From: a virus
Length of the DNA: 64,000 nt
Virus record (IMG/VR): IMGVR_UViG_3300010354_000079
Location: 1 to 64,000 of that record
Strand: one strand, 5' to 3'
Positions 1 through 64,000 of this stretch are shown one piece after another (the stretch's first letter is position 1; each line of letters starts with the position of its first letter). The notes below the pieces were generated by a model. It ran no database searches. It saw nothing but the letters and a program-made list of their open reading frames with translations, and was not told the DNA's origin. The position numbers and the translations under genes were made by a program.

Positions 1-211
1 ACCAAGTGCAGCGGACTACGGTGCTTTCTGGTGCCGCAACAATAACACAATTATTATATCGTTCAATTACTGTACCCATTGGAAGTGTTTTTCCAATGGG
101 TGCTGTTTTAATATTGAAAGATTCAGTTGCTTCAAGTTGCTCTTGAAGCTTCCGAAGTTGAGATTGAGTGACCTCAATTTCTTTTTGCAGTTGTTGTTCG
201 GGGTCAATCAT
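1..211 (-). CDS. hypothetical protein, partial (continues beyond window start)
   Basis: minus-strand ORF with ATG at 209-211 (MIDPEQQLQKEIEVTQSQLRKLQEQLEA..., coiled-coil-like); no stop before the window edge; not in ORF track because partial. Confidence 0.3.
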   Translation of the reverse strand, partial: MIDPEQQLQKEIEVTQSQLRKLQEQLEATESFNIKTAPIGKTLPMGTVIERYNNCVIVAAPESTVVRCTW

Positions 212-422
212 TCATCTACTCCAATAAGGTTTGCGCGGTTGTAATTTGGGGCAATAAAGAACGCGAACGTATTTGGTCTGGTCTGGAAGAACAAAGCGAA
301 CCAACTCGCATTCTCTGTAGGTTCCTGCAACTTTTGGGGATTGTGTGTTTTCTTTTACTGGACTCCAAAAGATTCCAGATACTATTACTATAGCCAGGAG
401 TCCGCTAATAAGTGTTAGGGGT

Positions 423-629
423 TCATTGTTCTTTAAATTTCCCTAAGGCGTCGATCACATTTTGGATACAGTCTTTGGGAATGTAAATAGACGTTGTTTT
501 GCCAGTCATTGCTTCTAACCCCTCAGTGCAACAGACTTCCACAGTTCCATATTCATCAGTGCCGAACGTAAAGGCCCAATCATCATCTTCGTGACGGATT
601 TCTATTTGTGTGGAGATTTTGTAAGTCAT
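423..629 (-). CDS. hypothetical small protein (68 aa)
   Basis: ORF track; same strand as neighbours. Confidence 0.4.
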   Translation of the reverse strand: MTYKISTQIEIRHEDDDWAFTFGTDEYGTVEVCCTEGLEAMTGKTTSIYIPKDCIQNVIDALGKFKEQ

Positions 630-950
630 TTTCTCTAAGGAATTTGATTCGAGTTCTTCATCAACGGTAGGGAGTTCTCCATGGAAGAAAATTGCATCTT
701 CAGCATAACCCCCCTAAACAAACTGTCCAGGAGAAACTTCTTCGGTTATTCCGTAGGTGGTGGCGGAAGGGTGCTAGGAATTACTAAAAAGCCGGGTTCA
801 TCGGTCTCGATATAGCCAATCCGGAATGAATCGCGCCACGGAGGGCGTCGCGGGCCAGGAGCCAGCGGCCGAAGGCGATGGCAAGCGGCTTGATGAGTGC
901 CTCGATAACCACCAGGGCGGCGAAGGCGTCGGTGGCCACGTGGAGGTCAT

Positions 951-1157
951 TTATCGATCTAACTTCTTGACAAGTTTCTTTAGGGCTTTGAATTGCCCCC
1001 AAGTCAGCCCAAAGCCTTGCTCTGCACAGCTAACATCAAACCCCTCGCCATTGTTCCACAAAACCACTTCTATGAAGTCGTCGTCTTTGGCAAGACAATC
1101 GAATTCTTTGAGTGCGGAAAATGCAGCGTCAAGCTTGTAGCGGGTTATCTCAGGCAT
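951..1157 (-). CDS. hypothetical protein (68 aa, start trimmed to MPEITRY)
   Basis: internal ATG at 1155-1157 overlaps stop of upstream gene (ATGcCTGA coupling); ORF track entry 951..1205 is over-extended. Confidence 0.45.
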   Translation of the reverse strand: MPEITRYKLDAAFSALKEFDCLAKDDDFIEVVLWNNGEGFDVSCAEQGFGLTWGQFKALKKLVKKLDR

Positions 1158-1395
1158 CGGAATGGCCCTCCAGTTCGGCGGCGATGGCAAGGATTTCTGA
1201 GGCAAGGCAGTAAGGAACGCTTTGCGCCATTGTTACACCAAAGGTTGTCATAACTTTATTCTTTTGTGTATGTTCAACAGCGGCCCGCAGGGCAGCGGCG
1301 ATTGCGTCTCCGCAATCTTCAAACACACCAACACGCTCCATTACCTCGTTGTAGGCAGACCAAACTGCTTCAGATTGGGGAGAGAGGCGATTCAT
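1150..1395 (-). CDS. hypothetical protein (81 aa)
   Basis: ORF track; ATGA overlap with next gene. Confidence 0.45.
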   Translation of the reverse strand: MNRLSPQSEAVWSAYNEVMERVGVFEDCGDAIAAALRAAVEHTQKNKVMTTFGVTMAQSVPYCLASEILAIAAELEGHSDA

Positions 1396-1583
1396 TCGTT
1401 TTCTCCATAGGTAAGGAAGTTGAAAAGTTTCTCAATACGGTTAACCTCGTGATCAAACTCCTCAGCGACTTCAAAAGGCTCTAGGTTTTGTTCAAAAGAA
1501 AAGTCGGTGAGTTCCTGACACGTTACCTCCCTAAGGCGATTAACGATGAAGGCTCTTAAGGCTTTTCTGGTTTTACGATCCAC
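1392..1583 (-). CDS. hypothetical protein (63 aa)
   Basis: ORF track; 4-nt overlap with downstream gene. Confidence 0.4.
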   Translation of the reverse strand: MDRKTRKALRAFIVNRLREVTCQELTDFSFEQNLEPFEVAEEFDHEVNRIEKLFNFLTYGENE

Positions 1584-1615
1584 GGATGTTCTCTAGTTCA
1601 TTGGCAAGGGAAAGA

Positions 1616-1849
1616 CTATCGGGGCAGGAGGGCTAGGGTGGCGACGGGAAGCACCAAGCCCGCGAACCCCAACCCTACCCACCACCATGCGCTTTCGGGC
1701 AGGCCGGGGCGAGCCTGGAGCAGGCCATCGGCGAAGCAGTGATTGATGGCGACCACGGTCAGGGCGAAGTAGAGCGCGACAAAGGCCATGCGGGCAAGCA
1801 TGACCAGGGCGACCATGCGAGCCAGAGCCTCCAAGGGACTAGGAACCAT
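1616..1849 (-). CDS. small hydrophobic membrane protein (78 aa); paralog of 55923..56153
   Basis: internal ATG 1847-1849 one nt after stop of 1851..2309; product MVPSPLEALARMVALVMLARMAFVALYFALTVVAINHCFADGLLQARPGLPESAWWW... aligns with MESLALIVSFIVLGRMAFVSLCVALAIVAIHHHFVDGVLQTRGLPTDPVWW...; ORF track 1616..2074 is over-extended. Confidence 0.5.
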   Translation of the reverse strand: MVPSPLEALARMVALVMLARMAFVALYFALTVVAINHCFADGLLQARPGLPESAWWWVGLGFAGLVLPVATLALLPR

Positions 1850-1850
1850 C

Positions 1851-2309
1851 TCAGTCAGGTTGCCGGGGGAAGGGTTGCGGGGTGGGGCGGCCGAAGCGGG
1901 TAATGGCTCGTTGCAGCAAGTCAAGAAGTTCGTCGTCCTCCGGACTCCTCCACATGGTTGGTGCAATGACAGTGCCCCAGGCTCTGTCTTGACGGAGCCA
2001 ATCCAAGACGTCTTCCTTCGTCGCCTTCGGCTCGATGGTGGGGCGGCCCCAGCGGGCGAGGGCTTCCTGAACAAGTTGAAGAAGTTGAAGACTTCCGCTC
2101 AGGTCACTGAGGCCCAGCTTATCGGCCAGTTGCATGATCTGGCGCCGCGTGGGCTCAGCCCCCAACGCCTCCGGCTGGGCCAGGGCGGCTTTCATTCGTT
2201 CGACAATAGGTCCCGCGTTCTCAGCAAAGTCTTCCGGGTTTGTAGTGCGACTCCAGCAAAAAGTCAGCTCAGCGCACAGAGCGCGGTAGTCGGTGGGGGT
2301 TCTTTCCAT
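1851..2309 (-). CDS. hypothetical protein (152 aa)
   Basis: ATG 6 nt after TATAGT of cassette E1 (gcgcTATAGTtacattATG). Confidence 0.55.
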   Translation of the reverse strand: MERTPTDYRALCAELTFCWSRTTNPEDFAENAGPIVERMKAALAQPEALGAEPTRRQIMQLADKLGLSDLSGSLQLLQLVQEALARWGRPTIEPKATKEDVLDWLRQDRAWGTVIAPTMWRSPEDDELLDLLQRAITRFGRPTPQPFPRQPD

Positions 2310-2390
2310 AATGTAACTATAGCGCTTTCAGCCCCCAGGGTAAAGGGGGGGGGGGTAAACCGCCCTTTAAGGGACGGTTAACCGCCTTGG
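2310..2390 (-). promoter_or_regulatory. cassette E1 (type B: two GGTWAACCGCC repeats + TTTACC -35 + TATAGT -10); contains 11-G tract
   Basis: minus strand: GGCGGTTAACC-N9-GGGCGGTTTACC(C)n-TTTACC-N17-TATAGT-N6-ATG. Confidence 0.55.
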
Positions 2391-3148
2391 GGCAGGTTAA
2401 AGTCCAGAGAGCAGAAGAGGATTTGCCGCCACCGTGAAATGAGCATCTCCGCGTAATCTCTTCGGGAAGGTGGATTGGATTGTGGATCTCGATTTTCATA
2501 GAGGCCGAGGGACCACCCATCATTGATCTCCACTAGCGAATACCCCCGTAAGTCTGACCTCCAACCGATGTCCACAGAGTAAGCACTCGGCCCAACCATT
2601 TCGTGCAAAAGTTTAGAAACTTCTCGAACCAAGAAATGGTCCGGTTCTGGATTATTAAAGTCCGTATCGTCATAGCGAGACCACCCAAGAACTTGAGGAC
2701 CGTTAACAAAGTCGTGTACGTAAAAGCGAAACTCGGACTCAAACCGCACAGGCTCACTGATCCAAACCAAAGTGTTTTCGGCAACAGAATCCGTTGAAGC
2801 CAAATCCTTTTTGATCGCTCCCGTAAATCGTTTGGTGCGCACAGGTTTCACAAACTCTTCATCCCCCGCTTCGGAAAGCATTCCACGCCGAATCTCGCGG
2901 GCCATGTAAGGCTCAAGGAAATCGTAGTGGAGTCCCTCTTCCGGAAGATTAATACCAATATGTTTGGCGTACTCCCGTGTGAACTCTACCGAGCCTACGG
3001 GAACATGCGAGAGCTTAAAGCATTTCGCATCGATTTCCGCAATTTCATCGAATGTTCTCGACACACAGGGATAGGGGGAGCAAACGCAAGCGAACTTTTC
3101 CGTATGCATAATGTCTCCTCTCTGAAGCAGAAAATGGAGTTCTTTCAC
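2378..3148 (-). CDS. ATP-grasp fold enzyme (putative)
   Basis: motifs FVKPVRTKRFTG (Lys in VKP), VWISEP, YSVDIGW...LVEINDGWSLG resemble ATP-grasp K / E-x-N signatures. Confidence 0.45.
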   Translation of the reverse strand: MKELHFLLQRGDIMHTEKFACVCSPYPCVSRTFDEIAEIDAKCFKLSHVPVGSVEFTREYAKHIGINLPEEGLHYDFLEPYMAREIRRGMLSEAGDEEFVKPVRTKRFTGAIKKDLASTDSVAENTLVWISEPVRFESEFRFYVHDFVNGPQVLGWSRYDDTDFNNPEPDHFLVREVSKLLHEMVGPSAYSVDIGWRSDLRGYSLVEINDGWSLGLYENRDPQSNPPSRRDYAEMLISRWRQILFCSLDFNLPQGG

Positions 3149-3149
3149 G

Positions 3150-3746
3150 TCACTCTGAGAGATTATGTTGAAGCATGTTACAGAAAATTACCCCTTGTTC
3201 AAGAGCATCTTGTTCAGCAATGTGGGAGTGCTTGACTTTTGCCGGAAACCAGTGTCTTGGGTAGTTTCTCTTTACCGACTCTCGATAACCCTTCTTTAGA
3301 AGGGCCATTGCATAGGTCTTTCCATCGAGAGCTGAAAAGCTGAATGGAGATTTACCCGTGAATCGAATGAGATACCAGTAAACAAAAAGGAAGTCAAATC
3401 CTGCAGGAAACCCTACGAAAACCGGATTTGCTTTCTTAGTCATTCCCTGGGGAGTGTACCGTGTCAAGACTTTTTCAGCCCACTCTGAAAACTGCTCCAT
3501 AGCTGCAGCTGGGTCAACTGGGTTTCTTCGGCACTGTTCGTAAGCGTCCCGATTCTCTTTTTGAGACCACCATTCCGAGGTTTTAGGATCGGGAGAGGAT
3601 TCGGGAAGAGGTTCTAAATTGACTGAAAAAGTTTCGAGAAGTGCCCCGTTTGATAGAAAGGCGGCACTTCCGAGAGAAAGCATACTGTTGGGACCGGGAA
3701 TGGGACCGTCGGTTTCAACATCCGTGCTAAAGTAGATTTCAGTCAT
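3150..3746 (-). CDS. DEDD-family 3'-5' exonuclease
   Basis: N-terminal [25 protein letters not shown] resembles the DnaQ/oligoribonuclease Exo I motif. Confidence 0.5.
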
Positions 3747-3827
3747 AGTCAGAAAAAGCTCCTAAGATAAACAGGGTTAGACCAAACAAAAGGAAAAACG
3801 CAGCGATCGTAAGCATAGGAAGACGGA

Positions 3828-4457
3828 TTAAACAATGAGAGAGTTAGGAATAAATTTCTGACTCCTCCAGTGCTTACCCGTCTGAACATGTCCCTCTCGA
3901 ACAAACTTCGCAACAGAGGTTCCGAAGTCGTCATAGTGGAAAGACTGGGCGTATCGAACTACATACCCTTCGACTTTTGTTGTGTCCAGGGAATTTGCGA
4001 TTTCCCGAATCTTCTTCTCGTTCCACTCTCCATTGTATAGGACAGGGACAGAGCAGATTCCCAGCATCGAGAAAAAGTCCTGGGTATCTTCCCAGGAAAG
4101 TGCACAGTTCCTTTCATCCCAAACGCTAAACCCGTAAAAATACGACTTCAGGTCTGAGTAGGAAATACTGTGACGAGCCCACAGATTCTCTCCGCAAATA
4201 CGCCAACCGACTGGAATCTCGTGACGAATCTGAGCCCAGAACTGTTTCACCCAGGCCCGGTCCTCTCCGCCTTTGCTATCGAGGCTGCGAGCATGGATGT
4301 GGTCGCTATACAAGGTTGTATTCTCTCCGTCCATTTTCTCGGTTACAACAACCGTGCGACCCACAAAACTTTGAACGCTCGAAAGGACTTTGTCGTCACT
4401 CGTGACTGCCTCCGACCAGGGCAGGTGGAAGGTTCGAGGGTATTTTACGTGAGCCAT
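3828..4457 (-). CDS. ATP-dependent RNA ligase (PF09414-like, small)
   Basis: KYPRTFHLPWS and EKMDGEN (KxDG nucleotidyltransferase motif I); start trimmed to MAHVKY because cassette E2 lies inside the ORF-track N-extension. Confidence 0.6.
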   Translation of the reverse strand: MAHVKYPRTFHLPWSEAVTSDDKVLSSVQSFVGRTVVVTEKMDGENTTLYSDHIHARSLDSKGGEDRAWVKQFWAQIRHEIPVGWRICGENLWARHSISYSDLKSYFYGFSVWDERNCALSWEDTQDFFSMLGICSVPVLYNGEWNEKKIREIANSLDTTKVEGYVVRYAQSFHYDDFGTSVAKFVREGHVQTGKHWRSQKFIPNSLIV

Positions 4458-4479
4458 CTCTCGAGCACCTGAACGTAAC

Positions 4480-4526
4480 CTACTATAGGGCCATCCCCGA
4501 AACGCGTAAAGGGCGGGTTCCCGCCC
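4480..4526 (-). promoter_or_regulatory. cassette E2 (type A palindrome GGGCGGGAACCCGCCC + TTTACG + TATAGT)
   Basis: TATAGT 24 nt upstream of RNA ligase ATG. Confidence 0.5.
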
Positions 4527-4608
4527 TCTCCAGGATCGCTCCAGGGGAGCCATCTGTTTTGGTAACCCATTGGGCCACCCCACCCGAGAGCCCGCCTTTC
4601 CGGACTCC

Positions 4609-6105
4609 CTAGGCCTGGCTGGGGAGGACCTCGAGAAACTCCCAACCGGCTCCCGGTGGGTCCCTAAACAGCTTTACCTCTTTCGTCGTAACGTTTCGAT
4701 ACGGGGAAGAAAGCTTCCAGTTTGAGTTGCTACAGTGCTCTAACCCTTTCCCTCTCTTGAACTCTCTCCACTCTGTTGAGACCCACATTTCCGGCCACAC
4801 ACCGCGCCATTCTTTGTGCCTCTTTCCCTTTTCCGGTAAATTCTCAATCGAGTACCGCATAAACTCCCGTCTACAATCTTCGCACTCAAGCTTTTCCAGA
4901 TATATCATGTTTTCTCGAGAGTAAAACACGAGCGAGATGCGTTCCGCATCCTCTGACATCTTAACCATTTCTGTGTTTCCATGAAGAAGAGTTTGAGTAT
5001 CGCCAGCGATGAAATCCCCATCCCGTAAATCAAAGGCGAGCCTTAACTCGGGAAAGACAAGGTAGTGTCCTTCGTAGTTACCTCTTGTCAAAGCTGTGAG
5101 AACGGCAAGAGCGCCTTTCAGGTTATTCTTGTCAACGTGGTAAGCAGTCCGAAAGTTAAAATTTAGGGTAATGCTTGTGAACGCAGTTCCGAACAAGTTG
5201 TAAGCGGGTTCCGAAACACGGGAAATAACGTCGCGAACGGATTGCCAGGTGAGTGGAAAAGTCTGACGAAAGCCTTCGCAAGCAGCAAAGTATATAGGCT
5301 GGTAAAGGGAGAAGCTATCGTAAAATTTCACGGTCGTCCCACTGAGTCGCCCGTAAGGAAATCTGCACCCTCGGTCTATGGCACCAAGAACATTGCTATA
5401 GCAATGGTTAAAGTTTAGCTGGATACTAATGAAGTTATCCATCGCGTCTTTCGTGGTTTGAACTTTGTTTTCCGATGGCAACCACTCGTTCTCAAGCCAG
5501 GGGTCAAACCATCCCCACAGAATCTTTCGCTTTCGAGAGATAAGATCTTTGCGATCTTCTTCCTGGAGGTCTTTCCTTTTAAGTTCTCGATCTACCTCTT
5601 TCAAAGTTTCTTTCACCTTAGGAAAAGCCTTCACAACTTGTTTCAGCTTTACCGTTTTGGTCGTGAGCTCGTCGGAACTATTTAGAACGTCTCTTGCTTG
5701 TTCCAGGGTTGTGAGTAACCCGGCACAAGACTGAGCAAAGAACGCAACCTGCCCCTTTGTCAGGCGAGCTTCAGGTCTTGTAGTAAACTCTGTTCCTGCG
5801 ACGACACCTCTCTGGGTTCCGTACACTTCACGAGAGGCTTTACGAAAGAACTCCCAAACGTCGGGTTGTTTCTCTCGTCCGTCTTTGAGTAAGGGAAACA
5901 AGGACTTTCGAAATGCCAGAACTTTTTTACCATCGACGAAAACGTCGCAATCCTCGCGAATGACCTCGTCGTAGTCTGACTCAGTGGGAAACTTGCCAAC
6001 ATATTCACTTTTAGAGCACAGTGCGAGTTCTTCTCGTGTTATCTTTCGTGGGTTGGTTCTTGAGCGCAAGTCTCTATCAATTTCTTCCCTAGTCTCTCTG
6101 TTCAT
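4609..6105 (-). CDS. TET/JBP-family 2OG-Fe(II) dioxygenase (nucleic-acid base hydroxylase)
   Basis: AYHVDKNN (HxD), LLHGNTE (distal His) and ERISLVFYSR; RISLVFY matches the 2OG-binding Arg segment I recall from human TET2 (HPTRISLVFYQHK). Confidence 0.6.
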   Translation of the reverse strand: MNRETREEIDRDLRSRTNPRKITREELALCSKSEYVGKFPTESDYDEVIREDCDVFVDGKKVLAFRKSLFPLLKDGREKQPDVWEFFRKASREVYGTQRGVVAGTEFTTRPEARLTKGQVAFFAQSCAGLLTTLEQARDVLNSSDELTTKTVKLKQVVKAFPKVKETLKEVDRELKRKDLQEEDRKDLISRKRKILWGWFDPWLENEWLPSENKVQTTKDAMDNFISIQLNFNHCYSNVLGAIDRGCRFPYGRLSGTTVKFYDSFSLYQPIYFAACEGFRQTFPLTWQSVRDVISRVSEPAYNLFGTAFTSITLNFNFRTAYHVDKNNLKGALAVLTALTRGNYEGHYLVFPELRLAFDLRDGDFIAGDTQTLLHGNTEMVKMSEDAERISLVFYSRENMIYLEKLECEDCRREFMRYSIENLPEKGKRHKEWRGVWPEMWVSTEWREFKRGKGLEHCSNSNWKLSSPYRNVTTKEVKLFRDPPGAGWEFLEVLPSQA

Positions 6106-6213
6106 ACAAGACTCTACAAACGAACGTATTATACAATTCCTGAAGAAAGTAAATCTAAATCTACAAAAAAAAAAGAGGCCGGATAAGCCCCTTTCCTACA
6201 GAATCTTCGAAAA

Positions 6214-6519
6214 CTATCGAACTCGCTTCACATGGTCCCAATGGGGGCTCTTCACAACGGAAGGTTTCACTTCAGGAGTCCGCTGAGCCGCTTTTCGAGC
6301 CCTAAGCATTTCCCACAAGGCTTGTTTCAGTTTCGGATCATCCGTTTTTTCGTACGCTTCCTGAAGCCGGGCAAATGCCTCGTCTCGGCGAGGAATGATA
6401 AGCCCATCCTTTTTTAGGGTAGTTGGAGAAATGTCAAGGGACTCACCTGCTTTCACTTTTGGACGACCAAAGTTTCCAGTGTGAACACCTTTTGTTCGAA
6501 GGCCATGATCATTAGCCAT
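6214..6519 (-). CDS. hypothetical protein (101 aa, basic)
   Basis: ORF track. Confidence 0.4.
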   Translation of the reverse strand: MANDHGLRTKGVHTGNFGRPKVKAGESLDISPTTLKKDGLIIPRRDEAFARLQEAYEKTDDPKLKQALWEMLRARKAAQRTPEVKPSVVKSPHWDHVKRVR

Positions 6520-6522
6520 TTT

Positions 6523-7116
6523 TCACTGCCGGTAGATGAACTTTTTGTCAAAGGCGGCTTTGGCAACCGTCTTCATCTTGAGCGCGATATCCAGATCCGG
6601 AACCAGGGTGATCGGATTATCCAGAAGCTGAGGGAGAATTGAAGGTGCTTTCTCCGTAACTTCTTGATCTTGAAAATGAACCCGGTATTCGGTGCCAATC
6701 TCTTCACAGATGGCGTTGATCGCCATGGCTTTTTCGATAAAGTTGGCGCCGTGGCCCTGAACTCCGTCATCAAGACCCTTGGTGTGAAGGTACTTGTGAA
6801 CCATCTCGTGAAGCAAAACGCTTCGGGTCGCGATCGGGTCGACCGCGATCTTTCGAGAAAGACGAATGGTCTTATCTTTGTAAGAGTAGACGCCGTAAGT
6901 CCTCTTACCAAGCCTTCCATCCCACTTCAGAGTTCCGTAAGAAGTTCGTACCTCACCGTTTTCGTCGGTAAAGGTGTGGGAAGGGAGGATAGGGAGTTCG
7001 CCGTTGAAAAAACGAGCGTTAAACTCTGCATACAGATCACCAAGGTCATACATCACCGTGGAATCCGGGCAGAAAGCTGTGAAAAAGGAATTCGAGAGTT
7101 GAGTTTTGAATTCCAC
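6523..7116 (-). CDS. SprT-like zinc metallopeptidase
   Basis: LLHEMVHKYLH (HExxH) and N-terminal FNARFFNGELP typical of the SprT family; GTG start. Confidence 0.55.
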   Translation of the reverse strand: MEFKTQLSNSFFTAFCPDSTVMYDLGDLYAEFNARFFNGELPILPSHTFTDENGEVRTSYGTLKWDGRLGKRTYGVYSYKDKTIRLSRKIAVDPIATRSVLLHEMVHKYLHTKGLDDGVQGHGANFIEKAMAINAICEEIGTEYRVHFQDQEVTEKAPSILPQLLDNPITLVPDLDIALKMKTVAKAAFDKKFIYRQ

Positions 7117-7151
7117 TTTTTCTAGGGGGGAAGCGGAGGTCGGTCACACCT

Positions 7152-7199
7152 TTACTATAGGTGTTACAGCGGAGTTCTGTAAAGGGCGGGTTCCCGCCC
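7152..7199 (-). promoter_or_regulatory. cassette E3 (type A)
   Basis: GGGCGGGAACCCGCCCTTTAC...TATAGT upstream of SprT-like gene. Confidence 0.5.
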
Positions 7200-7210
7200 T
7201 TCCCAAGAGG

Positions 7211-7393
7211 TCAGCCGAATTCGAAATAGACTTCCTCTACTCGATTCCAGCGAGTGATCGAAGGGCCAGAGTAGACGGTCACAGGCTCACGGAGAACTTC
7301 CGACAGTTCAAGAGCGGTGTCTCGAGCAACGTCCACCTGAGTGAAAGGACCCTCAGCGAAGGAGCATTCAGACGCGGTCCAGTAGAGAGACAT
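7211..7393 (-). CDS. hypothetical protein (60 aa)
   Basis: ATG 24 nt downstream of TATAGT of cassette E4; stop abuts cassette E3. Confidence 0.4.
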   Translation of the reverse strand: MSLYWTASECSFAEGPFTQVDVARDTALELSEVLREPVTVYSGPSITRWNRVEEVYFEFG

Positions 7394-7404
7394 GGCACCC
7401 GTTT

Positions 7405-7474
7405 CGAAGACCCCCTTACTATAGGGCTTATCGGAACGAAAACAAAGGGGGTAAACCGCCCTTTAAAAGTAGGG
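7405..7474 (-). promoter_or_regulatory. cassette E4 (type B)
   Basis: GGGCGGTTAACCC-N-GGGCGGTTTACCCCCTTTG...TATAGT. Confidence 0.5.
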
Positions 7475-8104
7475 TTAACCGCCCTGCTGGAGGGCGTTAA
7501 AGTTTTTCAGAATCTTTTGACACTCTTCTGCTATTTGTTCTTCCCTTTGGCAACCGTCCACTGAAACTCGATAAGAGGGTGCAGTTCGTTCGTACCCGTC
7601 GTATACCCTCTCAAGGAAAAACTTTCCTTCTGCCTCAAAACGGTCATAACTTTGAGATCTACTACGAGTTCTATGAATTGACTCGTCAACTGGAATGTCA
7701 AAAAAGAGCTCCAGGTCCGGGTCGGGAAAACTGAAGGAAGAGAGAAGGTCCCTTACCCGTTCGACTCCAATACCTCGAGCGTAGCCTTGGTAGGCTAAAG
7801 TGCTTGAGATATAACGGTCGCAAAGGACCCAGTATCCCTCACTTAGGAGAGGCTCAATATATTTAGATACGTGCTGTACGCGATCAGCCAAAAGGAGAAG
7901 AAGTTCTGCCTCAGGGTGCAAGGACTCTCTTGTACTCTTCAGAATGTCCCTCACAGTGGGGATAAACCCTGGCTCTCTTGTGCGAATAACTTGGGAGTTT
8001 TTAGAAACCAGCCCGCTCTCTGGGAGCCATTCTTTCAAGCGTTTCAGCTGCGTGCTCTTTCCACTTCCGTCTAAACCTTCGAAAGTGATAAACTTTCCTC
8101 TCAT
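7475..8104 (-). CDS. tmk: thymidylate kinase
   Basis: FITFEGLDGSGKSTQ P-loop and DRY..S lid region; ~209 aa. Confidence 0.85.
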   Translation of the reverse strand: MRGKFITFEGLDGSGKSTQLKRLKEWLPESGLVSKNSQVIRTREPGFIPTVRDILKSTRESLHPEAELLLLLADRVQHVSKYIEPLLSEGYWVLCDRYISSTLAYQGYARGIGVERVRDLLSSFSFPDPDLELFFDIPVDESIHRTRSRSQSYDRFEAEGKFFLERVYDGYERTAPSYRVSVDGCQREEQIAEECQKILKNFNALQQGG

Positions 8105-8223
8105 GGCGGCCTTCTCAGAATGACCGAATACAGTTCAGTATTCTGAAACACCTCTGAAGTTCGAGTTGAATACTTTGAGAATAATCAAAGAGTCCAGCCT
8201 CGTCGGCTCGGGAAATGTCCCTT

Positions 8224-8514
8224 TCAAGCGACATGGTCCGAATTTCTACCAGGTCCCGAATGAGAGACCAATCGGAGAGGCTCAGAAAGTTTTGCATCGT
8301 CGGTAGTTTCAGGTGGTTTAAGGGTAGTCTTTCCTTGAAGTTGTTCAACCATGAAAGATGCTACTCTTTCTTGGTGTTCTGGGCAAACATTTGGAAGGTG
8401 GTAACTCATTTCGGAGAGGATTGCCATTACCTCTTTTCTCTCCTCCCTTTCTCTTTCTTTAGGGGAATCCTCGTCGGGGAAAGGAACCATAATTGTAATG
8501 GGTTTCAGTTTCAT
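8224..8514 (-). CDS. hypothetical protein (96 aa)
   Basis: ATGA overlap with the HAD gene stop; the overlapping ORF 8115..8348 is less likely. Confidence 0.35.
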   Translation of the reverse strand: MKLKPITIMVPFPDEDSPKEREREERKEVMAILSEMSYHLPNVCPEHQERVASFMVEQLQGKTTLKPPETTDDAKLSEPLRLVSHSGPGRNSDHVA

Positions 8515-8900
8515 ACTCTAACACAGTAAATTCCAAAGCTTTGAACCAGCTGGCAATTTTCGGGTTTGTCGTCAAACCACATTAAGGGTTTTCCGTAGTC
8601 AGAACAAATGGTGTTTATATGGTCCAACTTCACTAGCCAATCTGGACGACCATCGTCATTCGGCCGCATATATACTTTCAACGGGTGGATACCCTTTTCT
8701 GCCAACCAAGAAACGGTGTCTTCTCGTAAGTATTCTGGACGAGCAGTGGAGATAATCAACGGGATCCCTGACTTACGAAAGCCGAGGGCCAGATTCACAA
8801 GTTCACGATTTTCTGTTAAGTTGGTAACAAAGTCGTCAACGTACTTCTGAGAAGTTAAGGTGAGGTCTACGTCAAAAACGATCGAAGGAATGGTTCTCAT
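8511..8900 (-). CDS. HAD-superfamily phosphatase (polynucleotide 3'-phosphatase-like or nucleotidase)
   Basis: FDVDLTLT (DxDxT motif I), IISTARPE (motif II), WFDDKPEN (motif IV). Confidence 0.5.
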   Translation of the reverse strand: MRTIPSIVFDVDLTLTSQKYVDDFVTNLTENRELVNLALGFRKSGIPLIISTARPEYLREDTVSWLAEKGIHPLKVYMRPNDDGRPDWLVKLDHINTICSDYGKPLMWFDDKPENCQLVQSFGIYCVRV

Positions 8901-8948
8901 TTTTTAAAGTGTGGGAATAGACCCTTGATACAGAGACCTATTATCGAA

Positions 8949-9131
8949 TCATGACTGGGGCCTTTGAGCCATAACCAACTGTGCTTGGTAGAGTTTCTGC
9001 TCTTTTTCGATGATCTTTCTAACCAAAGAGAGGGGGCTCAGCTTTAGGGCACTGTTACTGTTTGCTTGAGAATTCATGGTATTTTTGCAAAGGATATTTA
9101 TCGCGTTCCTTTGTCGCCTACTTCCGGTCAC
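8949..9131 (-). CDS. hypothetical protein (60 aa)
   Basis: ORF track; ATGA overlap. Confidence 0.3.
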   Translation of the reverse strand: MTGSRRQRNAINILCKNTMNSQANSNSALKLSPLSLVRKIIEKEQKLYQAQLVMAQRPQS

Positions 9132-9373
9132 TTTTCGTAACCTGAACGATTGTTGTGGAGTTTGTTGAGGAGGAGGAAACCTCCGTACTTAGAGAACACC
9201 TCCACAGGTGCCCACTCGCTCCAATACTTTGAGGAAAGAAACCAAAGATCTCCCCTCTTATACACTCTCCCTACATATTCCCCGCTGCGAGAGCAATGGT
9301 AAACAACGAGATTTGGAAAGTTTTGAGAAATTCGAAGTGGGGAGAGGTACGGCACAGGAATCGAGTGGTTCAT
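9128..9373 (-). CDS. hypothetical protein (81 aa)
   Basis: ORF track; ATG overlaps TAA of upstream small gene (TAATG). Confidence 0.4.
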   Translation of the reverse strand: MNHSIPVPYLSPLRISQNFPNLVVYHCSRSGEYVGRVYKRGDLWFLSSKYWSEWAPVEVFSKYGGFLLLNKLHNNRSGYEK

Positions 9374-9540
9374 TATACCCGTTTTTTAAGAAAGTAAACC
9401 CTATTGAGACTTTTTGTGCGAGAGACGAGGCAATCTCTGCGAGCTTTCGCTTGCTGGATAGCTCTCGGTTTGGATTTTCCTTTTTGCTTACGACCCTTCT
9501 CTCGAGGGCCGAGTTTGCAGCGAGTCGAGTCGTTTTCCAT
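9373..9540 (-). CDS. small highly basic protein (55 aa, MENDSTRCKLGPREKGRKQKGKSKPRAIQQAKARRDCLVSRTKSLNRVYFLKKRV)
   Basis: ATG 6 nt after TATGAT of cassette E5; stop overlaps next start by 1 nt; below the 60-aa ORF-track cutoff; replaces spurious 9258..9551. Confidence 0.45.
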   Translation of the reverse strand: MENDSTRCKLGPREKGRKQKGKSKPRAIQQAKARRDCLVSRTKSLNRVYFLKKRV

Positions 9541-9544
9541 GCAC

Positions 9545-9591
9545 CTATCATACCTGGTTACAGCAGGTGGGTAAAGGGCGGGTTACCGCCC
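9545..9591 (-). promoter_or_regulatory. cassette E5 (type A; -10 TATGAT, ATG +6)
   Basis: GGGCGGTAACCCGCCCTTTACccacctgctgtaaccaggTATGATaggtgcATG. Confidence 0.55.
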
Positions 9592-9597
9592 TAGGCT

Positions 9598-9864
9598 TTA
9601 GGGGCACGGACCAGAGAGAAACACACCGGATAGGTTGAGAGAGAAGCCAAGGGCAATCACTAGAACTACGTCCCACTGTTTTTGACGAATAAAGAATGGA
9701 AAGTTCAAAAGACTTCCGAAGAGAAGAATGATTAACCCTAGCTGGCGATTTCCGAACAGAACAAGGTACTGACCAGGAAACATACAAAAGTTTCCCAACA
9801 CACGAGCGTTGCTACTCAGAGTAGACATGTGTCTGAAGAATGACACCAACCTGTTTAAGTTCAT
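9598..9864 (-). CDS. hydrophobic membrane protein
   Basis: ORF track (TTG-ATG start); hydrophobic segments; stop overlaps cassette E5. Confidence 0.4.
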   Translation of the reverse strand: MNLNRLVSFFRHMSTLSSNARVLGNFCMFPGQYLVLFGNRQLGLIILLFGSLLNFPFFIRQKQWDVVLVIALGFSLNLSGVFLSGPCP

Positions 9865-9911
9865 CAAGATGTTTTTTGCCCCAGGGAATGTGGCACCAAA
9901 TTACCTTCTTG

Positions 9912-10829
9912 TCATTGGTTAGCAGTTGCACTGCTACTTTTTTCATGGTCGGATCGAGAGAGAGCCTGTAGAATTTTACCTAGCCTCTTCGGCTTCAGGA
10001 AGGACTTAAACTCGAGACCTTCAAACAAAGCAGTCACAACCTCGGTCTCAGGGTTCGAGGAAGCAAACCACGACAGATCAGGGATGTCGTTCTCGAGTGT
10101 CACTAGACGGTAATTACCCGTGAATGTTTCAGAGTGGTTCGAGACTTTGGAATGAAAAAGGATCCGGTCGTAAAGGGTCATCAGAGGGTCAAAAGTTTTA
10201 GCCTTCGACTCGTTTACAATCTTGGCTGCCGTCTTTGGCCCTATCCCAGGAATACCTTTCACATTGTCAGAAGCGTCTCCTGCCAAAGACTTGATAAAGC
10301 GGATCTCGTCCGGTTCCACTCCGTAATCCTCTCGCACCATGTTTTGGTCAAACAGGACCATTTTCTTAGCGGAGTTAAAGAGTAGAACCTTGACTCGGGG
10401 CGTGACCAACTGTAAGAGGTCTCGATCACATGTGAGTATGTGAACTTCCGTAAATGCCCGAGAATTTCTGGAAATATGCGCGATAATGTCGTCGGCTTCG
10501 AAACCCTCTTTACCAACCGGAGTGAACCCGAGAGCCGGAAGAACGTCCTCAACAAGAAGGCTCATGTCCGCAATATGCTCCATGCTCAGCTTGTTTCGGT
10601 TCGCCTTATACTCTGAGCCTTCCCTTTTACGGAAATTTCCCCCTTTATCGCAGCAAGGGACAATGCAGTCATATTTATACTTATCTGTCACAGAGAAAAG
10701 TGCATTGCAGAAACCATAGGTTCCTGTCACAGGTACTCCAAAACTCGTTGTCATTTCTCCCATAGCTCGTGTGAGGGCGGAGCGAGAGCGGTGAAAAAGA
10801 GCGGAAGTATCGACTAGGAGGAGTTTCAT
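9912..10829 (-). CDS. 5'-3' exonuclease / flap endonuclease (RNase H/FEN family)
   Basis: LLVDTSALFHR (PIN-like), GFEADDIIA, TCDRDLLQLV, SDNVKGIPGIGPKTAAKIV (H3TH). Confidence 0.8.
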   Translation of the reverse strand: MKLLLVDTSALFHRSRSALTRAMGEMTTSFGVPVTGTYGFCNALFSVTDKYKYDCIVPCCDKGGNFRKREGSEYKANRNKLSMEHIADMSLLVEDVLPALGFTPVGKEGFEADDIIAHISRNSRAFTEVHILTCDRDLLQLVTPRVKVLLFNSAKKMVLFDQNMVREDYGVEPDEIRFIKSLAGDASDNVKGIPGIGPKTAAKIVNESKAKTFDPLMTLYDRILFHSKVSNHSETFTGNYRLVTLENDIPDLSWFASSNPETEVVTALFEGLEFKSFLKPKRLGKILQALSRSDHEKSSSATANQ

Positions 10830-11545
10830 GGTTTGTGAAAAAATTGCTTAAAGGTGTTCTGAGTGACGTTGTAGGCTGTTAGGCAGCCGTCCCTTTTACT
10901 GTAAGCTCCGGTATCAATGTTGACCCTATCTTCTTTAACAACTGGCTGCCTCTTCACTCCTCCGTCTTCAAAAAGGGTTGGAGTATGACCATGAACAACT
11001 TTTTTCAAGTTCGGGCTCCACTTATGGAACTCTGGCCCATGCTTCAGGAACGGCTCTCGCATCCATAGAAAAGATTCGGCACGATTTTCATCAATGGTCT
11101 TTTGAGGATCGTGTCCCGGGAAGATCCCCCCGTGAACGAATAGAACATCCCCAATCGTCATATAGATTGGGAGTTCCCGAATCCACTCGGTATGGAGACG
11201 CTTTATTTCCTCCATTTGATCGAAGTTTGCCCCGTTTTGAAGCCACTCCCCCATTCCCCAGTTAGGAGCCGTGACGTAGTCCAAGAACATCCTTTCATGG
11301 TTTCCCATGAGCGCATAAAATGCCTGAAGCCCCCAACCCTCGGAGTCTTCGAGGAGGTTACGAGTTTTCTCTAGGACGTTAAGGTCTTCTCCTCCTCGAT
11401 CTATCATATCCCCCAAAAGAACGACTGTGCAACCAGTGTCCTTCACCCACGCAAGAAACTTATCGTAAAGGGTTGCGGTTGCGTGAATATCCCCGAGGGC
11501 AATCACGTCCCCAGGGATTATGTCGTCATTAAATTTCACAGTCAT
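10826..11545 (-). CDS. calcineurin-like metallophosphatase (lambda PPase/ApaH-like)
   Basis: GDIHA, GDMIDRG, GNHE, VHGHT motifs. Confidence 0.7.
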   Translation of the reverse strand: MTVKFNDDIIPGDVIALGDIHATATLYDKFLAWVKDTGCTVVLLGDMIDRGGEDLNVLEKTRNLLEDSEGWGLQAFYALMGNHERMFLDYVTAPNWGMGEWLQNGANFDQMEEIKRLHTEWIRELPIYMTIGDVLFVHGGIFPGHDPQKTIDENRAESFLWMREPFLKHGPEFHKWSPNLKKVVHGHTPTLFEDGGVKRQPVVKEDRVNIDTGAYSKRDGCLTAYNVTQNTFKQFFHKP

Positions 11546-11548
11546 GTC

Positions 11549-12022
11549 TTAGTGCACAAAGCGAACTTTGGAAAAACCCTCGTTGTAGATGTTCTTTATG
11601 GACGCCTCAAGGCTGGCGTGCATCTTTTCAATCACGTATTCGGGAACAAACCGAGGACGGGATGCGTTCTGATTAAGGCAGACCTTCAAAGGCTTGTAAA
11701 CGACGACTGCCACAACTTCGTCGTAACCATAAGAAAGAAGCATCTGAAGAGCGTCCTTACGGTAACGAGACTTGTAGTGAGTGTTATCCAGAATGATCGT
11801 CTTACCGACGTTGTCCTCCAGGATCTCGATCATACGATCGTGAATTTCGGAGTAGTTGCCCTGGATGTTTGGGTCGCCGTACAGCTCCTCGCGAATCGTG
11901 TCGCCGTTGATGATCACGGATCCCGGGATTTCCTTGTGGAGCTGGTTTGCCCAGGTGGACTTTCCGGAACCAGGGGCACCGACCATCATGTAGGCTTTCA
12001 TTGGAGAGGTTTTCTCGTTCAT
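11549..12022 (-). CDS. P-loop kinase, polynucleotide-kinase-like (possible 5'-OH kinase or hmU-DNA kinase)
   Basis: MMVGAPGSGKSTWA Walker A; start trimmed to MNEKTS, 6 nt after TATAAT of cassette E6. Confidence 0.55.
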   Translation of the reverse strand: MNEKTSPMKAYMMVGAPGSGKSTWANQLHKEIPGSVIINGDTIREELYGDPNIQGNYSEIHDRMIEILEDNVGKTIILDNTHYKSRYRKDALQMLLSYGYDEVVAVVVYKPLKVCLNQNASRPRFVPEYVIEKMHASLEASIKNIYNEGFSKVRFVH

Positions 12023-12026
12023 ACCC

Positions 12027-12094
12027 TTATTATAGCGCCAGCGCCTCCCTGAACAGGGCGGCAAACCGGCCACCCAAAGGGTGGGTTACCGCCC
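12027..12094 (-). promoter_or_regulatory. cassette E6 (type B variant; -10 TATAAT, ATG +6)
   Basis: GGGCGGTAACCCACCC...GGCCGGTTTGCCGCCC...TATAATaagggtATG. Confidence 0.5.
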
Positions 12095-12310
12095 TCAGCT
12101 GTTGCAGAAGAAGTGGTATTCCTCCAACCATTCTTGCAGAGGGTCGTCATTTATGACTTCCCCACTGTTTTCGACGTAGTCGCGAACCACCCACGCTTTC
12201 TCAGAGAACTCTCTCTCACTCCATGGGGGTTGTTGATCACCAATGGATAGACCTGATTTTCCGCGAGTTAAACGGAAAAGTTTTTTCTGAATGCGTAGAG
12301 GGTCTTTCAT
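12095..12310 (-). CDS. hypothetical protein (71 aa)
   Basis: ORF track; stop abuts cassette E6. Confidence 0.4.
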   Translation of the reverse strand: MKDPLRIQKKLFRLTRGKSGLSIGDQQPPWSEREFSEKAWVVRDYVENSGEVINDDPLQEWLEEYHFFCNS

Positions 12311-12316
12311 TTGGGG

Positions 12317-12586
12317 TTAGCCTTTATCCGGAACAGGAAAAAATTCTTCGGGAGTCGTGTACTTCTCGATCAAGTCGGTGTACCCCGCGTTTAGGACCGA
12401 TTGGAGAAGGTCTTGATCCTCTAAGTTTTCCAGAAAGTCTTTCAAATGAAGGGAATATACACGTAGTAGTTCACTAACGGGAGTGTTGTTAATGACTCTG
12501 GAAACTACTTCGTTCTCAAACTCTTTGCGATTTTCCATAGACATGTTCTTAGTTTCAGTTTGGTTCTTAGTTGTTGGGATCAGCAT
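12317..12586 (-). CDS. hypothetical protein (89 aa)
   Basis: ORF track. Confidence 0.4.
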   Translation of the reverse strand: MLIPTTKNQTETKNMSMENRKEFENEVVSRVINNTPVSELLRVYSLHLKDFLENLEDQDLLQSVLNAGYTDLIEKYTTPEEFFPVPDKG

Positions 12587-12604
12587 CTGGGAAGTTACCT
12601 GCTA

Positions 12605-13516
12605 TTACTTCGATTTCTTTCCTTTCTCGCATTTGTTAAACTTAAATCTAGGAAAGAACTTCTTACGTAAGCGATACTTACATTTTCTTCTCAGCAGAAG
12701 AGAGAGAATGTCCCAGCACCAGCGTCTTTTCGTATTCTTTCTGATTACTAAAACTTTTTCTCCTTCGAGGCCAAACTTGGGTGTGGTTCGTCCTTTCCAG
12801 TTCAAGCCGATTCCGGGCTTACTTTCTAGGTGAATGACCGGAACTTCCGGCAAAAGCTCTCTTTTGTCCCTCGGCCACTTTTTAGCGTGAAGGACATCGG
12901 TTCGATCCGCGAAACCGTGTTGATCTGGGTATTCGTAGACCCCTGACCCCTTTGGGTTCCATAGCTGAAAATAACCGATCGGTTCATACCCGCCATGGTA
13001 GTTTTTGTACTCAGCCAACCGCACCCCTACCGGGAAACTATCTAAGTGAATAAATATCCAGGAATCTTGTAACGGAGGAGTAGTGTCCAGAAAGTTCAAC
13101 CACTCTCTGTACCCAGGGCACATTAACCTATCTGCCCCATAGAGTTTTTGCGGGTCTAACGGAAGATTTTCAAGGATGTCTCGAGTTAAAGGGGGCAGGT
13201 ATATATCTGAGTCTAGGTGAAGAACCCACCCATCGAGACTCAATCTTTTCAAACCTTCGTTGATACCTTTTCCTTTGTTAAAGGCATCTCCCCCTTCGTA
13301 GAAAACGTCTGTCTGAACACATTCTACGTTATAAAAATCGCAGCACTTTTTGGTTTCTGCGTCTTTCGTGTCAGTCACTACGACTAACTTGTTGAACTGG
13401 TTTCTTACGCTTGGTAAAGTGTGCCTTAGGAAGTCTGAGTAGTTCACGCACACGATAACGGCTTCAAGCTTCATCTTCAAGGTGAGGGGTCGTTTAACTA
13501 AGTTTACCCTCATCAC
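12605..13516 (-). CDS. GT-A fold glycosyltransferase (putative)
   Basis: N-terminal AVIVCVNYSDFL...LVVVTDTKD and HLDSDIY (DxD-like) resemble family-2-type GTs; basic C-tail. Confidence 0.4.
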   Translation of the reverse strand: MMRVNLVKRPLTLKMKLEAVIVCVNYSDFLRHTLPSVRNQFNKLVVVTDTKDAETKKCCDFYNVECVQTDVFYEGGDAFNKGKGINEGLKRLSLDGWVLHLDSDIYLPPLTRDILENLPLDPQKLYGADRLMCPGYREWLNFLDTTPPLQDSWIFIHLDSFPVGVRLAEYKNYHGGYEPIGYFQLWNPKGSGVYEYPDQHGFADRTDVLHAKKWPRDKRELLPEVPVIHLESKPGIGLNWKGRTTPKFGLEGEKVLVIRKNTKRRWCWDILSLLLRRKCKYRLRKKFFPRFKFNKCEKGKKSK

Positions 13517-13520
13517 TTGT

Positions 13521-13682
13521 TTAGCTTTTTAGACGAAGCCAGCTTCGAAGAGTCGCAAATTGACGAATCTTCTCTCGAACTTCTGCTGAATCTTCCAGCT
13601 CACAAGAATCCTGAAGTTGTTGAAGATAGTTGTCAATGGCTTCAAGGGCCATGTCGTGATCTTGTCGCGAGAGCAGGCTCAT
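13521..13682 (-). CDS. hypothetical small protein (53 aa)
   Basis: ATG overlaps stop of 13679..14974 (ATGA); not in ORF track (<60 aa). Confidence 0.35.
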   Translation of the reverse strand: MSLLSRQDHDMALEAIDNYLQQLQDSCELEDSAEVREKIRQFATLRSWLRLKS

Positions 13683-14974
13683 TGGTAGCCCCTCGGGGTA
13701 TTAAACTTTCTCACTCGAACCTCGTTCAATCCCGCCATCGGCCTCTCTTGGCTTGGAAGTCCTGAAGTGAAGACGTCTGTGATCTGCCAAAGAAAGTGCT
13801 CATCCATCTCCTTCAAAGATTGAGAAACGGGTCGAATCGAAACTCCCTGATTCTTATCAACTTCCTTTAAAAGGTCTGACACAAATTCTTCAAGTGAAGT
13901 GTCGGTTCCGGTTTTAGGGAGCCCTACAATCAAGCTGCGGGAATCTCCTTTTCGCTCTAGAAGTTCTTCCAAGAGGGATTTGGAGCCTCTCTTCAAGTCT
14001 TCAACAGAAACTTTAACTTCAGGCTCGATTCGGGTGGAATAAACTCCTCTGTTGCTAGCTTTTCTTCGGACAAGATCTACGGACCCTCTCACCCCTTTGC
14101 GGAAACTTCGGAAAAGAATCTCTGACTCTGTGAATAGGCTCTTGAAGGGGTTGTAGCCAAGGGACTTACAGAAGTATAAATCGGAAAAAGAGTCCGAGGG
14201 GCTCAAAGTTTGAATTTCCCAAGTCACTTGGGCGAGAATGTTCTTAACCTCGTGAAAGCCTATCGAAGAGAAACCATTTGAAATGGTAAAATCCCATGAG
14301 GCCATCCAGCTTAGAAAGCCGGGGGAGTAGGATCCATCTTCTTTTTGAAGACCGTTATAGGCCCTCAAGTGGCTGTGTTCTCCACTGGCCAGTTCTTGAA
14401 TCGAACTCGGTTTGGTCTCTTTTCCGAAAGCGTCCTTGTAGTAGTAAAGGTCCGCGGTGATTACATCGATTGCTTCCACCTTTTCCCGAAGTTTGTCTTC
14501 GAGAACCTTTCGTTCCTTGGGAAATCGGCCGTAGTTTGTGTAGTCTCGAAGCAAGATAAGCCTGGACTTAAGTTCCTGGGGAGTTAAAGAGTCAACCCAC
14601 CTCCAGAACTGAAGGACTTTTCTCCAGTTGGCACCGAGAACGAGCCAGGGTTCTTTGAGCACTATTCCCGGATTTTCACTTGAAAAGTCATTGAATCTTC
14701 GAAGAAGGATGGCGTGAATGGTACTTGTCCCGAGTGTCTTCGCTGCGAAAGTGTCTAGAGACTCAGGGTAAGCATCCCCCGTTTCAAAAACCCTTCCGGA
14801 GAAGAGCCCTGAAGAAAAAGCCTTAAAGTCGAATTTCCCCATACTCAAAGCGTCCATTACTACGACACTCTGAGCACAGGGATTGCAGTCTCGGTCAAGA
14901 GCGGCGCCCTTTGAAGGTCTTTTCTCAACCGATTCCCACTTTTGGTATAGCTTATTGATTAGCTTTTTGTTCAT
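13679..14974 (-). CDS. hypothetical protein (431 aa)
   Basis: ORF track; contains GLPKTGT P-loop-like segment; no confident family. Confidence 0.45.
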   Translation of the reverse strand: MNKKLINKLYQKWESVEKRPSKGAALDRDCNPCAQSVVVMDALSMGKFDFKAFSSGLFSGRVFETGDAYPESLDTFAAKTLGTSTIHAILLRRFNDFSSENPGIVLKEPWLVLGANWRKVLQFWRWVDSLTPQELKSRLILLRDYTNYGRFPKERKVLEDKLREKVEAIDVITADLYYYKDAFGKETKPSSIQELASGEHSHLRAYNGLQKEDGSYSPGFLSWMASWDFTISNGFSSIGFHEVKNILAQVTWEIQTLSPSDSFSDLYFCKSLGYNPFKSLFTESEILFRSFRKGVRGSVDLVRRKASNRGVYSTRIEPEVKVSVEDLKRGSKSLLEELLERKGDSRSLIVGLPKTGTDTSLEEFVSDLLKEVDKNQGVSIRPVSQSLKEMDEHFLWQITDVFTSGLPSQERPMAGLNEVRVRKFNTPRGYQ

Positions 14975-14992
14975 ACCTTCTTAATTAGTTTA

Positions 14993-15082
14993 TAGGCGCC
15001 TAGGGAATCGAACCCTAACTAGCCGGTAATCTGCCGGAGCGGTCCTTATAGGGGACCCTGTGCTACCTTACACCAGACGCCC
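14993..15082 (-). tRNA. atypical type-II tRNA-like gene (anticodon loop CCUAUAA)
   Basis: 7-bp acceptor stem GGGCGUC/GGCGCCU (2 G-U), D-arm GUGU-AAGGUA-GCAC, anticodon stem GGUCC/GGACC, long variable hairpin CCGG-CAGAUUA-CCGG, T-arm UAGGG-UUCGAUU-CCCUA; two nt between D and anticodon stems and C at position 33 are non-canonical. Confidence 0.45.
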
Positions 15083-15108
15083 AAATCAAAGGGCCAAAAG
15101 GCCCTCAA

Positions 15109-15261
15109 ATATCAACCTTGAATCAAGTCCCAGTCCCTTTTGCAATCTTCGAGAACAGTTAGAATTTCGCTGGCTGTTTCTGCCAGGTCAAGACGGAGGA
15201 AGGCACTCTTACGGAATTCCAGGTGTTCCGCAATTTTCAAGGTTTGCTTTTGAAAAGTCAT
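15109..15261 (-). CDS. hypothetical small protein (50 aa)
   Basis: minus-strand ORF MTFQKQTLKIAEHLEFRKSAFLRLDLAETASEILTVLEDCKRDWDLIQG; antisense to plus-strand track ORF 15060..15302. Confidence 0.25.
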
Positions 15262-15328
15262 TTCGGGTAGTAGTTGGTTTGGTAGTGTTGACCCAGACGT
15301 AGTATAGCCGGGTCTCGTCGTGGTAAAC

Positions 15329-15616
15329 CTAGTTACGCATCGACGTAATAAGGCGAGCGGTCCCTGGAGATCGGTTCTCCATCATTTTTCCTACTTTAGC
15401 TAGCTCATCTTGTTTTAGAACCATTTGGTTAAAGTCTTCGGCGGATCTCCAAAAGTTTGTGATAGTGACTTGACCATTTGCCGTATAGGTTGTGTCCTTC
15501 TTTAGAAATCCCGGCTGCCGTTGAAGCCAGGGATTCCAAACTTCGCTATCCGCTTTCAAATAGTCCTTCGAGAACTCAGGTGGCTGGACCTGAAAAATCA
15601 GTCGTTGAATCAGCAT
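15329..15616 (-). CDS. hypothetical protein (95 aa)
   Basis: ORF track. Confidence 0.35.
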   Translation of the reverse strand: MLIQRLIFQVQPPEFSKDYLKADSEVWNPWLQRQPGFLKKDTTYTANGQVTITNFWRSAEDFNQMVLKQDELAKVGKMMENRSPGTARLITSMRN

Positions 15617-15950
15617 CGGTTTCTCGTTTCCAGATTCCCCACTTTCCGATAGGGCACTCCATGTTTGCTGCGGCAGTCTTCAAGGGCATGAAACATTGGC
15701 AAATGTCGCACTTTTGAGAGTCAGAGATAAACCTATCGCAATTTCTGCAGATTTCTAATCTTTCCGCAGCAGTTTTACGAGGGGCCACTGTAGGATCCGC
15801 CAAAAAACGTGCGGCGGAATCTTTGAGAGAGGCAGCGAAACTTCTTCTACAGCATTCTGTGGGTTGTTCTTGTGTCATATCTGAACCTCCTGGTAGTTTT
15901 ACCCTTCTGAACAAGTCTTCAGTCGTCTCGTTCTTTCGCAAAGACATCAA
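15576..15950 (-). CDS. Cys-rich (zinc-binding?) hypothetical protein
   Basis: CRNCDRF...CDICQC...MECPIGKWG cysteine clusters; real start may be internal MTQEQ. Confidence 0.4.
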   Translation of the reverse strand: MMSLRKNETTEDLFRRVKLPGGSDMTQEQPTECCRRSFAASLKDSAARFLADPTVAPRKTAAERLEICRNCDRFISDSQKCDICQCFMPLKTAAANMECPIGKWGIWKRETDADSTTDFSGPAT

Positions 15951-16125
15951 TGAAGGTGGACAGGTCTATACCTACCAAGTCAGCGAGGTCGGTCATCTCA
16001 GAGTCCGACAGAGTGTCTTCTGGAACAAAAGTTTTGTGAATCAAACGGCAAGTGGAAGCAGGAATCACAGTCCCTGAAGAGTCGATTACCAGCATTTCTT
16101 GAAGGATTTCTTGGGCAGTATTCAT
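15919..16125 (-). CDS. hypothetical protein (68 aa)
   Basis: ORF track. Confidence 0.35.
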   Translation of the reverse strand: MNTAQEILQEMLVIDSSGTVIPASTCRLIHKTFVPEDTLSDSEMTDLADLVGIDLSTFIDVFAKERDD

Positions 16126-16229
16126 GTCTGTGTATGGAAATGGGAGGGGGGACGAAACAACGCCAGCCTCTCTGAGCGATCCGCAAGGGAGCTTGGCGGC
16201 CGAGGCTCAGGGGCCTGGGTCGGGTCGGG

Positions 16230-16640
16230 TCAGCGGTCCTTCTGGGGCTCGCCAAGGACAGGCTGAAGGCCAGGGATACCCAGCTGCCCGTTACCGGATT
16301 CGATACGTGCCAGGCGTATACGGTCCATACGTTTAGGCGTGAGCAAAGTGAGAAACACTTCTGGATGGACCTTAACAGGGACCCCTGTACTTCCAGGGGC
16401 TGGCATTACCAGTCTGACGTAGGGGTTCTTTATTCGAAAGGGAAGATATTCGTCGAGCGGCTCAGGGCGACTTCGAGCCACTATACCTAACGATGTCGCG
16501 TCGTAAAAGTCGGGCTCGACTTGTTCTTCGGCCCACTTTTCTGCAGTGTCTTCGTCCGGCGCCCATACCAAGACTTCCTCCTCAGCAACCCATTCCTCAG
16601 AGAGAGTAACTCGAAATAGGTTTAGGTCTTCGGCGTCCAT
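16230..16640 (-). CDS. hypothetical acidic protein (136 aa)
   Basis: ORF track. Confidence 0.4.
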   Translation of the reverse strand: MDAEDLNLFRVTLSEEWVAEEEVLVWAPDEDTAEKWAEEQVEPDFYDATSLGIVARSRPEPLDEYLPFRIKNPYVRLVMPAPGSTGVPVKVHPEVFLTLLTPKRMDRIRLARIESGNGQLGIPGLQPVLGEPQKDR

Positions 16641-16655
16641 TCTAATTCTCTCTGC

Positions 16656-17327
16656 TTACGAAGGAGGCGTGGCACAGTTTTGCAGAGGCCCAATAAACTT
16701 CTCAAAGATTGGGACAAAGACAGGGTTCGTCACCATTCCTTTCAGCTCTCCGGTTGCGTGGTGAATGCAGCTCAACCCGACATAGCCTGTACTGTTTTGG
16801 GAAGGGGTCATCGAGGTATTAACCGACTGGGGGAGAATACTTGGAGCCTTTTCACGAAGACGATTCACCTTGTTGGAAACATTGGCAGATACTTTCCCTA
16901 CCAATAGGATATCGATATGGTTGAACTCCCTTTCAATATTCTCCCAATCTTCTTCTTGAAGATTATCCAACCTTTTCCAAAAGTCGAGTACGGTCTCATA
17001 GTTTGGGCCGAGGTACTTTTCCGGATTGGTTAGAACGTCGGACGGGGCTCCCTCCGTGGTGTCATTAATTACTCTGAGCAAAACCGAGTGGGATACCGAT
17101 ATGCCGAGAAGCTCTGCGACTTCCTTATCGGCATCGATCTGCTCCATTTGAAGAAGGTCTTCCTCGGAAAGTCCTGCCGCGATATGTAGGACTTGCCCCT
17201 GGGCGCACATGCAAGTTGTTGGCGGCTGGCCTTCTGCAGGGGGCTCACTCGAAATCAGATGCCCCTTGAAAGGGATGTTTCGCGGGTCTTTCCAGAAGGA
17301 AAGAATTTTCTCTGTGGCTGTGTTCAT
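16656..17327 (-). CDS. hypothetical protein (223 aa)
   Basis: ORF track. Confidence 0.45.
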   Translation of the reverse strand: MNTATEKILSFWKDPRNIPFKGHLISSEPPAEGQPPTTCMCAQGQVLHIAAGLSEEDLLQMEQIDADKEVAELLGISVSHSVLLRVINDTTEGAPSDVLTNPEKYLGPNYETVLDFWKRLDNLQEEDWENIEREFNHIDILLVGKVSANVSNKVNRLREKAPSILPQSVNTSMTPSQNSTGYVGLSCIHHATGELKGMVTNPVFVPIFEKFIGPLQNCATPPS

Positions 17328-17337
17328 TTAAATAGAG

Positions 17338-17754
17338 TCAGGAGTTACGGGAAATTACTTCTTGGAGAAAAGTCAGGGCATCTTCGGAGTCGTCGTAGAA
17401 GTGACTGTAAGCCTCCAAACCCAACAAGACTCGGCCAACGCCTGCTGGATAATAGTCGAATGTAAGAGGGCCAGCCATTACTTGGGCGAAACCGGCGATG
17501 CAGTGAACGGTTCCACAATTATGGTAAGTGACGTATGGTACACTAACCGAATGCCACTTTTCCATGTTCAAGTTATGCCGATCCCTTTCTACAATCCAAA
17601 GGGCAACATGGAGAAGATTCTCCTCCTGTTGCTGCGGGCTGAGGTCAGGATTCAACCAGTCGCTAGGAATGTGGGGTAACCTGGGCAACCCCGGAGTCAT
17701 GTCCTGTGAGGCCAGTTCGAGCTTCTGTCGAGTCTGTTGGGTCAGAGTGGTCAT
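17338..17754 (-). CDS. hypothetical protein (139 aa, start trimmed to MTTLTQQ)
   Basis: ATG 2 nt after TATTTA of hairpin-promoter element E7; ORF-track N-extension overlaps E7. Confidence 0.45.
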   Translation of the reverse strand: MTTLTQQTRQKLELASQDMTPGLPRLPHIPSDWLNPDLSPQQQEENLLHVALWIVERDRHNLNMEKWHSVSVPYVTYHNCGTVHCIAGFAQVMAGPLTFDYYPAGVGRVLLGLEAYSHFYDDSEDALTFLQEVISRNS

Positions 17755-17815
17755 TTTAAATAGCGTTGTTTCGATATGGACTATCAAAGGGTGGCGATTA
17801 AGCCACCCCCAGGAT
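17755..17815 (-). promoter_or_regulatory. hairpin + promoter-like element E7
   Basis: GGGTGGC-TTAAT-CGCCACCC hairpin then TTTGAT...TATTTAaaATG. Confidence 0.4.
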
Positions 17816-18643
17816 TCAGACCGCAGCCATTTCGAGAGCCACTTGCATTGCGCGAGTGTTGATTCCCCGACCGGAACCAAAGTTGGCGTAGTTGATACGA
17901 CCAGCCTCGGTCTTCTTGCTCCGATTAGAGCTGAAATCCGTTACGGCATTGAAGGCGTCGTAGAAGGTCCGCCCTTCGTTGCCGGCACCGTTGTAGAACA
18001 GATCGTTGAGCACTTCGATGTTTCGCATCTTCTCAGCGTCCTTTCGGTACGTCGTCTCAAGGAACGAGCGAAACTGCGAGGAAGTGCACGTGGATTTTGC
18101 GATGGTCTCCACACTCTCGGAGTACTTTTTCATCGCCGTATTCACAAAGTCGACCACCGCCGAGCTTTCCAGAATACGCTCGTTCACACCTTCCGAGTGG
18201 CGAAACTTTTCACCGATGTCGCTGTAAGCCATTGCGAATGTGTTACCGCAGATGACGCGAGTTGCGGTAGGACCGATTGCCACGGAAGCGTTTCCAACGT
18301 GTCCGTTGAGCAGAGTGATCATCGCACGATAATCCTCACCAACAACACGGAATTCCTCGTTCAGCGATGCTTGGATGAAAACGCGAGCACCATTCTGAAG
18401 GTACCCTTGATTGGCAATTGAAAGAACACCTTCAGAGACCATCGGTGAGATCAGGTTGTGAAGGCTTTCGTTCTGAACCGTCTCGTAATTGGCCGAAACG
18501 TAACCGAGGCGAGCGTCGGTGTCATCACGGTGCACGGCGACGAGTTTGGGGTCCGGAACCCATTCCCCTTTGAAGTTCATGCTGGCAACAGCTCGATTGC
18601 TGACGGTCCAGTTGAGGTCGTTGGTGATTGCGAAAGCAGGCAT
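17816..18643 (-). CDS. hypothetical protein (276 aa; phage/plasmid-type)
   Basis: start trimmed to MPAFAITNDL because cassette E8 lies inside the ORF-track N-extension. Confidence 0.5.
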   Translation of the reverse strand: MPAFAITNDLNWTVSNRAVASMNFKGEWVPDPKLVAVHRDDTDARLGYVSANYETVQNESLHNLISPMVSEGVLSIANQGYLQNGARVFIQASLNEEFRVVGEDYRAMITLLNGHVGNASVAIGPTATRVICGNTFAMAYSDIGEKFRHSEGVNERILESSAVVDFVNTAMKKYSESVETIAKSTCTSSQFRSFLETTYRKDAEKMRNIEVLNDLFYNGAGNEGRTFYDAFNAVTDFSSNRSKKTEAGRINYANFGSGRGINTRAMQVALEMAAV

Positions 18644-18667
18644 CGGTTTCTTGAGCTTGTTACCTAA

Positions 18668-18735
18668 GTAGTTTAGCGGGAATCGAGGCGAAGGCAAAGG
18701 GGGTAAACCGCCCTCCTGAGGGGCGGCTTTCACCC
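18668..18735 (-). promoter_or_regulatory. cassette E8 (type B; -35 TTTGCC, -10 TAAACT)
   Basis: GGGTGAAAGCCGCCCC-N-GGGCGGTTTACCCCCTTTGCC-N17-TAAACT. Confidence 0.45.
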
Positions 18736-18933
18736 TTGGGCAGCTAGGCAGCTATCGTACACTTCGAGAAGGTGGGCCATTGCATCCTCTGCTTCCTCCA
18801 GTGTGGAGAAGACAGGGGAAATGTTTTCACAAGAGTACGAAAATTCGCCGAGTTTTACGGTTTCCTGCAGAAACCAATTCCCGGAGACCGGATCAAAGCG
18901 AATGGAGACCTGGATTGTGGGATTGACTTTCAT
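18730..18933 (-). CDS. hypothetical protein (67 aa)
   Basis: ATG immediately after TATACTtatagt of element E9. Confidence 0.4.
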   Translation of the reverse strand: MKVNPTIQVSIRFDPVSGNWFLQETVKLGEFSYSCENISPVFSTLEEAEDAMAHLLEVYDSCLAAQG

Positions 18934-19002
18934 ACTATAAGTATAGCCCCATCCCCCGAAAAAGTATAGGACGGGAAACCGTACCCGAGGTACGGGAAAC
19001 CC
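18934..19002 (-). promoter_or_regulatory. cassette E9 (variant repeats GGGTTTCCCGTACC / GTACGGTTTCCCGTCC; TATACT)
   Basis: TATACTtatagtATG. Confidence 0.45.
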
Positions 19003-19005
19003 TAC

Positions 19006-19314
19006 TCAGCCAGCTTGCTCTCTCTTTTTTCTGGCTCGCTCTCGAAGTTCACGCGCGAGTCTTTGAATTGACCTATTATGTTTTCTTCCGCCTGCCATTA
19101 AGCGAGCGGCGTGTTGTTCGTCTTCTGAAGCTTCAGTCTTAAGCTTTGTAGGGTTCACCGGAATGTTCGGGGGAAGGCATTTTCCTGCCGTTCCGAAGCT
19201 GGACCCATCTGGGCGAACGCAGCGTGTGAAATCGTAGTTTTCAGCTTCGCTGAAGTTTTCGGACGCCAAGTGATGGAAAATTTGTAGGCTCTCTTCTGAG
19301 AAAGATCCTTGCAT
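19006..19314 (-). CDS. N-module family protein (short, basic C-terminus)
   Basis: MQGSFSEESLQIF...YDFTRCVRPDGSSFGTAGKC shared with five other loci. Confidence 0.5.
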   Translation of the reverse strand: MQGSFSEESLQIFHHLASENFSEAENYDFTRCVRPDGSSFGTAGKCLPPNIPVNPTKLKTEASEDEQHAARLMAGGRKHNRSIQRLARELRERARKKREQAG

Positions 19315-19352
19315 TTTAAGAGGGTGATCTATTAGATTTTACCCTTTCGCAA

Positions 19353-19544
19353 TCACTCTCGAGCCCACCACTGGGTGCATCTTTGAGAGCACTTTAGCTC
19401 TGAGACGGGATAATCCATACCTTTTCGGAAAGCATTCTTTTGAACTTCCGGCGGGTCGTCCCCGGATATCAACGATCTGGTCTCGGCTTTCGCTGAGCTT
19501 AAAAAGAGAAAAGCTGTAACAAGAATAACGAAGAAAGTCCTCAT
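19353..19544 (-). CDS. small secreted protein (signal peptide)
   Basis: MRTFFVILVTAFLFLSSAKA signal-like N-terminus. Confidence 0.4.
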   Translation of the reverse strand: MRTFFVILVTAFLFLSSAKAETRSLISGDDPPEVQKNAFRKGMDYPVSELKCSQRCTQWWARE

Positions 19545-20110
19545 GACAAACCGAGATTGCGTAAAAAGCTTAGAATCCTTTGAAAAAGATTCTGTGGTTT
19601 CTTCCAGAGGGTTAAGGATTCGAGTTCGTCGACGGAGGCTTCGTCAGCCCAAAGCTGGAAAGATACTGTGTCTAGTGCTAAGATTTCTTCAATCTTGCTT
19701 ATAGGGGGAGTGGGAGCTATTAGAACTGGTTTGGTGGAGGCTAATCGTCCAAAGTCTTTCTTGTTTTCGCCAGCTGAGGAGTGAACTTGCTTCACCTTCC
19801 GAATTGCGTCGAGGCGAATACCATAGTGAGAGATTTTGTTTTCTCGCCTCATTCGGTCTTCTTCTGAGAGCCCCCTCTCGTCAAACTCGGCCCACTCCTT
19901 CCGTATAAAGCTAATAAACTCCACCTCCTCGTCGGTCCAGATTTCACTCTCCCCACTGTAGAAAACAAGAGTAGTGGATTCGGTCCGTGGGTCGTAAAAA
20001 GAGGATTTAACTTTTTTCTTGGCTAGATCCTGAGTTTGTTCGTTGAACCCTCCAGGAACGTTCACAATCCGAGGCACCGGAGATCCTGGAACATCTGTGA
20101 AGTAGTCCAT
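19541..20110 (-). CDS. hypothetical protein (189 aa)
   Basis: ORF track; ATGA overlap. Confidence 0.45.
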   Translation of the reverse strand: MDYFTDVPGSPVPRIVNVPGGFNEQTQDLAKKKVKSSFYDPRTESTTLVFYSGESEIWTDEEVEFISFIRKEWAEFDERGLSEEDRMRRENKISHYGIRLDAIRKVKQVHSSAGENKKDFGRLASTKPVLIAPTPPISKIEEILALDTVSFQLWADEASVDELESLTLWKKPQNLFQRILSFLRNLGLS

Positions 20111-20159
20111 TCTGCAGTCTAGGGCACTGACCTAAGCTTAGGGTTAAGCTGATATGAAC

Positions 20160-20272
20160 GGAACCGGCAGGACTCGAACCTGCAACCTCTCCTTTAACCT
20201 AGGGATTTGTACTGCTGATGTATCTTTGACAAGATAGCTTTATAGCGCTCTATCCAGTTGAGCTACGGTTCC
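20160..20272 (-). ncRNA. elongated tRNA-like gene f (~113 nt)
   Basis: acceptor GGAACCG/CGGUUCC, D-arm GCUC-AACUGGAUA-GAGC, T-arm GCAGG-UUCGAGU-CCUGC, with ~45-nt insert containing hairpin UAUCUU-GUCA-AAGAUA and CAGCAG. Confidence 0.5.
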
Positions 20273-20303
20273 AATTGTGATCTGATCTTTCGCTAAGCGA
20301 AAA

Positions 20304-20430
20304 GTCGAAGGGGCAAGATTCGAACTTGCGTATGGCGGTCCCTTTAGCGTATAGTTAATTGCTGAATCATCACTTAACTCGATGATCTTTTTTGCATTAC
20401 CGCTGCCTAACCACTTGGCTACCCTTCGTC
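20304..20430 (-). ncRNA. elongated tRNA-like gene e (~127 nt); anticodon-stem GCGGU/ACCGC brackets a 59-nt segment beginning AAUGCAA
   Basis: acceptor CGAAGGG/CCCUUCG, D-arm GCC-AAGUGGUUA-GGC, T-arm GCAAG-UUCGAAU-CUUGC; insert contains hairpin GAUCAUC...GAUGAUU and CAGCAA. Confidence 0.5.
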
Positions 20431-20435
20431 GGTTT

Positions 20436-20527
20436 TCAAGATGAGTTTTATGCTGGACTTGAACCAGCTAGCACCGGGTGTTTAACACCCGTGCATTATC
20501 CGTTTGTTGGCGGCTGCCTCATCTTTT
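20436..20527 (-). ncRNA. stem-closed structured RNA module d
   Basis: terminal stem AAGAUGAG/CUCAUCUU enclosing CAGCC, hairpin GCACGGGUG-UUAAA-CACCCGGUGC and T-arm-like GCUGG-UUCAAGU-CCAGC. Confidence 0.4.
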
Positions 20528-20546
20528 TCTTTGTTTTGCAAAGAAC

Positions 20547-20663
20547 GCCAAAATCAGGAATCGAACCTGAGCTACCTCCTGAACATGGATTATTGGAGAT
20601 TGCTGTCCGGACCTTATACAAGGTCACCGATTTTTAAGCGTGCTACCACTACACTATTTTGGC
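20547..20663 (-). ncRNA. elongated tRNA-like gene c (~117 nt)
   Basis: perfect acceptor GCCAAAA/UUUUGGC, U8A9, D-arm GUGU-AGUGGUA-GCAC, T-arm UCAGG-UUCGAUU-CCUGA; insert has hairpin GACCUU-GUAU-AAGGUC then GGUCCGGACAGCAA. Confidence 0.5.
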
Positions 20664-20681
20664 TTTAACTTGAGTTAAACA

Positions 20682-20766
20682 AGATGAGTTTGTTATTTTT
20701 GCAAGCGCAAAAGGTTGGAATCGAACCAACAGTATCCAGTTTAGGATGTTGCTGCCTCATCTTTGA
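20682..20766 (-). ncRNA. stem-closed structured RNA module b
   Basis: terminal stem CAAAGAUGAG/CUCAUCUUG enclosing CAGCAA, AUCC-UAAACU-GGAU hairpin and T-arm-like GUUGG-UUCGAUU-CCAAC. Confidence 0.4.
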
Positions 20767-20789
20767 TGAAATTTCCGTCTAACGGAAAT

Positions 20790-20904
20790 TGGGGAAGAAG
20801 GAATCGAACCTCCATCACGTCCGCATGAATGGAATTTGTGTAATTGCTGTCTGTATCTTACCAAGATAACTGAATTACGTGTGCTACCATTGCACCATTC
20901 CCCG
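20790..20904 (-). ncRNA. elongated tRNA-like gene a (~115 nt; C1-A72 mismatch)
   Basis: acceptor CGGGGAA/UUCCCC(A), U8G9, D-arm GUGC-AAUGGUA-GCAC, T-arm GGAGG-UUCGAUU-CCUUC; insert has hairpin UAUCUU-GGUA-AGAUA then CAGACAGCAA. Confidence 0.45.
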
Positions 20905-20932
20905 TTGTTTCCAGATTTGGCTCTGGAGATGA

Positions 20933-21028
20933 AACTAGATGGGAGGCAGACAGAACTGCCTTCTCTCGCACGCGGGAGTTTGGACCACCAAAAAGGAATC
21001 AAACCTAAACTTGCTGTCCCATCTTATC
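20933..21028 (-). ncRNA. stem-closed structured RNA module g
   Basis: terminal stem AGAUGGGA/UCCCAUCU enclosing CAGCAA and T-arm-like GGCAG-UUCUGUC-UGCC. Confidence 0.35.
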
Positions 21029-21039
21029 ATGGTTTAGCT

Positions 21040-21088
21040 AGATGATTTTGTTTTCTACACCAGAAAATAAGAATTGCTGAATCATCTA
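21040..21088 (-). ncRNA. small stem-closed RNA module h
   Basis: stem UAGAUGAUU/AAUCAUCUA enclosing CAGCAAUUC and hairpin UUUUC-UGGUGUA-GAAAA. Confidence 0.3.
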
Positions 21089-21131
21089 AGGTAATGATAG
21101 TGGGGCCTCTAAAGAGTAAACCCCACTACAA

Positions 21132-22595
21132 TCAGTTTGAGAAGACGGAGCCGATGGCGTCGTAACGCTCGGTGTAAACTGTATCCTTCATAGTATCGAT
21201 CGGTGTAACAACCTTGCCGGTGAGCAGAGACTTCAGGGTAGAAGGGCTGCAACCGGAGACTAGGCAGGTTCCCGTGTCGTGCATCTTCATCGGAACGTTC
21301 TCGTAGGAATTCACATTCCAGAACACAAGCTCAGGCATCGAGTATCCCGCTTGGGCGTACTTGATACGGATAGCTTCGAAGTTCGTAACGGAAGCTCCAG
21401 AGCAGCACCGGTCAAACTGCATGTCAGAGACAATAATCAGCTTGCGAGGCATGTCACTCTCGGGAACACTGTTCTTGACCGCTGTGTTCAGCACAAGGTT
21501 GAATACCGCTTGCAAGTCCGTATTCATCTGCCAAGCGGCCTGCGACAGATTCCGAATGCGAGAAGCAATCGTAGCTCCGGTCACGGTCTGCAACTCAGGG
21601 CAAGACGAGAAGGTCAGAAACTTATCCTTCCAGATTCCTGTGTTTCTCTCAGAGATGTACATCGCCAGAGAGATGGAAACTGCCATCGGCGTTCCCCTCA
21701 TGGAACCTGAAACGTCCGCAACAACCAGTCCATTAAACTCTTGACCATCCATGTAGTTCGGCAGAGCCTCCCACATCAGGTTGAGAGTTTGATCGTTGGT
21801 CTCACGTCCAGTTAAATACTTGTCTACGATTTCATAGGGGTACAACGTTCCTGCGTTAATCTTGGCCTCGCCCTTCTCAACCGAGTTGAGGTAGGCTTGG
21901 TAGCGATCTCCGTCACGTTTGGCGAAAGCCTTACGGTACATGAAGCCAGCCCGTGAAGGAAGCTTGCTGTAATCAATTCTTTCCCACTCACGAGCGCACA
22001 TCGCTTGTTCAACGATGCGAATCCTCGTTCGCAGGGCAGCCAGAGCTTTACGGTACTCCCTCGCATTCCAACCCATGGTTGCGGCAATCTTTCGGCCAAG
22101 CCTCCTGGAGTTCTTGCTGGAAGCGTTCACTGAGGGTAGCCACTTGGCTACCAGAGAAACAGGGTTTTCAACTTCGGTGTTCAAGTCAGCCGTAAGCTGA
22201 GCCTTGATCATGTTCAGAGCCGTGTCCCAAACAAGGGTGTTCTCCAGGGAGAGAAGGTCGTCCCAGCGACCGTATTCGGGAATGAGGGAAACCAGCTTGG
22301 CTCCGATGGTAGCATCGCTGCGGACCAGTTCTTGGAACAATTCTCGGAAGATCTTACGCTCTCCTTGACCACCACGAATGTCACGAGCCCAAAAGAGAAT
22401 GCGCGTTGCCGTTTCGGGATCTTCGGCAAACGCTAAGCTGAACAGCTTCATGGCTTGGGCAACGTCATTGCGGCAAGCGGCAATTTTTCCAAACAAGTCC
22501 AGGCACCGAGAACCGGTGGACTTGTAAGCTTTTGCCCCATTGACAGTTGTGGTAGTATTCAATTCGTTTTCGAGTGCGTTCAAAAAAGTTGTCAT
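21132..22595 (-). CDS. Ro60-like RNA-binding protein (TROVE/DUF2828-like module + vWA with MIDAS)
   Basis: C-terminal GLVVADVSGSMRG (DxSxS MIDAS, cf. my recollection of Ro60 DVSASM); N-module PEYGRWDDLLSLEN resembles Ro60 GWSHKDLLRLSH; start trimmed to MTTFLNALENEL. Confidence 0.55.
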   Translation of the reverse strand: MTTFLNALENELNTTTTVNGAKAYKSTGSRCLDLFGKIAACRNDVAQAMKLFSLAFAEDPETATRILFWARDIRGGQGERKIFRELFQELVRSDATIGAKLVSLIPEYGRWDDLLSLENTLVWDTALNMIKAQLTADLNTEVENPVSLVAKWLPSVNASSKNSRRLGRKIAATMGWNAREYRKALAALRTRIRIVEQAMCAREWERIDYSKLPSRAGFMYRKAFAKRDGDRYQAYLNSVEKGEAKINAGTLYPYEIVDKYLTGRETNDQTLNLMWEALPNYMDGQEFNGLVVADVSGSMRGTPMAVSISLAMYISERNTGIWKDKFLTFSSCPELQTVTGATIASRIRNLSQAAWQMNTDLQAVFNLVLNTAVKNSVPESDMPRKLIIVSDMQFDRCCSGASVTNFEAIRIKYAQAGYSMPELVFWNVNSYENVPMKMHDTGTCLVSGCSPSTLKSLLTGKVVTPIDTMKDTVYTERYDAIGSVFSN

Positions 22596-22762
22596 TTTCT
22601 TTCGTCCAAGTTGATTGTTCTTTTTCAAATACAAGGCTGGATCAACTTTGTATAACGGTAGTTTTGTCGGTACAGTGACGTTTGTATTTGGAGTACAATG
22701 TTCTACTGAACCACCGTTCAAAGACAGCATAGTGCGGCTACCCTGGCAGTAAACTCTGCCTC

Positions 22763-23236
22763 TTACCAAGAGGCCTGGTATACAAAGCCCCAGTTCCAGT
22801 TATCTTTGAAATCCTCGTGCGCAAGAATCTTCTCGAGTTTCGCCGAAGTGTATTCGAGTTGGTAGTAATAGTATTCGTCGTAGTCTGTGGAGCCAAAGAA
22901 AAAGCCGGATTTGGTAGGTAGAATGGCTTCTGGCCCCTCGCCAGGTTTATTTTGGGTTTCAAGCGCTAACCTACAGCGAGTCAGGAGATTCTCCAGATCT
23001 TCTCGAGAAACGTGGATATCCTCGCAGTTGTCCTCACCGTCGCCTAAACTGACAAAGTAATTGTGAATCTGATTGGCTTTGCGCCAGTAAACGATTTCCA
23101 CTCGCGTACGAGCAGTTGGGGCGTTATGATGGATAAGACCCGTAAGGCCGAGGCTTTCAGTGATTTTTTCGAACTCCTCTCTATTATCTGAAAGAGATAG
23201 AAATTTTTCTGCAAAAAGGTAAGAGTCAAGTCCCAT
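22763..23236 (-). CDS. hypothetical protein (157 aa)
   Basis: ORF track. Confidence 0.4.
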   Translation of the reverse strand: MGLDSYLFAEKFLSLSDNREEFEKITESLGLTGLIHHNAPTARTRVEIVYWRKANQIHNYFVSLGDGEDNCEDIHVSREDLENLLTRCRLALETQNKPGEGPEAILPTKSGFFFGSTDYDEYYYYQLEYTSAKLEKILAHEDFKDNWNWGFVYQASW

Positions 23237-23259
23237 GTTTGTTTTAGTTTATTGTGTGA

Positions 23260-23460
23260 TTAGCGGAGGTTTTCCACCCCTGCAATTTCTTCCTGAAGAC
23301 GTTCGACAGCTTGTCGGGCCATACCTTCCCAGAATGACGGGTCGAGGGTCAGATTAATTCCCTTTTCTAGCCAATCTTTAAATTGAGCGTTGTGAATAGC
23401 ATCTCGCCCGACTTTCGTGAAGCGGCCACGGGACTCGTTCCAAATTTGTTCAAAGCTCAT
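23260..23460 (-). CDS. hypothetical protein (66 aa)
   Basis: ORF track. Confidence 0.35.
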   Translation of the reverse strand: MSFEQIWNESRGRFTKVGRDAIHNAQFKDWLEKGINLTLDPSFWEGMARQAVERLQEEIAGVENLR

Positions 23461-23499
23461 AGTTGGTTTGTTGTTCAGTACTCTTTTAAATTGAGCGAG

Positions 23500-23925
23500 T
23501 TAATACGTTCCTGGCGACGGTTTTTCAGTTGTATAGCAGTCGCCCTTCTTGAAGAACAAGAGAGGAATCTGACTCTCTTCATACCGTTTGTACCCGATAA
23601 AGTCTCCATCCCAACAATCGACGTGCGGGGAAATCCATTCGAAAAACGCTTCAATCTCTCCTCCGTAGTTCTTAATGTCCCCTTTACCTAGTAGGGACCA
23701 CTGTTTTGAAATTCTATCCCATTCCAAATACTTGCAATGGGTTCTTGGAGTATAGTAGCTGCAGTTACTAAAGAGCATGAACCACCTGTCCGGGTAGCCT
23801 TTCAGAGCTTCTTCCTCAGCCTCAGGATCGAGTTTTCCACACATTGCCTTAAGAACGTGAATCACCTCCTCAGGTGTTTCCCGTTTCAGGTCTACATTCA
23901 CGTAAATCTCAGTGTACATTCCCAT
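23500..23925 (-). CDS. hypothetical protein (141 aa)
   Basis: ORF track. Confidence 0.4.
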   Translation of the reverse strand: MGMYTEIYVNVDLKRETPEEVIHVLKAMCGKLDPEAEEEALKGYPDRWFMLFSNCSYYTPRTHCKYLEWDRISKQWSLLGKGDIKNYGGEIEAFFEWISPHVDCWDGDFIGYKRYEESQIPLLFFKKGDCYTTEKPSPGTY

Positions 23926-23984
23926 TTTATCATCCTCAAGTGGTTAAGTGGCGCACCACTTGCGTAATGCGCCCGACCCTTAAA

Positions 23985-24839
23985 TCACTTATCCGTCAAA
24001 CCTCCGGGGAGAAAGTCCATCTTGGCACCATTGATGATAACCATCTTTTGAATGGAACCATTCGCAAAGGCAGCTTTGAGAATCTCATTTCGCTGATACT
24101 CAAGCGATTGACTCGTTACAGTAGAAGCAAGAGCTTTATTCTCTTCTGCTTTCAATTGTGCGGTTTCGGTTTTCACTTGTTGCTCTTTGAGAGCGGATTG
24201 TGCGGCAACCACACGATTGACCGAAGCAACAAGGTCGTCTGGGAGGTCGGCCTTTCCGACGATAATGGAGTCTACAGTAATTTTACCTTCGAGTCCATTT
24301 TTCTTGAGGGCTTCACCAAGATTGCTCTTGATCGTGTCCTGAATTTGCTCAAGGCTGCTATTCACAGAAAGAGCGGGAAACTCGTCTACAGACTGATTCA
24401 CTGCGGACGTAATCAGTCGGGAGATATAGCTAGCCATCAACTGAACCTGACCGTTTTCACCGATTCCGTGATTGGTCATGTCGTAGCTGGTGTAGAACTC
24501 GTAGATAGAGTTCGGGTTGATGCTGTATGTGACGGTAACATCCATCTCTTTCATGATGGTGTTATCCTTCGTTTTCGGTCGCAGATCGTTAGCGGTCACG
24601 GTGATCTTACGAGTGTTGAACACCTTGATCGACCCAAAACCGTCGTACTTGATACCGGGAGTCAGAACTTCGTTCTTAACTTGCCCGTCGAAACCGACGT
24701 AGAGACCGTTCTCACCAGTGCTAATGGTTGTAAACTGGCCTGCAGTGAGAGTGATACCGAGGACGATTGCCCCAACGCCAACGGCGACTTTTGTGAGTGA
24801 CATGTTTTTGTTTGTTTTGACTGAAGGTTTAGCTTTCAT
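23985..24839 (-). CDS. SPFH/band-7 (prohibitin/HflC-like) membrane protein
   Basis: N-terminal TM (VAVGVGAIVLGITL) followed by SPFH-like domain and coiled-coil tail. Confidence 0.55.
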   Translation of the reverse strand: MKAKPSVKTNKNMSLTKVAVGVGAIVLGITLTAGQFTTISTGENGLYVGFDGQVKNEVLTPGIKYDGFGSIKVFNTRKITVTANDLRPKTKDNTIMKEMDVTVTYSINPNSIYEFYTSYDMTNHGIGENGQVQLMASYISRLITSAVNQSVDEFPALSVNSSLEQIQDTIKSNLGEALKKNGLEGKITVDSIIVGKADLPDDLVASVNRVVAAQSALKEQQVKTETAQLKAEENKALASTVTSQSLEYQRNEILKAAFANGSIQKMVIINGAKMDFLPGGLTDK

Positions 24840-24848
24840 AATCGTTTC

Positions 24849-25013
24849 GGCTTAGTTTCGGGAGAGGGATGCCATAAGAAAAAGCGTACCGAGCAACAAA
24901 AGAAGGAAAGCCGGAATTAGCTTTAAAAAGAACATCACAGGAAGACCTCTCAAAAGAAGGACTACCAAAACCAGAGCGACCCCGAAGAGTCCTTCGACAA
25001 TTCTTCCCACCAT
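24849..25013 (-). CDS. small membrane protein (54 aa), possible NfeD-like partner of the SPFH protein
   Basis: MVGRIVEGLFGVALVLVVLLLRGLPVMFFLKLIPAFLLLLLGTLFLMASLSRN; TGATG overlap with upstream stop; replaces track ORF 24829..25065 (other frame). Confidence 0.4.
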
Positions 25014-25339
25014 CAGGCCGCCTTCCACTCAATGTTTTCCCGGATTTCGACGCTTTCGAAACCATCGTACTCGGTCACTCGAAAGAGTGACCCTTCGGGA
25101 ATCCACTTCACGCAAAGCTGGTCCGCTGCCCCCGTGTAAGCGTCAGGGTAGACCGATTCTACGTATTGAGGAATTCTTTCGTTCTCATTATGCAAGACCA
25201 TCTCAACGAGAGTAGGGTCAAATAGCATAAAGTGTTCCATTTCATCGCCCGAAATTCCGTTCCAGGTACTCCACCCTGCGCCCCATCCAGGGGCATATAC
25301 GACAGCGACTTTTTCGTCTCGAATTACCTTGTTTTTCAT
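25013..25339 (-). CDS. hypothetical protein (108 aa)
   Basis: ORF track. Confidence 0.4.
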   Translation of the reverse strand: MKNKVIRDEKVAVVYAPGWGAGWSTWNGISGDEMEHFMLFDPTLVEMVLHNENERIPQYVESVYPDAYTGAADQLCVKWIPEGSLFRVTEYDGFESVEIRENIEWKAA

Positions 25340-25539
25340 TAGGCTGTCAGAAGAATGAACATTTCTTTTTGATCGTAAGACTGGGAAAGATGAAGACCCT
25401 CTTTTCGGAGAATTTCGAGGGCTTGAAGGTCACCACGAGCCATTAGTTTCTCGCACTGGTTGGCGATGTCCCAGAGCCGAATTCCAACGGCTTCTTCAAG
25501 GGAGAAGCCTGTCACTCGCTGATACTCATCTTCATTCAT
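25339..25539 (-). CDS. hypothetical protein (66 aa)
   Basis: ORF track. Confidence 0.3.
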   Translation of the reverse strand: MNEDEYQRVTGFSLEEAVGIRLWDIANQCEKLMARGDLQALEILRKEGLHLSQSYDQKEMFILLTA

Positions 25540-26266
25540 GTCTAATCTTCACAAGTGACTTTTCTTCAACATCCCAGAGGCACAGGTGTGCTTCTTCCGG
25601 GTTAGAGTCTTCAAGGCATGAACCGCCCATACCACCGTCCAGGACGAGGCTCTTCTCGCTGACGTGGACGTGATGGTAGTGACCGGCAACGCGAACCCAG
25701 TCTCGGTCGGATTCTTCTTCCCACCAAAATACACGAGTCTCGTCTTGCGGCCAAACCGATCCCGGTCGGCGAGGGCCAAAGAGCATATAGTCGGCAGCTT
25801 TCCGAGTAACTTGCTCTACGTAGTAAACACCTTCGTAAGGGGGGACGAGAAGCCAACGAGGAAACATTGCGTGAGCGCAACGGTATTCGGTTTCCCTGGA
25901 ATCCTGAAAAACAACGCCATAGGGGAACGAGTTGAGCCACTCGCCGACTTCTTCTAAGGGAATTCCAGCCTCCTTAAAGTCGGAAAGAGTCTTGTTAATG
26001 GAGGTATCCAGGTGGACATTGTTTCCGCGAATGTACCTCTCGAGCTTGTTTTGGTGATTGCTACGTAGAATTACTGCTCCCCTTTCTGTAGCTGCGCGGG
26101 CTTCGCGGTAAACTTCTGCGCTGTAGCTTTCCTCGACTCGGGAGTCGAAGAGGTCGCCAAGGAGGAGTGGAACTTTGCCATTTTCCTCACAGTAGGTCAG
26201 AGCCTGCAGGAGGGGCTCGATTTGAGAGTGTATGTCGCCGATGATGGCGAAGTTCGGTCCGTTCAT
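25532..26266 (-). CDS. calcineurin-like metallophosphoesterase (paralog of 33488..34213)
   Basis: GDIHS, GDLFDS, SNHQ motifs; downstream of cassette E10. Confidence 0.6.
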   Translation of the reverse strand: MNGPNFAIIGDIHSQIEPLLQALTYCEENGKVPLLLGDLFDSRVEESYSAEVYREARAATERGAVILRSNHQNKLERYIRGNNVHLDTSINKTLSDFKEAGIPLEEVGEWLNSFPYGVVFQDSRETEYRCAHAMFPRWLLVPPYEGVYYVEQVTRKAADYMLFGPRRPGSVWPQDETRVFWWEEESDRDWVRVAGHYHHVHVSEKSLVLDGGMGGSCLEDSNPEEAHLCLWDVEEKSLVKIRHE

Positions 26267-26270
26267 AAAC

Positions 26271-26316
26271 CTACTATAGCCGCCTGGGCCAAGGAAGTAA
26301 AGGGCGGGTTACCGCC
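26271..26316 (-). promoter_or_regulatory. cassette E10 (type A)
   Basis: GGGCGGTAACCCGCCCTTTAC...TATAGT upstream of phosphoesterase gene. Confidence 0.5.
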
Positions 26317-26317
26317 C

Positions 26318-26632
26318 TCACCCACGGCGTCTCCGTTGGCGCTTCTGGGGAGGTTTTGCCGGCTCGGCGGGGAAGGCCTGCGACTCAGGCTGGAAGGACC
26401 TTGGTGGCTCGTCCAGGACGCTCAGGGACCATCGCAGAGCGGGCAGCAAGAGAGCCCTCAGCGTTTCCAGCAACTGGGTTACAACAGCGGCTGTTAGAAC
26501 CAAAAAGACAGCGGTTGTTGACACCAGATTCACTGTCTGGTCGGCGAGACCTTTTGCGTTAAAGTTTTTCACGTTGGTTTGATCAAGAGTTAATGTTCTG
26601 TTCCACCTCTCGGTTTTTGGTGCGCAGGGCAA
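26318..26632 (-). CDS. hypothetical protein (104 aa)
   Basis: ORF track. Confidence 0.35.
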   Translation of the reverse strand: MPCAPKTERWNRTLTLDQTNVKNFNAKGLADQTVNLVSTTAVFLVLTAAVVTQLLETLRALLLPALRWSLSVLDEPPRSFQPESQAFPAEPAKPPQKRQRRRRG

Positions 26633-26736
26633 GCTGAGCAGCCATTCGAAGCGTACTCTGCTCTCCTTTCAGCGGGAGACCTTCTCCCCGAAGGGTGTTG
26701 ATTCTAGAGGCTGAACATTTTGCTACGTTAAGCCAT

Positions 26737-27123
26737 TCAATTGCTTTCATTCTTCTCCTTAACTTTTGCAAACTTTTTGCTCAACCTTTCAAATTCTTTG
26801 CGGTCCCTCTCCTCTTGACGGAGCTTTTGTTTTTTAGCATATTCCTTATCCCGTTGTCTCTGTTCCTTCCACTTGGTAACCCTGGCGTTAAACTCTTCGT
26901 CTGTCTCGTCTTCGTACTTTGAAGCCCTCCAAACGATTTCATCTAAATAACCCTCGTACCCTCTTACTACAGCCTCGAAGTAAAGGCTTTCGTACCCCTC
27001 CTCTTTCGCTTGTTGCAGAGGAATTAGCAAGTCGTCAATCGGTATAGAAGAACAATCGCTCAGCAAGTGTCCTAGATCTTTTGTTTTGTGCAACTTCTTG
27101 AGTTTTTCCGTGGGTTTTTTCAT
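26737..27123 (-). CDS. hypothetical protein, charged/coiled-coil C-terminus
   Basis: ORF track. Confidence 0.4.
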   Translation of the reverse strand: MKKPTEKLKKLHKTKDLGHLLSDCSSIPIDDLLIPLQQAKEEGYESLYFEAVVRGYEGYLDEIVWRASKYEDETDEEFNARVTKWKEQRQRDKEYAKKQKLRQEERDRKEFERLSKKFAKVKEKNESN

Positions 27124-27173
27124 ACTTTGAGTTTAGCGTCTGAAACTTGAAAGATGGATGTACGAAGTTGTCC

Positions 27174-27539
27174 CTAAGGTTTGTCACCAAAAAGGTCTTT
27201 AAACCTTGAGTTAATAACTTTCCTGAGAGCCTCAGGGTCTACTCGAATTTTTCGCAGGTGATCCCATGCGTGATCATCGTCAAGGAGGGCCTTAACAACC
27301 TCTCTCTCTTTTTCAACCATCAGCTTCCACCTAGAGTCGGCAGTCTTGGAGAGAGACTCTGCGATATCTTTGTTGTGTTTATCTGTTTCAGGGTCTGCCC
27401 CAACTGAAGGAAATCTTACTTCCCCGTCTGCTCTCTCCCACAAGTCCCATGTTTTAAGGTAAGTTGCCACCTTGTCTAGGTTGATTTCACTATCTGGAGC
27501 TAAATTGTCGTTTGTCATTTTCCAGTTTTCAGCAACCAT
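27174..27539 (-). CDS. hypothetical protein (121 aa)
   Basis: ORF track. Confidence 0.4.
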   Translation of the reverse strand: MVAENWKMTNDNLAPDSEINLDKVATYLKTWDLWERADGEVRFPSVGADPETDKHNKDIAESLSKTADSRWKLMVEKEREVVKALLDDDHAWDHLRKIRVDPEALRKVINSRFKDLFGDKP

Positions 27540-28600
27540 TGATTACTAATTGCCTTGAAGGTGAAGTCAGAGTCGCAAGACTTGAAGACTACTCCTTCGC
27601 GCTTCACCTCAGGGTTAAGGGAAGGACCATCTGCGAAAGATAGCAGGCTTTCCACATTGGCAAAGGACTGCCTTAGGCCATAGCAATGCTCAAGGATGGG
27701 AACGTGAGTTACGTCCGCCCCAAGAGGAACCAGTTCATTCTCAAGCAGGTCGAAACGGGGACTCGGCTTCAGGTGGGATTGAGCGTCGATGTCGAAAACA
27801 TCAAACAGAAAGAACCTTTGACCCTTGACCCTTTCCTGGTTTCCCTGGATTCCTTCGCCAATCAACTCACCCTGAAGGGCAATGTTGCGACCCGTTTTTT
27901 CGTAGAAGGTAATCAGAGCGTCAAGAATGCCTTGATCCCGCGCAGCTTTCCAAAAGCTGTTGGTATCGGATTCCTTCAGGTCAAGATTGCGGCTGCAAAC
28001 GCCTACAACCCCATCCTTCACATAGATCGTGCAAGAGGAACCATCCAGCTTGATGGTAATCTCATAGCCTTCATCCACGTGATCCTGGAAGATTTCCTTT
28101 GCCAGATTTTGGCAACGTTCCTGATCCGTCTTCGGAATCCAGCTTGGGAAGTTTCCGCGAACTTGACCTGCCAGACATGCGGGGATCGGGGCCTCCCACT
28201 TTTGGACTCCAAGAAATTCAGTCAGGTCGTCGCCTTCCTGAAGACCCCTCTCAAAAGCGGTAACATGGTAGCTGAAGTCCAGGTTAAGCTTGAGGGAGAT
28301 AGGCAACAGCAAGCCCTGGCTAACTTGGCCGCGAAGCTTGACGGTCTTGAGGCGTTCGCCCTTCACCCCGTTGTACTCGCGCGGCTCCTTGCCCTTACTC
28401 AAAAACGGAGCGAGCTCGTGGGGGACCCAGCTATCAATTTCAAGGTAGAGTGCCAGGTTGCCCACGGTAAATTCACCCTTCTTCACAACCACGGGCCAGC
28501 CACCTCCAACAATAGCGCATTCAATGGCATCAGCGTCCGGAATGGGGCGAATTTCGGTGATTTGCTTGATGGAAGCAAGTTTTCGAGTTGTTTCAGTCAT
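27515..28600 (-). CDS. ATP-dependent RNA ligase (PF09414-like, large form)
   Basis: ITIKLDGSS (KxDG motif I) with downstream nucleotidyltransferase-like motifs; 361 aa. Confidence 0.55.
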   Translation of the reverse strand: MTETTRKLASIKQITEIRPIPDADAIECAIVGGGWPVVVKKGEFTVGNLALYLEIDSWVPHELAPFLSKGKEPREYNGVKGERLKTVKLRGQVSQGLLLPISLKLNLDFSYHVTAFERGLQEGDDLTEFLGVQKWEAPIPACLAGQVRGNFPSWIPKTDQERCQNLAKEIFQDHVDEGYEITIKLDGSSCTIYVKDGVVGVCSRNLDLKESDTNSFWKAARDQGILDALITFYEKTGRNIALQGELIGEGIQGNQERVKGQRFFLFDVFDIDAQSHLKPSPRFDLLENELVPLGADVTHVPILEHCYGLRQSFANVESLLSFADGPSLNPEVKREGVVFKSCDSDFTFKAISNQWLLKTGK

Positions 28601-28644
28601 TTCCCTTATGTGGAGATTTACGGGTCAGATTAACGAGGAAATTA

Positions 28645-28986
28645 TTACGAATCAGTCCACTGGGTCACAGCCTTCGGTTTAACAACCCATTTAGTCGGAT
28701 TACATTCTGAAGAGGCTGCAAAGTCGATATCCAGGGTTTGATTATCCCGGTCAATCCGAGGGACACCAAACTGGATCTCAGTTTCCCCATAGAAAGGGGA
28801 GTAATCATCGCGGACCCATCGCCAAAATTCAGCAAGGTCAATTTTAATGGTTCCTTCAGTGTTGAATGACATTTTGTTGTTTGCTTCAGGGTCAGGAGTA
28901 CCACTTGGGTGAGACTTCGTTATACAAGTCGACCACATCCTGGAAGCCGAGGGCAACGAGCAAATTGCAAAGGGACTCATCGGCAT
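28645..28986 (-). CDS. hypothetical protein (113 aa)
   Basis: ORF track. Confidence 0.35.
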   Translation of the reverse strand: MPMSPFAICSLPSASRMWSTCITKSHPSGTPDPEANNKMSFNTEGTIKIDLAEFWRWVRDDYSPFYGETEIQFGVPRIDRDNQTLDIDFAASSECNPTKWVVKPKAVTQWTDS

Positions 28987-29125
28987 TCATGTGACCGCAC
29001 TCTTCTCCTTTGTTTTGAGCCAGGTCCAGTTTGGTTTCATCCAGGAGGTCCTTTATCCTGGGATCGCTTTCTGCCAGTGTTCGGATCGGAGTCACAGTTG
29101 CAGCCAAGGTGTCAGGTGAGTTCAT
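28892..29125 (-). CDS. hypothetical protein (77 aa)
   Basis: ATG 6 nt after TATAGT of cassette E11. Confidence 0.4.
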   Translation of the reverse strand: MNSPDTLAATVTPIRTLAESDPRIKDLLDETKLDLAQNKGEECGHMNADESLCNLLVALGFQDVVDLYNEVSPKWYS

Positions 29126-29197
29126 AATATAACTATAGCGCTTTCACCATCGAAAGCAAAGGGGGTAAACCGGCCTCGAAGGTGAGGTTAACCGTCC
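29126..29197 (-). promoter_or_regulatory. cassette E11 (type B; TATAGT, ATG +6)
   Basis: GGACGGTTAACC...GGCCGGTTTACCCCCTTTGC...TATAGTtatattATG. Confidence 0.55.
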
Positions 29198-29203
29198 AGC
29201 AAA

Positions 29204-29389
29204 TCAGGTTTTGAAGGTCTTCATCTTACCGCATCTTGAGCATCTTAACACGTACATTGTGCCTTCGGTTTTACTACTTTCCCCTTCACTTTTCCCAACA
29301 CCCGTCCATACACTCACATAGGGATTTTGTTGAGAAACCTCCCATTTATGGAAGCAACCTTCCTTCAGAAATTCAATCAGACGTTCCAT
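29204..29389 (-). CDS. small Cys/His protein (zinc-ribbon-like)
   Basis: C..H...CSRCGK pattern. Confidence 0.35.
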   Translation of the reverse strand: MERLIEFLKEGCFHKWEVSQQNPYVSVWTGVGKSEGESSKTEGTMYVLRCSRCGKMKTFKT

Positions 29390-29488
29390 TTTCGTTCTCT
29401 TTTAAATTAGCTTTTGTCTCAGCAGCTCTCCAGATGGAGAGATTCACAGCCAATGTAGCTGCCACCAGGAGAAAAGAGAGTAGAATTG

Positions 29489-30070
29489 TCATTTTCGTAA
29501 GATAGTTAAAGTTTGTTCCGGACTCTCCAAAAAGTCCCGAAAGAAAAGTTCGATCTCGGGGTCCCCAAGGTTAAGAACAGGGATTCTGAAAGCCCTTGCC
29601 ATCCGAATTGCTTGGGATGTGCCGCCAACATCCTTTCCACCTCTTGTCCAGCAGATTACAACGTGAGTTCGGGTCTTGCAGTCCCTTCCGCTAATCTGCA
29701 TCGCGTTTCTTGCCATCAGCTTGCGTCCCGCGTTAGAGAGCGCGTTTGGCGCCGGGTGAAACGAATCGACGCTGGCTTTCGCTATGGACCACCCTGGGCA
29801 CTGTAGGTAGTCAAAGTAGGACTTCCCATCGTGCCAACGCCCATTGAACCCGTCCCACGGTAAGTAAATCTCCTTCTTCGTCGAAAACTTCTCAAAAGCA
29901 GAGTCAGCACCGTCAGCACCTCCGGAACGTAGCGTGAACCCCAATTTGTCCATTTTACGAGAGATCTGGTGAATCAAATCGACAACGGTTTCTGGAACTG
30001 ATCTGCTTCCAATACCTGTGTAGATTTTCATCGATTTGACGCTTTGCTCTTCCATTTCAGATTTCCCCAC
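29489..30070 (-). CDS. SLOG/DprA-like Rossmann-fold protein
   Basis: YTGIGSR...LRSGGADGADSAFE resembles the DprA/LOG-type glycine-rich nucleotide-binding motif. Confidence 0.35.
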   Translation of the reverse strand: MGKSEMEEQSVKSMKIYTGIGSRSVPETVVDLIHQISRKMDKLGFTLRSGGADGADSAFEKFSTKKEIYLPWDGFNGRWHDGKSYFDYLQCPGWSIAKASVDSFHPAPNALSNAGRKLMARNAMQISGRDCKTRTHVVICWTRGGKDVGGTSQAIRMARAFRIPVLNLGDPEIELFFRDFLESPEQTLTILRK

Positions 30071-30698
30071 GACGAAACAAATCCCTTAGGTCTTCGACCC
30101 ACCCTGTGTCGTTCGGGTTGCCCAAGTCGATGTCGCTTTCAATGTACCCATTTTCTCCGTCCGGGTCAATACTGTGAAACCACCCAACCTTGTGGTTAGC
30201 ATCAATGTCCAGCGAGGGAGAAAACCGTGGAAGAATCCACTCTAGAACCAAGCCGCCTTCGGACTCAGGGAAGATATAAGGGTGGGGGATTCCAGACATA
30301 AGTCCTTCGCTCAATTCAAAGTACCACTCTTCGAACCAATCCATCAACTCTTTCGAAGGAGCGATTCCGTCTCCGTCGAACCACCCGTCTTGAAGAGCCC
30401 GTATCTCAAAGATACGTTTTCGAAAACTTTCATCACTGTGCATTTTGTTTAGTCTTTTTAGGAGGTCTTTTAGTCTTTCCGGGGTGTCAGCCGAGTTCTC
30501 AATCAGAACTTTAACGATACCTGACAGGGATTCGCAGGATGAAAGAGATCTAGCTACACTATCTTCGTAAACTCCAACTAGACCTTTTACAAGCTCGGTT
30601 TCTCTCTCGAGCTTCCTTTTCTCAAAGTATTCGTCAACCGTTGCCATAAAAGCCTTGAACTCTTCTACCTCCGCGGGAGTTTGCCCATAGTATAACAT
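30057..30698 (-). CDS. hypothetical protein (start trimmed to MLYYGQ)
   Basis: ORF track 30057..30863, trimmed to avoid overlap with 30704..31051. Confidence 0.4.
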   Translation of the reverse strand: MLYYGQTPAEVEEFKAFMATVDEYFEKRKLERETELVKGLVGVYEDSVARSLSSCESLSGIVKVLIENSADTPERLKDLLKRLNKMHSDESFRKRIFEIRALQDGWFDGDGIAPSKELMDWFEEWYFELSEGLMSGIPHPYIFPESEGGLVLEWILPRFSPSLDIDANHKVGWFHSIDPDGENGYIESDIDLGNPNDTGWVEDLRDLFRRGEI

Positions 30699-30703
30699 GG
30701 AAC

Positions 30704-31051
30704 CTAAACTTTTACTTCGGAGGCGTCGAGGATGCCGATCAGTGTGTCGGCGAGGCGTTTGCGTTCGATCGTCGTGCATTTCTGTGAGAAAACTTCGAAT
30801 ATTCGACGAATTTCCGCAGCCTGCACGGAGAAGCACTCTCCTTGCGACTCTTCGAGAAACCACCGAACTCGGTCTTCGACTTCTTTGGCCGTTCCCCCCA
30901 TTTCCTCGTACATTCCTCCGCGTTCAATCCACCGAAAGTATTCACGTAGGGAGGACTCTGCCTCTGCCTTGTATGGAGAACCCGGATAGTTTCCTACAAA
31001 CTTCGACAGAGATGCGGCGAGGTTCTCGGCGTGAGTTTCAAGTCTTTTCAT
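30704..31051 (-). CDS. hypothetical protein (start trimmed to MKRLETH)
   Basis: 1-nt overlap with stop of 31051..31281. Confidence 0.4.
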   Translation of the reverse strand: MKRLETHAENLAASLSKFVGNYPGSPYKAEAESSLREYFRWIERGGMYEEMGGTAKEVEDRVRWFLEESQGECFSVQAAEIRRIFEVFSQKCTTIERKRLADTLIGILDASEVKV

Positions 31052-31281
31052 TAGCGAATGGGAAAGTCTTTGAAAAGAAAAATTACGGCGATGATAACCA
31101 GGATAATTATCAGGATTAGAACGGGAATCCACAAAGGGGACAGGACCCACACCCATGGCCAGGTGATGTGACCTGTGAGTTTCAACCCTATGAAGAGAAC
31201 AGTTAGCAACCCAGGAAATCCGATCCCTGATGAAGAGGGTGATGACATGGTTGTTGAATTGCGTCGGGAACGGTAAGACAT
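31051..31281 (-). CDS. small membrane protein
   Basis: two hydrophobic helices (LLTVLFIGL..., LILIIILVIIAVIFLF). Confidence 0.4.
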   Translation of the reverse strand: MSYRSRRNSTTMSSPSSSGIGFPGLLTVLFIGLKLTGHITWPWVWVLSPLWIPVLILIIILVIIAVIFLFKDFPIR

Positions 31282-31321
31282 TTTCGATGAGAAAGTTAAG
31301 GGTCTGACTTTGTGTTATTAT

Positions 31322-31594
31322 TTACCCCGTACCGGGGCTTTTGAGAACTGCTCTCCATTTCTTAGTCTTTAGGATACCCGTTATGTCTAACCTTGAGTAA
31401 CCAGAGGAGTGAAGATAAACTCTGTGGTGCTCCCCTTCATTAACACAATGTAGAGTGGACTCACCGGTCTTGAGCCAGTGAACAGTGTCTTTCCACCATA
31501 CGACGACTCTTAGGGGTCTCTTTCCGAGGTACCCCTCAGTCCAGCTTACCCTAAACAACGATTTGCTAATCTTTTTAAGATCTCTTCTCACCAT
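31322..31594 (-). CDS. hypothetical protein (90 aa)
   Basis: ORF track. Confidence 0.35.
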   Translation of the reverse strand: MVRRDLKKISKSLFRVSWTEGYLGKRPLRVVVWWKDTVHWLKTGESTLHCVNEGEHHRVYLHSSGYSRLDITGILKTKKWRAVLKSPGTG

Positions 31595-31613
31595 TTCTCG
31601 TGCTCTGAGGGCT

Positions 31614-31862
31614 CTATTTAGTTTGTTTTGACAAGACAGAGTTCACTTCAGAAATAAATGCGTCCTTACACTTTTGAGCGTCAGAGATCCTATTGAAGTC
31701 CTGTCTAAGGGTTTGGCCGTTAATCAAAGTGACTTCTACATAGGTGAGGGCCGAATCTGAGATCATTTCTTTCCGAGTCAACCAAGAAGAGGTTACGCGG
31801 CGGTGTGCTACCGAAGCCACTGAGTTTGCGGAGACTGCGTTCCCCCCAAATTTAACTAGCAT
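31614..31862 (-). CDS. hypothetical protein (82 aa)
   Basis: ORF track. Confidence 0.35.
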   Translation of the reverse strand: MLVKFGGNAVSANSVASVAHRRVTSSWLTRKEMISDSALTYVEVTLINGQTLRQDFNRISDAQKCKDAFISEVNSVLSKQTK

Positions 31863-31868
31863 TACTTT

Positions 31869-32240
31869 TCACTCTGCACTTTTAAAGAAAGCCTTGAGAA
31901 CCTCTTGCTCTTCAGTGGTAAACTTTTCTAGAGCGTTCTTTCGAACCTCCTCAAGTCGTCTTTCATTACGTTTTCTGTGACTGAGCCACCACTCAAAGGG
32001 TTCTTTAGGAAGCTTCCAAACGTAAGTCTGCTTGCAAACTTCTTCAACGAAAGTGGTGACCCGTTCCAGCTCTTTAAATGCCTGACATGCGATTTCCATC
32101 AGCCTGCTAGGGAGTTCTTCGTCGGTAGCTTCAACGCCGTAAAGGTTGAGATTGTTCTTCCTTTGCTGAGGGTGGGACACTTGGAATCTATGCTCCCTTG
32201 GCTCGGGTAGGTCATAAGGGAAAGGATCGCGGCAAGGCAT
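31869..32240 (-). CDS. hypothetical protein (123 aa)
   Basis: ORF track. Confidence 0.35.
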   Translation of the reverse strand: MPCRDPFPYDLPEPREHRFQVSHPQQRKNNLNLYGVEATDEELPSRLMEIACQAFKELERVTTFVEEVCKQTYVWKLPKEPFEWWLSHRKRNERRLEEVRKNALEKFTTEEQEVLKAFFKSAE

Positions 32241-32249
32241 TGTTTTCTC

Positions 32250-32567
32250 TTAGTTGGTTTGGCTTTCGATTATTTGACTCACCGCATCTTGGGCGAGTCT
32301 TCGGCAGTTGCTACGGTGATAGAGATGAGTTACGGCCCAATGCGGATAGCCGTATGCCCCACCAGTATAGCTGTTGTCCCCTGTTTGGTAATCCCAAATG
32401 AAGCATCCGTCTTCATCCACCTCAGCCCCAATTGTTACTAACATGCCGGGGAGAGTTTCCTCTTCGTGAGCCCGGCAGTCGCTCTGGATTTTCCCTTTCA
32501 GGGACTTCAAAAGAGTTTCGACCTCCAGTTGAAAGATCTTGGTATATCGTTTTTTCACTTGGTTCAC
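32250..32567 (-). CDS. hypothetical protein (105 aa, GTG start)
   Basis: GTGA overlap with upstream small gene. Confidence 0.35.
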   Translation of the reverse strand: MNQVKKRYTKIFQLEVETLLKSLKGKIQSDCRAHEEETLPGMLVTIGAEVDEDGCFIWDYQTGDNSYTGGAYGYPHWAVTHLYHRSNCRRLAQDAVSQIIESQTN

Positions 32568-32734
32568 CAGCCTCCGTTCATTCGGTCGTGAATCGCTTCC
32601 TGGTATTCCTCCCAGGTTGGGTAGCGATCCTTAGCCCAGGCGGGCACCTCCTTGAGCAGGGTCTGTGGGGAGGGGCCAGGCAGGTTTCGAGCCTTTTCCC
32701 GATAGTAGGCGTGGTAGGGGGAGTCGTTTTTCAT
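32564..32734 (-). CDS. hypothetical small protein (56 aa)
   Basis: ATG 6 nt after TATAAT of cassette E12; below ORF-track cutoff; antisense to spurious plus ORF 32432..32893. Confidence 0.4.
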   Translation of the reverse strand: MKNDSPYHAYYREKARNLPGPSPQTLLKEVPAWAKDRYPTWEEYQEAIHDRMNGGW

Positions 32735-32740
32735 ACCTTT

Positions 32741-32807
32741 ATTATAGGTCCTTTTCCCTCGGGAGCAAAGGGGGGTAAACCGGTCTCGCAGGTAGGGTTA
32801 ACCGCCC
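32741..32807 (-). promoter_or_regulatory. cassette E12 (type B; TATAAT, ATG +6)
   Basis: GGGCGGTTAACCC...CCGGTTTACCCCCCTTTGCT-N17-TATAATaaaggtATG. Confidence 0.55.
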
Positions 32808-32829
32808 ATTGCCTGAAAGGCGTAGCTAG

Positions 32830-33456
32830 TCACTTGGTCTCTTCATTGCGCAGAATGCGAGCGAGTTTCACCAGATACTCGTCGCTCCCGTAAATCTCTC
32901 TCAGCTTACCAAAGTCCCCTTTATCGATAAGTCCTCGCATCATCGTCGAACTTTCGGAACCTTCGGGTCTCGGAATCAACTGCCCACCGATGCCAAGCTT
33001 TTTGGTCAATCCTTCGAGGTGGTTCTTGCGATCTTCACCAAGGGCGAGAAGAACGTTTTTGGCTCCTTGTTCATCAACAACTTTCTTCAGGGCTTCATAC
33101 GTGTTAGAGGCGTGGATGAATCTCACTCGGGAGACATCCACACCTTGCTGTTTCAGCACGCGACGAAACATCAAATTTCGAAGGTTCCAGTCGACATTGG
33201 TCTTCGCCCCGCTCATGATTACGTTAACCACCTGGGATTTTTCCAGTAGATTCTGAATCACACGAGCGTGTCCAGGAGTCGGGATATTGTACTTCCCCCA
33301 GGTCACCCCGACTTTGAACGGCTTCTCTTTCGCCCCAGTCTCAGTCCCTTTTCGGCACTTTCCTTTCGTACCATAGTATGTTCCGTCAGAGCGGACACAG
33401 CGAGTGAAGTCGAAAACCAGATCTGTCACTTCTTTGCGAATAAATCCGGAATACAT
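32830..33456 (-). CDS. NMNAT-like nucleotidyltransferase fused to the N-module
   Basis: GKYNIPTPGHARVIQ ((H/T)xGH motif) and ESSTMMRGLI (ISSTxxR-like) after N-terminal FDFTRCVRSDGTYYGTKGKCRKGTE. Confidence 0.5.
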   Translation of the reverse strand: MYSGFIRKEVTDLVFDFTRCVRSDGTYYGTKGKCRKGTETGAKEKPFKVGVTWGKYNIPTPGHARVIQNLLEKSQVVNVIMSGAKTNVDWNLRNLMFRRVLKQQGVDVSRVRFIHASNTYEALKKVVDEQGAKNVLLALGEDRKNHLEGLTKKLGIGGQLIPRPEGSESSTMMRGLIDKGDFGKLREIYGSDEYLVKLARILRNEETK

Positions 33457-33487
33457 TACGAAAGCACCATCTAACGGATTTTACCCG

Positions 33488-34213
33488 CTAGTCAAACACT
33501 TCAAAGGGGACAACCTCCCTCTGCTCAACATCGTAAAGTAAAAGTTGGGGTAACCGTTTGTCAAACCAAGACCGGGTCTTCCCTCCACATCCGGCGTCGA
33601 GAACGAGGCTGCGGCCATCGTTAACAACCTTGTGGTAATGGCCCGCTACCAAAATCCAGTCTCGAGGTTCCTTTCTGCGCCACCAGAAACGCTTCCAGTC
33701 AGGTAAAGAGTAGTCCGCCCCCCACAAAAGTTTTCGAGCTTCTTCCGGAGTGGGGTCAAAGTACTTCCAGGTCCCTTCGTAGTCCGGAACCCGTATAGAA
33801 GCCGGAATTTCCGCGTGGGCCACTCGGTATTCTACTCCTCTGGAGTCGCGAAAGGCTACTATGTACGGAAAGGTTTCTAGCCAGCTAGCCACTTCTTGAA
33901 TGCAGATACCGGCCCTTCTAAATTCCTCTACAGTGCGGGCGAGGTCCTTCTTCAAAGGGATCTCTTTCTTGTTCGCCAAACACTCAAGCAGGTGCTGGTG
34001 ATTCGAACGGAGAACGATGGACCCTAGCTCCTTTTGTGAGCTACGGACCGCCATGTAAACAGCTGGCGCGTCCGAAATATTGCATTGGGAATCAAAGAGG
34101 TCTCCGAGAAACAAAGGAGACAGCCCTTTCTCCTTACAGTACAAAAGAGCCTTCTCCAAAGGTCTCGGTTGGGAATGAACGTCCCCGATAATTGCGTATC
34201 TACTTTGCGTCAC
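33488..34213 (-). CDS. calcineurin-like metallophosphoesterase (paralog of 25532..26266)
   Basis: GDVHS, GDLFDS, SNHQ motifs. Confidence 0.6.
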   Translation of the reverse strand: MTQSRYAIIGDVHSQPRPLEKALLYCKEKGLSPLFLGDLFDSQCNISDAPAVYMAVRSSQKELGSIVLRSNHQHLLECLANKKEIPLKKDLARTVEEFRRAGICIQEVASWLETFPYIVAFRDSRGVEYRVAHAEIPASIRVPDYEGTWKYFDPTPEEARKLLWGADYSLPDWKRFWWRRKEPRDWILVAGHYHKVVNDGRSLVLDAGCGGKTRSWFDKRLPQLLLYDVEQREVVPFEVFD

Positions 34214-34431
34214 TTCGGGAGTTTACCACAAACTTTGTCCAGGGTTGTTGGGTCAATTTCTTTGCTTGACGCAAAAGATCTGCAGCTCAGAATTTCGGTC
34301 TTAATTCGGACGTGCTTATCAACAACTGCCATTAAAGGGACAGATAGAAGAAAGGCCACCCCTCCAGTTATCACAATTAAAAAAGCGAGATCGGCAGGGT
34401 CAACTTCTTTATCGAAAAACGGGAATTTCAT
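34210..34431 (-). CDS. small membrane protein
   Basis: hydrophobic core LAFLIVITGGVAFLLSVPLMAVV. Confidence 0.4.
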   Translation of the reverse strand: MKFPFFDKEVDPADLAFLIVITGGVAFLLSVPLMAVVDKHVRIKTEILSCRSFASSKEIDPTTLDKVCGKLPK

Positions 34432-34779
34432 TTACAGCCTCTGCTCTAGTAGACGTTTGATTGTGTCACCGTGGCAACGCTTGGGTGCGCAACAGCACAC
34501 CAACTCCAGCGTTTCGCAGTCCGGTTCCTTTGCGATAGCCAGCAACGTATTGAATTGCTTCAGTTGAGAACCTTCCTCCAGGATCTTAGCTCCCAGCCAC
34601 TCTTCGTAAGCGTCACAGACTCGGTTCCTCTCGCTCTGACTCGCATCTTTCATCACAAAAGGGTTTCCCAAAGGAGTCCCCCTCATAATTGTGACGCGGC
34701 GAACTCCTTCTGGAGGTTGCGTTGGTCGGTTGCCAAGATGGTACTTGTTAACGACTCGGATATCAGACATCTTCTTCAA
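34432..34779 (-). CDS. hypothetical protein, DUF4326-like (C..CxCxP..CHGD)
   Basis: VVNKYH...RGTPLGNPF...CCCAPKRCHGD pattern. Confidence 0.3.
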   Translation of the reverse strand: MKKMSDIRVVNKYHLGNRPTQPPEGVRRVTIMRGTPLGNPFVMKDASQSERNRVCDAYEEWLGAKILEEGSQLKQFNTLLAIAKEPDCETLELVCCCAPKRCHGDTIKRLLEQRL

Positions 34780-34984
34780 GATAAAGGGGATCGAGTCCGA
34801 TCGATACTTCCACAGTATTCATTGGACTTTCCGGGCTAGTGTTAATGTTCCATAGAGCCCCCTTCACCATGTACATCTTACCGTTAAGGGACAAAGCGCT
34901 CCCTAGCTGAGGGATGGCTGGCAATCTAACGGGAACCTTCGTGAGAACGACATCCCACTTGTCGACGAATTTGACTGAGATCAT
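34763..34984 (-). CDS. hypothetical protein (73 aa)
   Basis: ORF track. Confidence 0.3.
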   Translation of the reverse strand: MISVKFVDKWDVVLTKVPVRLPAIPQLGSALSLNGKMYMVKGALWNINTSPESPMNTVEVSIGLDPLYLEEDV

Positions 34985-35340
34985 TTTGTTATGCGCTTTT
35001 GAGATTTAGTTGAACTTCGGGGGAGGTGCCCACGGCGAGCCAGTTCTTCTCTCATCGGTTTTAACCGTTTTTCAGCTTCGTTGAGCTGTCTGCGAATGTC
35101 GACACAGCCAGAACAATCGCAGCTCCAAACCCAGTCCTCCAAGTAGAAGTGGGTTCTTTTTCTCTCTGAGCGATACGCAGATAGCAAACGAGGGGTTGGT
35201 AAAGAGAGGATCGTTTCGAGTGAGTTACGGTTGGGGTCCATTTGTTGAGTGGCAGTATTTCGTCGGCAGTTTGAACAGTTAGACGAGGAGGTCAGTCGTT
35301 TTCGTTTAGGGTGTGAAGTTCTCCAAGATTTAGCGGGCAA
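34981..35340 (-). CDS. hypothetical protein (paralog of 35330..35635; LPTPRLL motif)
   Basis: ILSLPTPRLLSAY vs LLKLPTPRLLKVF in the neighbouring gene. Confidence 0.35.
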   Translation of the reverse strand: MPAKSWRTSHPKRKRLTSSSNCSNCRRNTATQQMDPNRNSLETILSLPTPRLLSAYRSERKRTHFYLEDWVWSCDCSGCVDIRRQLNEAEKRLKPMREELARRGHLPRSSTKSQKRITK

Positions 35341-35635
35341 CGTGTTCCCTCTTATCGAGTTCTGCTTTAAGTTTCTCCTTTAGATTCACTAAATCCCTAA
35401 TCTGCAAAGCCTTGTACAATGGGTTAGACTTAGGGCGACCGTGTTCATCTCTGACCCACCTTGAAATGTCAGCATTTTCAGGAAGGCAGTTAAGCTCCTC
35501 TTCTCGAAGTTTGTAATTGTCCCAGTCCCACTCATTTACCACGCTCAACTGGCCCCGCACTTTTTGAAACACCTTAAGCAACCTAGGTGTAGGTAGTTTC
35601 AGTAGGTAGTTCAGATTGTTGTTGTTTGGGTTCAT
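35330..35635 (-). CDS. hypothetical protein (paralog of 34981..35340)
   Basis: shared LPTPRLL segment. Confidence 0.35.
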   Translation of the reverse strand: MNPNNNNLNYLLKLPTPRLLKVFQKVRGQLSVVNEWDWDNYKLREEELNCLPENADISRWVRDEHGRPKSNPLYKALQIRDLVNLKEKLKAELDKREHVAR

Positions 35636-35674
35636 AGTTTCGTTGGGTGCATGGGAAATAAAAGAGGGAAGCCC

Positions 35675-36772
35675 TCAGGCAATCCCCAGGAGGGCATCCA
35701 GCTTCTTCGGAGACAAGCCTTCCAGCCATTCACCAAAGGTGCCAACCTTGCCAGCGCGAAGCGTGAAGCAAGCGTTTGACAACCCCTTGGACTCAGCCAG
35801 AACAGCCTGAGCGAACTCCTTTTGGTTCAGATGGTTGTGGGCTTCCATCATCGAATCCACAGCAGCTTCCATCATATCAATGGAACGCAGGTGGACATCA
35901 AACCGCTCACGGTACTCAGGGAAGTGAAGCAGAAACTCTTCCAGGTCGTCGTTGAGAAACAACTCGGAGAAGTCCGGATCGCCATTACCGCGAACGCGGT
36001 GGAGCTGGCAATATACATCACTCTTGACCTTTGCGCGTCCGCGACCGTCCGACAGAATGAAACCTTCGTGATCAGCGCCACGACCATTCACGGCAGATTC
36101 GACAGCGGCGAGGTCGCCGAAATCGTAAGACCGAGCCAGGTTGAAGTCCGGTGCGAAAAACTCCAGATTCAGCTCTTCGAAGTCGATCTTCCGATCGCGA
36201 ACCGCCAACAGCGGCAGCTGGGGCTCTTCGTACTCCACGACGATTCGGTTGTCCTTGTGGCACAGTTCAAAGACGTAGCACAAGTTTGGATCCAGAACGT
36301 TACGTGAGTAACCAACTTCGTCGAAGACAGCCCAGAACAGATCCGCGAAAGAGCGACCGGTGGTACCTACTTCCGAAGCCCCAGCGACGGAGCCGGAAGT
36401 AGAGACAATCCAATCATTCTTGTAGTGGAATAACTTGATCAAGGACCCGTCGTACTTCTCGTAGACCTTGGTACGCGACCAATCCAACTCGTGGCAGTAA
36501 CCCTCGCCAACGTTGAAAAAACGATCGAACGCATACGCAACCAAGCGGTAGTACGGCGAGTGGTCACCATCGTTATCTACACGCTCGACAACGGCACCAC
36601 GGCAAGCCCGAACCAAGGGGTCGGCCTTGTCAGTCATGACGGATCCGTACTTCAGATTAAACAGATTCGGGTAGCGCTCGTCGCGAGCCACGCGAATGTC
36701 GCGCTCAGCTAAAGCACCAAAGTCATACCGGTCGTTCAACCAGTCGATCAGGTAGTGGCGGAGGTTTTCCAT
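35675..36772 (-). CDS. RNA ligase 2 (Rnl2)-family ATP-dependent RNA ligase
   Basis: VYEKYDGSLIKLF (KxDGS motif I); start trimmed to MENLRHY, 6 nt after TATAGT-like element of cassette E13. Confidence 0.65.
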   Translation of the reverse strand: MENLRHYLIDWLNDRYDFGALAERDIRVARDERYPNLFNLKYGSVMTDKADPLVRACRGAVVERVDNDGDHSPYYRLVAYAFDRFFNVGEGYCHELDWSRTKVYEKYDGSLIKLFHYKNDWIVSTSGSVAGASEVGTTGRSFADLFWAVFDEVGYSRNVLDPNLCYVFELCHKDNRIVVEYEEPQLPLLAVRDRKIDFEELNLEFFAPDFNLARSYDFGDLAAVESAVNGRGADHEGFILSDGRGRAKVKSDVYCQLHRVRGNGDPDFSELFLNDDLEEFLLHFPEYRERFDVHLRSIDMMEAAVDSMMEAHNHLNQKEFAQAVLAESKGLSNACFTLRAGKVGTFGEWLEGLSPKKLDALLGIA

Positions 36773-36846
36773 ATATATAACTATAGCGCTTTCGCGAGCG
36801 GAAGCAAAGGGGGGTAAACCGGCTTTCAAGGTACGGTTAACCGCCC
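36773..36846 (-). promoter_or_regulatory. cassette E13 (type B; TATAGT, ATG +6-7)
   Basis: GGGCGGTTAACCG...CCGGTTTACCCCCCTTTGC...TATAGTtatatatATG. Confidence 0.55.
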
Positions 36847-36863
36847 TCGCCTTCCGGGTCTGC

Positions 36864-37037
36864 TCACCTTGTGAGTAGATGGTATGTGATCATTTGGTCG
36901 AACACATGGTCTACCAATTGCTTAACTGTGGTATCAACGTTTGTGGAACTCAAGCTGTCAAGTTTGAATGAGAGAACTTGAATGGCATCAATGAGTTGTT
37001 GAACTTGTTGTGGGTCGAGAGTTGTATGTGGGTCCAT
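36864..37037 (-). CDS. hypothetical small protein (57 aa)
   Basis: minus ORF MDPHTTLDPQQVQQLIDAIQ...; not in ORF track. Confidence 0.3.
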   Translation of the reverse strand: MDPHTTLDPQQVQQLIDAIQVLSFKLDSLSSTNVDTTVKQLVDHVFDQMITYHLLTR

Positions 37038-37105
37038 TCTCTTTTCGTATCAAGACTGCGAGATTTCTTTCCTTCGGTCAGGAAACCTGTCCCCAGTTTC
37101 TGTCA

Positions 37106-37468
37106 TCACTTGTCGCGGGCTCGTCTTCGAGCGTTATGGAAAGCTGGATCAAGACGGTTCAAAACTTTTCCAAGGAGAGAAGCTTCACGACGCGCAATCT
37201 GCTCTGCAATCGGCCAGCTTACATTTGCGAGTGTGATGCCATTCTTCCCTTCCACTGGCAGACTCAAGGTGTTCCTGTAGCCTTTTTCGTTCAGGACTAT
37301 GTCGAAACTAAAAGGTAAACCAGACCCCCTGATAAAATCCTCACACACGATCTGCTCGGTGAGGACAGCAAGCTGACGACCAGTTTTGGAATCGGTGAAG
37401 AGAGTGCGACGGGTGGTTGTGTCACCGATTCGGTGAAACGATACGTCGCGGTAGGAAACTTTTCTCAT
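37106..37468 (-). CDS. hypothetical protein (120 aa)
   Basis: ORF track. Confidence 0.4.
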   Translation of the reverse strand: MRKVSYRDVSFHRIGDTTTRRTLFTDSKTGRQLAVLTEQIVCEDFIRGSGLPFSFDIVLNEKGYRNTLSLPVEGKNGITLANVSWPIAEQIARREASLLGKVLNRLDPAFHNARRRARDK

Positions 37469-37474
37469 TTTCGC

Positions 37475-37642
37475 TCAGCGGAGAAGACTCAGAGGGCGAG
37501 CTAGCTCGCTATGGAAGAAGTCCAGTCCGAGCAGCCCATCAAGCCACCCACCATAGGCGTAACGAATGTTTCCCTGCTCGGCGAGGCCAAGAAGGGAGTA
37601 AGCGTAGCTGTATAGAGCGTAAACGTAATCGGGGGTGATCAT
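37475..37642 (-). CDS. hypothetical small protein (55 aa, start MITPDY)
   Basis: ATG 22 nt after TATATT of cassette E14 with AAGAAAGGA SD-like sequence. Confidence 0.4.
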   Translation of the reverse strand: MITPDYVYALYSYAYSLLGLAEQGNIRYAYGGWLDGLLGLDFFHSELARPLSLLR

Positions 37643-37662
37643 GGGTCCTTTCTTGTATGTAT

Positions 37663-37732
37663 ACAATATAGCGCCCTTCACCCGACGAGTAAAGGGGGGT
37701 AAACCGCCCTCGAGGGGGGTGGGTAACCGGCC
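37663..37732 (-). promoter_or_regulatory. cassette E14 (type B; TATATT)
   Basis: GGCCGGTTACCCACC...GGGCGGTTTACCCCCCTTTACT...TATATT + 22-nt leader with SD. Confidence 0.5.
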
Positions 37733-37896
37733 ACAAAAAGCTTCGGTAATCCACGGAAAACTTACGCTGCCAGACTACTCCAGGCAGTAATTTAAATAAA
37801 TCACAGGAAACTAAAAAAGTCGCTTTTTCACCGGGCTGAAGCCAAACGGGGTTACTAGCGGGCTCCCTGACTAGGGAAGAAGTTAGAAGCTTGGCG

Positions 37897-38285
37897 TTAA
37901 TTCTTTATTGCCTCCCGAATAGACTTTTTAGGAACGAGATATGTATTTCCAACTCTCTCTTCGGGTTTTCCGACTTTTGCCCTAATTCGACCCGCAACTA
38001 GAATCAAGTTGTTCTGTGTTCCGTCAAACCCTAATCTCTCCATTTCTCGGCGTATCGACACATCGCTTCGAAACTTAGAGTTGACCAAAAGTTGGGCCAA
38101 AGCCTTTTCTTCTTTAGTGAATTTGACAGTGGGCTTCTTTTCTTTCTCTTCTCTTTTTCCCTTAGACTCAACCTTTTATTCTACCCCTTTCTTGCACTTC
38201 CCTCTAGAACCATAAACTGTTCCGTCCTGGCGAACGCAGCGAGCGAAATCGTAGTGAAAATCTTTCAACAGACCGTGAAAAACTT
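37897..38285 (-). pseudogene. N-module fragment in frame with downstream 67-aa ORF across a single TAA (pseudogene or readthrough candidate)
   Basis: ...DFHYDFARCVRQDGTVYGSRGKCKKGVE-TAA-KVESKGKREEKEKKPTVKF...(TTG)AQLLVNSKFRS... all one frame; no ATG for the module-bearing part. Confidence 0.35.
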
Positions 38286-38344
38286 CGAGAGACTTATCTG
38301 AAAAGTTCCGAGCATTTTGATGCTTTTGCTATACGAGTTTACCC

Positions 38345-38548
38345 TTAGGGAAAACTTCTGCGAATCGGGAAGAAGAGAAATGACTCAAGATCATTTGCTC
38401 TCTCGCAAAGATCGAGAGCTTCACTCTCAAGCAGAAACGCCAGATCCCTGTTCCCTTTCTTACGGTGTTTTTCGTATTGATCGGTTAGGTCTGTGAGTCG
38501 CCGGTCAATAAGTTCGTCGAGGTCGTTCATTTTGTTTTCAAGAGCCAA
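38345..38548 (-). CDS. hypothetical protein (67 aa)
   Basis: ORF track. Confidence 0.3.
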   Translation of the reverse strand: MALENKMNDLDELIDRRLTDLTDQYEKHRKKGNRDLAFLLESEALDLCERANDLESFLFFPIRRSFP

Positions 38549-38831
38549 ATTGGTGGTCTATTAATCCAGCCTTTCGCGTGGTTCTCACTGTATTTTCTAG
38601 AGGAGTCTATCGGCAAGGAGTAGTGGTGGGTCATGCAGGACTTTGAGGGCCATACTTTTCGCGCCCATCTTGCTGCTTCTTCCTGCGTGCGACCCCTGCA
38701 GAGAATTATATCCTTTGAGTCGCCAAACGACCAAAGTAGAAACATCCCGTAACTATCCATGAAAACCCTCAACATATCTTAGTAACAATAGTTACCTAAA
38801 GCATACCCGCCGAAGGTTCTCAGAGAGAGAG

Positions 38832-39323
38832 TCACTCTCGAAGAACAAGAGTCACACGGGCCCAACCTTCGACATCTTTCGAAAAAGTTTCGAGCATCGG
38901 AAGAATACGTTCCGGGTCTCCTCCTGCGAGACCGCACCCTATTTTCGGAAAGCCAACTCGAACAACTTCTTGAAGCTGTTCGCTTTGATAAAAAAGAAAT
39001 TGAGAGAGACGATTTAGAAGGGTGTCGAAGAAGTCGTATTCAAAAACATCCTCTTTATTGCTCCATCGATACTGGGTGTATGCGTTCACAACAGTAAAAG
39101 TGGAGCCATCCACCCGTTCAACTTCTGCAGTCGAGAATCTTGAAAGTTTCTTTCGGTCACCATAGGGGGTTCTTAAGTCTGCTAACTTCACTTCGGGGTA
39201 ACGAAAGGCGATTTCTTTCGCTATTCCGTTTCGCATTGCGTGAAAACAGTTGCAGCCATGAACAATGGTATCAAAGTCTCCCTGTTCAGCGAGGTCGATC
39301 AGGTTTCCGAAAATTTGTTTCAT
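38832..39323 (-). CDS. macro domain protein (ADP-ribose binding/processing)
   Basis: GDFDTIVHGCNCFHAMRNGIAKEI resembles the macro-domain Gly-rich ADP-ribose pocket. Confidence 0.45.
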   Translation of the reverse strand: MKQIFGNLIDLAEQGDFDTIVHGCNCFHAMRNGIAKEIAFRYPEVKLADLRTPYGDRKKLSRFSTAEVERVDGSTFTVVNAYTQYRWSNKEDVFEYDFFDTLLNRLSQFLFYQSEQLQEVVRVGFPKIGCGLAGGDPERILPMLETFSKDVEGWARVTLVLRE

Positions 39324-39556
39324 CGAACGTAGAAGTTCAGAGGTTGAAGGTAAGGTTCTTTTTCACTTGTATGGGACGATCTTTTGTTATTCATTGCCAA
39401 CCACTCAGAGTTGAGAAGAAACCAGAAGTTTCCCCAATAGCCCCCTTGGTATGAGAGACCATCCCCCAGATCTGCCTTGTTGAACCACGAAATTGTACCA
39501 TTTGAAAGGAGAACCCAGTATCTCCAAGCTCGCAGAAGTCGAAAAGTTAATCTCAT
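39320..39556 (-). CDS. hypothetical protein (78 aa)
   Basis: ORF track; ATGA overlap. Confidence 0.3.
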   Translation of the reverse strand: MRLTFRLLRAWRYWVLLSNGTISWFNKADLGDGLSYQGGYWGNFWFLLNSEWLAMNNKRSSHTSEKEPYLQPLNFYVR

Positions 39557-39565
39557 AGTGACGGT

Positions 39566-39919
39566 TCAAATGGCTCGCTCGAAGGCGAGTTTAGCGAAGC
39601 GCATCGGGTCATTCTTGTAGTCTACAAGGAGCCTCCCAATTTGATCAAGCTCTTTATCCGTGGAGGTAGCAGATTCCTCTTCTCTTCCCCTCTCCAGTTC
39701 TTCAGCTCTAGCCACCATTTTGAAACCATCGATTATATCCTTGTCAGAACAAAAGAGACTTTCAAGGACATCTTTCTGGTTTAGTTCCAGAAAAGTATCG
39801 ACTGTCCCCGGAGAAAGCGCTGAGGGGACACTTTGAAGGAAGCCGTAAGAACACAGACGCTCTGTAGCGCCAACGATCCAGATTAGCTGTAGAGTCAAAG
39901 TTCTTTCAACGTCTTGCAT
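39566..39919 (-). CDS. hypothetical protein (117 aa)
   Basis: ORF track. Confidence 0.3.
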   Translation of the reverse strand: MQDVERTLTLQLIWIVGATERLCSYGFLQSVPSALSPGTVDTFLELNQKDVLESLFCSDKDIIDGFKMVARAEELERGREEESATSTDKELDQIGRLLVDYKNDPMRFAKLAFERAI

Positions 39920-40094
39920 CTGTCGGTTTCGTTAAAGGGTTTACAATTGTTGGAAAACAATAAGAAGGGATTTGGTCCCTTCCGGTTCTTTGCTCTCGAA
40001 GAGTTTGGCACCACTTTTGTTCCAGGGTAGGCTGTGGCTTGACCTGGATATGCTCGATGGTAAACTTGAGTAGATGGAAAAGTTCAAACATGGT

Positions 40095-40685
40095 TTAGCA
40101 ATAGAGGTAGTTCTTCCACTCTTCTACTTCTGACGTGCTGATTGAAACAGCAATCTTGTTGTAAGGAGCTTTCGGTTTGGAGGACAGTACGGTACCGCGA
40201 GAGTTGATTCGGCTCTCGAGCATTCCAATTTGAAAACTATTCCAGGAGAAGGGCAAGCAAGAAACGTTGGTCGTCTCTTTGTTGAAGACGCGCTTCAGGT
40301 CTTTTGCCCACTCTTCAGGTGTGCGATTGTCCTTACAGTTGTTACACTCAAGGCAGCTCGTGACCAGATTTTGCCATGTGTCCTCTCCACCTCGAGACTT
40401 GGGAATCACGTGGTCGATCGTCAGTTTGGGACCCTTGTATTCGCAGTACTGACAAACGTGCTCATCCCTTTTCAGGATTAGAGCTCGAGTCGGTCTCGTT
40501 ACCGCGCCTGGCCTCACTGGAACCTTTACGTACTTCTTCAGACGAATGGTTCGGCTGGATTCTACGTGGGCCTTTCCCTTCAGAACGAGAATCCGAGCCC
40601 TTTTCCACGTTGTGTGGTTGAGAGGTTCGTACGTGGCATTTAGGACTAGGATGGTCTTTTGGAATGCGATTTTCTTGTAGTCCAT
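40095..40685 (-). CDS. HNH endonuclease
   Basis: HVCQYCEY...LTIDHVIPKSRGGEDTWQNLVTSCLECNNCK. Confidence 0.7.
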   Translation of the reverse strand: MDYKKIAFQKTILVLNATYEPLNHTTWKRARILVLKGKAHVESSRTIRLKKYVKVPVRPGAVTRPTRALILKRDEHVCQYCEYKGPKLTIDHVIPKSRGGEDTWQNLVTSCLECNNCKDNRTPEEWAKDLKRVFNKETTNVSCLPFSWNSFQIGMLESRINSRGTVLSSKPKAPYNKIAVSISTSEVEEWKNYLYC

Positions 40686-40806
40686 TTTGTCTCCATAGAC
40701 CCCTTCTATCGCACAGAAGGTAGTTTTCTGTAAATAAGTCTTACCCTAGTCACTCTTATGAGCAACTATTATGCCCAAAATAGGAATCGTGACGAGGAGA
40801 AAGCAC

Positions 40807-40829
40807 AGAACCCCAAAACTAATGGGGTT
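40807..40829 (-). terminator. intrinsic terminator-like hairpin downstream of nadV
   Basis: minus-strand GAACCCC-AUUAGUUUU-GGGGUUC followed by UGUGCUUUCUCC. Confidence 0.45.
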
Positions 40830-40855
40830 CTCGAGGATAGTTGAAACCAGCTTTG

Positions 40856-42349
40856 TCACTGAAGAATTCGCTTGCGAATCAATGAGACGGTATCGGAGTA
40901 GTGATAAAGAACCACACTATTCATGAAAATAGTACGCAGTTGCCCTCGGCTCTCTTCATTCCTGGTCTGCCGTTCGTAAAGAACAAAGTCTGAACCTTCC
41001 TTCTCAACTCGCAGAAGCCCTTGTGCCGACTTCTTGGTTCCCCGGTCAGTGATAGGGTCCTTCATGACCTCAACCGGTTTCCCGTTGATTTGAGCCCAAG
41101 TTGTCTTGAAAGCGATTCCAAATGTGTCCCGTGTATGGTACTGGTAGGTGTAGGAACCGACTCCGAAGACGACGTTTCCGCTCGCCCAACCATGTCGAGC
41201 CATATTCTCGAGAATCGACAAAGCCCTTGAGAGAGTTATCGAGTCTCCGTAGATCAAGCCAACTCTAGGATTAAGGCAACGGAAACCTTTCTCGTTAATC
41301 GTTCCACCAAACAAATCCCACAGAAGCTGAAGGGACCCTTTGTGGGCAGGGCTCCCAGGCTCAGCCTCAGGGTCTCCGCAGAGGATCTTCTCAGGGTCAC
41401 CGCTATCGGGCCGGAAGACCACCTTGGCGAGGCCCAGGGCGTCCGGCTGGCGATCCAGAATGGCCCCCTTGAGCTGGGCCGCAATGTTGGTCAGGACGTT
41501 CCAGTAATCCCAAGTGTCGCTCACGATACTTACGATTCCGCTAGGGTAAGTCTCGGAAATCAGGCGCCGATAGGTCTCAATTTCCGTGTCTTTTCCGCCT
41601 GTGCACATCACACTGTGTTCAGTGGCTGGAACGCCTCCTGCAATGAATTCTCCTTCAGTGTCGTAGTAGTCGTCAAGGAAGTCGATCGCGGGAATGTTGT
41701 CAGTCCCCTTGAAGCAGAACAAGTGCCCGATTCCGTGGGCAGCCGAGTCATAAACGCCTCCCACACCTCGAAGCGAGAAGTCATGTGCCTGAAAGTCTAC
41801 GAAAGACTTATCAGTTCCCGTAAGTTCTGCGAACTTATCCAACAAGCGTCGGAACTCGTAAGCGATAGTCGCATTGTTAACAACCTTCCAGATCTCCGCA
41901 GAAAGAGCACTCTCGACGTAGTTTGTCACCCAGTAGAAATCTGGATGCGTGTTTTCCAGAGTGAGGAAAGGTACTCGAAGATTTACTCGACTTCCTTCAG
42001 GAAGAGCCTTTAGCCGAATTGGAAGGTAACCAAGGTCGTGAAGAGCGCCAAGATGCTCAAGTCCGACTGCCCCTTCTCCGAGGGCTGTATCCATTCTCCT
42101 CTTGTACTTTGCGAGAACTCTTTCTTTCGGTTTCCGAAAGAACGTCTCGTTCCAGAGATCTCGGAGATACCAAGTTGCTGTCCCAAGAACTCCTGCAACC
42201 ACGATTTTGTGGTCAAAGTCGGGAAGCATTTTAGCAAGGCGGTCAGAACGAGCTGTCGCATTGGTGTAAATGTACTCCGTTCCTTCGGGGTACTGGCGAT
42301 AGTGACCCGTTTTGTAAAAGTCGGTAGTGTCGGGGGCGAAAAGTTTCAT
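40856..42349 (-). CDS. nadV: nicotinamide phosphoribosyltransferase
   Basis: full-length (~497 aa) similarity pattern to NAMPT (YKTGHYRQYP..., GxGSYTYQY...). Confidence 0.8.
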   Translation of the reverse strand: MKLFAPDTTDFYKTGHYRQYPEGTEYIYTNATARSDRLAKMLPDFDHKIVVAGVLGTATWYLRDLWNETFFRKPKERVLAKYKRRMDTALGEGAVGLEHLGALHDLGYLPIRLKALPEGSRVNLRVPFLTLENTHPDFYWVTNYVESALSAEIWKVVNNATIAYEFRRLLDKFAELTGTDKSFVDFQAHDFSLRGVGGVYDSAAHGIGHLFCFKGTDNIPAIDFLDDYYDTEGEFIAGGVPATEHSVMCTGGKDTEIETYRRLISETYPSGIVSIVSDTWDYWNVLTNIAAQLKGAILDRQPDALGLAKVVFRPDSGDPEKILCGDPEAEPGSPAHKGSLQLLWDLFGGTINEKGFRCLNPRVGLIYGDSITLSRALSILENMARHGWASGNVVFGVGSYTYQYHTRDTFGIAFKTTWAQINGKPVEVMKDPITDRGTKKSAQGLLRVEKEGSDFVLYERQTRNEESRGQLRTIFMNSVVLYHYSDTVSLIRKRILQ

Positions 42350-42352
42350 TGT

Positions 42353-43270
42353 CTAAGCGGCACTGCGAAGGTAGGAAACGTTCTGAGGAATGGCGTCGTA
42401 GAATGAATTGTTGGGAAGAAGATTTGCAACGTAGAAGGTGTCGATCAGATTGTCGAAAACCTCAAAACTCTTTGAGAAAATCCCGTGAGTGACATAAAGG
42501 TCGATTCGAGAAGGATTGTGTTTACGAAGAACTTTTGCCAGCTCAACAAAGGTTCTACCACCATCGCAGATATCATCCACAATCAAAAGGGGCTTTCCTG
42601 CGTAGGATACTTCAGTGGGAACATCGGTTCTCAGGATTTGCCCATTCTCAGGGTTTCTGACTTTGGTCGCATAAACCACTGAGCTGAGACCGAGTTCTTT
42701 CTGAGCCAAGGTAGCACGCTCAACGGCACCTTTGTCAGGGGCAATCACGATTGTGTCGGAGGGAAACCTCGCTCCCCCTCGGCAAAAGTCTCGAAGAAGG
42801 GAGTCTGGCTTGACGTTGAACAACGTGCAACCTTCCTCTCGGAAAAGACTGGAAGCGACTGGGCTATGCGCATCCCAAGTTATGACTTTATCGCTTACAC
42901 TGAGGTATGGCGCCAAAGCCTTCACAAAGACAGACAGGGAGAAAGCTTCCCCTTCGACACAAGCTCGGTCTTGCCTACTATACGGGAGATACGGGAGTAT
43001 AAGCTCTATTTCACACGTAATGGGTAGGCGACAGAGGGCGTCAAGGGTGAGCAGAAGTTCGACAAATGATCCGCTATCATGAATGTCTGCGTTGACAATC
43101 ACTTTCTCGAGCTTGGGGATAGTGTTCAATCGGACTTGAGTCTCCCCCGCACTAAAATGAAAAGAGGAATTTTTAAGGATTCCGATTCCGTCAGGGGTAA
43201 TTCCCATGATTTCAATCGGCTTCCTCTTTCGAAGGCTGATCATTTCGTCGCTCTTAATCAAGACTTTCAC
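42353..43270 (-). CDS. prs: ribose-phosphate pyrophosphokinase (PRPP synthetase)
   Basis: LLIVDDICDGGRT PRPP-binding motif; FSAGETQVRL N-domain; directly downstream of nadV; GTG start. Confidence 0.75.
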   Translation of the reverse strand: MKVLIKSDEMISLRKRKPIEIMGITPDGIGILKNSSFHFSAGETQVRLNTIPKLEKVIVNADIHDSGSFVELLLTLDALCRLPITCEIELILPYLPYSRQDRACVEGEAFSLSVFVKALAPYLSVSDKVITWDAHSPVASSLFREEGCTLFNVKPDSLLRDFCRGGARFPSDTIVIAPDKGAVERATLAQKELGLSSVVYATKVRNPENGQILRTDVPTEVSYAGKPLLIVDDICDGGRTFVELAKVLRKHNPSRIDLYVTHGIFSKSFEVFDNLIDTFYVANLLPNNSFYDAIPQNVSYLRSAA

Positions 43271-43299
43271 TTTTCTGCACTCAGCTTAGGTCGTTTTTC

Positions 43300-43350
43300 G
43301 GTGTTCGGATAGCGGGCAAACCGTCCTCCTTGGGGCGGGTTCCCGTCAAC
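43300..43350 (-). promoter_or_regulatory. cassette-like element E15 between small membrane gene and prs
   Basis: GACGGGAACCCGCCCC-AAGGAG-GACGGTTTGCCCGC. Confidence 0.4.
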
Positions 43351-43567
43351 TGTCTTTCTCTTCAGGGGCCGGTGTGACTTTTGCCCCCGCTTTACGAAGA
43401 AAGTTCACAACAAGACCGCGAAGGGGTTCCTTCACCTCTGGAAACTGCGTAACCAGGTAAGCAAGAATGCACAGAAGGGATATTAGAAAACTGGGTGAGA
43501 GGGCGGCGACAATGAAGAGGGAGGAAATCTTGATTTGATTTGTAATTGAGCTTTTGTCTTCGTTCAT
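43346..43567 (-). CDS. small membrane protein
   Basis: hydrophobic SSLFIVAALSPSFLISLLCILAYLV. Confidence 0.4.
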   Translation of the reverse strand: MNEDKSSITNQIKISSLFIVAALSPSFLISLLCILAYLVTQFPEVKEPLRGLVVNFLRKAGAKVTPAPEEKDS

Positions 43568-43629
43568 CGATTGTAATATGGATACAGAAAAGGAGGGTTC
43601 CCCCTCCTCCTTCAGTCAAGTTGAAAGGG

Positions 43630-44478
43630 TCAGAACTTAAAGCCGAGACCGATATTTCCGACCGGACTGTAACCGGTTCCGGAAACACCGTTACTTTGAG
43701 TTGGGAACTTCAGGTCAGCGAAACCTACTAGGGAAGGGGTGAGGGAACGTTCTACACCTGCGACAAACAGAAACTGGGAACCTTGGCCAATGCTGGTCTG
43801 AAAGTTTGCCAATCCGTTGTTAGTGAGTGCCCACTGTCCACCTGCACCAAGGTACAAGTTGGTGCTGCTGACGTAAGCGTCACCGATTTTACGCCCAGCA
43901 AGGGAAACGTCAACCGTCCCGAGAACGCCACCGGCAGAGCCGATTTGGCTATCCGGGCCAGCCGAAAAGTTCACATAGGGGCGAACGGAGACGTTGGCTC
44001 CGAAGGCTTTACCCAAGGGAAGGCGACTTTGAACTGTTGCACCGGCAACAGTGCGATTTGCATCGTAGCCACCACCGTTCACTCCTTGGCGGTTGAGAGT
44101 AACTCCAACGCCGAGGTAGGAACCGACCCCTACAGCGCGAGTTGCAGCTGCGTTTTCCAGACGAGTGATTCGAGCGCTTTCAGTTGCGAGCGCAATGCGA
44201 ACTCGGTCAGCAAGAACTCGATCTTCATTGCTCAAAGTGTTGTAAACTTCGTCAAGGCACGCACTCATAAGCGCAATCGACTCGTAGCGAGTCGCTGAGT
44301 TCTTTCCGCGCAGAGTTCCGTCCGAGTATCCGGCAACGCAACCATATCGTTGAACGAGGTTTTGCAACGCTGGGTAAGCCCAATCGGTCGGAGAAACGTC
44401 AGGGAACTGTGCTCCAGCAAAACCTGGGCTTGCGACAGAGGCTGCGATTGCAGCGACAGCAAGATTACGAATTTTCAT
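43630..44478 (-). CDS. SLH-domain outer-membrane porin-like protein
   Basis: signal peptide, then FPDVSPTDWAYPALQNL...GYSDGTLRG (SLH motif) and Gly/aromatic-rich beta-barrel ending in F. Confidence 0.55.
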   Translation of the reverse strand: MKIRNLAVAAIAASVASPGFAGAQFPDVSPTDWAYPALQNLVQRYGCVAGYSDGTLRGKNSATRYESIALMSACLDEVYNTLSNEDRVLADRVRIALATESARITRLENAAATRAVGVGSYLGVGVTLNRQGVNGGGYDANRTVAGATVQSRLPLGKAFGANVSVRPYVNFSAGPDSQIGSAGGVLGTVDVSLAGRKIGDAYVSSTNLYLGAGGQWALTNNGLANFQTSIGQGSQFLFVAGVERSLTPSLVGFADLKFPTQSNGVSGTGYSPVGNIGLGFKF

Positions 44479-44720
44479 GTATTTTTTCGTGAGAGTGAGT
44501 AAGCAAAGAACAACTGCTTACAAGGTAAGCATACAGGTTTCAGAGGGGAGTAAAGTGGGGCCTCTTAAGAAAGCGGCCTCAATCGTCGTTACCGATCTGA
44601 AAAATTTCAATCCACGCCAATGTAGAAAGAGTGATGATCACACAATCAACGAAAAGCGTTTTGAAGTCAGGAATGATTTCCATTGAAAGAAAAGGGTGAG
44701 ATTTCTCTCACCCGGTAGCC

Positions 44721-45200
44721 TCAAAGGCGGGACACACACACGTTAGCAAGACCGCTTTCGGTAACACCCAGTTGACTGGCGGCTCCGTGGCCGAGGTCAA
44801 TTATTCTACCACCGACATATGGCCCACGGTCGTTGATTCGGACGTCGGCTACACGGCCATTGTCCTTGTTTCGAACTCGAACCCATGTCCCCATGGGAAG
44901 TGTGGGATGCGCTGCGGTCATAGTTCCACGGCGATAGACCTCTCCGTTTGCAGTCAGGTTTCCGTAGAATCCTGGACCGTACCAACTGGCTTGCCCGCAT
45001 TGTGCAGCATTTGCTGGAGTTGCAAGAGGCAAACAAAGAGCGGAAGCAAGGGCCAGTTTGGATAAAATTCGCATTGAAAAAGAAGAACTCAACATTCGTG
45101 TTTGTTGCTTTTGGCAACCACGACTCTCAGCCTGTCTTTCCAGGCATGAAACCATGATAGCTGGTTCGAGAGAGTCTGTAAAGGACGGGAAACCGGCCAT
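44721..45200 (-). CDS. RlpA-like DPBB lipoprotein
   Basis: ASWYGPGFYGNLTANGEVY...AAHPTLPMGTWVRVRN...VRINDRGPY; likely start at internal MRILSKLALASALCLPLA signal peptide. Confidence 0.55.
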   Translation of the reverse strand: MAGFPSFTDSLEPAIMVSCLERQAESRGCQKQQTRMLSSSFSMRILSKLALASALCLPLATPANAAQCGQASWYGPGFYGNLTANGEVYRRGTMTAAHPTLPMGTWVRVRNKDNGRVADVRINDRGPYVGGRIIDLGHGAASQLGVTESGLANVCVSRL

Positions 45201-45874
45201 CAGACCCCCTCACCGAGAAGTTCAGCTAGATTTCGCTCATAGAAGCGGACAAGATCGGAAAACCTTTTCACAGGTTGTCCGTAGTAACTATTTCCAGAAA
45301 GAGTTGGAAAAGATGCCCACTCTGGAGCAAGACGTGCGGCAAGTTCCGGCGTCATTCGCCCGGAATCTGCTAAGGTGAGAGCACCTCTTTTCTCGATCAA
45401 GTAGAGAGCGGCCTGGTCTTGGTTTGCCGGCTCAAAACTTTTGAGGTTTAACTTTGAAGCAGCCTCCCTCCAGGTCCCCGGCATGAACTGGTAAGCTCCA
45501 GCGGCGGCGCTTGCGTAACCACCGGAGTACTGGACACGGTCGGGATGCTCCTCGAGAGAAGAAATTGTTCGTCCACCAAATAGAATTCTGTAGCCAGTTT
45601 CCTGTCCATCGGACCAGGTACCTTCGGCGTAACGAATGGTGTTTAGAAGGGCTCTGCGCTCAGGTGTGAGATTGTAAGTGGGAGCCGGAAAGAATTTTTC
45701 AGAATCGCAGCCTGTGCAAATGGGGCTCGAATCCAAATTGAAGTCTGGAGCAAAATCTCTGATTGCGACTTGTTGAGTAATCGAAGGTTGAAGCGATTTC
45801 TCAGGAAGGGCAATCAAGGGATTCACGGCAGTTCCAACAAGGGAAACGGCCACAAGTGTAGTGAGGTTAAGCAT
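45200..45874 (-). CDS. GH104-type muramidase / lytic transglycosylase (secreted)
   Basis: signal peptide; RALLNTIRYAEGT...YRILFGG...SSLEEHP...SAAAGAYQFMPGTW. Confidence 0.55.
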   Translation of the reverse strand: MLNLTTLVAVSLVGTAVNPLIALPEKSLQPSITQQVAIRDFAPDFNLDSSPICTGCDSEKFFPAPTYNLTPERRALLNTIRYAEGTWSDGQETGYRILFGGRTISSLEEHPDRVQYSGGYASAAAGAYQFMPGTWREAASKLNLKSFEPANQDQAALYLIEKRGALTLADSGRMTPELAARLAPEWASFPTLSGNSYYGQPVKRFSDLVRFYERNLAELLGEGV

Positions 45875-46113
45875 TCATAAGAACAGAAATCAGCATCCGT
45901 ATAGGGAACGGTCACTCGCCTGTTTCAGGGCGCATTTCCCCACGGCACAAGAGATTTAGGAGCACAATATCAGGCTCTGAGTCCCGCTCCACCGTTTTGG
46001 CAGAGAGCCTCCTCATAAAAGGCGACTCTGAAAGTCCCAGGACAAAACCAGTATAGCGCGGACCCTATTAAGTAAACCACATGCTTTACCAACCCCTGTA
46101 AAGGGACCTGCGG

Positions 46114-46308
46114 TCATCTCTCTTTTTTATCCGGTACCACAAAATGCACAGGAGGGTATGTGCGACAGTATTCTCGAAATTCTTCTTTCAACCGCTCCCA
46201 CTCCACTGAGTTTGCCTCTCTATCCATTTGAAGTGCGGCGGTTGGTATATTCCATCGGGCAGAAAATAACATGGAAAAGGCTTTCTGCTCTTTTGATTCT
46301 TCTTCCAT
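46114..46308 (-). CDS. hypothetical protein (64 aa)
   Basis: ORF track. Confidence 0.3.
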   Translation of the reverse strand: MEEESKEQKAFSMLFSARWNIPTAALQMDREANSVEWERLKEEFREYCRTYPPVHFVVPDKKER

Positions 46309-46332
46309 GTTCCTTCTCTGTCTTTAGCTAGC

Positions 46333-46689
46333 TTACCCTCGGCCCCACCGTATTAATCTTGAGAGTGTGCCTTGTTTCGAGGTTCTCCATAAGGGAAACT
46401 CGGAGAGTAGATAGCGATTTTCCTCTCGTAGAAGGCAAGCGATTGCGCTCGGGTCGTACCCAGGGTAATCGGGGTCATGAAACTCCACCACAGTGATTCC
46501 GTGGGACTCTAGGACTGCGGAAATCTGCAGAAGTTCCCATCTATCCTTAGCAGTCAGCCATACAAAAGGAGGATGTTCTTCTGAAAGAGAACTCGGGTAG
46601 ATTCGGGACAGCTCAAGCTGGGCGTGCGCTGCTTGAATAGCTTGTTGATGGATGGGGAGATCCCGTCGGGAAATTGCGTAGAAGTGCAT
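46333..46689 (-). CDS. hypothetical protein (118 aa)
   Basis: ORF track. Confidence 0.35.
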   Translation of the reverse strand: MHFYAISRRDLPIHQQAIQAAHAQLELSRIYPSSLSEEHPPFVWLTAKDRWELLQISAVLESHGITVVEFHDPDYPGYDPSAIACLLREENRYLLSEFPLWRTSKQGTLSRLIRWGRG

Positions 46690-46955
46690 TTGGGTGGTTT
46701 TACTGGTGGTGGCAATTTGCGTATCGCTCGAAAAGTCGCTGCTCAGATTTCATCGAGTTTTCCAGAAATTTTCGATAACTTTTGATCACACTCGTCAGTG
46801 CAGAAATTTCACCGTCTTGTACTGGTTTAGCCCTCGCATAAAGGTTTCCATGTCTGGAGCTTCTTCGGCGTCGGAGCGAAACTGCTCTCGAGACTCAGGA
46901 GCGATTTGTTGTATCATGGCCGCGAGGGTGCGGCATGTTTCCGGATTGTTCAGGT

Positions 46956-48332
46956 TCATTGTAAGTCTTTTGGTAGTTCAGGGTCTTCTGCAACTATGAT
47001 AGCGCCACGGTTGAGAACGACCCAGTAATCTTGCCCGATTTGGGGTATTCTGTAAGCGTGAATACCAAGTGCGGCGGCGGCGGCTCCAGCGTCGATAAAA
47101 ACACGTCCGGTTGTTCTTTCCGCTTTCCCGATGATTTCTCTTTCCCACTGTGGAAAGGTCTTACCGTCTTCGTCAGTCTGTGCCAAGTTTGCGTCGGAAC
47201 GAAAGGCGAATGCCGTTACTCGAGATGCCGCACCTCCTTCTCCTCCGGAGTAAGAGATTGCAGTCTCTTGTGCCCACCTATCATGTTTTGTGTTTCCTTT
47301 TATGGTGGAGGAAGCAGCATAACTTCCGTCCCCGTAAATCCCCTGCCCCGGGAAATGGGCCTCGCCGTTCGGCCCGCCACCTTTGAACTGAAGAGAGTAT
47401 TCCTCAGTTGTGACCCCACGATAGGCAATGATCGGCCTTCCGTCGGGGTTTCTGGCTATGTCGCTTCTTGCTTCTAAATCGGACCTTTTCGCAACAACCT
47501 CTGGTTTTGCATTAAACCCCTGTTTTGCGTAGATCGTTGCGAGACGCGGAGGACTCACTGAGGACAAGTCGCCCTTTTCTGCGTATTGTATATCTAGCTC
47601 AAGCGAAAAAATTCGTCTCTTAATGTACCTAGCGTCAGAGGGGAGAGCCTCACTCAATTCCTTTTTCTGTGCCTCCAGCTCTTCTTTCAACTCCCTTAAA
47701 ACAAGTGCCTTTGTTACTTTAGGGAGCGGCTTGAGACTACCTGGAGTTTGAGTGTATTTCGGGGACTGTTTTAAGAGCTCACTTTCTCCTTGCTTAGAAC
47801 TTGCGGGAACTTTCGACTGCGTCTCGGTCTCAACCTGAGCTTTTTTGGAGTCCAGGTGAGCCTTCATTCTCAATGCTCTTAGAGCTATGAGAGTGTTTAC
47901 TGTGAGCGGTGTCCTAAATCCAGGATTGCTCTTTATAAGTCTGGCCAGTGTCTGGATATTTTTTTCTATGTCCTCGGGCTTAGTGTTCTCGTGTGCTTTC
48001 AGCTCTTTTAAGATCTTAACCCTGCGCTCAGACTTGCTTTCTTTTTTGGGCTCGGGTGCCCCTTCCATGCGACTTGCAGCTGCGGCCATGCGAGCTCTTG
48101 TTTCAGCCTGCCTTGCCTTCTTTTCTGCAGGCGTCAGCTTAACCTTTTTGGAACGGGACTTAGGTGGCGATGCAACCTTGGCTTCTTCGGTACCCTTTCG
48201 ACACTTCCCTGATGTACCGTACACTGTTCCATTGGGCCTCACGCACCGTGTGAAGTCAAAGGAATCTTCCGAGTATCGGTAAATGAGATCAGAGCACAAG
48301 TCTAAAGCTTCTTCGGAAATTCTTCCTTGCAT
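46956..48332 (-). CDS. N-module protein with C-terminal R-S-ExE mono-ADP-ribosyltransferase-like domain
   Basis: N-term SFDFTRCVRPNGTVYGTSGKCRKGTE; C-term IIAYRGV (Arg), SYAASST (STS-like), FPQWEREII (Q/ExE). Confidence 0.45.
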   Translation of the reverse strand: MQGRISEEALDLCSDLIYRYSEDSFDFTRCVRPNGTVYGTSGKCRKGTEEAKVASPPKSRSKKVKLTPAEKKARQAETRARMAAAASRMEGAPEPKKESKSERRVKILKELKAHENTKPEDIEKNIQTLARLIKSNPGFRTPLTVNTLIALRALRMKAHLDSKKAQVETETQSKVPASSKQGESELLKQSPKYTQTPGSLKPLPKVTKALVLRELKEELEAQKKELSEALPSDARYIKRRIFSLELDIQYAEKGDLSSVSPPRLATIYAKQGFNAKPEVVAKRSDLEARSDIARNPDGRPIIAYRGVTTEEYSLQFKGGGPNGEAHFPGQGIYGDGSYAASSTIKGNTKHDRWAQETAISYSGGEGGAASRVTAFAFRSDANLAQTDEDGKTFPQWEREIIGKAERTTGRVFIDAGAAAAALGIHAYRIPQIGQDYWVVLNRGAIIVAEDPELPKDLQ

Positions 48333-48334
48333 CT

Positions 48335-49909
48335 TCAGTCCACTACAGGGGTTTTTCTGAGTCTCTTTATCTCGTCTTGTAAGGATTCGTATCTTTCCTT
48401 CAAAGCCTTGAATCTTAAAACGAGCTCTCGGGCCTGCCTATCTTGTTTTACCCCTTCTGCTCCTAATCTCTCTTTCGCAGACAAGAAGCGCTCTTGTACC
48501 ACTTTCATATCCCCTTTGATATCGTCAAGGTCTTCCTCAAGATTTTTGATTCGACGAGCTTTTCCCTTGGTAGTTAAGCCTCCTTGGGCAATCGCACGAG
48601 CATTCCCTCCTTTCTTTTCCTCGCCTAGCAGCTGCCGAGCTTTAGCTTTTGCGGCGGCGAGAGTCGGAATACGCTGAATCTGATGCCTCTTTCCATCGGG
48701 AGTCCTTAGATCCAGGTCGTAGGAGGCTTGCCCTTTTATTCCTCCTCCCCCTTTTAATGCTCCGGGAGCGGATATTCTACCAACTCGTTCCCCTTTATGG
48801 TCGATGGCGAACAGTCCCGTCTCGAGACGAGTAATTTCAACCTCGACACCTTTGCGGCACTTTCCTGCAGTGCCGTAGGCGGATCCATCCGGTCTGACAC
48901 AACGTGTGAAGTCATAGTACTCTGATTTCCCTTCAAAAAAGTCGGATCTATCTGGGACTTTCGCCTTACCCGAAAGGAAATCCTCACCGGTCAAGATTTG
49001 GAGCCAAACTTTCACTTCTTCGATTTCAGAAGAGTTTTCCGAGAAATACAGGGAAGTGGGATCTTTTTCTTGGTTCAAGAATGTTTCCCTATCCCTCGTG
49101 GGTACCATAGCCCCATCCTTCTTTTGCGAATACATGTTCTCGTCCCTCTCGTCCCTCTTGCTGAACCCAACTCGCATGTACGCTCTTTGTCTCTCCTCCC
49201 CTTTTCCGTCTGCTTCCCATGCCGAAGTTTTAACTATAGTTCCTTCAGGTAGAGATCGAATTAAGGAGTCCCAGCATTTCTTAGCCATAAAGGCAATTTC
49301 GATTTGCTCTCGTCTATCTTTCACCTCCCCCGCCGAAAATCTTCCATTGACTGTAAAGTTGAATCCATCATTGGGAGAGTATGTTATAGTGAGATTGTTT
49401 CCTCCTTTTGACTTTGACAACATAACAACACCAGAGGTGCCGGTAACTCTCAGCTCAACACCCTTTGGCACACTTTTTTCTAAACGGGAAAGGAACTTTC
49501 GGTTATTTTCGGCTTGCTTAAGAGCAATTTTTGCAGAGGCTAAATTGTTCTTTAACGTTTCTTTCTTTTTGTTTTTGGTCTCCAGGGGTAGGTCTTCACT
49601 GTCTAGATCTTTCAGCTTGCCCGGAAGACTTTCCTTCAGTGTTTCATAATCTTCTCTAGCTGATTCCACATCAAACGCAGAGTATTTGATCTGGTTTTGA
49701 TCTATGTTAACTAACCCCCTACCGCTTAATTTTTTAGGTTTATACGCCTCCTCCCCTCCCCGTTCCGGTTTAGCTTGCTCAGTTCCTTTCCTGCACTTTC
49801 CTCGACTCCCGTAAGCCGAGCCGTCCGGTCGAACGCATCTTGCAAAGTCATGAACCAAATCTCTCAAGAACTTGGGATTTTGTCGAGTAGGTCTTGCCAA
49901 AGCCAGCAT
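48335..49909 (-). CDS. N-module family protein carrying two copies of the module
   Basis: HDFARCVRPDGSAYGSRGKCRKGTE near N-terminus and YYDFTRCVRPDGSAYGTAGKCRKGVE at ~aa 330; coiled-coil C-terminus. Confidence 0.5.
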   Translation of the reverse strand: MLALARPTRQNPKFLRDLVHDFARCVRPDGSAYGSRGKCRKGTEQAKPERGGEEAYKPKKLSGRGLVNIDQNQIKYSAFDVESAREDYETLKESLPGKLKDLDSEDLPLETKNKKKETLKNNLASAKIALKQAENNRKFLSRLEKSVPKGVELRVTGTSGVVMLSKSKGGNNLTITYSPNDGFNFTVNGRFSAGEVKDRREQIEIAFMAKKCWDSLIRSLPEGTIVKTSAWEADGKGEERQRAYMRVGFSKRDERDENMYSQKKDGAMVPTRDRETFLNQEKDPTSLYFSENSSEIEEVKVWLQILTGEDFLSGKAKVPDRSDFFEGKSEYYDFTRCVRPDGSAYGTAGKCRKGVEVEITRLETGLFAIDHKGERVGRISAPGALKGGGGIKGQASYDLDLRTPDGKRHQIQRIPTLAAAKAKARQLLGEEKKGGNARAIAQGGLTTKGKARRIKNLEEDLDDIKGDMKVVQERFLSAKERLGAEGVKQDRQARELVLRFKALKERYESLQDEIKRLRKTPVVD

Positions 49910-49941
49910 TCAAATCTCTGAAAGTAGTTTACCCCTTAAAC

Positions 49942-50208
49942 TCAGTCGTAGCAAATCCAAAAGTCCCCTACTTGACCTTCTTCCTCGTAGGACTTAGTCT
50001 CAGCTAAGGTCTTGAAAGTCAAGTCCAACTCCTGAGGAGAGTAGTAAACGTTTCCGTCCCAGTGCCTGAACGGTAACCTTTCGCTCCACCACTGTGATTC
50101 AAAATGCAAAGATGTTGAAAATCTTTTGACCTTCCAAGAGCCGCCCTGAACCGAAGTGGCCGTATATCTTTTGTCATCGGGACCCTGAAGTAGCAGCACT
50201 CTGGTCAT
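49942..50208 (-). CDS. hypothetical protein (88 aa)
   Basis: ORF track. Confidence 0.35.
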   Translation of the reverse strand: MTRVLLLQGPDDKRYTATSVQGGSWKVKRFSTSLHFESQWWSERLPFRHWDGNVYYSPQELDLTFKTLAETKSYEEEGQVGDFWICYD

Positions 50209-50453
50209 TTCTCCTCCCTGGCCAGTGTGAATTTGTCCAGCAATCGGACTTTAGCTTCCTTCAGGTCTGAATAGGTGATCACCCCTCCGAAACCTCCGGC
50301 TCTCTCATTAGCTTCTTTCAGGAGGCCCCCCAGAACAGAGTCTGAGAAGCGAAAAGCATAACGAGCTGTCTTTTCGTTCTCGTAGCAACCAGACATCCAA
50401 ACTTGGTGGCTGCTAAGGGAGTATGTACCGTCTTCGTGCTTATAGAGCGCCAT
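50205..50453 (-). CDS. hypothetical protein (82 aa)
   Basis: ORF track; ATGA overlap. Confidence 0.35.
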   Translation of the reverse strand: MALYKHEDGTYSLSSHQVWMSGCYENEKTARYAFRFSDSVLGGLLKEANERAGGFGGVITYSDLKEAKVRLLDKFTLAREEK

Positions 50454-50467
50454 TCAGGTTCTCCGGT

Positions 50468-50767
50468 TCAGGGTAGATCGTCCTGAACAATAACAGTGGT
50501 GGTCCGAAGCCTACGCTTCTCTTCCCTACACTTGATCCACTCCACCAGAATTCTTACATTATCCGCCATCCGAAGAGAATCTTTTTCATGAGCGAGGTTT
50601 ATAATCATGTTTTCCAAGGCTCGGTTGGTCTCTTCCTGAATAAGTTCACTAAACTCCCTGGATAGCCTCTCGTGAACAGTTCTACTGATCTCTTCTTTGA
50701 CTTGAGCAACGATGGCTTTTTCTGCGACGTCAAGGACGGAAAAAGCGGATTCGAAGTTGATTGACAT
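50468..50767 (-). CDS. hypothetical protein (99 aa)
   Basis: ORF track. Confidence 0.35.
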   Translation of the reverse strand: MSINFESAFSVLDVAEKAIVAQVKEEISRTVHERLSREFSELIQEETNRALENMIINLAHEKDSLRMADNVRILVEWIKCREEKRRLRTTTVIVQDDLP

Positions 50768-50779
50768 TTGTTTTCTACT

Positions 50780-51175
50780 TTAAGCGGAGGATAAGGGGGA
50801 GAAGATTTCCTGTTTCGCAAGCTCGGGGTCAACATTCGGAACAAACCCTTCAGCGCACATTCGAAGGTAAGCGACTCCCCAAGGTACCCCGTCTTTCTTA
50901 GAGAGAAGAGAAGCGTAAAGAATGTATCCAGGGACGAGCAAAGATGCGAACCTTTGACACCACTCGTCACCAGCATATTGCTTCTGCCTTTCCATTGCTA
51001 AGCCCTCTGTAAACTCCCTGTAATCGGAATCGCTCTCGATTACAACATTGTTCAAATCAGGGGAGACTACTCCGTACTTGCTAATCAAGGCTTTTAAATC
51101 TTGTATGCTTGTGCAAGAATCAAGTTCCTTCTTGTAATCAGAGTCCAAATCTGAATCGTACGTGACCCGCAACAT
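50780..51175 (-). CDS. hypothetical protein (131 aa)
   Basis: ORF track; start right after GC hairpin + TTTCAA. Confidence 0.35.
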   Translation of the reverse strand: MLRVTYDSDLDSDYKKELDSCTSIQDLKALISKYGVVSPDLNNVVIESDSDYREFTEGLAMERQKQYAGDEWCQRFASLLVPGYILYASLLSKKDGVPWGVAYLRMCAEGFVPNVDPELAKQEIFSPLSSA

Positions 51176-51195
51176 TTTGTTTTTGAGTGGTTGAA

Positions 51196-51216
51196 AGGGG
51201 GGCCGAAGCCCCCCGA
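51196..51216 (-). terminator. GC hairpin + U tract at the 3' end of the tmRNA coding piece
   Basis: CGGGGGGCUUCGGCCCCCC-UUUC. Confidence 0.45.
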
Positions 51217-51445
51217 GTGAGTCAGAGTGCGTTGCTCAAACGGCAACCGCAGTCCTCTCAAATTTGACGATTTTGTTAGCGTCTATTTTGTGCTTATGCA
51301 AGCGGCTTTCACTTAGGTGACAATTTCGCCCCGTCGAAACCTTTGCAGCCCCGTGAGAGCCCCGAAGGGCGGAGGCAAAAGTGGAACTGAACGGACTCGA
51401 ACCGTTGTCCGAAGCGGCGTCCTCCCAAGCTACACCTAGTTTAGA
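51205..51445 (-). ncRNA. ssrA: two-piece (circularly permuted) tmRNA gene
   Basis: acceptor piece ...CUUCGGACAACGGUUCGAGUCCGUU-CAGUUCC-A (T-arm + 3' acceptor strand) lies upstream of coding piece GGGGCUGCAAAGGUUUCGACGGGG... (5' acceptor strand pairs with CAGUUCC via 2 G-U); resume context AAAAUAGAC-GCU AAC AAA AUC GUC AAA UUU GAG AGG ACU GCG GUU GCC GUU UGA gives tag ANKIVKFERTAVAV; ends with GC hairpin GGGGGGCUUCGGCCCCCC-UUUC. Confidence 0.6.
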
Positions 51446-51467
51446 GTCTTACGGTAGGACTGTAAAA

Positions 51468-51674
51468 TCAGATTGTTTCGAAACTAAGACCACTTGATTC
51501 TGTGGACCAGACACTGACTCTAAGCTTCACGCCTGAAGGAAATTCAAGAAGAACATTTTCTGAAAAGCCGCAAACATCTTTGTAGGAGTAAGAGATAATG
51601 TCTCCGGACTCTACCAGCTTGTCCAGGTCTTCATCAGAGAGGTTTTCCACGTTGTTTGTGAGAGAAGGTGTCAT
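51468..51674 (-). CDS. hypothetical protein (68 aa)
   Basis: ORF track. Confidence 0.3.
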   Translation of the reverse strand: MTPSLTNNVENLSDEDLDKLVESGDIISYSYKDVCGFSENVLLEFPSGVKLRVSVWSTESSGLSFETI

Positions 51675-51688
51675 GACTAAGGGTTGGT

Positions 51689-51937
51689 TCAGGCAACGAG
51701 TGCAGGACGACGAAAGGCAACCCAGCCCCTATCACGAAAGTACTCAAACTCCGCTACCAAAGTGTATGAGCGGTCCAGATTCTGCTCTTCCAGGGCAGCC
51801 CTTTCCAAGAAGATAAAGTCCCCGGATTTCAAAAGATCGAGGGCGTGGGAAACGATGTAGAGGAAAGGCTCAGGGGAGTCGAAACCAACGATCTTGGTTA
51901 CCACGTTGCCTGAGACGGAGAGCCTGTAGTGTTTCAT
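51689..51937 (-). CDS. hypothetical protein (82 aa)
   Basis: ATG 6 nt after TATGAT of cassette E16. Confidence 0.4.
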   Translation of the reverse strand: MKHYRLSVSGNVVTKIVGFDSPEPFLYIVSHALDLLKSGDFIFLERAALEEQNLDRSYTLVAEFEYFRDRGWVAFRRPALVA

Positions 51938-51941
51938 GCCT

Positions 51942-51988
51942 TAATCATAGCCGCTCGCACCACGAGCGTAAAGGGCGGGAAACCGCCC
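51942..51988 (-). promoter_or_regulatory. cassette E16 (type A; TATGAT, ATG +6)
   Basis: GGGCGGTTTCCCGCCCTTTACG-N17-TATGATtaaggcATG. Confidence 0.55.
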
Positions 51989-52267
51989 TCAGAGTCCAAG
52001 GTTTTCGAGTTCCTCTTGGGAGAGCCTTTTGTTTTCAGCCCTCCTTCGCTTCGGGTGAAGAACCTTATCACTATGGCAAACTTTACATCTTGGGTTGCCG
52101 CAGTCTAAGGGGTCACTGGACATTGCCCTACCGAAGCAATACATCTCAATATAGGAGGGACTAAAGTCGAGACTCCCTAAAAGTTTTTTCCAGTTTTTGT
52201 GGAGTCTTTCGGTGTGGTGCCTTCGAATTGCTGCTTTTGCCATATCAGGAAAACTGTCCGGAGTCAA
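51989..52267 (-). CDS. hypothetical Cys-containing protein (92 aa)
   Basis: ORF track. Confidence 0.35.
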   Translation of the reverse strand: MTPDSFPDMAKAAIRRHHTERLHKNWKKLLGSLDFSPSYIEMYCFGRAMSSDPLDCGNPRCKVCHSDKVLHPKRRRAENKRLSQEELENLGL

Positions 52268-53144
52268 CCCACTCAGCTTTAATTAAAGACCACCAGTCGG
52301 AAGTTAGCCCAGAGAGAACGTACTGGTAAGGGAGCCAACCGTAACCACTTTGCCCCCAAGAGGTCCCCCAAGAGTTTCGAATCAGTAATGCCCCGGTAGT
52401 CTGGGTTCCCCCGATGATTGAGTTGGTAATCTTTTTGTTATCGTCGTATCCCATCACAGAAACTGCGTGACCGCCAAGACTAGACTCGTTTCTGGTTGGA
52501 AAAGGGAGGTGTCCCCCATTTGATCCAGCCTGCAAATATGAACTAAAAACTGTAAACCCGAACATTACAGGGAGGCCCTTTGAGAGGTTGGTCTTGATTT
52601 GGGTCAGAAGGACACTGTTGGAAATCCCCGGAGTATCAAGGCGATAGTATGATAGGGTTTGAAAATTTTGAGCAAAAGAGTATAGAAAAGCCGATGGCTC
52701 TTCGTCAAAAAGAGTAATGTCATAGGGGTAGTAGGACTCTGGGGGAACACCAAACAAAGTCAAAGCACCCATTACGCTTCTCAGGTACGCTCCAGTATCC
52801 CCGGTAACCTGCATTAGGTTTCGTGTCGTCTTGTATAGGAATAAACGAGAGCCATCGATGTGTTTTCCGAAAGCCTTTCGCTCAAAGTACTCAAGAATTC
52901 CGATTGCTGCGTGAGCGGTGCAAGAGCCGATTTCCCCTTGGTCTTCTATCGGAGAGCAAAACTGACGCAAGTCTGTTGTTGCCGGTAGGGTAACTCTGGA
53001 TGCTGCCCCTATAGGAGAAACAGCTCCCAATTTCAAAAGCATTGAGTTTATCGATGGTTTCTTAGCCGAAGCTGCTTCAGTGGATACTCCGTAATCACGA
53101 AAGTCGGGGAGATCCCTAACCCACCCGAAACATCTTTTTGTCAT
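52245..53144 (-). CDS. papain-family (C1) cysteine peptidase
   Basis: QGEIGSCTAHA (Q...CxAxx), GGHAVSVMGYDD (His), NSWGTSWGQSGYGW (Asn-Ser-Trp). Confidence 0.65.
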   Translation of the reverse strand: MTKRCFGWVRDLPDFRDYGVSTEAASAKKPSINSMLLKLGAVSPIGAASRVTLPATTDLRQFCSPIEDQGEIGSCTAHAAIGILEYFERKAFGKHIDGSRLFLYKTTRNLMQVTGDTGAYLRSVMGALTLFGVPPESYYPYDITLFDEEPSAFLYSFAQNFQTLSYYRLDTPGISNSVLLTQIKTNLSKGLPVMFGFTVFSSYLQAGSNGGHLPFPTRNESSLGGHAVSVMGYDDNKKITNSIIGGTQTTGALLIRNSWGTSWGQSGYGWLPYQYVLSGLTSDWWSLIKAEWVDSGQFS

Positions 53145-53472
53145 GATAGTGAAACTTCTATAACGGTTTTACCCGCTACCAACTCAGTTAACTACGGCTG
53201 GTAGTGTTCCGGATAAGGCTCAACTTCTCGAGCGTATACCCAAACTTCCGACAGAGTCGAGGAAATGCAAGTTTGGCACTCTAAAGAAGGAAACCAGTAT
53301 CCGGGGGAAGCGTAGCAGACCCACTGATCAACCTCCTTCTCGAGATAGGAGATTCCTGGAAGAGCGAGAATCCTTTCCGCGAGTTTCGGCATAGTTACTT
53401 CTTTACCTGACTATTGCTCTCGTCAGAGGGTTCAAATACTATACCCCAGGAATTTTGGTTTTGTGTTTGGCC

Positions 53473-53940
53473 TTAGGTGAAAGAGGGTTCAAGCAGAAGT
53501 CGAAGCATTTCTTGAATCGTCGCGTAGACCTGGTCGTCTTTCGAGAACGAGAACTTTTCCATTGCTTTTCCGTCAATCCACTCTCGAATTCCCGTTCCGA
53601 ATTCCGTAGAGCGAGCGTACCAGTCACACACCATTTCGGCTACGTATACCTTGGGCATGTCATGGATACTCCCCCAGTACTCGGGGTGGTGGGGATTGAC
53701 GGTCTGATGATGCTTCACTACTTCTGGTAGGAGAGGGTCAGAGTAGAAAAGGTGGTCAAACTCAATCCCCTTGAACTTTGAGTTATCATGAATCTGCCCA
53801 TTGGCAATCAAATTGCGACCCAACTCAATGTCTCCTCGCTTCATTAGTTTGAGACCGAGTTTGTAACAACTTCTTTGAACGTTTTGAATGTGATTGAAGA
53901 CAAGTTCAATCTTGTCTATAGCTTCGGACTCAAGACTCAT
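53473..53940 (-). CDS. hypothetical His-rich protein (start MSLESE)
   Basis: ATG 32 nt after TATAAT of cassette E17. Confidence 0.4.
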   Translation of the reverse strand: MSLESEAIDKIELVFNHIQNVQRSCYKLGLKLMKRGDIELGRNLIANGQIHDNSKFKGIEFDHLFYSDPLLPEVVKHHQTVNPHHPEYWGSIHDMPKVYVAEMVCDWYARSTEFGTGIREWIDGKAMEKFSFSKDDQVYATIQEMLRLLLEPSFT

Positions 53941-53970
53941 GACTGGACCCAAGAGGCGGGACTCAACCCT

Positions 53971-54039
53971 TTATTATACCTCTTTTCTCGGCAAGGGTGG
54001 GTCGGTAAACCGGCTTCTCCTTGGGCGGGTTCCCGCCCT
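53971..54039 (-). promoter_or_regulatory. cassette E17 (type A + GGTTTACC repeat; TATAAT)
   Basis: GGGCGGGAACCCGCCC...CCGGTTTACCGACCCACCCTTGCC...TATAAT. Confidence 0.5.
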
Positions 54040-54041
54040 TC

Positions 54042-54368
54042 TCAGCTCCGTTCCAGCAGCTTGCTTTCCAGTTCAACGTCTACGATCTCGTACCAGTCAC
54101 ATTTCCTTCCGTTTATACTGGTAATTTCACGAGTTTCCTTCACTTGTCCTCTTCGAGGACCCGATTTAAATAGTTCCTCCACGGTTTCAGTATGTATCTG
54201 AGATTTTGCTTCCTGTTGGGTTTCGAAAAAGCCCACCCAATCACCCGTACCTGCTGAGGGGTAGTAAGCATCTCCTGCGATCAATAAATAAGGTTTTTCC
54301 ATTTTCAGGCGGTTAATCATAAAAGTCTCGGGGTTCTTCATAAGGCGCTGAGCACCCTGTGAACGCAT
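54042..54368 (-). CDS. hypothetical protein
   Basis: ORF track; stop overlaps cassette E17. Confidence 0.35.
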   Translation of the reverse strand: MRSQGAQRLMKNPETFMINRLKMEKPYLLIAGDAYYPSAGTGDWVGFFETQQEAKSQIHTETVEELFKSGPRRGQVKETREITSINGRKCDWYEIVDVELESKLLERS

Positions 54369-54656
54369 ATTGTTTGTTGTTCATGCGATACCAGTCATGG
54401 TTGAGAGCGTATCAGAAATTCATCCCCCAGCCGTCGTAGTACACTAGCCCTTCGGTGTGTCCAGACAAACACCATTTTATGGTTGAATCAGGCACAGTCA
54501 TCCAGATCTTCCACAAGTTCAAGATTATGAGGGTTATTCTCATGAGTAGTACTTTTCGATGTAGTCGGGGTCAAAGTCCCTAAGTTCTTCGTAGCTCTAT
54601 TTCGGAGACTTCTCCGCCGAGATTGGCCAGAGCTCCCTCAGGGAGAGCGTAATGGA

Positions 54657-55256
54657 CTAGGCGGAGCCGAGAACGAAACGGACAAAGCGCTTAACAACGA
54701 TGTTTTCACCAACGGTTGCAGCAAAGTTTTTCACATAGGTCTCGACTGAGATTGTCCCGTCTTTGAGGTAAGGGTAGTCCATAAGGCACAACTCTTGAAG
54801 ACGCTTTGCGACGCGACCTTCAACAATCTTGTTTCGAATCTCCGGAGGCTTCCTTTCGAGGTCGCCCCTTCCCATTTCGATGCGAGTTTCGGAAAGAAGA
54901 ATCTCTTCCGGAATTTCTGAAGCGGACACAAACTGGATCAGCGGATAAGCAGCGACTTGCATCGCCAGGTTGTGAACAAGGTCTTGAAACGGTTTTGATT
55001 TTGCTACGAAATCCGTTTCACAGTTGACTTCGATCAAAACGCCCAGCTTTCCGCCAGTGTGGATGTAGCTTGCTACAACCCCCTCAAGCGTCTTTCGACC
55101 TACCTTACCATCCGCAATTGAAATTCCTTTTTGCCGGAGCCATGTGATTGCCCCTGCCTCATCCCCCTCAGAGTGAATAAGAGCTTCTTTGCAGAGCATC
55201 ATTCCTGCCCCGGTCTTCTCTCGCAGAGCCTTGATTTGTGAAAGCGAAATGGTCAT
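54657..55256 (-). CDS. tsf: translation elongation factor Ts (short form)
   Basis: IKALREKTGAGMMLCKEAL...LRQKG...GVLIEVNCETDFVAKS. Confidence 0.8.
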   Translation of the reverse strand: MTISLSQIKALREKTGAGMMLCKEALIHSEGDEAGAITWLRQKGISIADGKVGRKTLEGVVASYIHTGGKLGVLIEVNCETDFVAKSKPFQDLVHNLAMQVAAYPLIQFVSASEIPEEILLSETRIEMGRGDLERKPPEIRNKIVEGRVAKRLQELCLMDYPYLKDGTISVETYVKNFAATVGENIVVKRFVRFVLGSA

Positions 55257-55276
55257 TGTTTGTTGGTTTTGAAGAG

Positions 55277-55597
55277 TTATGCTGGTTCGTAGGAAACTAC
55301 GGTAACTTCTCGCATGGGAAAGAATTTGTACTCATGTTCAACGTCTGAAAAACCCATGGTCTCAGAATAGACTCGAGAGACTTGCGTGATCCCGAGAAGG
55401 CCACCGCAGACGCTGATTACTTCGGTTGAAGTCTCATACCAGCGCCTTTTGTCTGGGTTCAAGTCCGAAGCTAAAGTCTCGTAACCGTCCGAAAAGTACT
55501 CATCCTGGATGTCATCGGGAATGTCGTCTATCCAGGTACTGGATTGTTTTAACTTTAATTCTTGTAACCTTTCTAGGAGATTCTGAAACTTGTCCAC
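55277..55597 (-). CDS. hypothetical acidic protein (106 aa)
   Basis: ORF track. Confidence 0.35.
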   Translation of the reverse strand: MDKFQNLLERLQELKLKQSSTWIDDIPDDIQDEYFSDGYETLASDLNPDKRRWYETSTEVISVCGGLLGITQVSRVYSETMGFSDVEHEYKFFPMREVTVVSYEPA

Positions 55598-55922
55598 TCG
55601 CTTGTTTTCTGCGGCTGCAACAGGATTATAGCACCCTGGCCCGAAAGGAAACCCAGGCTAGCAGCTGGCCAAGATCACAAGTCCGGACAGAGAGAAAGAG
55701 CGGCGGCCTGGGCTTCAAGAATGTCGTATCTCCAGTCTTGTCCGTAAAACTCAAAAGTTTCCGCCTTCCCTATGTAAATAGAAGAAAGCGTGGCTTTTCG
55801 AACGGCTTCGTATTCCCCTTCTCCTGCTCTTCTTAGGGAGCAGTAAGTCTCAGCGTAGACACTGGAGGATATCATTAAGGCCACTAAGGGAATCATAACC
55901 TTTTCACTGAGCACATGGAAAG

Positions 55923-56153
55923 TTACCGAGGAAGGATTCGAAGGACTGACAGGGCTAACAGAATAACTATTACAAAAACGAATCCTATCCACCAAACAGG
56001 ATCCGTAGGAAGACCGCGAGTTTGAAGAACTCCGTCTACAAAGTGATGGTGGATTGCGACGATAGCTAGAGCCACACAAAGTGACACAAAAGCCATACGA
56101 CCGAGAACAATGAACGACACTATGAGAGCTAAGGATTCCATAAAATTACTCAA
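55923..56153 (-). CDS. small membrane protein (paralog of 1616..1849)
   Basis: see 1616..1849. Confidence 0.45.
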   Translation of the reverse strand: MSNFMESLALIVSFIVLGRMAFVSLCVALAIVAIHHHFVDGVLQTRGLPTDPVWWIGFVFVIVILLALSVLRILPR

Positions 56154-58089
56154 AGATTACCCAAGCGGGTGTGTTAGAAGGGGAAAAGTGCAGGGGCCCA
56201 AGTCTAACTCCTCGAAAGACTGCCACCCTTTCAGGAACTCCGCTTTTCCAAGATAAGAAAGTAGTGTTACCAAAAACAGTAGTCTGATAGTTTCCGGGGA
56301 CGAGACGAACCTTGTCTTGAGCGGGATTGAAGTCGGTTATCATTGCGTAATCTGATATACCCGACGTTCTATTGGAGCCATCGTTATAGAAAACGTACGG
56401 GACACCATTTCTCCTCTGACCAAGACGAAATACGTCGTTCCCTGAACCACCCGTAAGGGTGTCAATCTTTCCTTTTCCGAGGGTTAATAGACTTGTTCCC
56501 GTTGCGGGAATCCCTGCAATGTAATCGACTCCACTTGTCCCAGTAATAGAGTCGTTCGAGCTGGTCCCCCATATCACGGATATACCGGGACCGGGATAAT
56601 TGTCCCCGAGTTGGGAAAGCATCGCGGTTATGTTTAGTCTCCCCCTGGAAGAGACTTTTCCGACAAGTGAAGTCGTAGGGGATGAAGTAGATAGGGCCAC
56701 TTGGGAAACCTCTCTTTTTCCAGCGGCAGGGAATGAAGACTTCGCCAAAGCAAGAGCGCCCATCACATGGGGTGTCGCCATCGAAGTTCCACTTAGGCTG
56801 GTGTAGGTATTTCCGGGTGCCGTAGACTGGATTCCCCCTCCGGGAGCTCCAATCTTAACAACAGGGGAGCCAAAGTTGGAGAACCAAGACAGATTCCCGT
56901 TCGGGTCAATCGAGGCCACAGGGAGAACAGCTTCCCAACCCGCGGAGCTCAGGGTGGAATAACTCGCAGGGTAGAACGGAATTGAGACTATATTTGTCGA
57001 GGAATTTCCAGCGGCTGCGACAAAATGGATATTCTTAAGAGCAGCGTTATTGATCGCAGTCTCAAGCATCGAGAGGGCTCCCCCTCCTCCCCAGGAGTTA
57101 TTTGTTCCAAGGTAAGTGGCGGGGGAAGTGGGGGAAAACTCTTTATCGTTCAGGAAAGCAACACCTGTGAAGTAGTCGACAGCGAGTGCCCCATCCGAAC
57201 TCCATCCAGACCCCTCAAAGCTCAGAAATTTTAACGGAACTATCAAAACGTTCCAATTCACCCCTGCTACTCCCACCCCATTACCACCGATTCCACCGAT
57301 CGTCCCGGCAACGTGAGTCCCGTGGTAGTGATCATCCATGGGGTCGTTGTCCCCATTCACCCAGTCCCAACCGATTAGGTCATCGACGTATCCGTTTCCG
57401 TCATTGTCAAGCCCGTCCTCCCATCGAGAATCTGAAAGCAGATCGGCAGCATCAATCCTCCCATTTTCATTGAAGTCCGTGACGTACGTGGAGTTCGCGG
57501 GCTGGTTCAAGTCACGAAAAGTGATAAGACCGTCAGCGTCAGTGTCTGCGAGAGAAGAATAAAAACTCAGTGTCTTGATCTCCCCAGGGTTCAGCCAAAT
57601 GTTTAAGTACAGGTCGGGGTGTGTGTGATCCACTCCTGTGTCGATAACCCCTACAACAACTTTTGTACTCCCAACGTAGCCTTGGGACCAGGCCCGCTCC
57701 GCTTGCGATCCATAAACATTTGTTGTGTTTGGTGGCCCAGAGTTTGGAGAGTCGTTTGAGTACATACCCCAGAGATTTCCCTGGGTGTAAATGGTATCAT
57801 TACTAACTTCCTCTATGGAAACTCTTGAGTCTTGCTCTACATTGAGAATGTTCGGATCTCGCTTCAGGGTCTCGATCGTCTTGTTTAGGTCCGTTCCCGT
57901 TGGCAAAACAAAACGTCGAAAGGTAGAGTTTCCGATACGAAAATCGTTCTTTCCAAGTTTCAAAGGGGAAGAACGAGAAGGGGGTTTTGTTGTGATGATT
58001 ATACGCTTCTCTTCAACAGCCCCAGCCGTTGTCCCAAAAAGAAATACGGACGCGAGAAAAGCTAAGGAGAGGCTGGAAAAACGAGTCAC
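56146..58089 (-). CDS. subtilisin-like (S8) serine peptidase with C-terminal RTX-like Ca-binding repeats; secreted
   Basis: signal peptide; VGVIDTGVDHTHPDL (Asp), HGTHVAGTIGG (His), GTSMATPHVMG (Ser); GGSGNDVF repeats. Confidence 0.75.
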   Translation of the reverse strand: MTRFSSLSLAFLASVFLFGTTAGAVEEKRIIITTKPPSRSSPLKLGKNDFRIGNSTFRRFVLPTGTDLNKTIETLKRDPNILNVEQDSRVSIEEVSNDTIYTQGNLWGMYSNDSPNSGPPNTTNVYGSQAERAWSQGYVGSTKVVVGVIDTGVDHTHPDLYLNIWLNPGEIKTLSFYSSLADTDADGLITFRDLNQPANSTYVTDFNENGRIDAADLLSDSRWEDGLDNDGNGYVDDLIGWDWVNGDNDPMDDHYHGTHVAGTIGGIGGNGVGVAGVNWNVLIVPLKFLSFEGSGWSSDGALAVDYFTGVAFLNDKEFSPTSPATYLGTNNSWGGGGALSMLETAINNAALKNIHFVAAAGNSSTNIVSIPFYPASYSTLSSAGWEAVLPVASIDPNGNLSWFSNFGSPVVKIGAPGGGIQSTAPGNTYTSLSGTSMATPHVMGALALAKSSFPAAGKREVSQVALSTSSPTTSLVGKVSSRGRLNITAMLSQLGDNYPGPGISVIWGTSSNDSITGTSGVDYIAGIPATGTSLLTLGKGKIDTLTGGSGNDVFRLGQRRNGVPYVFYNDGSNRTSGISDYAMITDFNPAQDKVRLVPGNYQTTVFGNTTFLSWKSGVPERVAVFRGVRLGPLHFSPSNTPAWVIFE

Positions 58090-58127
58090 AAAACTAAAGG
58101 TAGCTACGAGACTTTACCCGTTTCGCT

Positions 58128-59219
58128 TTAGGTCATAAAGCCGATTGTTTTTGAGTCTTTTTTCTGAGTGTACGATTGCTTGTTAAACAGCTCAGCTAGA
58201 GAGATACTCTGCTCAGGAAGATCAAGCTGGAATCCGCGCTTCTCAGCCACCACTTCAGCCTGCTTTCGTGAGAGAGGCTTAAAGTCCAGAACGTCGAAGC
58301 AGCGGCCTGGTCGAACCAGAGCTTCATCAATTTTATCAAGGCTCAGATTCGTGGTGAGAATAATCTTCTTTTCTGGCTTTGACACGATTCCGTCCCCAAG
58401 ACTAAGAAACTTGTTAACTACAGTGTTTCCCTCGTCGCGCCTTGTAAGAAACGCGTCCGCATCTTCAAGAATAAAGTAGTCGGAAGTCCCCTGAAGGAAA
58501 CTTACGAAAAAAGAGTCCTCCTTGATCAAATCGGAGTCAAAGGTCATTAGGGCTTTCACGTCTAAGTGAAGAAGCATTCCTCGAATGAACGAAGATTTTC
58601 CCGTTCCGTGAGGGCCACGTAGAAGAAGGAGAGAGGAAGAAGAGTTGTGAAAACGCTCGTAATATTCGTGAAGAGTTTCCCCGTTTAGGAAGGGGTACAT
58701 CTCCGTGAAAGGGCGATTCTCTGGTCGGATCTCTACTGATTGGCCTCGCGCCGTCGCTGTACTCTTGTTATAGAAGTAGAGTTCGAGAGTCTTCTTCGAA
58801 AAGTCATTCTTTTTGATTTTGAAAAACTTGCTTATAACTTCCTCAAGTTTATCAAATAAAGTTTCGTCTCCATAAAGAGTAACAACGCTGCGTGTTATTG
58901 AAAGACTTAAAAAGAGGCGATCGCAATACAGTTGTAGATACCTTCCAAAACAATGTGCTAAAGACTCACAAAGAGTGAGTTTTTGAATTTCTTCCCGCAG
59001 GGTGTCTAAAACTCGATTCAGGTCTATTGTGTAATCATTCTCGAAGTACAGAATACGGCTGTGAATGGCCTCTTTCCTGGAGTCAAAATCGGCAACCAAA
59101 CAGTTGAGGTAATGAACGGAAAAAGTTCTATCGTCGTCTGTCCTGGTGGCTTCTACATAAGTTATTAAAGAACCAAAAGGGCCTACTGGATGTGAGTCTT
59201 GAGTCATCAGTCGTGGCAA
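58128..59219 (-). CDS. AAA+ ATPase (BCS1-like)
   Basis: LLLRGPHGTGKSSF Walker A, ILEDADAF Walker B, RPGR sensor. Confidence 0.65.
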   Translation of the reverse strand: MPRLMTQDSHPVGPFGSLITYVEATRTDDDRTFSVHYLNCLVADFDSRKEAIHSRILYFENDYTIDLNRVLDTLREEIQKLTLCESLAHCFGRYLQLYCDRLFLSLSITRSVVTLYGDETLFDKLEEVISKFFKIKKNDFSKKTLELYFYNKSTATARGQSVEIRPENRPFTEMYPFLNGETLHEYYERFHNSSSSLLLLRGPHGTGKSSFIRGMLLHLDVKALMTFDSDLIKEDSFFVSFLQGTSDYFILEDADAFLTRRDEGNTVVNKFLSLGDGIVSKPEKKIILTTNLSLDKIDEALVRPGRCFDVLDFKPLSRKQAEVVAEKRGFQLDLPEQSISLAELFNKQSYTQKKDSKTIGFMT

Positions 59220-59707
59220 CCTCCAAAATCGTCCACATTGAAACCTTCCCGAGTGGCAATGACTTTGGAGTCTTCGCTGAACATACTCTTAAGCACAGGC
59301 TCGAGAACAAGGGAATGAACTAATCTTGTAAGCGCATTCGTCCATTCTTCACTCACTCCCTCTGGTGCGGGTGACCCCCATTTCCCTCCGAAGTAACAAT
59401 CAGACCAGACTTCCTCATTCTCCCCTTCATACTCACAATGTCGAAAGTCTTCCAGGTCAGGCCCTTTGGCGTTTGTGAACGACATTTCCTGAACAGAAAA
59501 CTCGCAAGGGTCTCCGTCGTTGAAGTAAGGTGCGTACTGAGTCCAGATAACTGCCTCGACTCCAGGATTCTTCTCCCAGAACTTTGCAAAGAACGCCAGA
59601 AACTCCGCTTCCGCGTTTTTCTGAAGCTCGTCATACGCCTGCCTCAGACGTTCGAGCGCGAAAAGTTCGTTGTCTATTTGGTTTGCGAGTTCTTTTTGGT
59701 CAGTCAT
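59207..59707 (-). CDS. hypothetical protein, tandem paralog A (start MTDQKE)
   Basis: QYAPYFNDGDPCEFSVQE...ATREGFNVDDFGGCHD shared with the neighbouring gene. Confidence 0.45.
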   Translation of the reverse strand: MTDQKELANQIDNELFALERLRQAYDELQKNAEAEFLAFFAKFWEKNPGVEAVIWTQYAPYFNDGDPCEFSVQEMSFTNAKGPDLEDFRHCEYEGENEEVWSDCYFGGKWGSPAPEGVSEEWTNALTRLVHSLVLEPVLKSMFSEDSKVIATREGFNVDDFGGCHD

Positions 59708-60218
59708 GGTCGCAAGTCTGGATTGAGAAGCCCTCTCGAGTAGCAACAACAGTGCAATCTTCCCCAAAAAGACTTTTCAAAAGGTTCTCTGTGGGTGGGG
59801 AGGTGATAAAGTTCTCAAGAGCTTTCAAGTTATCCGGGTCAACATACTTTTTGGTTTCAGGGTCATCATAAAGTTCCCACCATGTCCCTTCAATTTCCCC
59901 TCCCTTCCCTTCAGGGTCTCGAACTAGGCCTAGAACCTCGATCTCCCTGTCAGTTAGACGACTGAGAATCGCTTTACGCTCAGAGTCTTTAGGTGTCTCA
60001 GAGGTGATTGTGAAATTTGGCTCATATACGCTAAACGTGCAGGCATCCCCATCGTTAAAGTATGGAGCGTACTGATCCCATTTAACTTCTTTCACTCGGG
60101 GATTCGCTTCCCAGAAGAGCTCAAAAAGGCCTTTGAACCTGGCTCGCATCTCCGTTTGAAACCTGGCTTGTTCGTTTTGAAAGTCCTCAACGAAATTGCT
60201 GAACTGTGTAGTTTCCAT
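59700..60218 (-). CDS. hypothetical protein, tandem paralog B
   Basis: QYAPYFNDGDACTFSVYE...ATREGFSIQTCDHD. Confidence 0.45.
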   Translation of the reverse strand: METTQFSNFVEDFQNEQARFQTEMRARFKGLFELFWEANPRVKEVKWDQYAPYFNDGDACTFSVYEPNFTITSETPKDSERKAILSRLTDREIEVLGLVRDPEGKGGEIEGTWWELYDDPETKKYVDPDNLKALENFITSPPTENLLKSLFGEDCTVVATREGFSIQTCDHD

Positions 60219-60222
60219 TTTG

Positions 60223-60585
60223 TCAATCTGAAAGTGGAATGAATCGAGTTGTTTTTTCGGAACCTCTTTTGGTACCGGACATCCAGGGTTGAGGAGTCAT
60301 GTTGTCGAGATAGCGCTCGACAGTGGGAATGAATCCGAGATCCTGAATAATGTGGTCCTCAGCTACATCTCGCGGGGAGTAAGTGATTCCGGACGAGTTT
60401 TCCCGAGTGCGACCGAAAACGCGCTCGACCAAAAAGCAGCCGAATGAGTTGTGGAGAATTGCACGATGGCGAAAGTCAGGAAAAGCCGACTTGGGACTGT
60501 CAATAAAATCGTCGATGTCGGCATAATCCTCTGGACTCCCGCCGTACTTTTTGGCATGCATGCGGCCATGCAAGAATGGTTTCAT
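60223..60585 (-). CDS. hypothetical protein (120 aa)
   Basis: ORF track. Confidence 0.35.
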   Translation of the reverse strand: MKPFLHGRMHAKKYGGSPEDYADIDDFIDSPKSAFPDFRHRAILHNSFGCFLVERVFGRTRENSSGITYSPRDVAEDHIIQDLGFIPTVERYLDNMTPQPWMSGTKRGSEKTTRFIPLSD

Positions 60586-60784
60586 CGTGGTTTCCGGTGG
60601 GTCAATTCTGGTAAAGAACCTCTGCTTGAACCTGCTTGTAGAGACTTCTACGATTCCGATCAGTCTCTTTCACTTCCGGGAGACTTTCGGGAAGCTCACT
60701 CAACAGGCGGACTTGAAGGTCCTTGGACTTGATCTCGGGAATGCGACTCATTTGGTAGTTCTTCCGAAAAGTTAATGGATCTTC

Positions 60785-61036
60785 TTAAAACTGGAGGGCG
60801 TACTTTCCGATCGCCTTCGTTGAAACGCTTGCGGTAAATGCTAGAGGGAAGTACACTTGGCCGTTTTGAAAGTGGAGACGGAAGTATTCCTTGATCAAAG
60901 TTCTTTCAAAGCCATCTTCCGAAAGGTTCTCGATCTTTCGAAGAAGACTCTGGAAGGTAGAGGAACTTCGGAGAAGTTCGCACTCTCGCTCTAAGCGTTC
61001 AGCGCGATTGTGAAGATCGCCTTTAGATCGTCGCAT
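60785..61036 (-). CDS. hypothetical protein (83 aa)
   Basis: ORF track. Confidence 0.35.
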   Translation of the reverse strand: MRRSKGDLHNRAERLERECELLRSSSTFQSLLRKIENLSEDGFERTLIKEYFRLHFQNGQVYFPLAFTASVSTKAIGKYALQF

Positions 61037-61053
61037 CTTAATTAAGGGAAAAC

Positions 61054-61126
61054 GCCTTGGGCAGGACTAGAACCTGCGACCCTCGCTTTAGGAAAGCGAT
61101 GCTCTATCCTGCTGAGCTACCAAGGC
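61054..61126 (-). tRNA. tRNA-Arg (anticodon CCU)
   Basis: acceptor GCCUUGG/CCAAGGC, D-arm GCUC-AGCAGGAUA-GAGC, anticodon arm UCGCU-UUCCUAA-AGCGA, T-arm GCAGG-UUCUAGU-CCUGC; 73 nt. Confidence 0.75.
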
Positions 61127-61173
61127 TTCAGAAGTTTTGTTCGAGGCTAGTTTACACAGTTTGAAAAATAGAT

Positions 61174-61866
61174 TCACTCACCCCTGCCTCTGGAGAGCTT
61201 TATTAATCTTTCTAGATCTCCTTGGTACTTAGTAATGGTATCCCACATTCTTAAGTTATTTCTATCTTGTGCTTGCTCAAGCAAATCCCCAGTGAATAAC
61301 CTTGCCAAGACATTCCTTCCCCTCTGTCTTTGTTGTAACTGGTCCTTAGCATCTTCTATCGCGACTCTAAATGTCTCTATCGCTTTGTCTCTTTCGTCCT
61401 TAGAAGAGTCTTTCTTCCGTTCAACGATACTCCGGGCTTTATCGAAAGACTCCTTCATTTTTCGTTCGGACTTAGCGGGGGCTGAAGCAACCACATTTCT
61501 AACTTTGGATCTCTTGGGGGCTCTTATTCGCATTTCGGATATAGCATTTTTGAGCCTTCCATACCTTTCGATCTCTTTGTCGGTGGGAGTGTATTCTGGA
61601 TTATTAATACTCTTCTCCATAATCCTTAATGCGTTTTCAGCCTTCTCCAAGGGAGTGTACCCCCTTCCAAGGGGGTTCTTTAAGTCGTGTAAAGGAACTT
61701 CTGTACCTTTCCTACAATTTCCGGAAGTTCCGTAAAATGTACCATTCGGCCTCACGCAGCGTGTGAAGTCATAAGAACCCTTTGTTTCGTTAAAATTTGA
61801 CTGCATGATTTCTGATGCCAGTTGGTTAAACTTTATAAGGGACTCTTCGGAGAATGAACCAGTCAT
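61174..61866 (-). CDS. N-module family protein (230 aa, coiled-coil C-terminus)
   Basis: MTGSFSEESLIKF...YDFTRCVRPNGTFYGTSGNCRKGTE. Confidence 0.5.
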   Translation of the reverse strand: MTGSFSEESLIKFNQLASEIMQSNFNETKGSYDFTRCVRPNGTFYGTSGNCRKGTEVPLHDLKNPLGRGYTPLEKAENALRIMEKSINNPEYTPTDKEIERYGRLKNAISEMRIRAPKRSKVRNVVASAPAKSERKMKESFDKARSIVERKKDSSKDERDKAIETFRVAIEDAKDQLQQRQRGRNVLARLFTGDLLEQAQDRNNLRMWDTITKYQGDLERLIKLSRGRGE

Positions 61867-62130
61867 AACATTGAGTTAGTTACCTAATAGTTTACCCTAT
61901 ATAGTCCTCAGGGTCGTCATTCGTTGGCCATCTCAAGCCATCCGAAGTTCAGCTCGTGCCAGAAGATTGATAGTAAGTCGGAAGGAGAGTTTTCTTAGAC
62001 TTAATAGAAATTTCTAATTCGGTCATCGACGAGACCGAAAATCACCCAGGCCCAAAAAACAGTGGGGCTGTGAATAGCTTGCAGAGGCTTCTTCATTTTT
62101 CGCTTTCTGGCAGGGTTTCTGTAGACGCAG

Positions 62131-62520
62131 TCATAGGAGGGGCTCTATCTCGTCGAGCCTATCGAGCTCTTTTCGAAGATTTTCCGGAATTTCGATATTA
62201 TCGAGAGACTCTCGAAGACTCATCAGCCGAAGAAGCTTATCTCGAAATACATCCTCAAGAGACAATTCAGACACTTCGGGCTGAGCATTCCCAAAGGTGA
62301 GAGTATTGAGAAACCACTCTCGGGATATATTTCGAAAGTTTTCCTGAGAAGGATTCGCGTTGTTGGAAGAACACCATTTCAGATAGTCTTTGGGGGAGAA
62401 GACCACCGTATGTGTAACTTTAACAGGGTTTAGGTCGGTCATTAAAGGGTTCAAGAGATTTAAACTAGCGGGGTCACTGCAGGTTAACGGGGTGAAACCC
62501 ATGTTTGCTCCGGCTTTCAT
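62131..62520 (-). CDS. hypothetical protein (129 aa)
   Basis: ORF track. Confidence 0.35.
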   Translation of the reverse strand: MKAGANMGFTPLTCSDPASLNLLNPLMTDLNPVKVTHTVVFSPKDYLKWCSSNNANPSQENFRNISREWFLNTLTFGNAQPEVSELSLEDVFRDKLLRLMSLRESLDNIEIPENLRKELDRLDEIEPLL

Positions 62521-62630
62521 AGCCCCCAGGACACCAGGACGAGGGAAAAGATCCGACTAGGGTGACGATCGAAATGCTGGCTAGCGTAAGGGAAAAGTTG
62601 GTCATTTTGATGTAGTTTTAACCTGACCCT

Positions 62631-62858
62631 TCAAAATTCCTTTATTGAGCCCTTGGAGGGTTCTTCTCTTCGGGAACAAAGACTCGGGAGCTCTACACAA
62701 GTTTTGTACGTGTTCCAGATCGCCTTTCTCACCTCCGCATCCCTCCGAATGTCGGAAAAGTGAGATGAGATAATTGCCCCTGTTGTACCCGCCACCAAAA
62801 GACCAAGAAGGTAAGTGGGATAGGAAACATCGGGGAGTTTCAGGGTTGGTTTGGTCAT
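62631..62858 (-). CDS. hypothetical small membrane protein
   Basis: ORF track; hydrophobic stretch. Confidence 0.35.
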   Translation of the reverse strand: MTKPTLKLPDVSYPTYLLGLLVAGTTGAIISSHFSDIRRDAEVRKAIWNTYKTCVELPSLCSRREEPSKGSIKEF

Positions 62859-62871
62859 TCTCAGGTGGGTT

Positions 62872-63177
62872 TCAGTAAACGTAGACGCTTTTACGTTCCC
62901 TCTCGCGAAGGTAGCTGGAATACCAAGTGTGAGCGCTCCCCGAACTTACTTCGCTCACCATGTTTCGGAGAATCCACTCCCGTTTCGAGGGCTCCGAGGA
63001 ATTTCGAAACTGAACGTAACAGAAGCCAGCCCAATAATCCAGAAAGGTGGAATCCTCACTAGGAAAAAGGGATTGAAGTAAGGACCCAAGCTCGGTTCTT
63101 GCCTCGTATCCCGCCCTCACTCTTAAAACGGCTTTTTGGACAAGGCTCTCTTGGTTTTGAGACAGACAGGTTTCCAT
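62872..63177 (-). CDS. hypothetical protein (101 aa)
   Basis: ATG 6 nt after CATAAT of cassette E18. Confidence 0.4.
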   Translation of the reverse strand: METCLSQNQESLVQKAVLRVRAGYEARTELGSLLQSLFPSEDSTFLDYWAGFCYVQFRNSSEPSKREWILRNMVSEVSSGSAHTWYSSYLRERERKSVYVY

Positions 63178-63181
63178 ATCC

Positions 63182-63228
63182 CTATTATGGGGCTAAGGGG
63201 CGTAAAAGTAAAGGGCGGATAACCGCTC
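63182..63228 (-). promoter_or_regulatory. cassette E18 (type A variant; CATAAT, ATG +6)
   Basis: GAGCGGTTATCCGCCCTTTACT-N17-CATAATagggatATG. Confidence 0.5.
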
Positions 63229-63473
63229 TATCCAAACTCGCAAATGTTTGGAGGCGCTCCCTCCTTGTGGAGGCGAATTAGTTCAGCTTCTAGCTCTGGA
63301 GTCCAGCGAGACTGTGAGCGAAGATACCAAACGTCGGTCGCACAGCCTTTTGAGCAATCCAGCTCTTTCGCCAAGTCATCAAAGTATGAATTCATACTTT
63401 CGTAATACTCATTATAAGTTTTATCCTCCTCTGGGTCAGGAACACGAGTCTGGGACAGGGAAGATAGACCCAT
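63228..63473 (-). CDS. hypothetical protein (81 aa)
   Basis: ORF track. Confidence 0.35.
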   Translation of the reverse strand: MGLSSLSQTRVPDPEEDKTYNEYYESMNSYFDDLAKELDCSKGCATDVWYLRSQSRWTPELEAELIRLHKEGAPPNICEFG

Positions 63474-63498
63474 AGTCTTTGTTTCAGAAAGATGAAAA

Positions 63499-63588
63499 CG
63501 GAAAGTCAGGGATTCGAACCCTGGGGGCCGCTTACGCGACCCAACGGTTTAGCAAACCGTCGCCTTAAACCACTCGGCCAACTTTCCA
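63499..63588 (-). tRNA. tRNA-Ser (anticodon GCU), type II
   Basis: acceptor GGAAAGU/ACUUUCC, anticodon arm ACGGU-UUGCUAA-ACCGU, long variable arm, T-arm CAGGG-UUCGAAU-CCCUG. Confidence 0.7.
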
Positions 63589-63595
63589 AGTTAAA

Positions 63596-63678
63596 CGGAA
63601 GGCACAGGGATCGAACCCGTGAGGCTTTTACACCCGACTGTTTTCAAGACAGCTCCCTCGACCAACCGGACGCCTTCC
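63596..63678 (-). tRNA. tRNA-Ser (anticodon UGA), type II
   Basis: acceptor GGAAGGC/GCCUUCC, anticodon arm GCUGU-CUUGAAA-ACAGU, 16-nt variable arm, T-arm ACGGG-UUCGAUC-CCUGU. Confidence 0.65.
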
Positions 63679-63712
63679 AATCGTTCGATGAAAGTTTACC
63701 CCCCGAAAGGGG

Positions 63713-63904
63713 TTAATTCACCTCCACTTCTTTCATCACGTACGAATCGTATTTCAACACATCACCGTCATCATCCACGTATTCACCCTTAACTAACGAC
63801 TCTCCGTACTTAATTCCGTCTTCATAGTTGAAGAACACTTTACCCGAGAATTCCACGTAATCTCCTTCGTAATCCATCGATCCCACAACCATCCACACTT
63901 TCAT
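63713..63904 (-). CDS. hypothetical protein (63 aa)
   Basis: AAGGAAGG SD 4 nt upstream; preceded by 6-codon leaderless mini-ORF from cassette E19. Confidence 0.45.
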   Translation of the reverse strand: MKVWMVVGSMDYEGDYVEFSGKVFFNYEDGIKYGESLVKGEYVDDDGDVLKYDSYVMKEVEVN

Positions 63905-63921
63905 TTTCCTTCCTTTTCCAT

Positions 63922-63995
63922 GCTATAACTATAGCGCTTTTCGCGACTGAGGTAAAGGGGGTAAACCGCCCCTGGAGGTAGGGTTAACCGCCCCT
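63922..63995 (-). promoter_or_regulatory. cassette E19 (type B; TATAGT, leaderless mini-ORF)
   Basis: GGGGCGGTTAACCC...GGGGCGGTTTACCCCCTTTACC...TATAGTtatagcATG. Confidence 0.55.
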
Positions 63996-64000
63996 TGCTA

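Follow-up and report, generated by a model that had tools for sequence, protein, structure and literature searches.

Genes for tmRNA (ssrA) have been known from phages since those of the Bxz1-like mycobacteriophages, which encode one-piece, non-permuted molecules with actinobacterial tags, and a TLD-only gene without a tag frame has been described for phage DS6A (PMC4131195). The tmRNA database of 2025 holds 79 phage sequences (PMC11915505). Two-piece tmRNAs numbered 53 among 18,146 phage genomes, 50 of them marine or aquatic (Buchholz et al. 2022, PMC9004378), and Table S1 of that study lists S-CBWM1, S-CAM1, S-CAM3, S-CRM01, S-SSM7 and marine virus AG-345-P14 as ‘Permuted’. For the permuted tmRNAs of pelagiphages and of methylophage Melnitz, a role in ribosome rescue or protein recycling in infection has been proposed (PMC9004378). 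Like the gene described here, these are permuted and carried by marine or aquatic myophages, but they belong to the alphaproteobacterial lineage, and some are accompanied by a glutamine riboswitch; a riboswitch search at our locus gave no match at gathering score.

The two-piece tmRNAs of Prochlorococcus, Synechococcus and Cyanobium (RF01851, the ‘third lineage’ of permuted tmRNA) have the same gene order as the locus under study and share with it (i) the acceptor strand GGGGCUG with its G3:U pair, the T arm and the motifs GGAC/GGUUUCGAC, (ii) helix 2a, a hairpin replacing pseudoknot 1 and the lack of an encoded CCA, and (iii) a spacing of 75 nt from GGUUUCGAC to the fifth tag codon as well as a tag starting with ANKIV.F.R.

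Here we describe such a gene in a 64-kb stretch of viral DNA (‘the window’), and, as judged from comparative sequence analysis, this circularly permuted gene in all likelihood provides a phage with a functional two-piece tmRNA. A preliminary description had called its presence in a phage-like genome unusual, which is fair for phages overall (53 of 18,146); permuted tmRNAs of cyanophages, however, were already tabulated in 2022, and the kind as such is therefore known. From the comparisons below, the gene appears to be a new member of this kind, located in a new phage lineage and having a minimal form that lacks the 3' pseudoknot region.

Results

Architecture of the locus

ARAGORN called a permuted tmRNA (flag ‘tmRNA*’) with tag ANKIVKFERTAVAV on the minus strand at 51145-51471. 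The Rfam model RF04321 (tmRNA_permuted) matched over its full length (1-213) with 82 bits against a gathering score of 47 (E 3.6e-14), and RF01851 (cyano_tmRNA) matched over model positions 1-288 with 76 bits against 70 (E 1.7e-18), a narrow margin which nevertheless lies above gathering and bears out the cyanobacterial type that had been recognized by eye. A match to a tmRNA model had been set beforehand as a test and was found; with ARAGORN and two Rfam models, and thus two independent programs, in agreement on a circularly permuted two-piece tmRNA, it is confirmed, at scores well above anything expected by chance, that the window contains a real, complete, circularly permuted tmRNA gene of marine/freshwater picocyanobacterial type. 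All sequence elements quoted in the preliminary description were located on the minus strand. Its interval of 51205-51445 covers the core, whereas the whole conserved unit is wider: its 5' leader hairpin starts at ~51461, and its 3' terminal hairpin ends at 51197.

In the order of transcription from the minus strand, to which all coordinates in this section refer, the acceptor piece (the 3' tRNA-like half) is followed by the spacer and then by the coding piece (the 5' half with the tag). The unit opens with a 17-nt leader hairpin, AGUC-CUACCGUAA-GACU (51445-51461), which is the counterpart of the 5' hairpin of the cyanobacterial model. The subsequent linker CUAAACUAGGUGUA (51431-51444) holds AGGUG (51433-51437), a candidate 5' strand of the outer P2 helix, while the preferred alternative for this strand is the adjoining GCUUGGG (51424-51430) with its partner CCUAAGU (51311-51317). 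Helix 2a is formed by CGCUUCG (51410-51416) and CGGGGCG (51327-51333). Next come GAC and the T arm AACGG-UUCGAGU-CCGUU (51390-51409), and the acceptor piece ends with the acceptor 3' strand CAGUUCC and the discriminator A (51382-51389), so that T arm and acceptor strand together read AACGGUUCGAGUCCGUU-CAGUUCC-A (51406-51382). The intervening segment, previously estimated at ~30 nt, measures 29 nt (51381-51353), contains a small GCCC-UUCG-GGGC hairpin and is presumed to be excised in processing.

The coding piece, which opens with GGGGCUGCAAAGGUUUCGACGGGG from 51352, begins with the acceptor 5' strand GGGGCUG (51346-51352), and its proposed pairing with CAGUUCC indeed yields 7 bp, including the wobbles G3:U and G4:U. 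It continues with the D-loop analogue CAAAGGUUUCGA and the helix 2a 3' strand CGGGGCG (together 51327-51345) and with CACCUAAGU (51311-51319), which provides the 3' strand(s) of the outer P2 helix. The tRNA-like domain thus assembled has a T arm with a tRNA-like T loop, both D-loop-analogue motifs, that is, GGAC in the 3' half and GGUUUCGAC in the 5' half, and no anticodon arm. In the place of pseudoknot 1 stands the pre-resume hairpin GCUU-GCAU-AAGC (51292-51303), matching the hairpin of the RF01851 model, and the resume context reads ACAAAAUAGAC followed by GCU AAC. The tag reading frame of 45 nt (51236-51280) runs from the GCU resume codon to UGA and encodes ANKIVKFERTAVAV* according to both ARAGORN and translation. 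Helix 5 is a long irregular hairpin (51222-51260) with an inner stem GUUGC/GCAAC, whose loop contains the stop codon, a middle stem UGC/GCA and a basal pairing of UUG-A-GAG with CUCUGA. The unit closes with the 3' terminal hairpin GGGGGGC-UUCG-GCCCCCC (51197-51214), after which there is only UUUC.

RNA ends, spacer and transcription signals

As in the hosts, CCA is not encoded after the discriminator A, the next bases being CUU. The spacer is conserved among relatives neither in sequence nor in length (6, 17, 29 or ~105 nt), whereas its flanks are conserved; viral copies have a median of 6 nt and host copies one of 9.5 nt, as compared with the 29 nt of the window. A sigma-70-like TTTACA-17-TAAACT, expected 0.04 times per window, was considered as a promoter and rejected: it overlaps the conserved, covarying 5' hairpin, and L214, L217 (both introduced below) and S-CBWM1 have not kept its hexamers. 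Likewise, GTCCTACC was considered as a repeated phage promoter motif and dismissed; it occurs only once in the window and hence belongs to the tmRNA unit. The scan for intrinsic terminators called none at the locus, where the 3' terminal hairpin is without a U tract; 21 nt past this hairpin, at 51175, the next ORF begins. The RNA may therefore be cut from a longer transcript.

Relatives in phages and hosts

Relatives were collected with the degenerate pattern GGTTTCGAC-N40-65-GCNAAYAANATYGT, which returned 92 stretches from viral contigs and at least 120 from bacterial genomes. ARAGORN called permuted tmRNAs at 86 viral loci and, among the matches listed, at 114 genomic loci, and nearly all genomic matches listed were from Prochlorococcus, Synechococcus, Cyanobium or Vulcanococcus. 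Closer relatives emerged from a second search, namely L029 and L030, L214 (a metagenome contig), L217 (a 201-kb viral contig) and L215, L216 and L218 (on contigs reaching 277 kb). A tree built from distances places the window with L030 and S-CBWM1 and then with the other ‘-AVAV’ viral copies, while the hosts form a clade of their own; the distance of its tmRNA is 0.20 to the nearest viral copy versus 0.47 to the nearest sampled host.

Among phage isolates the tmRNA region of S-CBWM1 (Aokuangvirus) was the sole DNA match in the collection (68.7% identity). It shares with the window the 5' hairpin with a CUACC loop, the linker, the pre-resume hairpin GCUUGCAUAAGCACAAAA, the overall layout and a few flanking proteins. 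In contrast to the window, it has retained a 3' pseudoknot region like that of the hosts, reaches 123 bits with RF01851, has the tag ANKIVAFHRQAVSCA and adjoins a tRNA array, and the two genomes are otherwise not alignable. When a query of the T4-like type was run with blastn over the isolates, only S-CRM01 and AG-345-P14 matched. The tmRNAs of the T4-like cyanophages (S-CAM1, S-CAM3, S-CRM01, S-SSM7 and many IMG/VR contigs) have, like the window, a tRNA-like domain of cyanobacterial type and tags with an ANN/KIV.F.R core that often end in Val. However, their distance from GGUUUCGAC to the resume codon is only 65-66 nt, the sequence preceding the resume codon is CUGUUGACGGGAC rather than a host-like hairpin, they usually reside inside tRNA arrays and are immediately preceded by a TATAAA-type element, most have retained a 3' pseudoknot, and they form separate clades in the tree. 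The permuted tmRNAs of S-CBWM1 (GenBank MG450654) and of S-CRM01 (tag ANNVVKFRRTAVTSLVAAL) are unannotated in GenBank; for the viral contig L036, ARAGORN called a further permuted tmRNA with the tag ANTSDSAANNIVAFSRSTVAA.

Compared with the host RNAs, the window has a 5' hairpin shortened to 4 bp whose CUACC loop is conserved, an additional UAGGUG-UAGCUU segment that is conserved as well, and the stop codon placed in the loop of helix 5, whose basal pairing is, as read by eye, the counterpart of the host UCUCC/GGAGA stem. The 3' helix/pseudoknot region of RF01851 (GGAGAUGGGG...CCUUAUCACCC), spanning 37 model positions, is reduced to 6 nt. This helix is also absent in L030, L214, L027 and others, whereas S-CBWM1 and all hosts have kept it.

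Covariation across relatives

Since folding of the single sequence was uninformative (minimum free energy folding of a 251-nt region gave z = -1.5 and missed the tRNA-like domain), we relied on comparative analysis. Two alignments were used: A1, in which the window was joined by 40 viral and 12 host copies to give 53 non-redundant sequences, and A2, with seven sequences of the window type (the window, L214, L215, L217, L218, L030 and S-CBWM1; L216 and L029 were left out).

In A1, helix 2a, the T stem and the acceptor stem together contribute 20 pairs; pairing over these amounts to 98.4%, and 13 of them show changes on both sides. None of 500 shuffles reached the observed pairing or covariation, and sliding one partner by 1-3 columns left pairing at ~50%. 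The acceptor stem is 100% paired in the 53 sequences, with compensatory changes at three pairs and eight distinct compensated versions among the viral copies, and the helix on which the initial reading hinged is thus conserved in homologues. All 53 sequences, window included, have the G3:U pair, the alanine-identity element, and G1-G3 are invariant. The T stem is likewise 100% paired, with compensatory change at all five pairs; helix 2a is 96% paired in A1, and in A2 it is 100% paired with changes on both sides at seven of seven pairs. Compensation in the acceptor and helix 2a pairs shows the two pieces to covary in relatives, the check proposed at the outset. The columns GGAC and UUC.A are invariant in A1, and so is GGUUUCGAC, in its case by construction because the motif belonged to the search pattern.

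Over the eight helices considered in A2, 95% of positions are paired and 19 pairs show double changes. The 5' leader hairpin, whose motif has a single copy in the window, is kept in all seven sequences and is compensated at two of its four pairs (U:A to C:G and A:U to C:G, turning GUC/GAC into GCC/GGC). The pairs that RF01851 predicts for its 5' hairpin before UAGGUG are mostly non-standard in the window, whereas the shorter 4-bp hairpin found there covaries among window-type phages. The linker AAAC-U-NGG-KG-UAG is invariant or nearly so. For the outer P2 helix, two mutually exclusive pairings arise from the extra conserved UAGGUG segment and compete with similar support: GCUUGGG/CCUAAGU, with 7 bp, 93.9% paired in seven relatives and compensated at two pairs, and AGGUG/CACCU, 94% paired in relatives. 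The pre-resume hairpin is invariant in the window-type relatives, and covariation is therefore uninformative there. Helix 5 is 92.5% paired; its inner stem GUUGC/GCAAC varies to GUAGC/GCUAU and GUGGC/GCCAC, and its basal pairing, read by eye in the relatives, joins the Phe-Glu-Arg codons to the downstream CUCUGA. The 3' terminal hairpin occurs in relatives as well, 81% paired and with partial compensation. Some relatives exhibit odd tRNA-like domains, such as the T loop GGCAGUA in L217 and UAC/GGUCUCGCU in L215-218; full activity need not be common to every member of the lineage.

The tag peptide

The tag comprises 14 codons, from the GCU resume codon to the stop codon UGA, and ends in AVAV. 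L214 and L217 encode the identical peptide ANKIVKFERTAVAV, and at eight related loci the tag is identical or almost so; L215, L216 and L218 encode ANNIVKFERIAVAV, and L029 and L030 encode ANKIVKFERAVVAV. Phe7 and Arg9 are invariant across 36 distinct viral sequences while third codon positions vary and Arg is written as CGN or AGG; both residues lie outside the search pattern, whereas codons 1-5 were fixed by it and carry no weight. Conservation of the tag frame, as anticipated, is thus seen in relatives as the same peptide with synonymous variation at Phe and Arg, a pattern indicating that the tag is under selection as a peptide.

Hosts and phages differ in how the tag ends. The picocyanobacterial host tags are 16 residues long and end in -PVAA, as compared with the 14 residues and -TAVAV of the window. 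Among the host matches listed, all 14 distinct tags end in -AA, and so do 114 of 117 calls, the other three being evident miscalls. In contrast, 59 of the 86 viral calls end in Val and 21 in AA; for the 34 distinct viral tags the respective numbers are 22 and 7, with the remaining 5 ending in TA or CA. These counts are to be read with the provisos that the search pattern preselected tags with ANN/KIV and that the viral contigs are not independent. Val-ending tags occur in several viral clades of the distance tree, and the codon for the terminal Val varies (GTT, GTA, GTG). Because the terminal GUU of the window is part of an RNA loop that is conserved, a constraint at the RNA level is possible. 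We found no description of the host-AA versus viral-Val contrast in the literature searched, and it may be reported elsewhere.

Genomic context

The large ORFs of the window all lie on one strand, and its GC content is ~48%. It encodes three RNA ligases (one of T4 Rnl1 type and two further ones), NAMPT and a PRPP-synthetase-like protein, a Tet/JBP oxygenase and a 5'-3' exonuclease, a subtilase and a papain-like peptidase, as well as a TROVE/Ro60-like protein with best matches in Synechococcus phages B3 and B23; the same window also contains tRNAs and Y-RNA-like mimics of tRNA. Megablast of 20 kb of the window against 50,697 phage records, tblastn with the 524-aa neighbour protein and an exact-protein look-up returned nothing, and a PHROG scan of ten ORFs surrounding the tmRNA gave no match for the six closest to it. 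A search of the 64-kb window with a query validated as SmpB revealed no SmpB homologue.

The tmRNA and its flanking genes are collinear with L214, L217, L215-218 and L030 at 40-88% amino-acid identity, and the gene has thus long been a fixed part of this lineage, which consists of large uncultivated phages. The phage-like character assigned earlier to the genome is borne out by PHROG matches, the T4-type RNA ligases and collinear IMG/VR contigs of up to 277 kb. On these grounds the genome appears to be that of a novel large phage, syntenic with IMG/VR contigs of 201-277 kb and a distant relative of S-CBWM1. The RNA had also been taken to point to the host lineage. This holds for the Prochlorococcus/Synechococcus/Cyanobium clade, to which nearly all genomic matches listed belong, although the genus is not resolved. 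Taken together, the tmRNA and TROVE matches and the tree distances (0.20 versus 0.47) suggest that the host is very probably a picocyanobacterium and indicate that the tmRNA gene is not a recent capture.

Discussion

On the basis of established tmRNA biology, a single precursor would be transcribed from the region, host RNase P would cut it 5' of G51352, the 29-nt spacer would be trimmed after the discriminator A51382, and CCA would be added by the host CCA-adding enzyme. The two pieces would then be held together via the acceptor stem and helix 2, and charged with alanine by the host AlaRS. With host SmpB, which would be needed because the 64-kb window contains no SmpB gene, and EF-Tu, the RNA would enter ribosomes stalled during infection on broken or stop-less mRNAs, so that these would be freed and ANKIVKFERTAVAV appended. 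For the phage, the benefit would be a pool of ribosomes kept available while RNAs are degraded or attacked, which fits the presence of RNA ligases, of the Ro60-like protein with Y-RNA-like tRNA mimics, and of tRNAs in the window.

The lack of an SmpB gene in the window and the loss of the pseudoknot-bearing 3' region of the host RNA would also suit an RNA acting as a decoy or inhibitor, which would titrate host SmpB, AlaRS or EF-Tu and block host trans-translation without rescuing ribosomes, as was proposed for the TLD-only molecule of DS6A; moreover, a TLD-like molecule strongly inhibits tmRNA (PMC4131195). A decoy, however, needs no tag frame, whereas the frame, the resume context and the architecture of helix 5 are all conserved at this locus, and synonymous substitutions and compensated pairs are observed, which makes such a role very unlikely. 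The missing 3' part might alternatively be taken as a sign of decay, the gene being a non-functional passenger derived from a host ssrA copy by recombination or imprecise excision at a tmRNA-gene integration site. Indeed, tmRNA genes are common integration sites, and fragments of them are found in prophages (PMC9004378). Yet every element needed for function is in place, all helices are maintained by compensatory change, purifying selection is seen, and no integrase was noticed near the tmRNA. Furthermore, the syntenic position is kept in phages whose proteins are only 40-88% identical, and the distance to the nearest sampled host (0.47) exceeds that to viral copies (0.20). We consider a passenger origin highly improbable.

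Finally, an RNA of cyanobacterial type might simply be the host's own ssrA if the window were part of a cyanobacterial chromosome or the border of a prophage. Several observations speak against this, rendering it scarcely credible: the 114 correctly called host tags among the matches listed end in AA and their RNAs keep the 3' helix, in both of which the window differs; megablast of 20 kb of the window against known phages gave no match; and phage-family genes, collinear IMG/VR viral contigs, a GC content of ~48% and the location of genes on one strand are those described above. Hence, a functional phage-encoded tmRNA gene remains the reading that we prefer.

The end of the tag deserves separate consideration. 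Canonical tmRNA tags end in a hydrophobic degron, ...(L/V)AA-COOH. The tag of the window, ending in AVAV, does not have this terminus, but its end is still hydrophobic, so that it may still act as a degron. In Synechocystis, ssrA-type tags with ASV or AAV ends destabilise a reporter less than one ending in LVA (Huang et al. 2010, PMC2860132). By analogy, a terminal Val plausibly weakens the degron rather than abolishing it, and a valine-ending tag probably turns the tagged products into a weaker, or a different, protease substrate than the ...PVAA tag of the host. It is then tempting to speculate, as a tentative idea that we regard as possible rather than probable, that cyanophage tmRNAs have been selected to write a non-host tag, keeping the ANN/KIV.F.R core and exchanging ...PVAA for ...(A/L)V-COOH. 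If so, ribosomes would be rescued in infection without feeding proteins at the normal rate to the host ClpXP-type pathway, or another protease would be used, and the phage tmRNA would represent re-programmed trans-translation and not a mere extra copy.

Through its tmRNA gene, an uncultivated lineage of large phages, with relatives measuring 200-277 kb, is linked to picocyanobacterial hosts; the gene also draws attention to its counterparts in S-CBWM1 and S-CRM01, which the GenBank records of these phages lack. That it occurs together with three RNA ligases, tRNAs and a Ro60-like protein accompanied by Y-RNA-like mimics suggests a toolkit for sustaining translation while RNA is being cut. The most testable lead is provided by the Ala-Ala ends of the host tags as opposed to the mostly Val ends of the viral ones: if this contrast is real, the fate of rescued proteins would be rewritten by the phages.

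Aberrant tRNA-like domains and genomic setting of the tmRNA genes

Among the contigs syntenic with the window, several encode tmRNAs with aberrant tRNA-like domains. In the 201-kb contig L217 (positions 1370–1643), all helices of the tmRNA are preserved through compensatory change and the T loop reads GGCAGUA rather than UUCGANU, while in L215 (positions 2192–2539), and likewise in L216 and L218, UAC/GGUCUCGCU replaces GAC/GGUUUCGAC and the intervening spacer extends to ~105 nt.

The genomic setting also distinguishes the window-type genes from those of T4-like cyanophages. Among the viral contigs L002–L093, the tmRNA gene of most T4-like cyanophage contigs is located within, or borders, a large tRNA array; in these contigs it often abuts tRNA-Ala, tRNA-Arg or tRNA-Thr, and a TATAAA/TATATA-like element is found upstream of the tmRNA, 6–7 nt before UUCAAGAGG. 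In contrast, tmRNA genes of the window type are solitary, with protein genes on both sides. Permuted tmRNA genes lacking annotation in GenBank are moreover present in the published genomes of Synechococcus phage S-CBWM1 (MG450654; record positions 23885–24202) and cyanophage S-CRM01 (HQ615693; ~88.0–88.6 kb), and the 3' part of the latter gene is overlapped by the g107 CDS, a 'hypothetical protein'.

Genes accompanying the tmRNA in the window

Genes for a papain-family C1 peptidase (52245–53144), a subtilase of family S8 (56146–58089) and an AAA ATPase (58128–59219), all on the minus strand, lie 1–8 kb upstream of the window tmRNA. In L214 and L217, both syntenic with the window, the C1 peptidase is missing from the matching position, and to connect these peptidase and ATPase genes with the unusual tmRNA tag is pure speculation. 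The adjacent minus-strand genes for NAMPT (40856–42349) and a PRPP-synthetase-like protein (42353–43270) constitute an NAD-salvage pair, the products of which share 69–82% identity with their counterparts in the syntenic contigs L030 and L217; S-CBWM1 carries a gene for NMN adenylyltransferase close to its tmRNA.

A TROVE/Ro60-like gene (ORF 21132–22769, minus strand; phrog_850, DUF2828/DUF7788) is followed immediately downstream by three tandem tRNA-like RNAs on the same strand (20159–20272, 20546–20663 and 20789–20904). These (i) score 42–46 bits with the Rfam tRNA model, (ii) contain 53–58 nt in place of the anticodon arm, and (iii) receive no call from ARAGORN. A YrlA match is weak (20.8 bits vs. 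a gathering threshold of 69). The Ro60-like gene and its three Y-RNA-like tRNA mimics look like a phage Ro/Y-RNA module. For the 92-nt tRNA-Ile(UAU) called by ARAGORN at 14992–15083 (minus strand), the Rfam tRNA model yields no match at gathering level over the same interval, and the call may represent an atypical tRNA, an intron-containing tRNA, or a false call.

Finally, the 64-kb window contains three RNA ligase genes (35675–36829, 27515–28600 and 3828–4583, minus strand), one of T4 Rnl1 type (PF09511) and two of PF09414 type. In combination with the tmRNA, the Ro60-like gene and the tRNAs, all of which lie in this window, the ligases suggest a toolkit for RNA repair and the maintenance of translation.
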